Origin: a virus
Taxonomy: Duplodnaviria > Caudoviricetes
Virus record (IMG/VR): IMGVR_UViG_3300023256_000023
Location: 1-32,910 of that record
DNA length: 32,910 bases
Direction: 5' to 3' (one strand)
A program made the position numbers and the translations under genes. Positions within the stretch are counted from its first letter, which is position 1, and each line of letters starts with the position of its first letter. The notes under the pieces are model-generated. The model had not been told where the DNA came from, made no database searches, and worked only from the letters and a program-made list of their open reading frames with translations. Positions 1 to 32,910 of this stretch are shown here, piece by piece.

Positions 1-303
1 CACAACGATAACGCATGGGTATACGGCGACGCACGGGTATACGGCGACACACGGGTGTCCGGTAACGCACGGGTATACGGCGACGCTCAGGTATACGATA
101 ACGCACGGGTATCCGGCGACGCATGGGTGTTCGATAACGCATGGGTGCTCGGCGACGCACGGGTGCTCGGTAACGCTCAGGTGTTCGGTAACGCACGGGT
201 GCTCGGTAACGCACGGGTATACGATAACGCACGGGTGTTCGATAACGCATGGGTATACGATAACGCACGGGTATCCGGTAACGCATGGGTGTTCGGTAAC
301 TAA
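1..303 (+). CDS. Hexapeptide-repeat (left-handed beta-helix-like) protein, 5'-truncated by the window edge
   Basis: Frame 1 is open from base 1 to TAA at 301-303. It reads HNDNAWVYGDARVYGDTRVSGNARV..., about 16 units of [GD][ND]A[RWQ]V[YFSL]. Confidence 0.85.
   Translation, partial: HNDNAWVYGDARVYGDTRVSGNARVYGDAQVYDNARVSGDAWVFDNAWVLGDARVLGNAQVFGNARVLGNARVYDNARVFDNAWVYDNARVSGNAWVFGN
7..300 (+). repeat. Degenerate 18-bp tandem repeat array, copy 1 (~16 units)
   Basis: Units are built from (GATAAC|GGCGAC|GGTAAC)(GCACGG|GCATGG|GCTCAG|ACACGG)(GTATAC|GTGTCC|GTGTTC|GTGCTC|GTATCC). Confidence 0.95.
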
Positions 304-321
304 TCAGTAGAGGGTGCTTTT

Positions 322-564
322 ATGAATAACACACTAACACTGCATGATGTGACCACCCACCTGAACATTCTCGCACGGTCGAAGGTGGAACAGGACGTGC
401 TGAATGGGGTGCTACATCCATCGACAGAGGAACTGGATAAGATTGGCCACGACTGTGCTACACGCTTCACAAAGACATTTAGGAGCCTCCATGACGACGA
501 AACAGGTGAAAAACAAATATGTAAAGATAAAGATAGGTGCTTCAGATGCCATCGTTGCTGGTAA
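322..564 (+). CDS. Hypothetical protein
   Basis: ATG preceded by GAGGG. The 3' end overlaps the next gene by 74 nt, so the call is uncertain. Confidence 0.45.
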   Translation: MNNTLTLHDVTTHLNILARSKVEQDVLNGVLHPSTEELDKIGHDCATRFTKTFRSLHDDETGEKQICKDKDRCFRCHRCW

Positions 565-700
565 AACATCCAGGGCTATAGCTGATACCTTGATCGCCAG
601 CCATGGCAGCAAGCAAGCCCTATTTATTGCGAGGAAAATCTATGAGCAATGCTCCACCAACTACAAACACCAGAAAGAACGACATGGAAAAGTCAATTAG
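491..700 (+). CDS. Hypothetical protein (69 aa)
   Basis: AGGAG Shine-Dalgarno (SD) at 481-485, ATG at 491 (MTTKQVKNK...). Preferred over the ORF-track start at 404. Confidence 0.65.
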   Translation: MTTKQVKNKYVKIKIGASDAIVAGKTSRAIADTLIASHGSKQALFIARKIYEQCSTNYKHQKERHGKVN

Positions 701-839
701 GGCCGACATAGCAGAATTCGAGCAGACGACGGGGATACCATTTCGGTCGGCCCACGAATGGGACGACTCGAAAAACTTCTATCATTTTACAGTTATGCCG
801 TCCGATCTTGGTCAAAACACTGCAATTCAACAGGTATAG
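684..839 (+). CDS. Hypothetical protein (51 aa)
   Basis: ATG at 684 (MEKSIRADIAEFEQ...) fills the gap between neighbouring genes with a short overlap. Confidence 0.5.
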   Translation: MEKSIRADIAEFEQTTGIPFRSAHEWDDSKNFYHFTVMPSDLGQNTAIQQV

Positions 840-851
840 TAGAGGGAAGCA

Positions 852-1226
852 ATGAGACTAATAACTGAATTTGAGGAAAGAGTTTTTAGATGCAGACACC
901 ATGATTTCGGGGCACTGACAACCAAAGAGACGGCGGTTTTGCTTGGCGTATCGGAACGCCGCGTTCGGGACGCATTGGCAAGGGTCAAAAAGACGAGTGC
1001 AAGAATCCTCTTCCCGATACTTACGCGGCAGCAGGCAGCCTGCTATAAGGCATACCAAGCGTGCTACCCGGCTGCTGCCGTCGCAAAGGAACTCAAGATA
1101 ACTGAGTCAACAGTGTACTGGCATCTTGAAGCAGTTAAATCGAAAGGGCTGCCATTTTCCAAGCCAGCAGGAAAGACATTAAGTTATCATCCGGGAATGG
1201 ATGAGCACACAAGACGAACCTTTTAG
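852..1226 (+). CDS. Helix-turn-helix DNA-binding protein (two sigma70-region-4/LuxR-like HTH motifs)
   Basis: Motifs LTTKETAVLLGVSERRVRDALARV and AAAVAKELKITESTVYWHLEAV; GAGGG SD. Confidence 0.75.
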   Translation: MRLITEFEERVFRCRHHDFGALTTKETAVLLGVSERRVRDALARVKKTSARILFPILTRQQAACYKAYQACYPAAAVAKELKITESTVYWHLEAVKSKGLPFSKPAGKTLSYHPGMDEHTRRTF

Positions 1227-1285
1227 GGCCAAGCGAGTCTAAAAACGTTAACCGTATAAAGAGACTGACTGCTGGCCCTATTTTT
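1224..1285 (+). terminator. Interrupted stem-loop followed by a T-run; possible intrinsic terminator or structured leader
   Basis: TAGGGCCA (1224-1231) pairs with TGGCCCTA (1273-1280), AGTCT (1236-1240) pairs with AGACT (1262-1266), then TTTTT. Confidence 0.45.
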
Positions 1286-1303
1286 ATGTTTAGGAGACTG
1301 ACA

Positions 1304-2296
1304 ATGGCACCATATAACAGCACGAGAGACGGACGCCCGAAGCTTGGTCGTAAGTACCATCTATCGGAAGAGAGTAAACTCGTCGATGATACGACACTAT
1401 ACAGAATTATCGCCATCAGGTCGTTTGGTGACATTACCAAAGGTGACAAAGGTGGGTTTATAGAAAAAGAATCCAATCTTTCACACAACGATAACGCATG
1501 GGTATACGATAACGCACGGGTATACGGCGACACACGGGTGTCCGGTAACGCACGGGTATACGGCGACGCTCAGGTATACGATAACGCACGGGTATCCGGC
1601 GACGCATGGGTGTTCGATAACGCATGGGTGTCCGGCGACGCACGGGTGTCCGGTAACGCACGGGTATACGGCGACGCACGGTTTTTCGGCGACGCATGGG
1701 TATACGATAACGCACGGGTGTTCGATAACGCACGGGTGTTCGATAACGCATGGGTGTCCGGTAACGCTCAGGTATACGGTAACGCACGGGTGTTCGATAA
1801 CACGTGTGTGTCCGATAACGCACGGGTGCTCGGTGATATGTCACCACACAATAATACGGGGGATGGAAGCACGAAGGACACAAACCCCAAAGACTCACTC
1901 GGCACCAAAAAGTGGAGGCAGTATTGCACAGTCCCAACAACTATAATATGGGAATTGGGTGTTGCAATGCTGGAGGGAGCGAGAAAATATGGGCGGCACA
2001 ACTATCGTAAAGCGGGTATACGGGCGTCGGTTTATGTAGATGCAGCGAAAGGCCATATAGACCAATGGTGGGAGGGGGAGGATATAGACTCAGACAGTGG
2101 CCTCAACCACCTGGTGAAAGCTGCCGCTTGTCTGGCTGTGTTGCGTGACGCACAGGTTAACGACATGTGTAAAGATGATCGTCCACCTAAGATGAAGCTC
2201 GACGGGCTTAGGGACAATCTTCAAAAAGCAGTTGAGAAGATCATAGAGAAATACCCCACCTGCAAACCCCCGTTTACAGAGGCTAATTGTGATTAG
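1304..2296 (+). CDS. Hexapeptide-repeat protein fused to a DUF5664-like dATP/dGTP diphosphohydrolase domain
   Basis: AGGAG SD, ATG at 1304. N-terminal LYRIIAIRSFGDITKGDKGGFIEKESNLSH is the typical cap of phage hexapeptide proteins, followed by ~19 repeats. C-terminal TNPKDSLG...AMLEGARKYGRHNYR...YVDAAKGHIDQWWEGEDIDSDSGLNHLVKAAACLAVL matches the DUF5664 pattern. Confidence 0.8.
   Translation: MAPYNSTRDGRPKLGRKYHLSEESKLVDDTTLYRIIAIRSFGDITKGDKGGFIEKESNLSHNDNAWVYDNARVYGDTRVSGNARVYGDAQVYDNARVSGDAWVFDNAWVSGDARVSGNARVYGDARFFGDAWVYDNARVFDNARVFDNAWVSGNAQVYGNARVFDNTCVSDNARVLGDMSPHNNTGDGSTKDTNPKDSLGTKKWRQYCTVPTTIIWELGVAMLEGARKYGRHNYRKAGIRASVYVDAAKGHIDQWWEGEDIDSDSGLNHLVKAAACLAVLRDAQVNDMCKDDRPPKMKLDGLRDNLQKAVEKIIEKYPTCKPPFTEANCD
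1490..1837 (+). repeat. Degenerate 18-bp tandem repeat array, copy 2 (~19 units)
   Basis: Same unit vocabulary as 7-300. Bases 1484-1648 match 1-165 except at two short blocks. Confidence 0.95.
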
Positions 2297-2435
2297 AACA
2301 TTGTGTTATATAATAATAATAGCAATGTTCCTCCTGATGGGCGTGTGTGACATGTGTACGGGAAAATGGAGAATAGGGCTGGCTGGAGTCCTTTTGGGTG
2401 TTGTTAATGCCCTGATCTATTGGAGGTCAAACTAA
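2289..2435 (+). CDS. Small two-helix membrane protein (48 aa), not in the ORF track
   Basis: GTG at 2289 after GAGG; MIRTLCYIIIIAMFLLMGVCDMCTGKWRIGLAGVLLGVVNALIYWRSN. Its TAA overlaps the next ATG (TAATG). Confidence 0.6.
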   Translation: MIRTLCYIIIIAMFLLMGVCDMCTGKWRIGLAGVLLGVVNALIYWRSN

Positions 2436-2965
2436 TGATAGCGTTTTGTGATATTGACGGGGTGCTCGCAGACTTCAATAAGCGTGCGTTCGAGGTACTT
2501 GGTTTGCATTTTGCCTACAATCACCTGGCGTTGCGTTCCTGGGACTGGCCTACATACTTTGGGCTTGATCTGTTAAAGGACGTCGACCCACTGTGTGATG
2601 AGGAATTTTGGGCAGGTATGGAGTGGATGCCTGACGGCAGGGAAATACTTGCCACCGTCGAAGCCACGTTCAATGACGTCTACCTGCTGACTTCGCCCAT
2701 GCCCAACAGTGGTGCCTGGACTGGTAAAATGCGATGGATCAAAGAACACATACCACATTATGCAAACCGGGTGATAATGACACGGGCACCCAAGCACCTT
2801 CTCGCCAGTCCAGACCGTGTGCTTATAGACGACAATGATGATAATGTTACGGGGTGGGTGTGTTCAGGCGGACAAGCTATCCTTGTTCCACGTCCCTGGA
2901 ACACGCTGAGTCACCTTAAAGACTATGCTCTGCCTATCGTTAAGACTCAGTTGGGGGCAATCTAA
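2435..2965 (+). CDS. 5'(3')-deoxyribonucleotidase, HAD/NT5C family
   Basis: HAD motif I CDIDGVLADF, then FWAGMEWMPDG, YLLTSP, GKMRWIKEH and VLIDD; GGAGG SD. Confidence 0.85.
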   Translation: MIAFCDIDGVLADFNKRAFEVLGLHFAYNHLALRSWDWPTYFGLDLLKDVDPLCDEEFWAGMEWMPDGREILATVEATFNDVYLLTSPMPNSGAWTGKMRWIKEHIPHYANRVIMTRAPKHLLASPDRVLIDDNDDNVTGWVCSGGQAILVPRPWNTLSHLKDYALPIVKTQLGAI

Positions 2966-3870
2966 TGAGGATCATCGACCACACAATAGAATTAGATAAA
3001 AAGAGCGGGCGTGTTGAGTTCTTCCTGTTCGGCGACACGCACATAGGCAAACGAAATTGTGCTGAGGGGCCCATACGTAAGCAGGTAGCAGAGGTTGTTC
3101 GCCGGGCGGAGAAACCAGGTAGAGTAATCCGCGTTCTGTTCGGCGGTGACATCAACGACTATGTAAAGCCGGGCGATGTGAAACGGTGGAATGTGAACGT
3201 ATTGGCCGACTGGATATACAAGGGTACGCCTGCTCAAATACGCAAGCGGCTAAACAATGTTGCCCCGGAACAACTGAAACGATCCCTCAGTATGCTTGAG
3301 CCCCTGAAACCATTCGCTATTGGTGGGCTGGAGGGCAATCATGAGTTCGCCATGATGCAGCATAATAACTTTGATATGCAAGCTCAGTTCTGTGACGCCA
3401 TGGGCATGGAAGACCTGACGGACGAAGCATTGATCCGCGTCAAGTTCAAGTACCGTACTACGACCCAGACTATGAAGATATACATGCAGCACGGTCATGG
3501 TGGCGGGCGAACAGCAGGAGCAGAACCCAATCACCTTGAACGACTACGATCTGAGTGGGAGGACGCTGACGTAGTGTTACGTGGGCACTCACACACTTTT
3601 GGAACCCTGCCACCGAAGCCTGTTATGTATTTGCCCAACCGTGGCAAACTACCGGCTGAGTTATTACAACGGTATCGCTATGCTGCGAATTGGGGATGCT
3701 GGCTGTATAGCCACCGGGTGGGACCCTCGACCTATGAGTCACGAGCAACTTATCCGGCCCGGCCTATGATGACAATAAAGGTAGTGGTGTGGCCGTTCCA
3801 CCGTACCGTGATAAACGGCAAGGAAGTTATGAAACCAAAGATAGAGTTACGGGAGTATGCTATATTATGA
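2965..3870 (+). CDS. Calcineurin-like metallophosphoesterase
   Basis: Motifs GDTHIG, GGDIND, GNHE, HGHG and GHSH in the canonical order. Confidence 0.85.
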   Translation: MRIIDHTIELDKKSGRVEFFLFGDTHIGKRNCAEGPIRKQVAEVVRRAEKPGRVIRVLFGGDINDYVKPGDVKRWNVNVLADWIYKGTPAQIRKRLNNVAPEQLKRSLSMLEPLKPFAIGGLEGNHEFAMMQHNNFDMQAQFCDAMGMEDLTDEALIRVKFKYRTTTQTMKIYMQHGHGGGRTAGAEPNHLERLRSEWEDADVVLRGHSHTFGTLPPKPVMYLPNRGKLPAELLQRYRYAANWGCWLYSHRVGPSTYESRATYPARPMMTIKVVVWPFHRTVINGKEVMKPKIELREYAIL

Positions 3871-4013
3871 GCGAGTTACCTACATACCAGATCAAGTATA
3901 AAGGTGAGGTCATTGCTGAGTTTCCCCACGATTTCGATAGGGACACGTGCTTGAACGCTTTTGAAAACGAGCACCCAGACTGTGAATTTGAATGTTGCGA
4001 GGACGACCAATGA
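3867..4013 (+). CDS. Small acidic hypothetical protein (48 aa)
   Basis: ATGA overlap with the upstream stop; MSELPTYQIKYKGEVIAEF... Confidence 0.6.
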   Translation: MSELPTYQIKYKGEVIAEFPHDFDRDTCLNAFENEHPDCEFECCEDDQ

Positions 4014-4049
4014 GCACAGCAGGGGCACACAATACTGTGAGGAAAAGTT

Positions 4050-4226
4050 ATGTCTGATTTCCCAGGAAAAGGCTGTTGGCAACGCCCACTATCAACAGGG
4101 CAGGAAGAATATAAGATAAGACAGCAATACGCACACGGTGAGATCACATTAGAAGAGTTCTACAGGCAGTACGCCGAACTGGAAAAGCAGGGCAAGATAA
4201 CACGCAATGGCAGGAGATTGGGATGA
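4050..4226 (+). CDS. Hypothetical protein (58 aa), not in the ORF track
   Basis: GAGGA SD; MSDFPGKGCWQRPLSTGQEEYKIRQQYAHGEITLEEFYRQYAELEKQGKITRNGRRLG. ATGA overlap with recG. Confidence 0.6.
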   Translation: MSDFPGKGCWQRPLSTGQEEYKIRQQYAHGEITLEEFYRQYAELEKQGKITRNGRRLG

Positions 4227-6223
4227 ACATAAGACTTCTACCAGGGGTAGGTCCGAAGCAACTGGCCGCGTTCAACAGCAAGGGTGTACACACAGTGCGT
4301 GACCTGCTGAATTTCTTTCCTCGTTCCTGGGTCATAGCACCGCCCATAGTATCTGCTGGCAGTCTTATCGAAGGTGATAGGGCGTCTGTAGCAGGCACAA
4401 TTAACAGCGTATGCTGTAATACACGCGGGCGTATACCCACGATCACGCTTAATCTGGTAGATAGCGAGGGACATACTATCAGGCTGAAATGGTTTAACCA
4501 AGCCTATCTTCGGCGGCAACTAAGAAACGGCAGTTGTGTTGTGGCCACCGGAAATGTGATACGATATAATGGAGAATTAGAGATAGTTAATCCCAGGTTT
4601 ATTATAGCTGACGGGAGCACAAATCTGTTGGGCCAATTCAATGGCGGAGTGTACCCAGCCACCGCCGACCTACCAAGCAAAACTACCAAGCGTATTATAC
4701 AAAGGGCACTCAAGGCTCATGCCAACGAGATAGTGGAGTTGGAGTATCTTGGCCCTACAACCAGGCACAGGCATACCCTCGCTGAAAGACCGTGGGCTTA
4801 CAACATGATACATAACCCCAGTAATGCACGGTGTTTACGATCAGCGAAGCGTAGGCTCAAGTTTGATGAACTGTTCTTTATGCAACTGGGTCTAATGCTA
4901 CGACAGAAGGACCGGATGGTGTCGGACGCCCCGCGTGTCAAGCCGGACAGTTGTGTAGGCGGGAACTTTCCGTTCGATCTGACGCAGTCACAGCAGACGT
5001 GCGTGTGCGAGATAGCAAGTGACATGGCCTCGGGCAGGCCGATGAATCGTCTGCTCCACGGTGACGTGGGGTCGGGCAAGACAGCGGTAGCCATAGAAGC
5101 TATGATGCTTGCAGTGTCGGCTGGTTATCAGGTAGCAGTTATGGCACCTACGCAGATACTTGCCGAGCAGCTTACCAGTAAAATTAGGGAGTTTACACCT
5201 GACTGGGTGCGGACTGGGCTACTGACGAGTGACATTAGCAGCACCGCCCAGGCTCATATCCTTAGTGGATGTGCTGATGGTGAGTGTAATATAGCAGTAG
5301 GCACTACCTCATTGCTAAGTGACAAGGTTGATTTTTACAACCCCGGCCTGGTGGTGATCGATGAACAGCATAAGTTCGGCGTTAATCAAAGGGCTAAACT
5401 TGGGGAAGACCAGAACGTACACCGCCTCGTGATGACAGCCACCCCTATCCCCCGGACCATAGCCTTGTCTGTGTTTGGTGATATGGATGTATCCACAATC
5501 TGGAAGAAACCAGTCGGGCGTGGAACAGTGGTGACGAAGGTAGTAGAGAAGAGTAAACTTGATAAAGCTATGGGCGTACTTGAACGTGCAGTCGTGGATG
5601 GGCGGCAGACATACGTGGTATGCCCCAGGATTGACGGCGACGATGGGGCTGAAAAAGTGTTTGAAGGACTGGCAGCAATAGGACATTCAGTAGGTATGGT
5701 CCACGGGAGGATGCAGCCAGCCCAGATTAACAGGATTATAAAAGCCTTTCGACAAGACACCGTGAGTATACTCGTCTCCACCACCATAATAGAGGTTGGT
5801 GTTGACATTCCCAACGCTTCACTGATGATTATAATGGGTGCTGACATGTTCGGCCTCGCACAGCTTCACCAGTTACGGGGCAGAATTGGCAGGGGATCAC
5901 GTACCTCTACTTGTCTGCTGGTAACTGGATCGTATGATGCTAAGACCAGGAAACGATTAGACGTTCTGGAGAAGTGTACGGACGGATTCAAGATAGCAGA
6001 GCACGATCTAAAGTTACGTGGGCCGGGCGATCTGTTCGACACTAAGCAGCATGGTCTGCCTAACTTCAAGCTGGCCAATATCGTAGATGACTTTGCCTTG
6101 ATGCAAGAGGCCAGGAAGTTCGCAGAACACTGTGTGTTTGGACAACACGGTGAAGTGACGTCGGATATGAGACAGGAAATGGAATACTTTTTAGGTGACG
6201 CCAGCCTGGGAGACGTAGGATGA
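4223..6223 (+). CDS. recG: ATP-dependent DNA helicase RecG
   Basis: N-terminal LPGVGPK...DLLNFFPR, wedge-domain WFNQAYL, RRLKFDELF, MNRLLHGDVGSGKT, MAPTQILAEQ, IDEQHKFGV, MTATPIPRT, TTIIEVGVDIPNA, GLAQLHQLRGRIGRG, and the TRG motif DGFKIAEHDLKLRGPGD. Confidence 0.95.
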   Translation: MNIRLLPGVGPKQLAAFNSKGVHTVRDLLNFFPRSWVIAPPIVSAGSLIEGDRASVAGTINSVCCNTRGRIPTITLNLVDSEGHTIRLKWFNQAYLRRQLRNGSCVVATGNVIRYNGELEIVNPRFIIADGSTNLLGQFNGGVYPATADLPSKTTKRIIQRALKAHANEIVELEYLGPTTRHRHTLAERPWAYNMIHNPSNARCLRSAKRRLKFDELFFMQLGLMLRQKDRMVSDAPRVKPDSCVGGNFPFDLTQSQQTCVCEIASDMASGRPMNRLLHGDVGSGKTAVAIEAMMLAVSAGYQVAVMAPTQILAEQLTSKIREFTPDWVRTGLLTSDISSTAQAHILSGCADGECNIAVGTTSLLSDKVDFYNPGLVVIDEQHKFGVNQRAKLGEDQNVHRLVMTATPIPRTIALSVFGDMDVSTIWKKPVGRGTVVTKVVEKSKLDKAMGVLERAVVDGRQTYVVCPRIDGDDGAEKVFEGLAAIGHSVGMVHGRMQPAQINRIIKAFRQDTVSILVSTTIIEVGVDIPNASLMIIMGADMFGLAQLHQLRGRIGRGSRTSTCLLVTGSYDAKTRKRLDVLEKCTDGFKIAEHDLKLRGPGDLFDTKQHGLPNFKLANIVDDFALMQEARKFAEHCVFGQHGEVTSDMRQEMEYFLGDASLGDVG

Positions 6224-9105
6224 GTGGAGACATTCTTCAACAAGCTGAGTTTCCAGAGGCAGTGTTGGTCCTCGACTTCGAGACCTACTTCGACGCTGAT
6301 TATACTCTCAAGAAGATGACCACTGTAGAGTATATCGCTGATCCTCGGTTCGAGTTCACTGGCCTTGGTATCCAGGTGTTCAATCACCCTATGGAAAAGA
6401 TGGGTCGTGTGTTTGTAGATGGACTCCGCGTGCCCAAGACCATAGCTAAACTCAAAGAGACTTTTGGAAGAGGACTTCATAACTGTACAGTGGTAGCAGC
6501 TAACGTCAAGTTCGACCTCCTGATCCTGGCCCATCATTTTGACCTCTACCCACCATATACGGTGGATGTACAGGACCTTGGCAGGTATTATGATTCACGT
6601 ATGAAACAGAGCATTGAGCACCTGGCTAAAGAGTTCAAACTATCTACGGCTAAGGGTGACACCAAACAGTTTAAAGGTCTGCACTGTCATGACATGAATG
6701 AGACACAGCGGCGTGCTCTGAAAGCATACTGTCTCGATGATATAAAGATAGAAGCTGACCTGTTCCACGCCCTGTTACCTATGGTTGACAACCCGAAATT
6801 TGAATTGAAGTTGGCAGCCCACACACTGAGACTCTACACCAAACCTACCCTGGAGTTCGACTATGAACTGGCAGGTCGGCTCAAAGAGAGTATGCAGTCA
6901 TTGCTGGATGACACCCTTCGGCCTACTGGCCTGGAGGTAGGTGACTTCAGGAGACCTACTGTTCTTGTGCCAGCACTGCAAGCTCTGCTGCCAGCGGGCG
7001 AAACAGTGCCGATGAAGAAGGGCAAGAAGGGCATGATACCTGCTATGGCCAAGGATGACGAGGGCCTGAAGCTGCTATTGAAACACAAGGACAAGGGGGT
7101 TAGGGAGTTTGCTGAGGCTAAGGTGGCTGCACAGTCGTGGCCCGGCCACATTAAACGGGTCAACAGTTTAACAGTGTCGGCTCAGAAGTCAGATGGTTTA
7201 GTGAGGGTCCCCCTAAAATACTATGGATGCCACACTGGAAGATGGTCAGGTGAGGAAAAAGTGAACCTCCAAAACTTAGGCGGCACGGGTCGTGGGTCGG
7301 CCATGCACAGACTGATCGGAGAAGTTCGCGGATGCCTCCGGGCACCAGAGGGTTATTCACTCGTGGCTGTAGACGCCGCACAGATTGAGGCCCGTGCTCT
7401 TGCTTGGATTGCAGGCCAGCTTGATCTCCTATATGGGTTTGCCAAGGGCGAGGATGTATACTCCTCCTTCGCTTCCCACCTGTTTGGCAAGCCGGTGTGG
7501 AAAGTTACAGAAGAGGACTATGAGAGCAGTCTTCATAACCCAGAGGAACTGAGGGGCATCAAAATACAGAGGGGCTTCGGAAAGGATGCGATTTTGGGCT
7601 GCGTAGCAGAGGGAACGTCCATCTTAACAGATTCAGGACACAAACCGATACAGGACATAACAGTCAATGACAGGGTGTGGGATGGGCATAGTTTTGTACA
7701 CCACCAGGGCGTCGTGCCAAAGGGAAAGAAAAAATGTATAAACATCAACGGAACATGGCTGACACCAGAACACGAAATCTTGACCTGGGACGGGTGGACT
7801 ACAGCAGCAGAACTAAGCACGCACAACCACAGCCAGGAATGGTTTATGGAGAACTTAAGGTGGTTGAGGTCCCAAAAGGCACCTGTGGGGGGATCAAGTC
7901 CGTCAAATGTAGTTGCTCCTGTGGTAGAACATCTACTCCGTCAAGAGACAATCTTGTCTCAGGAAAATCTACACGCTGTACTGTCTGTGCTGAAAGAGCA
8001 TCCGGCAAAACTCAGAGCTATAAAACACATGTGGGGAACCCATCAAGAGCACGCCTGCTTAACAGGATTTGTGCTATCATTAGCCGATGTGAGACCAGAC
8101 CTCTTGAGAGATATGGTAAAAGAGGTATTAGAGTCTGGCCCAAATGGGTCAATGATCGAGTCGCTTTTATTGAGTATCTGGCAACGCTACCTGGATACGA
8201 CAATCCAGAACTTGAAATTGATCGGACCAATAATGACGGGGGGTATGAACCAGGAAATATCAGGTTTGCTACACGACGGGTCAATAGGCTCAATACTTGC
8301 CGGAGAAACCCCAGGATCGGGGAACAGATCAAATGTGCGTGGTGCGGGGCAATGTTCACGAGAAAAACATCAATTCAAAAGTTCTGTGGCAAACACTGCT
8401 CAGGCTGTGCTTCCCACATACGACATCCTGAACGCAGGCCGGTGGCATAGGTTTCAGACAGACGGCTTGATGTGTAGCAACTGCGGATACGGGATGGGGT
8501 CCGATAAGTTCTTCGACCGATGCTATACCAACGACGCACTGCGGCCCATGTTTGACTCAGGCCAGTACGACAAGGTCTTTATTGAGCAGTTGGTCAAGAC
8601 ATACCGTAGGAAATATGATCGCATCCCCGCGTTCTGGAAACAAGTAGAAAAGCTGTTTCGCTGGCCAATAAAATATCCAGGACAGTCCACGAGTTATGAG
8701 GTAGAAGGTAGAGAGTTACTCAAGTTTAATATGGTGGGCTCAGATTTGCAGATGACCCTGCCATCAGGCCGCGTTATGTACTACCGACACGCTTCAGTCA
8801 ACGCTGATGGTGAGATAAAATACAAGGGCGGCCCGAAGTGGTGTTATCTGTGGGGTGGGTCGATCACTGAGAACCTTATCCAGGCCCTATGCCGTGATCT
8901 CTTTGGTGGGTGGCTCTTAGAGATTGAACGCAGGGGTCATAAGGTAGTCCACCACTGCCATGATGAAACAATAACGTGTGTCCCAGACCACAGAGCAGAA
9001 GCAGTCATGGCAGACATGATTGACGTGATGACCCACGGACCCGAATGGTCTGAAGGTCTTCCATTTGCTACAGATGAGTTTATTTCAAAGGCGTATAAGA
9101 AATGA
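6220..9105 (+). CDS. Phage DNA polymerase, family A (3'-5' exonuclease + polymerase), intein-containing precursor
   Basis: ExoI LVLDFETYF, ExoIII YCLDD, HTGRWSG, motif A VDAAQIEAR, motif B RGFGKDAILG|CGYGMG split by the intein, TENLIQA, motif C HDE. About 667 aa after splicing. Confidence 0.93.
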   Translation: MSGDILQQAEFPEAVLVLDFETYFDADYTLKKMTTVEYIADPRFEFTGLGIQVFNHPMEKMGRVFVDGLRVPKTIAKLKETFGRGLHNCTVVAANVKFDLLILAHHFDLYPPYTVDVQDLGRYYDSRMKQSIEHLAKEFKLSTAKGDTKQFKGLHCHDMNETQRRALKAYCLDDIKIEADLFHALLPMVDNPKFELKLAAHTLRLYTKPTLEFDYELAGRLKESMQSLLDDTLRPTGLEVGDFRRPTVLVPALQALLPAGETVPMKKGKKGMIPAMAKDDEGLKLLLKHKDKGVREFAEAKVAAQSWPGHIKRVNSLTVSAQKSDGLVRVPLKYYGCHTGRWSGEEKVNLQNLGGTGRGSAMHRLIGEVRGCLRAPEGYSLVAVDAAQIEARALAWIAGQLDLLYGFAKGEDVYSSFASHLFGKPVWKVTEEDYESSLHNPEELRGIKIQRGFGKDAILGCVAEGTSILTDSGHKPIQDITVNDRVWDGHSFVHHQGVVPKGKKKCININGTWLTPEHEILTWDGWTTAAELSTHNHSQEWFMENLRWLRSQKAPVGGSSPSNVVAPVVEHLLRQETILSQENLHAVLSVLKEHPAKLRAIKHMWGTHQEHACLTGFVLSLADVRPDLLRDMVKEVLESGPNGSMIESLLLSIWQRYLDTTIQNLKLIGPIMTGGMNQEISGLLHDGSIGSILAGETPGSGNRSNVRGAGQCSREKHQFKSSVANTAQAVLPTYDILNAGRWHRFQTDGLMCSNCGYGMGSDKFFDRCYTNDALRPMFDSGQYDKVFIEQLVKTYRRKYDRIPAFWKQVEKLFRWPIKYPGQSTSYEVEGRELLKFNMVGSDLQMTLPSGRVMYYRHASVNADGEIKYKGGPKWCYLWGGSITENLIQALCRDLFGGWLLEIERRGHKVVHHCHDETITCVPDHRAEAVMADMIDVMTHGPEWSEGLPFATDEFISKAYKK
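7600..8481 (+). mobile_element. Intein (294 aa) inserted in PolA motif B
   Basis: Starts at C1 (CVAEGTSILTDSGHKPIQDI, block A). Block B WLTPEHEILT (TxxH), block F PTYDILNAG..HRF, ends LMCSN followed by C+1. Removal restores KDAILG-CGYGMG. Confidence 0.92.
7734..8450 (+). CDS. HNH-type homing endonuclease encoded in the -1 frame inside the intein (start uncertain: 7734, 7755, 7794 GTG or 7839)
   Basis: YGELKVV..KCSCSCG...NLVSGKSTRCTVC, then RC....YGKRGIRVWPKW...F..LEIDRTNNDGGYEPGNIRFATRRVNRLN, which is the phage HNH pattern IDRIDNxGxYxPxNxRWAT. C-terminal CAWCG...KFCGKHC Zn finger. Confidence 0.85.
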   Translation: MYKHQRNMADTRTRNLDLGRVDYSSRTKHAQPQPGMVYGELKVVEVPKGTCGGIKSVKCSCSCGRTSTPSRDNLVSGKSTRCTVCAERASGKTQSYKTHVGNPSRARLLNRICAIISRCETRPLERYGKRGIRVWPKWVNDRVAFIEYLATLPGYDNPELEIDRTNNDGGYEPGNIRFATRRVNRLNTCRRNPRIGEQIKCAWCGAMFTRKTSIQKFCGKHCSGCASHIRHPERRPVA

Positions 9106-9320
9106 GAGAGTTTGAACACTGGCAAAAACACAGGGTGGCCAAGACCCTTGGGTTTATAACTTCAGTTGGCTACTATGAGTTCGGAGAAAAAGAGGGCTGG
9201 AACGCCGCGTTGCTTAGGGTGCTTAAAATGATAAATAAAGGACGTGTTATCAGCCTCGACCACCTGAAGATGGCTTTAGAAGAAGAACTGAAGGACCAGA
9301 TAATCAGCCTGGAGTTATAA
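9102..9320 (+). CDS. Hypothetical protein
   Basis: ATGA overlap with the polymerase stop; co-directional. Confidence 0.65.
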   Translation: MREFEHWQKHRVAKTLGFITSVGYYEFGEKEGWNAALLRVLKMINKGRVISLDHLKMALEEELKDQIISLEL

Positions 9321-9323
9321 GAA

Positions 9324-9806
9324 ATGAGCAGGTCAAGGGCAGACAGACTGAATGACTGGGCGATAGCGTTTGCTGCTATTAGCAGGGGCGAACAGCCTAG
9401 GCGTAACACCCGCAAGGACGGGTCGCTACCGACACGCCCGGTAGTTTCGGTGGCTGAACTGTCTGAACACGAGGCCCAAGATGAGTGCCTGGAGTGGCTC
9501 AAGAGCCGGGACTGTATGGTTGACCGGATGAATGTGGGTGCTGGTATTCTACGCCGGGTGTCAAGCAGTGGTATTATGGGTGGTGAAGAACGCGGCTATT
9601 GCCAGTATGGGATTAAGTACGGCGGTGACCTGCTCGGCTGTTTGCCAGACGGACGGCACCTTGAAATTGAGATGAAAAAGAGTAAGGGTGGGTCGTGGAG
9701 CAAGGGGCAACAGGAACGCTGTGCTAAAGTACGCAAACACCACGGAGTCTACCTTGTTGTCCACGGACTGGAAGAACTAAAACATTATTTGAGGGGTTAC
9801 TTATGA
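9324..9806 (+). CDS. VRR-NUC domain nuclease (putative Holliday junction resolvase)
   Basis: EHEAQDECLEWL...RMNVGA...GDLLGCLPDGRHLEIEMKK..G..SKGQ...GVYLVVHGLEEL. Confidence 0.8.
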   Translation: MSRSRADRLNDWAIAFAAISRGEQPRRNTRKDGSLPTRPVVSVAELSEHEAQDECLEWLKSRDCMVDRMNVGAGILRRVSSSGIMGGEERGYCQYGIKYGGDLLGCLPDGRHLEIEMKKSKGGSWSKGQQERCAKVRKHHGVYLVVHGLEELKHYLRGYL

Positions 9807-10072
9807 ACTATAACAGGCACACAGGGGGTGTTTTTGTTCCTAAATACGAGCGGGCCAGTGCAAACCAGCACGGTGAGAGATATGCTCACAAGGGTGCGGC
9901 AGTGGTAGGTGTTGGTCGTCTCGAAGCGTCAGTAGGTTGTGCGGTAGATTTGAAACTGCTTATATTGTTGGGCGACATGCTGGATGTGCCCGTGCGTTAT
10001 GACTTCGAGACACACCCACAGGTGGCATACCTTGAGGTCGTGTCAGCCAAACGGTTAAGGGAGGCACTATGA
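9803..10072 (+). CDS. Hypothetical protein
   Basis: GAGGGG SD; ATGA overlaps at both ends. Confidence 0.65.
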   Translation: MNYNRHTGGVFVPKYERASANQHGERYAHKGAAVVGVGRLEASVGCAVDLKLLILLGDMLDVPVRYDFETHPQVAYLEVVSAKRLREAL

Positions 10073-11268
10073 TCTATCTATCAGCTTCAGCCATATCTGC
10101 GTTTAAGGCGTGCCCGTTCAGGTGGTGGGCTTACTATGGCCTGGGATGCAGGCCAGCGGCAAGCAAAGACGTGTTCAGGATCGGAACCAACTGGCATACA
10201 CTCCTTGAGTTAAGCGAGACTAAACCTGGGAGCGTATGTCCCATCTGTAAACGAAGAGAAGACTGGGAGCACATTATATGTCCTGTATGTGGTACAACAC
10301 AGAAGATGCCTGAGACAGACGCCATAGAACTGGCGGCAAACTACCTCAATTTTGTCTACGAACGCTTGCCTGTTTCAATTAGCATGGAAGAAATGCTTAG
10401 AGAACGGGCTGTTTTGTTGCACACGTTGATTGGCTATCGTTGGTTTTATAGCCAACAGGAACGATCAGAGGTTATAGGCAATGAGGTATACTTCAGGCTG
10501 CCTGTGATTGATCCCGACACTGGACGCCAGTTTCCTGGTGTCAGGTATGTAGGCAAGATTGATAAGCTCGTTCGTAAAGTAGACGGAACGCTGGCTATAA
10601 GAGAACACAAGTCTACGTCCCGTGACATAAGACCCGACTCAGAATACTGGGGCGGTCTGAACATAGACGAGCAGACAAGTCTTTATCTCTACGCGGTACG
10701 TCAGCTACAAAAAACAGGTGGCCTGAAAAAGTATGGCGTCAAGCCAAGCGACGCTCCGATCAGCAAGATAGAGTACGACGTGTGGCACAAGCCTACAATC
10801 AGGCCAAAGAAGCTATCGTTCGCCGACACTAAAACACTCATAGATACAGGCATGTATTGTAGTATGAACGTAGCGGTCGAAGTAAAAAACGACGGGTCCA
10901 TCCTAGTTAATGGCAACCCCGCCGAGGTAGAGCAGGGCAAGAAGGAAGGCGACTTTGCCATACGCGAGAATGGTGACCTGTTCGGTGCCCGGCTACGGCT
11001 GGCTATGGCTACAGACCCCAGCTCTTACTTTGCCTGCCGTGATCTGGTAAAGACTGACGCTGAACTTGCTAAGGCTGAACGACAGGCCGTGAATGTATAC
11101 AAGAACATTCGGTTCATGCTCCGCAACAATGCTATCTACAGTAACGAGCATAGCTGCAAGGCTACGTTCAAATGTGATTACATGCCTGTGTGCTATACGG
11201 GTGAGCTACTGGACGCCGACCACTGCCCACAGGGTTTTGAAATGACCTATAATAAGGAGAAAAGCTAA
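10069..11268 (+). CDS. PD-(D/E)XK (Cas4/RecB-like) exonuclease
   Basis: LSASAISAFKACP, GTNWH, EVYF...GKIDKLV...REHKS, QTSLY, and a C-terminal C..C..C cluster (SCKATFKCDYMPVC). Confidence 0.8.
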   Translation: MIYLSASAISAFKACPFRWWAYYGLGCRPAASKDVFRIGTNWHTLLELSETKPGSVCPICKRREDWEHIICPVCGTTQKMPETDAIELAANYLNFVYERLPVSISMEEMLRERAVLLHTLIGYRWFYSQQERSEVIGNEVYFRLPVIDPDTGRQFPGVRYVGKIDKLVRKVDGTLAIREHKSTSRDIRPDSEYWGGLNIDEQTSLYLYAVRQLQKTGGLKKYGVKPSDAPISKIEYDVWHKPTIRPKKLSFADTKTLIDTGMYCSMNVAVEVKNDGSILVNGNPAEVEQGKKEGDFAIRENGDLFGARLRLAMATDPSSYFACRDLVKTDAELAKAERQAVNVYKNIRFMLRNNAIYSNEHSCKATFKCDYMPVCYTGELLDADHCPQGFEMTYNKEKS

Positions 11269-12155
11269 TGGCAATTAAGCCACCTAAAGTTAATGCAAAG
11301 AAACCAGCGACTATGATGCCCGCTCCACCGCCCCCGCCCCCTGCGGCGAAGAGTGCAGCACCCAGGTCTAGCAAGACCTTCAAGGTAGAGACCTGGGACG
11401 GTGACAAGGAAGGCGAGAAGATCATGCTCTATGCCCACAGTGGTAGAGGCAAGACCACACTCTCAGCTATGGCACCTAACCCGGTGTTCATAGGCGTGGA
11501 TGACGGCGGAAGGAAGATCAAGAACGCCCTAAACGGGGAGGCCCTGAAGCACATCCCAGGCATACTAACTTACTCCGATTACCTCGCCGCTCTAGGGCAG
11601 ACTAATCTGTTCGACAAACACGACACTGTTGTGATCGACACGCTGACCAAGATTCAAGAGCTAGCCCTTGATTACATGCTTGCCACTATTCCCACTGACA
11701 GCGGTAAGCCAGCTACCCACATAGAGCAGTACGGCTGGGGCAAGGGCTACCGTAATATGGTGGATATTATGCGGCTGATGTTCCCGCCACTCGAAGAACT
11801 TGTTCGCAGGGGCAAGAACATTATAATGGTGTGCCAGTTACAACAGATCAACGAGACGAACGCTGGGGGCAACGACTTCCTTATGGACGCTCCTGATCTC
11901 TTCGACCGCAAGAACGCTTCGGTCATGCGTCAGTTTATAGCCTGGACCGACCACATATTCAAGTTGGAATATGACCAGGTCCACGCTAAAGAAAAGAAGG
12001 CGTCTAGCCGGTGTGATCGTATAGTACGAACACAAGCTGAGATACACTACTTTGCCAAGTCTCGGGGAGATACATTCCTGGACCGGCCAGTAGTGTCCTT
12101 TGAACATCCGGCTGACGATTCACTATGGCAGTTCTTATTCGGGGAGGCTAGTTAA
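11268..12155 (+). CDS. AAA_24 / Sak4-like P-loop ATPase (phage recombinase)
   Basis: Walker A-like YAHSGRGKTT, Walker B TVVIDT, YGWGKGY, AKSR. Located between the exonuclease and SSB-like genes. Confidence 0.8.
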   Translation: MAIKPPKVNAKKPATMMPAPPPPPPAAKSAAPRSSKTFKVETWDGDKEGEKIMLYAHSGRGKTTLSAMAPNPVFIGVDDGGRKIKNALNGEALKHIPGILTYSDYLAALGQTNLFDKHDTVVIDTLTKIQELALDYMLATIPTDSGKPATHIEQYGWGKGYRNMVDIMRLMFPPLEELVRRGKNIIMVCQLQQINETNAGGNDFLMDAPDLFDRKNASVMRQFIAWTDHIFKLEYDQVHAKEKKASSRCDRIVRTQAEIHYFAKSRGDTFLDRPVVSFEHPADDSLWQFLFGEAS

Positions 12156-12350
12156 ATGGCAGTTGATGACGCCTATGGCGAGGAAAACCAGGAGCTCTGC
12201 CGCCTCCAGGAGGAAAACAAATGGCTTAGAAGGCGTATTAGTGCGTTGGATAAGCTGTTAGTGGCGTATAGGTGTGTGTCAAGCCCATCATCAAAATTGT
12301 TTGACGAATTAGAACTAACAAGAAAGCACCTTCCTAAGGAGATTAGTTAA
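12156..12350 (+). CDS. Small coiled-coil hypothetical protein
   Basis: GGAGG SD; LQEENKWLRRRISALDKLL. Confidence 0.65.
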   Translation: MAVDDAYGEENQELCRLQEENKWLRRRISALDKLLVAYRCVSSPSSKLFDELELTRKHLPKEIS

Positions 12351-12643
12351 TGGGGGCGACAATTATAGGTGGACAGAAAGTGCCACGTAACGAACTGTGT
12401 CCGTGTAACAGTGGCTTGAAGTTCAAGCGATGCCACGGTGACGAGAAGAAGCGTAGCATCGCAACGAGGGTCGCAAACCAGGTAATGATGCACCTTATTA
12501 TGGAGGAAAAGCACAAGAAGAAAATGATAACAGATGAACAGCGGGAAGCCTACATGGGTGAACCTCTGGGCGAGAAGATAGACTACATGGTGGGCACATC
12601 AAAGAAATCGGACAATATAACTATTACAGGAGAATCAGTATGA
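12350..12643 (+). CDS. SEC-C metal-binding motif protein
   Basis: KVPRNELCPCNSGLKFKRCHG matches the SEC-C consensus RNxPCPCGSGKKYKxCHG. Confidence 0.85.
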   Translation: MGATIIGGQKVPRNELCPCNSGLKFKRCHGDEKKRSIATRVANQVMMHLIMEEKHKKKMITDEQREAYMGEPLGEKIDYMVGTSKKSDNITITGESV

Positions 12644-13485
12644 GCAGTAGAATAGATCGCGTAGGTACGTTTAGGGCACAGGCCGTGGATTGGGCCTTAG
12701 CTAAAACCAAGAATGGGTTCCCACAGCTTGCCGTGGTTTGTAAACTCGTAGAGTTCTACGACGAGCAGGACGGAGAATGGGTCGATTGGAGCCAGTATGA
12801 TATGCAGGAGACCGCGTACTTCTGCCTGTTTGGAACGAACAAGAAGACTAAGGAACTTGAGCCTACACTCAGTTGTGAGCAGGTGATGGGGGTGTTTGAT
12901 TGGTCTGGTGAATCGTTTGCCGACCTAGCTGTGTACGACCCTGGTGATCTCGTATTCCAGGTTCGCTCAGGTGTCAACACCTACGAAGCTGCCAAACATC
13001 CGTTCCAGATAGAGTGGCTTGATGAGGCCGACGCTGACCCCACCAGATCACTGAAGAAGTTGGACGCTGAGGGTGTCAAGGCCCTTGATAACGAGTTTGC
13101 GTCACTGCTATCTGGTATAAAGAAACCGAAGGCTGCTGCTTCAGCTAAGAAACCCAAGCCCAAAGCGGCTTCAGCCAAGAAACCGAAGGCTGCTGCTTCA
13201 GCCCCGGCACAGGGAGACAAAAAACTCGCTCCGCCCCCGCCTCCGCCGTCCGACCACCCCGAACCAGCCGTATCTGACGCTGACCCAGTGGGTGCATGTA
13301 CCAAACAGGAAGCCTGGGAAGCCTGTTGTGAATTGGCCGACCCAGATTGTACGGATGACCAGCGGGTTAATGCGTGGCAGGCTGCAATAGGAGACGTAGC
13401 TGACGGCGTAGAGCAGACCGAGATCACGGACGAACAGTGGTATGAAATAAAGTCGAAAGTCCTTGACGAAATTGGTGCCGTGTAA
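12640..13485 (+). CDS. Putative single-stranded DNA-binding protein (DUF669-like)
   Basis: Follows the Sak4-like gene. Beta-rich N-terminus (GTFRAQAVDW..TKNGFPQL), Lys/Ala/Pro linker and acidic C-terminus. The assignment is mostly positional. Confidence 0.55.
   Translation: MSSRIDRVGTFRAQAVDWALAKTKNGFPQLAVVCKLVEFYDEQDGEWVDWSQYDMQETAYFCLFGTNKKTKELEPTLSCEQVMGVFDWSGESFADLAVYDPGDLVFQVRSGVNTYEAAKHPFQIEWLDEADADPTRSLKKLDAEGVKALDNEFASLLSGIKKPKAAASAKKPKPKAASAKKPKAAASAPAQGDKKLAPPPPPPSDHPEPAVSDADPVGACTKQEAWEACCELADPDCTDDQRVNAWQAAIGDVADGVEQTEITDEQWYEIKSKVLDEIGAV
13120..13202 (+). repeat. 26-nt direct repeat encoding KKPKAAASA units
   Basis: AAGAAACCGAAGGCTGCTGCTTCAGC at 13120-13145 and 13177-13202, with a degenerate unit between them. 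Confidence 0.85.
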
Positions 13486-13538
13486 GTATCCCAACCAGAA
13501 CAGGGCCAGGGAGGGCCCCGTTGGATAAGGAATAACAC

Positions 13539-15821
13539 ATGAGTTTTAGTAACAGCTTCGACATATATAGGGACAACGTATCTGACGGCATGCTTGAATA
13601 TATCGCCAGGCAGCTTGGATTATCCGCCCCAGCAGTCAACGCTGTTGGGATAGGGTGGTATCCAAAAGAGGACACATGGGTCTTGCCTGAACGTGATAAG
13701 CGTGGTGACATAATAGGTCTTACCTATAGGCGTGACAACGGCTTTAAGTTTATGGCTAAGGGCTCTAAACGTGGTCTCACCTATCCGTGTGTACATGACG
13801 GAGCGAGTGTAGGAACCAGAAAACCTGAATGGGTTAGAGTGCGTGAGGCGGGTGTAACCTGTCCTATATGTGGCAAAGATGACTGGTGCCGTGTTTCCCC
13901 TGATGATCCTAATAACCCTTCGGCTGCTCTATGTAGCAGAATACGGGATGGTTGTAAACGAGAAATCAGTGAGAACAACTACCTCCACATTATAGACATC
14001 AAGCGTAATGCTCTACTCACTGGATCGACTTCGGCTCTACCAGAGTCCGATCTCCCGATCTTGATAGTAGAGGGGGCCACTGATGTAATGGCTGCTGCAA
14101 GCCTTGGCTTTGTAGCGGTGGGTAGACCAAGTGCTAAAGGCGGTATCGCAGAACTCATTGAAATGCCGCTTACAGGACGCACGGTTATCGTGCTTGGTGA
14201 GAACGACGCCGGTGCCGGTGCCGAAGGGATGGAAAAGGCTTACCTGTCACTCAAGGACTCAATAAAAGACCTGAGTAAACTCATGCCGCCAACAGGTATA
14301 AAGGACCTACGCACCTGGGTACAAGGTGGTCTTACCGCTGAAGAATTTCTGAGTTACGCTGAAGCCAACCGCCAGACAGAGCATAGGGACCCTGACATGC
14401 TTCCTGACGACATTGCCTATAATATAGCCGCATTGTTTGTCAGCAAGAATCACACGCACAATGGCGTCCCGGCACTTAAATCGTATGGTGGCAAGTGGTA
14501 TCATTGGTACAACGGCAGGTACAGGGAGCTTGATTTCGATATTCTACGCGGACAACTGTATCGGTTTCTGGAAAGTAAGAAATATATCAGGCCCACTAAA
14601 AACGGGGTTGAAGTATCGCCGTATAAGGCAACACGGGCCAAAGTAGGTGACATCCTGGACGCATTTAACGCATGGGCACCAGTTAAAGAGTCACCACCTG
14701 TGTGGACGGGCAACGACATCGAGGACAGGCCAAAGCTATCTGATCTGATCTTGTTCAAGAACGGAATGCTCGACGTGGGTGAGTACATGAAGGGCAACAT
14801 CGTGCTGCACGACCCAGACCCACAACTCTTCAGCATAGACTGCATACCATACGACTACGACCCCGACGCCAAATCGAAACTATGCGAGACGTTCTTACAG
14901 GATACGTTCAGCGGAGACGAAGGATCAATAGAGCTGGCGAAGCAGTGGTTGGGCTACAACTTAGTGCCCGACACATCATTAGAGAAGATGATGCTTTACA
15001 CAGGCAGGCCACGATCTGGTAAGAGTACTCTCATAGACATGATGGTAAACATGCTTGGCAAGGGCCGATGCTGCTCAACAGACTTTACTTCCCTGGCTTC
15101 CCCGTTCGGGTGTTCGTCACTGGTAGGCAAACTGGCGGCTGTCCTTGGTGACTCTAGAGCACCAAAGGCTTCTCACGCCAACGCCGCGATGGATGTACTA
15201 TTGCGTATCGTAGGGCAGGATGACGTGCTCATAAACCCGAAGTACGTCCAGGCATATACGGCTAGGCTTAATACAAGGTTCACCATAGCCATGAACGATT
15301 TACCTGCGTTCGATGATTTTGCCTCCGCCCTGGCAACGAGAATGAATATCCTATACTTCCCCAACAGCGTGGTAGGCAGGGAAGACTTTTCGTTGAAAGG
15401 CAGGTTGGTGAAGGAAGCTCGTGAGGGCAGGCTCGTAAATATAGCCCTGGAAGGATTAAAACACCTAAGACAGAAAGGTAAGTTTGCCACACCAGAAAGG
15501 TCAGTACAGGTTATGGTGCAGTTCCGGGAACTGTCATCGCCTTTAAGCGTGTTTGTGGCTGATTGTTGTGACCTAACGAAGGACTTCCTTATAAGTGGTG
15601 ACACGTGGACCCAGGCTAGTGATGTGTTCGCGGCCTGGCGTGGCTGGTGCAAGAGTAACGGTCAGTCCCACGGAACCAGTGCTACTTTTGGCCGATACCT
15701 GATGCAAGCTGTATCGTTTCTTATGAAACGTAGGATACGCGTGAACGGAATCAGACAGTATGTATACTATGGATTGAAACTAAATGAACAGGCACAACAA
15801 CTATATTTGGAGAAACCATGA
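13539..15821 (+). CDS. Primase-helicase: TOPRIM primase + Zn finger + D5/P4-type SF3 helicase
   Basis: ILIVEGATD and GENDAGAG..G (TOPRIM), KDLRTW, CPICGKDDWC...C, ILFKNGMLD, Walker A GRPRSGKST, AMNDLP, and a C-terminal winged-helix-like region. Confidence 0.88.
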   Translation: MSFSNSFDIYRDNVSDGMLEYIARQLGLSAPAVNAVGIGWYPKEDTWVLPERDKRGDIIGLTYRRDNGFKFMAKGSKRGLTYPCVHDGASVGTRKPEWVRVREAGVTCPICGKDDWCRVSPDDPNNPSAALCSRIRDGCKREISENNYLHIIDIKRNALLTGSTSALPESDLPILIVEGATDVMAAASLGFVAVGRPSAKGGIAELIEMPLTGRTVIVLGENDAGAGAEGMEKAYLSLKDSIKDLSKLMPPTGIKDLRTWVQGGLTAEEFLSYAEANRQTEHRDPDMLPDDIAYNIAALFVSKNHTHNGVPALKSYGGKWYHWYNGRYRELDFDILRGQLYRFLESKKYIRPTKNGVEVSPYKATRAKVGDILDAFNAWAPVKESPPVWTGNDIEDRPKLSDLILFKNGMLDVGEYMKGNIVLHDPDPQLFSIDCIPYDYDPDAKSKLCETFLQDTFSGDEGSIELAKQWLGYNLVPDTSLEKMMLYTGRPRSGKSTLIDMMVNMLGKGRCCSTDFTSLASPFGCSSLVGKLAAVLGDSRAPKASHANAAMDVLLRIVGQDDVLINPKYVQAYTARLNTRFTIAMNDLPAFDDFASALATRMNILYFPNSVVGREDFSLKGRLVKEAREGRLVNIALEGLKHLRQKGKFATPERSVQVMVQFRELSSPLSVFVADCCDLTKDFLISGDTWTQASDVFAAWRGWCKSNGQSHGTSATFGRYLMQAVSFLMKRRIRVNGIRQYVYYGLKLNEQAQQLYLEKP

Positions 15822-16471
15822 AAAAGAAGATAGCGTTTGTACTTTTGTGCATTATGATGGTGGCTGGTGCCGTAGGCTGTGCGTCTTTCGCTGACTACTT
15901 AACACCCGCTAAGATAAACACAAAGGCTGTAGAGTACGTCGTTGGTGCAGACGTAGCTCCGACAGAGAAATACGTAACCAATTTCCCATATCCAAACTTG
16001 GTGCTGGCCGAAGAGTTGATTAACGACGTAGACTCCGCCCACCAGGTAATACAGCTTGACCTACGACAGCAGGTAGAAAAAGACACCCTGGCATATACTA
16101 TACACCGTGATGCCACGATGGGCTCAGTGCTGTCTGCCCAACAGCAGAGAGACCTGATCTTCGGTGAAGAGGGTATATTGACCCTGGGTCTTGGTATGCT
16201 CGGTATGGGTGGTTTGGCCGGGCTTGCTGGTTTGATGCGTAAGAGACCGGGTGACTGGACCAAGGAGGACGTAGACAACGCTATGGAAGCGGCTGACCTG
16301 GAAGTTGAAATCAAGGGAGACCAAATAGTTGAGATAGTTAAGGGTATAGAGACTTTCAAAAAAGACCTGACCGAAACCCCAGATATTTTGAGTGCCCTGA
16401 AAAACGCCCTGAATACGTTTCAGTCGCAACACACGAAACAGGCCGTGGCCCTAACCAAGGCGGATTTATAA
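15818..16471 (+). CDS. Putative membrane lipoprotein
   Basis: Signal peptide MKKKIAFVLLCIMMVAGAVG-C (lipobox-like). Second hydrophobic segment ILTLGLGMLGMGGLAGLAGLM. Confidence 0.65.
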   Translation: MKKKIAFVLLCIMMVAGAVGCASFADYLTPAKINTKAVEYVVGADVAPTEKYVTNFPYPNLVLAEELINDVDSAHQVIQLDLRQQVEKDTLAYTIHRDATMGSVLSAQQQRDLIFGEEGILTLGLGMLGMGGLAGLAGLMRKRPGDWTKEDVDNAMEAADLEVEIKGDQIVEIVKGIETFKKDLTETPDILSALKNALNTFQSQHTKQAVALTKADL

Positions 16472-16486
16472 CGGAGGCTATGAAAT

Positions 16487-16759
16487 ATGAAACGACGTAA
16501 TTTCTTAAAGATGATAGCCGGGGCAGCCGTCGCTGCCCCTGTTGCTGCCCTGGCAGTGATGGTGCCGAAGAAAGAACCATGGGTACACTGGAAAAACTAC
16601 TCCGCTGAACATATACCCGAGCCACGGGGCGTAACAAGCGAACAGCTTGCAGACATTATACGTACAACACTAAAAGACCTTCCAACTGATAAAAATTTGG
16701 GGTCACTGCTTTATTCACAGGGGCGACCTGGCGGGTTTACGGGGATATACGGAGATTGA
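16487..16759 (+). CDS. Small protein with a twin-arginine (Tat) signal
   Basis: GGAGG SD; MKRRNFLKMIAGAAVAAPVAALA matches RRxFLK plus an h-region. Confidence 0.75.
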   Translation: MKRRNFLKMIAGAAVAAPVAALAVMVPKKEPWVHWKNYSAEHIPEPRGVTSEQLADIIRTTLKDLPTDKNLGSLLYSQGRPGGFTGIYGD

Positions 16760-16761
16760 AT

Positions 16762-16881
16762 ATGAGACGAACCATAAAGGCCCTGATTAAACTACCGTGG
16801 TTCCTGCTCTACCTAGTGTGTAGTTTTATCAAGGATGGATGGGGCTGGCTAAAAGGAAAACCATACGACACACAGAAATGA
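16762..16881 (+). CDS. Small hydrophobic peptide (39 aa), not in the ORF track
   Basis: GGAG SD; MRRTIKALIKLPWFLLYLVCSFIKDGWGWLKGKPYDTQK. Exactly fills the gap between neighbours. Confidence 0.5.
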   Translation: MRRTIKALIKLPWFLLYLVCSFIKDGWGWLKGKPYDTQK

Positions 16882-16884
16882 GTT

Positions 16885-17205
16885 ATGTTCCACACAAGAC
16901 CACAACTACTTAATTGGATCGTGGGTCACACAAAGCGTGAGTCGATCAAGCGTGCTATCCAGGATGACGGGATGGTCCTGAACCTCGGCGTGTTCACAGA
17001 GGTTCCGGGACTGCCCCATCCTGGGTGGATCGTAGACATAGCGTCGCGGTATGGGCGTAGGTGGTTTATGGCGGTAACAATAAACAAGGCTACCCGTAAA
17101 ATATATCTGAACGAAATAAACGCAGGCCAGATAGACCACACCAAACGGTTCGTAACAGGTGGATCATTGTTTGAAGGGGACCCAGTATGCAGACCATTAG
17201 GCTAA
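16885..17205 (+). CDS. Hypothetical protein
   Basis: Co-directional 106-aa ORF with protein-like composition. Confidence 0.65.
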   Translation: MFHTRPQLLNWIVGHTKRESIKRAIQDDGMVLNLGVFTEVPGLPHPGWIVDIASRYGRRWFMAVTINKATRKIYLNEINAGQIDHTKRFVTGGSLFEGDPVCRPLG

Positions 17206-17474
17206 TAACACCGTCGAACATAGGGATTATTGACCTGCTAAAACTTGGTATAGACGAGCCGGTGCCTATAATATGGATGCGGGACGGTTGGATCAGATTT
17301 ATAAGTGCTGACCTGGTTGAAAACGAACTGAGTGTGTCCAGGGATTGGGCCAAGTTTAGACGCCTTTGCGTCATACCGCCCAGGCCAAGGATACTCTGGG
17401 ATCAGGCGTCGCCGGACGTGCCCCCGCCATCATCAAACGAGGGCTATGACGAGCGATACTACACTGGCGAGTAG
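17187..17474 (+). CDS. Hypothetical protein, last gene of the + arm
   Basis: GGGGA SD. The 3' end overlaps the convergent small gene by 42 nt. Confidence 0.55.
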   Translation: MQTIRLITPSNIGIIDLLKLGIDEPVPIIWMRDGWIRFISADLVENELSVSRDWAKFRRLCVIPPRPRILWDQASPDVPPPSSNEGYDERYYTGE

Positions 17475-17606
17475 ACATAAGAGCAAGGCCATCATCTGCT
17501 GTCGTTTGGCCTTAGCTTCAACCTCGTGATGCTGTAAGTGATTACCAAGTATCTTCTTTACCCAACGCATGTCTGTGCCAAGTTCTTCTAAGGTGTATTC
17601 CTTCAT
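17433..17606 (-). CDS. Small protein with a C-terminal transmembrane helix (holin/XhlA-like topology, 57 aa), not in the ORF track
   Basis: ATGA overlap with the giant gene; MKEYTLEELGTDMRWVKKILGNHLQHHEVEAKAKRQQMMALLLCLLASVVSLVIALV. Confidence 0.65.
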   Translation of the reverse strand: MKEYTLEELGTDMRWVKKILGNHLQHHEVEAKAKRQQMMALLLCLLASVVSLVIALV

Positions 17607-20600
17607 CGTGTGCGTCTCCCTCTGCTCCTATCACCTATTGCTTCTTCGGGTCCGAACCATCCACTCTTACGCAGGCGGCGTATCTCGTAACCGGGCACAG
17701 TACCCGTAGCAGTCCCCACGTTTTCAAACGTATCAAGCGTGGCCTTCTTGAACCTTTTCAGTGCCGCTTCCTCGTCACCCACCAGGAGTTTGGCCGCCGC
17801 CTCCGAGAATATGCTGATCGACTTTGCGGCCTCGTTTACCAGTTCAATAGGAAATGACTCTAAGACTTCACCCCTGTATTCCTTCGGTTCACCCCTAGCA
17901 GCATTTGCAAAGGCCCGTATGTTAATTTCTAGGAACTTGCCCATAGCTGGGAACAGAGCCGTAAAGGACGCTAACATGTCAACCAGGTAGTCTATTGGTT
18001 TTTCTACCTTACCATAGGCGACTGCTGCTAAGGCAGCACGGGCGGCAAAGTTCAGCGTATAACTGGCGAACACAGCACCCATTCGCTGTGCCATTCTTGT
18101 CACGTCAGCCGGTGTCTTGTTCTCCTTCGCCTTAAACTCAGCAACGGCGTCGTTTAAGATGGTCAACGACTGCTCGTGAAACGACCTGAACAGGAAGAAG
18201 AGGCGGCCAACACCGCGTTCAGTCGTAACAACAGACCGGCTCCACTTATCCCACGACGGCTGTGTGCGTTGCCACAACCATTCGGCCCGGTCAGTGACGA
18301 GGTCGCTGTACCCAGGATCGCCTTCTTTGAGCCCATCTACATTCTTGTCTACCCACCATTCAGCCGAAAGGCCGCTCAACGACCCGTTCTGTGCTGCTTT
18401 AAGTTCGGCCTTAGCTATGCCTGTACCGCCAGCGAGGGCGGCAAGGTCTGCCAGTTTGATAGACCACCCAAGTTTGTTTTTGTCTGACAAGCCACCAGCC
18501 CATGCTTGCAGGGTGGCGTCCTGGGCGGCGATCTCGCCGAACTCAAGGCTACTACGGCCCATGAAGAATCGGGACCACGCCACATCCGAGTTCTGTAGAG
18601 TCTCTCTGATAGTGTCGGGTTTGAAACTTTCTTTCGCCACTTGTTTCATAAACTGTGGTGATACAAACGCACCGTAGTTACCCACCGACGAATACATAGA
18701 AGCCACTACCCTTGGATTAAGGTGTAATACAGCACGATACATGCCACCTATATTGTTCATTATCCAGCCACCAAGCCAGGATGAGTCCTGTGCTGTGGAC
18801 TGAGCACGCCCCAAGATCGTTATAATGTTGTCCCGCGTACCACCGAAGCCCTTGCGTTCGATTTCCTGGGCTATAGGCTGGTTGTTGAGTAGGGTTCGGG
18901 CCAACCTGGTTGGTTCAGCCATACCCACGTATTCAGATATAGCAGATTCAAACGTGACGAACCTGTTCAAGGCATCACGTAATGCAAGTGGCAACGTACT
19001 GTTGGTCCTGTCTTTGAATATGCCCCTGTTTTCAAGTAGGTTTACAACGAACCCCTTTGTCTTGCCAGCAAGTGTTTTGGGTTTCTGAACCTCAAGCCCC
19101 CACCAGTTGTCTACTACAGCAATCTCTTTACCCTCGATACGGGTCGATACATTGTTGATTGACGGCTTCCATATCTCTTCACCAACTCTAAGCATGGTTT
19201 CAGCAACAGCTTTTATCTTAGGGTTGGAGTCAACCATATCTCGCATTTGTGCTATGTGAAGATCGTCTAGCGGCCCTGTTTCCGTGCCGTTAATGACCAG
19301 CCCGCCGCCAAGCAAGTGCCTGAGTCCATCTTTCTGATTACTAATGAGCCATAGGTCTATGGCCTGGGCTGGGGTTATTTCAAATGTTTTGTCGTTGAGT
19401 TTTATATTGACCCTGTCCGTCTTAGTGTCTGGGAATATAGCCTGGAGCAAGTGTAGCCTCGGATTAGCAGCTACACTCATCTTGGCCAAATCGTTGCTGG
19501 TAACACCAGCATCCTTTAGTGATCGTTCTAGCTCTGTAGTGACCGCCCTTTGGTGTGCGTTCTGTGTTCGTACACCTTCTTGAATGTTGTTGTTGAGTAC
19601 GTGGGTAAAGACACCGTTAGGGTTGCCACCGTCTAATACCTTAGCGAGATACCAGATCGGCGTGTTCTTCTGGCCTGCAAACCAAGTCATGGCCCTGTTG
19701 AATAGTGGTGCCTTAGCAGACTTGGCAGTAATCACTGCTGGCACCGCCTTTGTATCAGGCAATGCCTTTATGGTGTCAACGGCCTCGTCCATAATTGCTT
19801 CCACCGTGGTAGGTTTGTTCTCTACCGTAACCGGGGTTCCATAATCTTCCGGCTGTATCTCCGCGTTCTTAATGCCAGTCATATCCTCCACAGCGTTCAC
19901 GAAGTCCTTCATCTGCGTGTGGGTCATGTCACTCATAGAACGCTTGCCTGTTACCGTCTCTGCTAGCTCACGGTAAGTGGCGTCATCTAATCCAGCATCA
20001 CGGGCTAGTTTGTGTGCCTCTGCCTTGAGTCGCTTCTTGCTTTTAACCTCTGGTTTAGCCTGCTGGTATACGCCACGAAGAACTGGTTTGCCACTGGTGG
20101 CGTCGTCTATTATTGCCTCTATACTCTGTCGTTGTGGTGTAGTCCGCATACCTTCAGGAGATGGAGCAGCACTACTTAGCCACGCCAGTTCTTCCTTCTC
20201 TCTACGGGTAAGGTCCTCGGTCTCTTTTAACTTCAATTCGCGGTATCTATTCTCAGCCTTAGCGAGCATAGCGTCGGTATCTACTGGGGCGAGACCGAAC
20301 TGCATACCTATCACGTGATCTGCGTTGAGATCAACCGTTTTGTAATCATCGTATACACCATCCTTGACGTCCTGTATAACCTGTTCAGTCGTGGCCGTTA
20401 CCTCTGCTTTTTGCTTTGGCGATATTGTTTCCGCCTGTAGCAGGGTATCCCTAAACTGTTCTACCCTGGCGATCTTGCCCGGACGGGTCATGTTGGCCTT
20501 GGCCGACCCAGCACCGAATGACACACCAGAGAATGCCATTTCCAGAGGCCCACCTACAGCAGCGGATTGTTGTACGTTTTCAAGTATGTTCTGGCTGCGA

Positions 20601-21436
20601 TCAGTAAACGCCCATCGCCAGAAGTTACGGTTCAATTCCTGTGATCCTTCTTCAGCCGCACCACGGAAGTATGCCTTGCCCATTTCCCATAGGCCCTTAC
20701 GCAGGCCCTTTATCTGTTTCTTTCCCATGCGTTTGAACAGGTCTACCTTCTTACCGAACGTCCATTTTTCTATAGCGGCTTCCGGCACAGCAGTAACTAT
20801 ACTCCGCATCAGTGCATACGCGGGGTCGTTACCCTCGCGTCGGGCGTCGTCGTAAACCTCGCCAGCTATACCCGTGGCCGCAACCGCGATCCCGCCAGGT
20901 AGAGCAGTCTCCAGCATAAGGGGGAGTGACTCCAGGCCCAACTGTATCATCTTGGCTGGACTGGTAAGTACGTCAAGGGTCTGTTCAGTAAACGTCTCAC
21001 CCTCTATCTGGACTGCTTTGTCTGCGTTCTCGGTGTAGTATTGTTCAACAGCATCGCCATAGTCCTTGGCCCATCCACCAAGAGCCTTATCTAAATTCTT
21101 AGAGTAGGTGGGTTGCTCCCTGCCGAACCCAGACCAAAGTTTCTTACGCAGCGTCCCACCGATCTCTGACTCCATACGGGCAAGACCAACCAGGCTCTTG
21201 ACCATGCCAACACCAGCACGTTCCCAGCCCTGGGTTACGGCCTGTTTCATTTGGCCCGCAGCCTGTACTGCTGGGTGTTTTGACAACATCTTCTTGATCC
21301 CGTCAGGAGAGAGATCAAGAGGTACGTCCCTCGGTGCTTCCAACTCGAAACCCTCGGGCAGACCGGCGGCTTCCAACTCGAACCCCCCCGGCAGATTAGG
21401 CGTGCTCTCTAATTCAAACCCTGCTGGTAAATTCAT
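17603..21436 (-). CDS. Large internal virion / DNA-ejection (polyvalent-type) protein
   Basis: ~1277 aa, helical and Ala/Gly-rich, at the end of the structural operon. N-terminal 3x LPxGFELE; ATG at 21436 forms an ATGA overlap with the upstream stop. Confidence 0.7.
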   Translation of the reverse strand: MNLPAGFELESTPNLPGGFELEAAGLPEGFELEAPRDVPLDLSPDGIKKMLSKHPAVQAAGQMKQAVTQGWERAGVGMVKSLVGLARMESEIGGTLRKKLWSGFGREQPTYSKNLDKALGGWAKDYGDAVEQYYTENADKAVQIEGETFTEQTLDVLTSPAKMIQLGLESLPLMLETALPGGIAVAATGIAGEVYDDARREGNDPAYALMRSIVTAVPEAAIEKWTFGKKVDLFKRMGKKQIKGLRKGLWEMGKAYFRGAAEEGSQELNRNFWRWAFTDRSQNILENVQQSAAVGGPLEMAFSGVSFGAGSAKANMTRPGKIARVEQFRDTLLQAETISPKQKAEVTATTEQVIQDVKDGVYDDYKTVDLNADHVIGMQFGLAPVDTDAMLAKAENRYRELKLKETEDLTRREKEELAWLSSAAPSPEGMRTTPQRQSIEAIIDDATSGKPVLRGVYQQAKPEVKSKKRLKAEAHKLARDAGLDDATYRELAETVTGKRSMSDMTHTQMKDFVNAVEDMTGIKNAEIQPEDYGTPVTVENKPTTVEAIMDEAVDTIKALPDTKAVPAVITAKSAKAPLFNRAMTWFAGQKNTPIWYLAKVLDGGNPNGVFTHVLNNNIQEGVRTQNAHQRAVTTELERSLKDAGVTSNDLAKMSVAANPRLHLLQAIFPDTKTDRVNIKLNDKTFEITPAQAIDLWLISNQKDGLRHLLGGGLVINGTETGPLDDLHIAQMRDMVDSNPKIKAVAETMLRVGEEIWKPSINNVSTRIEGKEIAVVDNWWGLEVQKPKTLAGKTKGFVVNLLENRGIFKDRTNSTLPLALRDALNRFVTFESAISEYVGMAEPTRLARTLLNNQPIAQEIERKGFGGTRDNIITILGRAQSTAQDSSWLGGWIMNNIGGMYRAVLHLNPRVVASMYSSVGNYGAFVSPQFMKQVAKESFKPDTIRETLQNSDVAWSRFFMGRSSLEFGEIAAQDATLQAWAGGLSDKNKLGWSIKLADLAALAGGTGIAKAELKAAQNGSLSGLSAEWWVDKNVDGLKEGDPGYSDLVTDRAEWLWQRTQPSWDKWSRSVVTTERGVGRLFFLFRSFHEQSLTILNDAVAEFKAKENKTPADVTRMAQRMGAVFASYTLNFAARAALAAVAYGKVEKPIDYLVDMLASFTALFPAMGKFLEINIRAFANAARGEPKEYRGEVLESFPIELVNEAAKSISIFSEAAAKLLVGDEEAALKRFKKATLDTFENVGTATGTVPGYEIRRLRKSGWFGPEEAIGDRSRGRRTR

Positions 21437-22353
21437 TTCACTGGCTGCCACGTTTTGCCCCCGTCATTAGATACAAGCCGTGCTTTTGTCTTGGGATTCT
21501 GGGCATACACTGCCTGTTGCCCACGTTCTGGCGAATCCATCCTTGCTTCCTTACGGACTTTTTCCCCAAGTCCAAACTGTGGTTCCGAACCACGCATACG
21601 AGCAGCCATGTTGGAGTTACCCATTATAGCCTTCTGAGCTTCTCTAAGCTGTACATCCATCGCCATGAGCAGGTGCAACTCCTGTTTCTCTGCTTCCGAG
21701 GCTTCTTTCCAAGCTGGTACGAGTTTACCTTTCTCATCGAACTTATCGTTCAGGGGATCACGCATCATTACACCCTGGGGCCGCTCTCCCTTCTTGCCCC
21801 ACATCTCCTTCAGAGCATAAATCATGCCAGGAGTACCCATAGCCATAGCTGGAAGAGCCTTCTTCAACGAGCCACGCACACGCTCCGTCTCCGGCGGTGT
21901 TATAAGGAAGTTCATCATACGGCTCTCTATTTTCTTACGGACTACGTCTTGCTTGTTGAGCGTATCAAGGGGATCAGTCTCTTCTTCTGGTTTAGGGAAC
22001 ATGACCCGCTCAGTTTCAGGCGGGAGGGCCATACGCCACTTAGCTTCATTTGCCCCTTCGGGCGATATGAGCCCCTGGCTCTCAAGCGTGGCCACCTGCT
22101 GATACGGCTGCATGGCGGCCTGTGCTCGCTGTCTAAACTCGTTGGCTTCCAGTTTTGCCTTCTGTGTAGTCTGGTGCATCAGGTTGTTATACTGCTGCTG
22201 CCCGAGTGCAGGACCGCGTCTGTTTATCTCTTTGAATATTATACTGTACTTGTTACGGAACGCCTGCTGTCCCTGCTCGATCTGCTGCATGACCATCTTT
22301 TCAGGCGTGACACCGGATTCCGATAACTGTGACAGTGGTAATGTGTTAGGCAT
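21433..22353 (-). CDS. Putative internal virion protein
   Basis: AAGGA SD before MPNTLP; Gln/Met-rich helical sequence; C-terminal YAQNPKTKARLVSNDGGKTWQPV. Confidence 0.6.
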   Translation of the reverse strand: MPNTLPLSQLSESGVTPEKMVMQQIEQGQQAFRNKYSIIFKEINRRGPALGQQQYNNLMHQTTQKAKLEANEFRQRAQAAMQPYQQVATLESQGLISPEGANEAKWRMALPPETERVMFPKPEEETDPLDTLNKQDVVRKKIESRMMNFLITPPETERVRGSLKKALPAMAMGTPGMIYALKEMWGKKGERPQGVMMRDPLNDKFDEKGKLVPAWKEASEAEKQELHLLMAMDVQLREAQKAIMGNSNMAARMRGSEPQFGLGEKVRKEARMDSPERGQQAVYAQNPKTKARLVSNDGGKTWQPVK

Positions 22354-22357
22354 AGTA

Positions 22358-22546
22358 TTATTCCTTCGCGTACATGATCTCACATTTGCCTTTGAGTATC
22401 TTCATGCCTTCAAATATGGTGTGGGCGTTAGTGCCTATCTTAGCTTTTTGCTCCACGTCTAAACTACCGTCACTGAGTATGTCGTTGACAGCCTCATGGT
22501 AAGCATCGTTTGCTTTGTTTAGTTTGTCAAGTAATGTTTCCTTCAT
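22358..22546 (-). CDS. Hypothetical protein
   Basis: 62-aa ORF tightly packed in the operon, with a GGGG SD. Confidence 0.65.
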   Translation of the reverse strand: MKETLLDKLNKANDAYHEAVNDILSDGSLDVEQKAKIGTNAHTIFEGMKILKGKCEIMYAKE

Positions 22547-22555
22547 GTTGTACCC

Positions 22556-24499
22556 CTAATCAGTTAAGTCTGTTGCGGTGACGACACCGTTAATTACTTC
22601 TACTCTATAATATTTACCATCAGTAGTGTCTTTAAGAATAACGCCCTTCCAAGCAAACGGGGCGTCATCATCATTTTTACCAAGGTAATAAGTGTTATCT
22701 GTGTGTGGATATATATTACCCTCAACGTCTAACATGGCATTTGGTGCTGTTGTTCCGATTCCTACACTACATCCCGTTATTTCCAGATAGTTATTGGTAT
22801 CATCAAAGGCAAGCAATGGCCCAGCAGCCTGTCCGATCGTCTTGCCGTCGGCCATAACGATATTATTCGTAAGAGTTAGGACGCCAGTTGATCCAAGTTT
22901 CATCACCCCCACTCGTGCTCCACCAGACCATGTATCGAACTGGAATCCAAAATTACCAGCGGCAGACGCCAACTGCCTGATCTTACCAAGCATATTCCCG
23001 CCATCAGAGTCGGTAAAGCCTATGTACACGCCCTCGCCCACTGTACCATTTTGCCCAGTGCAAACCAACTGAAGTGCTTGGGCCCCAGCAGCGTTTCCTC
23101 CACCAGCAGCAGTGACGACTACATCACCTGTAAAAGTAGGACTATCCCCAGTACCTAACCCAATAGAAGTTCTGGCGGTAGCCCCAGATTCCACTACCCA
23201 TCCAGCAGCACTGCCCACAATAAAATTGCTGTCAGCAGAACTAAGGGCCGCTATAGCTGTGAGATCAGCGTCAGCAGCTTGATATGCGGTATGGGTATGA
23301 CCGGGATCAGCCCCCGTAGTTACATTTGCACCTGTTACTGTAGTAGCGGCAACAGTGCCGGTAACATTCATTGTGCCGGTATAAGCTAATGTAGTTCCGT
23401 CCCCAGATAATGCTATTCTATTTGTATTATTGGTTCTAATATAGAATGGATGCTCTGTTAGTGTACCAAACCCAGCAGCCGTATCTCTATCTACATAAAA
23501 AATAGCTTGTGCTGTACCGGCCTGAAAATTCATCCATAAATTATCCGATCCTGTACTAAAGTCACATACCTTACCACCACCTGGTGGGGTAGCAGAATAA
23601 ATTGTAAGTGCATCAGAGCCACTTATATTATTGATGGTAACACCCTGAGAAGCAGTAATCACCCCATTTAGTCTTAAGGTCTGGCTTGCTGGAGTCGCAT
23701 TGAACACCCCATATATTAAGCAATTAGTTATTTCAGTAGCAACATTAGTTCGAACCTGATTATCAATAATGAGTAGGTTAGAATTAGTTGTTTGATAGCT
23801 GCCTGCCTTATAACCCAATAGCACATTACTGTTGCCAGAAGTTAATAGGTTTCCCGCCTTTTCCCCTATAGCCGTATTAAGGCTGCCTTCTGTCAGAGCA
23901 GTCAATGTGTCATATCCAATACCAGTATTATTATTGCCAGTAGTAAGGCTGTTTAGGGCGTTAAATCCAACACCAGTATTATTGCTGGCTATTATTATAT
24001 GAGGCAAAGATAATGTAATGCTCCCTGCTGCATTAGTCACAGTAACTTGATTAGCCGTACCTGTTAATGTGGCCAGCACAGGGTCAGCCCCAACAGAACC
24101 TATTGGTATTTGGCCGTTAGCTGCTGCACCAAGTATAGTAACTGCATCTGTACCAGAACCTAAAAGGATACCATGATCTGTTAATGTAGCAACACCTGTA
24201 CCCCCCTTGGCCACTATGAGGGGATCGACAAGACCTATGATTATACCGCCGTTAGTATCGTCGGTTACGTTGATTTCGTTGGCAGTGCCCGCTACCAGAT
24301 CAACCAGGTCCTTCGACGCTAATCCTTTGGAGCTATCAGTCCACACCAACCGAGAGGCGGTTAGATCACTTAGGGTAACGCTCTCAAATTCAGGGCTTGC
24401 TTCGAGGCCGAACACGACAGACGCCAACTGCATAATGGCCTGTCTAACAGACGCATCACAATTCCTCGGCGATTGGATTCCAGCTTGTCTTTGACCCAT
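22556..24499 (-). CDS. Tail fibre / receptor-binding protein
   Basis: Gly/Thr/Ala-rich, with VAKGGTG, GTANQVTVTNAAGSITLSLP, 14-aa NTxxGxxAL repeats, GATARTSIGLG and VGIGTTAPNAMLDVEG motifs. Confidence 0.8.
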   Translation of the reverse strand: MGQRQAGIQSPRNCDASVRQAIMQLASVVFGLEASPEFESVTLSDLTASRLVWTDSSKGLASKDLVDLVAGTANEINVTDDTNGGIIIGLVDPLIVAKGGTGVATLTDHGILLGSGTDAVTILGAAANGQIPIGSVGADPVLATLTGTANQVTVTNAAGSITLSLPHIIIASNNTGVGFNALNSLTTGNNNTGIGYDTLTALTEGSLNTAIGEKAGNLLTSGNSNVLLGYKAGSYQTTNSNLLIIDNQVRTNVATEITNCLIYGVFNATPASQTLRLNGVITASQGVTINNISGSDALTIYSATPPGGGKVCDFSTGSDNLWMNFQAGTAQAIFYVDRDTAAGFGTLTEHPFYIRTNNTNRIALSGDGTTLAYTGTMNVTGTVAATTVTGANVTTGADPGHTHTAYQAADADLTAIAALSSADSNFIVGSAAGWVVESGATARTSIGLGTGDSPTFTGDVVVTAAGGGNAAGAQALQLVCTGQNGTVGEGVYIGFTDSDGGNMLGKIRQLASAAGNFGFQFDTWSGGARVGVMKLGSTGVLTLTNNIVMADGKTIGQAAGPLLAFDDTNNYLEITGCSVGIGTTAPNAMLDVEGNIYPHTDNTYYLGKNDDDAPFAWKGVILKDTTDGKYYRVEVINGVVTATDLTD

Positions 24500-25434
24500 T
24501 AGTGTAGTGCCATTATTGCAGAAAATTGATCGTAAAGTGAACGCTCTGTCATGGCCGGTGTCTGTCCACCTTGTATGAGGCCACCACCAGTAGAAGCGAG
24601 GTTTTCTAGTTCTCCAGGGCTAAATCTCTCATAAGTGCCACCCCCGCCACCAAGATCAAGACCACCCATGAGGTCGTCTACGTTTACAGGTTGGAACCCA
24701 GTAGACGCTGGTGTAGACGCCATAGTAGGCTGTACGTCATACAGGGAGGGAAACGATGTCTCCGGTCTACCAAAATTTGTGGCACCGGCTTGGCCCATAC
24801 CAGCTATAGCCATCTGAGCGTCACTACCCATACCAGCTATGTTTGTTTGGGTCTCGCGGTTAGCGGCTGCCTGGCGTTCTGTCAACTCACGATTTGATTG
24901 TGCCTCAAACGAAGTCTGTTCCATCTGGGATAACAGAGAGTTTAGCTGCGATAGCCTCGAAGCACGCTCACTCTCAACTCCAGCCAACGCAGGTGCTTCT
25001 ACCTCTTCGGCGAACTTGGTAGCAAGGGTGCCCATTTGACTTGTACCAGCAAGGCCAGCACTCGCAAGATTCTGCATACCAGAAGACATGAACTTACGCC
25101 TGCTCCTATCAAGTGCAGCCTCTACGCCCTCGCCGAAGCCACCTTCCGGTCCGTACTCGTCCATCGCTGTCTGGATAGCAGACCGTGAGGCATCGGTAAG
25201 CATACTGCCACTTACTGTAGGGGCCGAAGTAGTTGCAGGAGTAGCTGTAGCCTGTTCAGCTTCTTTATGCCTTAATGCTATAATGGGGTCAACCTTCCCC
25301 GTCACAAACTCAGCCGCCCAAGCCGGGGCCGAACTGCGGAGGCCCTGCAACTCCTCTACACTCTGCGATTTGTAATCAGATGGGAGCGAATACGATCTAC
25401 TCATTGATGGTATGTTACTCAGACCATACGCCAT
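24499..25434 (-). CDS. Putative internal virion (pilot/ejection-like) protein
   Basis: Ala/Gly/Ser/Gln-rich low-complexity helical protein directly downstream of the nozzle-like gene. Confidence 0.55.
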   Translation of the reverse strand: MAYGLSNIPSMSRSYSLPSDYKSQSVEELQGLRSSAPAWAAEFVTGKVDPIIALRHKEAEQATATPATTSAPTVSGSMLTDASRSAIQTAMDEYGPEGGFGEGVEAALDRSRRKFMSSGMQNLASAGLAGTSQMGTLATKFAEEVEAPALAGVESERASRLSQLNSLLSQMEQTSFEAQSNRELTERQAAANRETQTNIAGMGSDAQMAIAGMGQAGATNFGRPETSFPSLYDVQPTMASTPASTGFQPVNVDDLMGGLDLGGGGGTYERFSPGELENLASTGGGLIQGGQTPAMTERSLYDQFSAIMALH

Positions 25435-25435
25435 T

Positions 25436-27073
25436 TTACATCACCTTCCCAGCATACTGCACCGTTATATCGGCGGTTTCCATAGACCAAGTTTCGCCTG
25501 CTGTTAAATTACCAAACCTTAACGCCCCGTATCTGCCTCTTGCTCTCTTACGTTGTCTCTGTCCCTTCCTGTACCCTGGTGCCACTATGGTGCCAGTAAA
25601 TTTTGCTGCTGTGGTTCCGGCTACGTCTTCTATTACTGCTGCCGCTGACCTGTTGGCATATGCGTAATATGTCACGTTGTCAGGGTCGGTCTCGCCACCA
25701 CCGGACTCACCGCCAGCCGATATGAGCTCAAAGGGACCCATCATGCCGTCACGCATGGACCCTCCCGATAGTGGAAACGGTCCGATCACAGCATAGCTAT
25801 CTATCGCCTCGTCAGTAGCACCTATATCGTCGCTACTTTTGTCATCGTCAAACTTACGGATGTAACCATCCTTGCACCCTACGAGCAGATCAGTGTATGC
25901 TGTGTCGTTGGCTGCATACTGGTAGATGCTATACGGGCCGCACTCTTCTGGGTACGTTTCAGGGAAGAACCCTTTGGTACGTAGGTCAAACCAATAGTTC
26001 GAGTTGGTCCCATCAGCCAGCAGCGTTATACAGATGATGATACCAAACCTTGTGGCGTCGAAGCCCATCGTGATCCTGTGTGTAGACGGATCAGCAGCCT
26101 CGTCTTTCAACAGCTTAGGTAGTCGTTCGAGGGATATGCACTCTGGAATACCTGGCACAGTCATGGCCCAGATACCACCAGTAGTTCCCCAGAAATAGAA
26201 TATGCCCTTGTTATCTCTGCACCAACTATTAGCACCAAACATACCAGTGCTGTTGGTCATGTTCATTATCTCCCCGCCCTTAGCTGGATCACCCTGCATA
26301 TACTCTATAGAGTTAGCACACCCAAAGGTCAGTTGGTCCTTGTCAATCGGTATTACGGCACGTACAACGTCACCTATCTCGCCCGGACCTTTAACATTTG
26401 ATCCATAAACTGGAGTCCCAGTGTCGTTGGAGGCGTATGCGAAGTCCCACGGATCAGCAAGTCTCGTTGCGTACCAGTTCTGAGGTTCTTCTGGGTTACT
26501 CGATATGAAACAGCGTCCGTGATACAGACAGCCAACGTAGGCTTTGTTGGGCATAGTCCCGAAGACAGTAGTATCGTTGGCGTAAACAGTCCAGTCGTAC
26601 CAGTGTGGCCCGTTGGCTTCGGCTGAATTAGTTGTAAACTCTACATCCCCACCGTCGTTGGTGCCGGTGACCGTTTCTCCACTGGAGAACGTGGCCACGG
26701 TTATGCTCCTGCCGTAGACGGTACAAGTGCTGTCCGAAGCGTTGATATAGTCCACAACCATCTTAGCAGTGGACGTACCACCTGTGAGTATATCACCATG
26801 TAGCGGGTATACTTTGCCAGCCGGTTTTATATCAGTGGTTGTTATCTTCACGTTGATGAAGTCGGCAACTTTAAGGTTGCTGCCGTTTACCACGAATACT
26901 TTACCGTAGGCTTCAAATATATTAAGCTGGTCGGAGGTATCAATATCACCGTCCGAAGCTGCCAGTTGTGTCATCGTTCCTGCTGCCACGTCAATATCCT
27001 CGTAAAACAGCAGATCGTTGCCTGCCGCTACCAAACGTCTGTATGCTTGTTGATCGGTTAGACTAACAGCCAT
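25436..27073 (-). CDS. Tail nozzle / packaged-DNA-stabilisation-like beta-propeller protein (P22 gp10/T7 gp12-like position)
   Basis: Beta-propeller-like strand motifs (YGKVFVVNG, YHGRCF, WYATRLADPWDF, IGDVVRAV, NYWFDLRTKGFFP) and a C-terminal RGRYGALRF beta-sandwich. Confidence 0.65.
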   Translation of the reverse strand: MAVSLTDQQAYRRLVAAGNDLLFYEDIDVAAGTMTQLAASDGDIDTSDQLNIFEAYGKVFVVNGSNLKVADFINVKITTTDIKPAGKVYPLHGDILTGGTSTAKMVVDYINASDSTCTVYGRSITVATFSSGETVTGTNDGGDVEFTTNSAEANGPHWYDWTVYANDTTVFGTMPNKAYVGCLYHGRCFISSNPEEPQNWYATRLADPWDFAYASNDTGTPVYGSNVKGPGEIGDVVRAVIPIDKDQLTFGCANSIEYMQGDPAKGGEIMNMTNSTGMFGANSWCRDNKGIFYFWGTTGGIWAMTVPGIPECISLERLPKLLKDEAADPSTHRITMGFDATRFGIIICITLLADGTNSNYWFDLRTKGFFPETYPEECGPYSIYQYAANDTAYTDLLVGCKDGYIRKFDDDKSSDDIGATDEAIDSYAVIGPFPLSGGSMRDGMMGPFELISAGGESGGGETDPDNVTYYAYANRSAAAVIEDVAGTTAAKFTGTIVAPGYRKGQRQRKRARGRYGALRFGNLTAGETWSMETADITVQYAGKVM

Positions 27074-27075
27074 GT

Positions 27076-27657
27076 TCAAATGTCCTCATACCATATAGCA
27101 TCTTCAGCCGCACCGACTAAACGCCTATACGTCACTATGTCTACCGGTGGGGTAAAGACGTATGCAGCCCCAGAGTAAACCCTAAATGAGTGGTCGGTCT
27201 GGTTTGGGGAAGACCGTGCTACCCACCCAGCACCGGCCCCCAGGTCTACAAACGGTTCACCACCGGCGTATCTGTCTACACTGTTGTCATCGTCTGTATA
27301 CCAATAAAATATCTCATCTGCTGTCCCGTCTATGACTAGAGCATATTTAACACCACTTGTTAAACTTATACTGGGACTTAGTGTCGATATAGTGCTCCAA
27401 GTAGGTGATGTTGTCTCGGCTGTAATTACTATAGAAAACGTGGCCAAGGCCACACCAGTTGGCTTACCCCCGCCGTCAGTAGCATAAATACCGCCTGTAA
27501 ACGTGCCGGGCTGCGAGAACACTGAACAATTAACACTCACCGCCGTAGCTGTATAAGTGGAACTGGCTGTAAACGTCTGTGCCCTACTCCAGGCAGCAAG
27601 CATAGCTACACCAGTAGAAATCAGCGTTTCAAAGTTATCTTTTACGCTGTAGGCCAT
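27076..27657 (-). CDS. Virion accessory beta-sandwich protein (choice-of-anchor-R-like)
   Basis: AQTFTASSTYTATAVSV...IYATDGGGKPTGVALAT...LTSGVKYALVI pattern. Confidence 0.55.
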   Translation of the reverse strand: MAYSVKDNFETLISTGVAMLAAWSRAQTFTASSTYTATAVSVNCSVFSQPGTFTGGIYATDGGGKPTGVALATFSIVITAETTSPTWSTISTLSPSISLTSGVKYALVIDGTADEIFYWYTDDDNSVDRYAGGEPFVDLGAGAGWVARSSPNQTDHSFRVYSGAAYVFTPPVDIVTYRRLVGAAEDAIWYEDI

Positions 27658-27885
27658 TTATGCCTCCGGTGTAGCTACAGAACACATAGCAACTACGGGT
27701 TGTTCAGCCGCACCGATCTGAGTTCCGGCACCCCATTTATCCAACGCAGGACGCTGACCACCACGTAGTCTATTATCCAGGGTGTCGGCGGGTCTTACGT
27801 TAAGTAGTTTAGGCGATGTGGTAGGGAGTTGTTCGTCGGTCTTTCCGCCCTTAAACAAGCCAGCTAATGGGAATTTCAATTTCAT
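27658..27885 (-). CDS. Small protein resembling the N-terminal segment of tail-nozzle proteins
   Basis: MKLKFPLAGL...QLPTTSPKLLNVRP...RLRGGQRPAL resembles the usual FPxxGL...NV...RPG nozzle N-terminus. Confidence 0.6.
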   Translation of the reverse strand: MKLKFPLAGLFKGGKTDEQLPTTSPKLLNVRPADTLDNRLRGGQRPALDKWGAGTQIGAAEQPVVAMCSVATPEA

Positions 27886-27899
27886 GTGCCACCCAGGAT

Positions 27900-27962
27900 T
27901 GGGGTGCCCACACCAGCGGAGTGTTTTCCTTTGTGAGGGTGTTTCTCCACTGGTGTGCCCCA
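27900..27962 (-). promoter_or_regulatory. Intergenic long stem-loop
   Basis: CACACCAGCGGAG (27909-27921) pairs with CTCCACTGGTGTG (27945-27957). The single mismatch is a G-U pair on the - strand RNA. Outer stem TGGGG/CCCCA. Confidence 0.6.
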
Positions 27963-27978
27963 GTTATAAGACAGTTTA

Positions 27979-28572
27979 CTAGTCCAGGATCGAACGATCA
28001 TCCACGTCGTAGTACACAATATCGGCAGCGTACACAACCTCGATGCCGTAGACGATAATGCCATCTGTAGTGTGGGCACCGGTCTTTAGGTTGATCGTTA
28101 GCTGATCGCCACCCTGGAGTGACTTGCCATCACAGTCAACCTCACTCCAGGCAGCACCCGTCACAGTGGCGGGGATAGCTACTGCTGAGACAGTCGGGTC
28201 TTTGTCAGCCGACAGGACAGCAGCGGCACGCTTGGAATATACTTCGGCGTCCAGATACACGGTGTCAGTCGTCCCGCCGTCCATAGATACCAAAGCACGG
28301 ATACGCAGCTTGTCCAGGGTCTCATCGTAGTCCTGGGGCACAGGGAAGTTAAATGCCGGACCATAGGTTTCGTCGTAGTCAATGAAGATAACTCGTGCCT
28401 TGCTACCAGTGTCGAGCATGTCATAGCCAACGGCAGTAATAGCTGTGCTGAGTGGGGCACCGTCATCATACTTATGACAGCTTCCCAGGGCTACTGGAAT
28501 TGACTTCTTGAACCCCTGGCCAGTGATGACTCTGTTTAGGTTCTTCAGGTGCGTTGCTGGATTCATTCCCAT
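27979..28572 (-). CDS. Hypothetical virion structural protein (beta-rich)
   Basis: GGAG SD before MGMNPATH; FNFPVPQDYD motif; located in the structural operon. Confidence 0.7.
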   Translation of the reverse strand: MGMNPATHLKNLNRVITGQGFKKSIPVALGSCHKYDDGAPLSTAITAVGYDMLDTGSKARVIFIDYDETYGPAFNFPVPQDYDETLDKLRIRALVSMDGGTTDTVYLDAEVYSKRAAAVLSADKDPTVSAVAIPATVTGAAWSEVDCDGKSLQGGDQLTINLKTGAHTTDGIIVYGIEVVYAADIVYYDVDDRSILD

Positions 28573-28623
28573 GTTTCTTCTCCTTTGCCCCCTGGGGGCT
28601 CTATGCCGGATACCCGGCAAAGG

Positions 28624-29910
28624 TTAAACATCATTATCCGTAGTCACATCCGACCACGTTCTTTCACGTCTACGTACTGGGCCGTTACCAAAGTATCCCA
28701 TAGTCCTGGGAGCGGATCGCTGATCCTTAGCCTTGGCACCAGGCAGTGACTTCTTGACATATATGTTCTGCCACTTCTCGCCAAGATCATCGCCCATCGG
28801 TTCCATTTCAGCACGAGCAAGACAGGCGGCATATATTGCGTTGTCGAACTGATGCCCACACGGATGAAGGTTAGCAGCGGGTTCTACCCTATAGATACTG
28901 CTGGCAGCGGGGTTAGTTCCGGCAGCATTGCCTTCCTGATCTAGCCAGTCAGCCACGGTAAATGTACCAGTGGCTTTAGTATAGTCGGTGACAGTAGCAT
29001 AACTGCCTTTACCAGTGCCCGCCACTACTGTTATGACCCAATCATTGAAATAGTCATCTGGTTCAAGCCTGGTAGCATCTACCAGGGTGGTGTCCGAGGT
29101 ACTGTCGGCTACACCTGTTTCCATCTTCATACCGTCGAAATATAGGGTATATGGAAACTCTACAGTTAGAGCAGCACTCGGTCTCGGGTCAACGATCAGT
29201 TCCCACCTACGCGACGCTGTTAGCGTTGCACTCGTGGGCTCGTATGCACGTACCGCCGCCAGACTGGGGTAGCCGGAATTAACACTTACTTCTCTGAGAC
29301 TGCGTATTCTCGACTCATCTACCCACTCGATGCGTGTACCGTGAGCACTGCCAGCACTGTAAGCTATCTTTCCATCTGTAGTCCCGCCGAAGTTAGTAGG
29401 GAGTTTATACCTGGCACCGTCCCCGTTTATGGCGTTGGTTGAAGTAGCTATAGTGTATTCTGAAGTAGTGTCCGGTGTGCTCCCGCCCGACAGAGCAGTA
29501 AACGCAAACGTACCGGACGATCCGGTATAGTCAGTGATGGTAGCAGACTCATCCTTGCCTGTACCTGCTGTTATGTATATAAGATACCCGTTGAAATAGT
29601 CATCATCGTACTCGTCTTCTATACCGTCATCAATAAGCGTGGCTGCTGTTCCACCACTGGCTGTCCCTGTATACGTTGGGGCAAACGTGACTGACATTAT
29701 CCTTCGCATCCATCGCCAGCCCTTGCGTGGCTGATCTTCCATGAACATCTTAATGCCAGCGTTCACTATACGCTTACAGTAGTTCAACTCAAATTTATCA
29801 GTAGGAACATATCTATCGCCGTCTGTGCTGTCATAGTTGGCTATGCTGGCATACTCCGCCACCGCGAGGATAAGATATTCAAACAGGTAAGCTGTGTTAG
29901 GTTCAGCCAT
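28624..29910 (-). CDS. Putative head-tail adaptor with two inserted repeated beta-domains
   Basis: GGAG SD before MAEPNT. Adaptor-like CKRIVNAG...WRW and AIYAACLARAE, plus two copies of TL.D...DDYFN...I...AGTGK...AT.TDYT...GTF. Confidence 0.6.
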   Translation of the reverse strand: MAEPNTAYLFEYLILAVAEYASIANYDSTDGDRYVPTDKFELNYCKRIVNAGIKMFMEDQPRKGWRWMRRIMSVTFAPTYTGTASGGTAATLIDDGIEDEYDDDYFNGYLIYITAGTGKDESATITDYTGSSGTFAFTALSGGSTPDTTSEYTIATSTNAINGDGARYKLPTNFGGTTDGKIAYSAGSAHGTRIEWVDESRIRSLREVSVNSGYPSLAAVRAYEPTSATLTASRRWELIVDPRPSAALTVEFPYTLYFDGMKMETGVADSTSDTTLVDATRLEPDDYFNDWVITVVAGTGKGSYATVTDYTKATGTFTVADWLDQEGNAAGTNPAASSIYRVEPAANLHPCGHQFDNAIYAACLARAEMEPMGDDLGEKWQNIYVKKSLPGAKAKDQRSAPRTMGYFGNGPVRRRERTWSDVTTDNDV

Positions 29911-29920
29911 TATCAACTCC

Positions 29921-29958
29921 AAAAACCAGCCTGCCGTCCGCCTTGACAGCAGACTGGT
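29921..29958 (-). terminator. Intrinsic terminator-like hairpin
   Basis: 14-bp stem (29925-29938 with 29945-29958, two G-U pairs on the - strand) followed by a T-run on the - strand, just before the next SD. Confidence 0.6.
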
Positions 29959-29995
29959 CGGACAATAGGACCCACTTGGGTCCAGAGACAGGGAC

Positions 29996-30367
29996 TTATT
30001 TAACTTCTTCCATACCAAACACGCGAAGAATTGCTTCCTCGTGTATGGCACCACCAAGAGGCGTGGCGGTTTTACCACCAGCCGATGCCCCTATGTGTAT
30101 ATTAAAGCACTTCTTTAGTATGTCGGCTTCACGTTCGTCGAGGATGGACTCATCTCCCTCTTCCCGTATAAGCCGTTTACCCAGGGTGACAGCTTCCACT
30201 ATCTCTTCGCCTGTCTTGAACACGCCACCGGCACGCAACCACTCTGATAGGTTGTTGCGAAACGGGTATTCCTCTTCTGCACCCATAAGCCTAGGTACGT
30301 CACTCGACATATCCGGTTTTCTAACAGTAACCGTCCACGCCGTCATATCTAACTTAAATTGTTTCAT
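29996..30367 (-). CDS. Hypothetical protein
   Basis: GAGG SD before MKQFKLD; co-directional with the capsid genes. Confidence 0.7.
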   Translation of the reverse strand: MKQFKLDMTAWTVTVRKPDMSSDVPRLMGAEEEYPFRNNLSEWLRAGGVFKTGEEIVEAVTLGKRLIREEGDESILDEREADILKKCFNIHIGASAGGKTATPLGGAIHEEAILRVFGMEEVK

Positions 30368-30396
30368 GCCTCTTGCCCTTTTCAAAAATATAGGAA

Positions 30397-30421
30397 ACCT
30401 GGCCCCACACAGGGGCCAGGT
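30397..30421 (-). terminator. GC-rich hairpin after the capsid/decoration genes; probable terminator
   Basis: Perfect 10-bp stem ACCTGGCCCC-ACACA-GGGGCCAGGT, followed on the - strand by TTCCTATATTTTT. Confidence 0.65.
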
Positions 30422-30440
30422 AGTTAATACGCTGTAATGC

Positions 30441-31247
30441 TTAGATGTCCAGCATGAACAACGGACCGTTTCCAGACTGTGAACCTGCTATCACATACCC
30501 AGCATACTGAGAAGTGTCATAATCAGGTACAGTAAGACCACCTAATGTAACTTCGGCCCCTTCCAAACTGCCATCATGCCGCCAGTAACAGCCCAAACCA
30601 CCGTTCTCACCGACGTTCGTTTGCGGGGATATCCAGCAGATACCCTTCGTCTGTACCCAGAAATACTGTGCCGCTGCACTGACGTATGATGCTGGAAGTC
30701 CAGCTTTGGGTTTAGCAGCGTCCGAGGCAACGGTCAGGGCATAATACGGGTTCCGATAAACCTCAACCGCCTCAGTACCAGACACAATAGCATTTGTAAT
30801 GGATGCATCGAGTCTAACATCAAATGCCACGTCCGCAGCGGAAACGTCATTACCAATGATCCGCCGCGTGCAAGTACCTAAATCGGTAGCACCATCAAAG
30901 ATTATCACATAGCCACCACGAAGTTCGTCCTTAGTAAGTGCGGCGTGTGTTGCAGCGGGGATGGTGATCTCGTTTACGCCGACAGCGTGGCCGGTTGCAA
31001 ATGCCGTATAGCTTACTAAACCAGTATATGTGAACTCACAACCATGAGCGGCAAATAACGCGGCTGCACCAGTAGAGCGGCCATAACGAAACTCACGACC
31101 GTCAGGCAATATAACTCTATCACCAACGTCCCACTTTGAATCCTTCACCGATGACACTTGGTAGAGGAAATCCCAGGTAGGGGCAGAGTGGTGTCCAACA
31201 AGCCCTTCCCGACCAAGAATGTTTACGTTTGCTTTTCCTTCTGCCAT
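30441..31247 (-). CDS. Putative capsid decoration/cement protein
   Basis: Immediately follows the capsid gene, AAGGAG SD. Motifs VGDRVILPDGREFRYGR and QYFWVQTKG are typical of this class. Confidence 0.6.
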   Translation of the reverse strand: MAEGKANVNILGREGLVGHHSAPTWDFLYQVSSVKDSKWDVGDRVILPDGREFRYGRSTGAAALFAAHGCEFTYTGLVSYTAFATGHAVGVNEITIPAATHAALTKDELRGGYVIIFDGATDLGTCTRRIIGNDVSAADVAFDVRLDASITNAIVSGTEAVEVYRNPYYALTVASDAAKPKAGLPASYVSAAAQYFWVQTKGICWISPQTNVGENGGLGCYWRHDGSLEGAEVTLGGLTVPDYDTSQYAGYVIAGSQSGNGPLFMLDI

Positions 31248-31282
31248 GATATATTCTCCTTACTGTCACAATATGACAGTTA

Positions 31283-32386
31283 TTAGCTTACGATGGGCTT
31301 GTGGACTACGAAACCAGCAGTACGCCTGTTGAGGCACATGTTGTTATGAGCACCATCAAGGAACACTGTGAACGTGGTGTGCTGTCCACGATCTGTCTGG
31401 GGTTCTCCCTCTTCCATCCAGTAACCATCCTGAACGTAAGGAACGAACTTTCTGAAGTCGATGTAATAAATCGGCTTGTACGGTGTGGAAGTCACAGGAT
31501 CAGTGACACCCTCAAGTTCGCTGATAAAGACAACAGGAATACGGTTGATGAACACCAGCCCACCATCATCCATAGTGAGGTTCCCAAGAACGTCTCTACC
31601 ACTGTGGTTGTCGTCCTTGGCATCAGCGAGTTCCATAAGATCAGACACGTTATCAGAATCAGTGTAGATACGCTTCGACGCTACACGCTCATCAGCCGGG
31701 TCCTTGACGAACAACGGTGCCTTAAAGTTGGTCAACAGGAACGCCTTACGCATAGTCTTGAGCAAGCTGTTGTCAATGCTGGTGTATGTGGCACCATAGT
31801 TTTTCCACTTGGCCTCGACGTTGGCGTCGATATTGGCACAGGCCGTACCAGTAGTACCGTCCTGATACCGAATAGTCTTGGCGTTAAAACCAGCCGTAGT
31901 CGCGTCTGCATCCAGGCAGTTCAGGTAGTACGGAACGCCATACGGGTACAGGTCGTCAGTTGAGTTAGTCGGTGTCTTCCAGGCACGGTCTTCGATCAGG
32001 TTCGCAAGACTCCACAGGCCGTCGATTCGACGTGTCTCCATCAGGCGGATGAAGCCCTTGGCACTGTTCATGTTGCGTTTGATCTCAAGGACGTCCCACG
32101 AATAGTGAGTACCTATCTGGGTCCACGGAACCTTGATGGTGTGCAACGTATCTGCGATGTTCGGCTCGTCGGTATCAAACATTTTGCGATAGCGGGCGTT
32201 ACCACTCTCATCGAACTGAACTACTCGCTCGATTTGCGTTCCGCCATCAATCTCCATACGTTCCGACTGGTAGATACGACTGAACTCATAGTCAGTATTA
32301 TCCCAGGTAACTTCAAAATACTGGTTGGGTAGATCAGGAAGCGTCGTAGCGATCAGATCTACCAAATCCGCGTTCTTTACAGACAT
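31283..32386 (-). CDS. Major capsid protein
   Basis: AAGGAG SD before MSVKNADL; ~367 aa; DLIATTL, IDGGTQI, VPWTQ and C-terminal CLNRRTAG motifs. Follows the scaffold-like gene. Confidence 0.8.
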   Translation of the reverse strand: MSVKNADLVDLIATTLPDLPNQYFEVTWDNTDYEFSRIYQSERMEIDGGTQIERVVQFDESGNARYRKMFDTDEPNIADTLHTIKVPWTQIGTHYSWDVLEIKRNMNSAKGFIRLMETRRIDGLWSLANLIEDRAWKTPTNSTDDLYPYGVPYYLNCLDADATTAGFNAKTIRYQDGTTGTACANIDANVEAKWKNYGATYTSIDNSLLKTMRKAFLLTNFKAPLFVKDPADERVASKRIYTDSDNVSDLMELADAKDDNHSGRDVLGNLTMDDGGLVFINRIPVVFISELEGVTDPVTSTPYKPIYYIDFRKFVPYVQDGYWMEEGEPQTDRGQHTTFTVFLDGAHNNMCLNRRTAGFVVHKPIVS

Positions 32387-32408
32387 TGTCAATTCTCCTT
32401 TTTACGCA

Positions 32409-32910
32409 TTAGCGTATTTTGGCTAAACGTTTTTCTGCTCTTGCTAAAATTTCTTTTCTGCTATCCGGCTTCCCACTGTTTTTATCTCCAACTGCACCTG
32501 ATGCTTTACGACTGTTTGACGGTCTGAACAAGTGACCTTTCTTCCGCTTTGTGGCCGTGGCCTTTAGCTTTTCTACAATCACCTGTTCACGGATGGGCTC
32601 TGTTACAAGCAGGTGTGCCGCTTCTAAAGCCTCTGCTGCCGTGAGTTCACGCCCCTGCATCCGGGCACCAGTTATCATAAGGTCAGCCTTTTCCATCACT
32701 GACCAACGGTGCTTACGCTGTGATGCAGTTAGATCGTCAGGTTCCTGATGGGCTTCGAGCACACCATAAAACTTGTCGTACGACTTCATCGTGTTGGACT
32801 GGAAGAACCCATGAATTTCACGAGTCTTTGCGTCATCGGCTGTAGCCCTTACACGCTCGTATTCCGCGTTTACATTCTTGCCCGGAGCACTAGCCATCTT
32901 ATGAACAGTC
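32409..32910 (-). CDS. Putative capsid scaffolding protein, C-terminal part (start lies outside the window)
   Basis: Charged helical ORF directly upstream of the capsid gene; the frame stays open to the window edge. Confidence 0.55.
   Translation of the reverse strand, partial: TVHKMASAPGKNVNAEYERVRATADDAKTREIHGFFQSNTMKSYDKFYGVLEAHQEPDDLTASQRKHRWSVMEKADLMITGARMQGRELTAAEALEAAHLLVTEPIREQVIVEKLKATATKRKKGHLFRPSNSRKASGAVGDKNSGKPDSRKEILARAEKRLAKIR

Follow-up and report, generated by a model that had tools for sequence, protein, structure and literature searches.

A phage family A DNA polymerase intein with a conserved nuclease-like gene nested in its -1 frame

Inteins with an endonuclease encoded out of frame have been described in two recent preprints. 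In actinobacteriophage inteins (Gosselin, Arsenault and Gogarten, hereafter Gosselin 2025; bioRxiv 10.1101/2025.01.02.630785), the host frame reads through the intein, an EndoVII-like endonuclease is encoded on the same strand in frame 3 (equivalent to -1), the in-frame middle section is unstructured, the distribution is patchy, and invasion by a free-standing endonuclease is the proposed origin. In a cyanobacterial dnaX intein (Phillips, DeSimone and Gogarten, hereafter Phillips 2026; bioRxiv 10.64898/2026.09.14.751524), splicing and homing also reside in separate overlapping frames, selection was analyzed for each of the two frames, the nuclease frame is under purifying selection with a putative Shine-Dalgarno sequence upstream, empty, mini and full alleles occur, and a secondary-invasion model is put forward. 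Both reports call the layout rare. Other related systems are the ShiLan domain (Arsenault et al. 2025, PMC11855218), in which an apparently homing HNH gene occupies the third frame of a mycobacteriophage methylase whose own frame is free of stops, and the split inteins of fractured genes (Dassa et al. 2009, PMC2677866), in which a free-standing endonuclease gene lies inside an intein and its 3' end overlaps the intein coding sequence. An earlier reading of the present DNA, made from the sequence alone (the sequence-only reading), had held its architecture to be undescribed; this claim falls, since a same-strand out-of-frame endonuclease in an intein and a model of its origin are already published (Gosselin 2025; Phillips 2026), and for that reason the finding reported here overturns nothing.

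The window, that is, the whole stretch of DNA analyzed, comprises 32,910 nt of a virus (Duplodnaviria; Caudoviricetes; IMG/VR record IMGVR_UViG_3300023256_000023). It contains a phage DNA polymerase gene with a dual-coding insert (Table 1). We consider it quite probable that the insert combines an intein, likely self-splicing, with a conserved -1 nuclease-like gene that likely has its own translation product and is the likely driver of homing by the complete insert. In a canonical full intein the endonuclease occupies the intein's own frame, whereas here it occupies the -1 frame; the stop-free frame, the selected nuclease frame and the patchy distribution are those of a non-canonical intein with a same-strand out-of-frame endonuclease.

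Table 1. Coordinates of the polymerase gene, the intein and the nested gene in the window
Feature	Position	Strand	Remarks
Family A DNA polymerase gene, phage	6220..9105	+	961 aa with intein; Pfam DNA_pol_A and 3'-5' exonuclease; phrog_17 matches both exteins
Intein	7600..8481	+	294 aa, frame 0; splicing motifs, modelled Hint fold, empty alleles
Shine-Dalgarno-like site of nested gene	7720..7725	+	8 nt 5' of ATG; intein codons Lys-Gly
Nested His-Me (HNH-type) endonuclease-like gene	7734..8450	+	-1 frame, 238 aa from ATG; PHROG HNH matches
Intein block B TPEH	7762..7773	+	same DNA encodes nuclease N-terminus; T55 and H58 invariant in 28/28 inteins
Frame-0 spacer (nuclease DNA in polymerase frame)	7825..8400	+	stop-free; no known domain
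Near-invariant DNA block within overlap	7963..8016	+	nuclease fourfold-site identity 0.86 vs 0.54 in remaining spacer, in a window picked after inspecting the data
Predicted active-site motif	8220..8294	+	D163-R164...Y171...N175...N184/N187; invariant or nearly so in homologs
Optional C-terminal Cys cluster, nuclease	8334..8408	+	CxxC...CxxxCxxC; ~41 extra codons in both frames
Intein blocks F and G and the +1 Cys	8416..8484	+	nuclease stop 8448-8450 falls within block F

The polymerase ORF is free of stops along its whole length, and the same polymerase protein was found on 7 contigs. The intein is inserted between ...KDAILG and CGYGMG, which we take to be the motif B region of the polymerase. 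It contains Cys1, TPEH at residues 55-58, block F at about 273-286 and a terminal Ser-Asn followed by Cys at +1, which verified the open frame with splicing blocks given by the sequence-only reading. N294 is invariant in 28/28 inteins, and all three codon positions of block B are conserved (0.78/0.78/0.63). The penultimate residue is Ser, as against the usual (not universal) His of class 1 inteins; among relatives, Ser, Ala or Gly is found in the close clade and His in distant relatives. The structure model of the intein has pLDDT >84 at residues 1-70 and 90-94 at 271-294, and every match listed in a Foldseek search with this model was a Hint-family chain (probability up to 1.0, best E 2.8e-3). 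Profile searches with Pfam and NCBIfam gave no intein match, and likewise 0/28 family members matched in Pfam. The structure and HMM searches suggested by the sequence-only reading yielded Hint ends in the model and HNH matches in the -1 frame, but no intein profile. By its motifs, modelled Hint fold and empty alleles, the insert is assigned to the class 1 inteins, and it likely splices itself out of the polymerase protein.

The -1 frame is open for 252 codons from stop to stop (7692-8450), as had been claimed, and its product matches PHROG HNH families (phrog_374 at E 7.8e-29, four others at E<1e-4). Its description as an HNH endonuclease holds for these matches, but the general-base His is missing: D163-R164 is present in all aligned homologs covering the site, with Arg where HNH enzymes carry that His. 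A D-R...Y arrangement in place of D-H is a feature of the PacI-type His-Me finger nucleases (PMC5714182, group 20), and in PacI, Tyr serves in place of the catalytic His, according to two reports (PMC5714182, PMC3384342). PacI differs in being a restriction enzyme, and its similarity to the nested nuclease is weak, both in alignment with its DR...Y stretch (E 0.19) and in a VIA comparison with the nuclease model (Z 4.0, rank 22, residues 90-191), in which Hpy99I reached Z 3.9. Residues 25-80 gave mainly SH3/Tudor-like barrels among their VIA matches, and Foldseek with the nuclease model returned no match at E<=0.001. The Cys cluster occurs in the window and in one close locus (L056) and is missing in the other 13/15 close loci, where the inteins are 253 aa long.

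Comparison of 137 polymerase homologs at the insertion site revealed 107 empty alleles, 28 with an insert of 253-298 aa and 2 that were unplaced. On the polymerase tree, intein-bearing and empty alleles are interspersed, and the insert is an exact unit at one site. The 22 intein-bearing members of the 129 in the tree need 20 changes (shuffled mean 20.5), in a tree made with FastTree only and with intein-bearing rows gathered in part with an intein query. Such scatter is as expected for homing. Between phage SO-1 and four Guernseyvirinae, DNA identity is 80-88% over the intein and 63-69% in the flanks, in an ungapped comparison in which indels could depress flank identity. The number of changes and the SO-1 contrast agree with the earlier proposal of a mobile element; the insert appears to move as one unit, and the -1 product likely drives its homing. 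At E<=0.001 the intein was matched by 190/50,697 phage records, 143 of them from Salmonella phages; 9 of 11 records examined contain a nested nuclease, 7 of these in the -1 frame, and one further +1 case raises the number to 10. A single-sequence nuclease query against viral contigs and a search of GTDB genomes with the close-clade pattern returned nothing, and the empty-allele joint was not found in contigs from four runs. It is improbable that the -1 protein, while real, is no active homing nuclease here, being dead, only DNA-binding or directed at competing phage genomes, with the insert spreading by recombination or linkage. The Arg in place of His and the want of a strong structural match would suit such a protein, whereas the near-invariance of D163, R164, Y171 and N175, the Tyr of PacI and the scattering of an exact unit over a single site argue against it.

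Regarding the expression of the nuclease as a separately initiated product, the likely start within the open -1 frame is amended to the ATG at 7734. At this position 14/15 close loci have ATG and 1/15 has GTG, and the ATG is retained although the frame-0 residue supplying its A varies (K, A, Q, E, R, G, S). The duplex energy of the Shine-Dalgarno-like site with the 16S tail ranges from -3.9 to -11.6 kcal/mol in 15/15 close loci and is mostly weaker at two alternative starts. The start and this site are upstream of block B, within the intein N-terminal coding region, and the nuclease stop is in or at block F/G in 15/15 close loci. The overlap of the nuclease tail with block F, noted from the sequence alone, was verified, but that picture was incomplete, as the head overlaps block B too. 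Other clades have different internal starts, mostly with Shine-Dalgarno-like sites; the start lies at intein codon 45 here, at codon 31 in Jerseyvirus-like phages and, for the majority of +1 members, at codon 68. One close locus (L056/L073) has a stop four codons past the ATG and must start at a later GTG, and the nuclease of L097 has an internal stop. On the + strand between 7400 and 8600, neither a sigma-70-type promoter nor a terminator was found, and the nuclease start is not covered by a conserved RNA hairpin (consensus -2.8 kcal/mol). Synthesis by -1 ribosomal frameshifting, which would fuse the nuclease to the N-terminal half of the polymerase, is very improbable. An in-phase G_GGA_AAG heptamer, the slippery site used in phage lambda, is present at 7722-7728 in a region where the -1 frame is already open, but only 5/15 close loci have a slippery-type heptamer at codons 42-43, a -1 stop occurs at codon 42 in 3/15 loci and at codon 40 in one, and the ATG three codons downstream is retained in 14/15 although the frame-0 residue there varies. 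The conserved ATG and Shine-Dalgarno-like site therefore favor separate initiation over frameshifting, and the nuclease-like gene is likely translated from its own start, in line with the separate gene that the sequence-only reading had envisaged.

Analysis of substitution patterns revealed that both frames are constrained. In 45/45 loci with a nuclease (partly redundant, one being the window's own contig), the host ORF has no stop and the nuclease is read in its -1 frame, and the third frame has 4-35 stops. Both frames are open throughout the family. Re-encoding of the nuclease with the codon usage of the exteins produced a mean of 8.8 polymerase-frame stops, and 0/2000 simulations were stop-free; the openness of the polymerase frame thus exceeds chance. 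Over 15 loci, the spacer contains 0 stops among 2205 polymerase-frame codons. For the three frame-0 codon positions, identity amounts to 0.85/0.62/0.75 in the spacer versus 0.64/0.71/0.33 in the N-extein, the variability of the spacer having moved to the nuclease wobble position, and protein identity of the spacer is 0.73 in the -1 frame versus 0.55 in frame 0. Nuclease-silent changes creating a polymerase-frame stop numbered 0/1756 pair-site opportunities, against 250/1072 in a matching non-coding control (the pairs are not independent), and the nuclease codons xTA before A/G and xTG before A are never used. Changes silent in both frames are about twice as frequent as those silent in the nuclease only, the former class resting on very few sites. 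Both frames are selected, the polymerase frame has been purged of stops, as had been proposed, and most amino-acid conservation in the spacer belongs to the nuclease frame. Such purging would be needless if the insert were a self-splicing, HNH-bearing RNA intron, the reading given in GenBank for phage SO-1 ('type I self-splicing intron', gp38/gp39). Introns with HNH genes are reported from phage polymerase genes (PMC3428280), but an Rfam search of 7300-8800 found no intron family at E<=5, the insert is in frame with Cys first, Asn last before Cys and a modelled Hint fold, and RefSeq labels the homologous insert of phage Ent3 an intein; an intron is highly improbable. That assembly frameshifts disguise an ordinary in-frame HNH intein has a negligible probability and is refuted by the same -1 relation in homologs (45/45 loci and cultured phages). 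The window is one assembled contig, compared at the contig level; a second, 44.7-kb contig differs from it at 1/5714 bases, and contigs of three further runs, none marked as a possible source, span most of the intein and show no indel.

The middle of the intein has no endonuclease domain in frame 0, as the sequence-only reading had stated: it gave no PHROG match and nothing above cutoff in Pfam, and its model consists of low-confidence helices (pLDDT 36-63). No compensatory base pairs were found in the near-invariant DNA block, and conservation of frame-0 spacer residues within the close clade does not extend to 24 distant loci. We offer tentatively, as a rather unlikely extension, that the frame-0 spacer of this clade may be a de novo selected polypeptide (helix at about residues 121-138) required by the intein and locking both frames, and that at least three lineages may each have turned intein codons into nuclease start signals on their own. 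If the spacer were a needed polypeptide, nuclease and intein would be interlocked in both frames.

In the proposed mechanism, the polymerase precursor would splice via the standard Cys/Asn/Cys route and discard the spacer, and ribosomes on the polymerase mRNA would begin nuclease synthesis at the internal start 7734. Using a Tyr-based active site like that of PacI, the nuclease product would cut or nick polymerase alleles devoid of the insert close to the site of insertion, and the insert would be copied into the broken allele during repair. A free-standing nuclease gene may originally have entered the intein and later drawn its start and stop signals from intein codons. A free-standing origin is plausible because annotated stand-alone HNH relatives of the nuclease exist (~26-36% identity), but the direction implied by the earlier claim, invasion of a mini-intein, is unsupported. 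No mini-intein was found at the insertion site among the 28 intein-bearing close relatives (253-298 aa). Same-site mini-inteins of 135-158 aa exist, and in at least one short form (L029) a piece of the off-frame nuclease sequence persists; some mini-inteins are therefore deletion products.

Among GenBank records, polymerase inteins with a -1 frame nuclease are found in Jerseyvirus/Kagunavirus phages, Sodalis phage SO-1, EBPR siphovirus 2 and Pseudomonas phage MR14, and those with a +1 frame nuclease in APSE-1, Caulobacter GB2A and Javan255; the +1 group differs in frame and mostly (APSE-1, GB2A) in insertion site. The nested nuclease shares ~39-43% identity with the best-scoring -1 records and 27% with APSE-1. 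Most records annotate the polymerase alone, which bears out the earlier claim that gene callers miss the nested ORF, but SO-1 annotates it as a CDS (gp39), in the record that speaks of an intron, and the APSE-1 record marks a portion of it as P46. Where callers annotate the polymerase alone, inteins with a hidden nuclease would be misfiled as endonuclease-free. In this phage polymerase intein family the out-of-frame nuclease is the normal state and not a rarity, and the family offers a cultured-phage model for hidden-gene translation and homing, with the -1 element present for instance in the cultured E. coli phage fPoEco01, as well as an example of a gene with start and stop signals in the catalytic motifs of an intein.

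Compared with the actinobacteriophage inteins (bioRxiv 10.1101/2025.01.02.630785), the present nuclease is of a DR...Y His-Me type instead of EndoVII-like, and the host is a family A polymerase. The dnaX intein (bioRxiv 10.64898/2026.09.14.751524) carries a LAGLIDADG nuclease in a chromosomal gene, and that preprint regards the in-frame overlap as largely unconstrained, whereas here conservation is higher at the wobble positions of the nuclease than at those of intein sequence coding in a single frame. ShiLan (PMC11855218) involves no intein or splicing and a non-essential host gene, and a ribosome-binding site was not found for it in that study; the fractured genes (PMC2677866) are broken in two and trans-spliced, while the present host frame reads through. 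A literature search, with most subscription papers outside its reach, returned no description of the nested nuclease of these polymerase inteins. What is added here is a large family of polymerase inteins for which no publication was found, present in culturable phages, together with one conserved DNA block.

Regarding the architecture of the insert, the 32,910-base contig carries phage-type genes, among which a family A DNA polymerase gene is interrupted by an intein whose DNA also encodes a predicted nuclease in the -1 frame. A sequence-only reading had described this anatomy, a stop-free splicing frame with an overprinted HNH endonuclease, and searches of both frames bore it out: the ends of frame 0 model as a Hint fold, the nested product matches PHROG HNH families (phrog_374, E 7.8e-29), and the frame-0 middle has no PHROG match. 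The intein is not recognised by Pfam or NCBIfam profiles (Pfam, 0/28 family members). Modelled with AlphaFold2 on a 28-row alignment, the intein is predicted confidently at its ends and with low confidence in its middle, and every Foldseek match listed for the model is a Hint-family chain. The RecG gene beside the polymerase seems unusual in a phage of such size. The nucleotide-pool cluster is possibly linked to modified bases; the DpoZ match of the polymerase is very weak, far under the cutoff.

Features of the polymerase region (window coordinates)
Feature	Position	Strand	Characteristics
Nucleotide-pool cluster	1286-3870	+	YdcK beta-solenoid-dATP/dGTP diphosphohydrolase fusion, NT5C nucleotidase, metallophosphoesterase
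RecG helicase gene	4223-6223	+	full-length (wedge, DEAD, helicase C, domain 3); overlaps polymerase start
Family A DNA polymerase gene	6220-9105	+	stop-free across insert
Intein	7600-8481 (882 nt)	+	Cys1, TPEH (residues 55-58), block F, terminal Ser-Asn then Cys
Nested nuclease ORF	frame open 7692-8450; ATG 7734	+, -1 frame	238 aa from ATG; PHROG HNH families
Spacer	7825-8400	+	nuclease DNA as read in frame 0

The out-of-frame layout is no assembly artefact. The identical 961-aa polymerase protein occurs on seven contigs (its protein cluster has four full-length sequences among eight members), and a second contig of 44.7 kb shows one difference from the window in 5714 bases. The stretch is present in 20 runs, all labelled salt lake metagenome. 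Neither compensating nor other indels occur in the intein stretch in the assembled contigs of four runs, three of them not marked as possible sources; in these three, no contig covers the whole stretch.

Selection was analysed in 15 close loci (14 where one near-duplicate was removed). For the three frame-0 codon positions in turn, the N-extein has nucleotide identities of 0.64/0.71/0.33, intein codons 1-44 of 0.66/0.75/0.40 and block B of 0.78/0.78/0.63; in the spacer the values are 0.85/0.62/0.75, the most variable position being the nuclease wobble position. Translated in the -1 frame, the spacers of the close loci share a protein identity of 0.73, compared with 0.55 for frame 0 and 0.51 for the third frame; 2205 spacer codons contain no stop in either coding frame and 296 in the third. 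Nucleases re-encoded with extein codon usage yielded means of 5.6-9.2 polymerase-frame stops per locus, and the polymerase frame stayed stop-free in one of 30,000 simulations. Nuclease-silent changes creating a polymerase-frame stop numbered 0 in 1756 opportunities versus 250 in 1072 for a non-coding control, both counts being pairwise and non-independent.

With stop-prone codons left out, conservation at nuclease fourfold sites of the spacer is 0.61 (column bootstrap 0.54-0.70), above single-coded intein sites (0.33; 0.29-0.36) and extein sites (0.26). It reaches 0.86 in positions 7963-8016, a block picked after the data were seen, and invariant fourfold columns amount to 6/21 versus 0/15 in the control. 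A new frame-0 helix whose amino acids are constrained is a possible cause; the conserved frame-0 residues of the close clade are not common to 24 distant loci. A DNA or RNA element may also be responsible (no compensatory RNA pairs were found in the block), or the conserved segment may be younger.

Regarding the translation of the nested gene, 14 of the 15 close loci have ATG as its predicted start at -1 codon 45 and one has GTG, although seven different amino acids occur as the frame-0 residue supplying the A of the ATG and only 35% of nearby third positions are A. A Shine-Dalgarno-like site precedes the start in all 15 (-3.9 to -11.6 kcal/mol), and the stop lies in or at block F/G in all 15. 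In three of the 15, stops interrupt the upstream -1 frame as near as codon 42. The window has an in-phase G_GGA_AAG, but only 5/15 loci show a heptamer of this type at codons 42-43. Separate initiation of the predicted nuclease fits these sequences best. Distant -1 loci have a possible start at codon 31 (8/9) and +1 loci one at codon 68 (7/12), both mostly with a Shine-Dalgarno-like site. Searches revealed no promoter around the insert and no hairpin occluding the start.

The nuclease motif is D163-R164...Y171...N175, with Arg in place of the general-base His of HNH enzymes. Its best PDB sequence match is the DR...Y stretch of PacI, which both proteins share, although the match is weak (E 0.19); VIA aligned residues 90-191 to PacI (Z 4.0), and Foldseek with the nuclease gave no significant match. 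Thus, "HNH" is correct for the superfamily, and canonical membership fails. In PacI, according to two reports (PMC5714182, PMC3384342), Tyr stands in for His. Catalytic activity of the nested nuclease is plausible. The C-terminal Cys cluster is optional (2/15 close loci).

The frame-0 intein as query retrieved 24 further proteins, and the close nuclease alignment retrieved 19 metagenome and 26 viral loci, a partly redundant set including the window's own contig. All 45 hold the nuclease in the -1 frame relative to a stop-free host ORF (4-35 stops in the third frame); 43 have a pattern-recognised intein-type end, and 42 a nuclease match without stops. L056 and L073 carry a stop right behind the first nuclease ATG, and L097 one inside the nuclease; L056, an exception to the common start, is either decaying or dependent on a GTG further downstream. 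Among 50,697 GenBank phage records, 190 match the intein. Eleven were examined: in seven the nuclease occupies the -1 frame (SO-1, EBPR siphovirus 2, EnJE1, MR14, VT223, Ent3, fPoEco01), in three a related one occupies the +1 frame (APSE-1, Caulobacter GB2A, Javan255), hence 10/11 nested, and one has a 140-aa mini-intein. The SO-1 record lists the nested CDS (gp39) but names it an intron; APSE-1 annotates part of it as P46. Stand-alone relatives (~26-36% identity), annotated HNH or hypothetical, occur in many phages (60 of 769 matches listed).

A second polymerase intein group, at a different site (e.g., GGKL|CEN) and with a related +1 nuclease, includes APSE-1 and loci L012, L013, L015, L018, L025, L027, L048 and L049 (intein at ~2501). 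One polymerase (L038, 2501 onward) has inteins of the family at both sites. L040-L042 (2501-3340) are inteins in another, by eye terminase-like, gene, their -1 frame holding a different Cys-rich HNH-like ORF. Short inteins occupy the window's site in L029, L019 and L026 (~2501/2143); L029 looks like a deletion product of the full element because it retains an off-frame remnant of the nuclease active-site region.

Among 137 homologous polymerases, the insertion site is empty in 107, filled by 253-298 aa in 28 and unplaceable in two. In a FastTree phylogeny of 129 exteins (six short intein-bearing rows and the two unplaced omitted), 22 carriers, gathered partly by intein query, need 20 changes (shuffled labels, 20.5). 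SO-1 and four Guernseyvirinae share 80-88% ungapped DNA identity over the intein versus 63-69% in the flanks. Such scattered carriers and identity contrast form a pattern that would be expected of homing. In the empty alleles (among P0071-P0183), the site is followed by Cys in 83/107 and by Ser in five; the other 19, with Ala, Asn, Asp or Arg there, could not support splicing. Four long homologs empty at the site (P0116, P0128, P0146, P0117; 733-970 aa) may have inserts elsewhere. The insert is real and is selected in both frames, and very probably it functions as a homing intein whose putative nuclease is translated on its own; the earlier model of splicing and homing parts as separate products is upheld.

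The architecture had been thought undescribed, which does not hold. Gosselin et al. (bioRxiv 10.1101/2025.01.02.630785) report inteins whose frame 3 holds an endonuclease VII-like gene and inteins with antisense endonucleases, for which they suggest invasion by free-standing endonucleases; Phillips et al. (bioRxiv 10.64898/2026.09.14.751524) report a dnaX intein with an out-of-frame LAGLIDADG gene, Shine-Dalgarno motifs and frame-dependent selection. An out-of-frame HNH within a methylase, without an intein (Arsenault et al., PMC11855218), and a split-intein counterpart (Dassa et al., PMC2677866) are also on record. In the literature searched, with subscription papers and preprint supplements beyond reach, no paper on the nested nuclease of the polymerase-intein family was found. 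The polymerase-intein insert belongs to an already published kind of layout.
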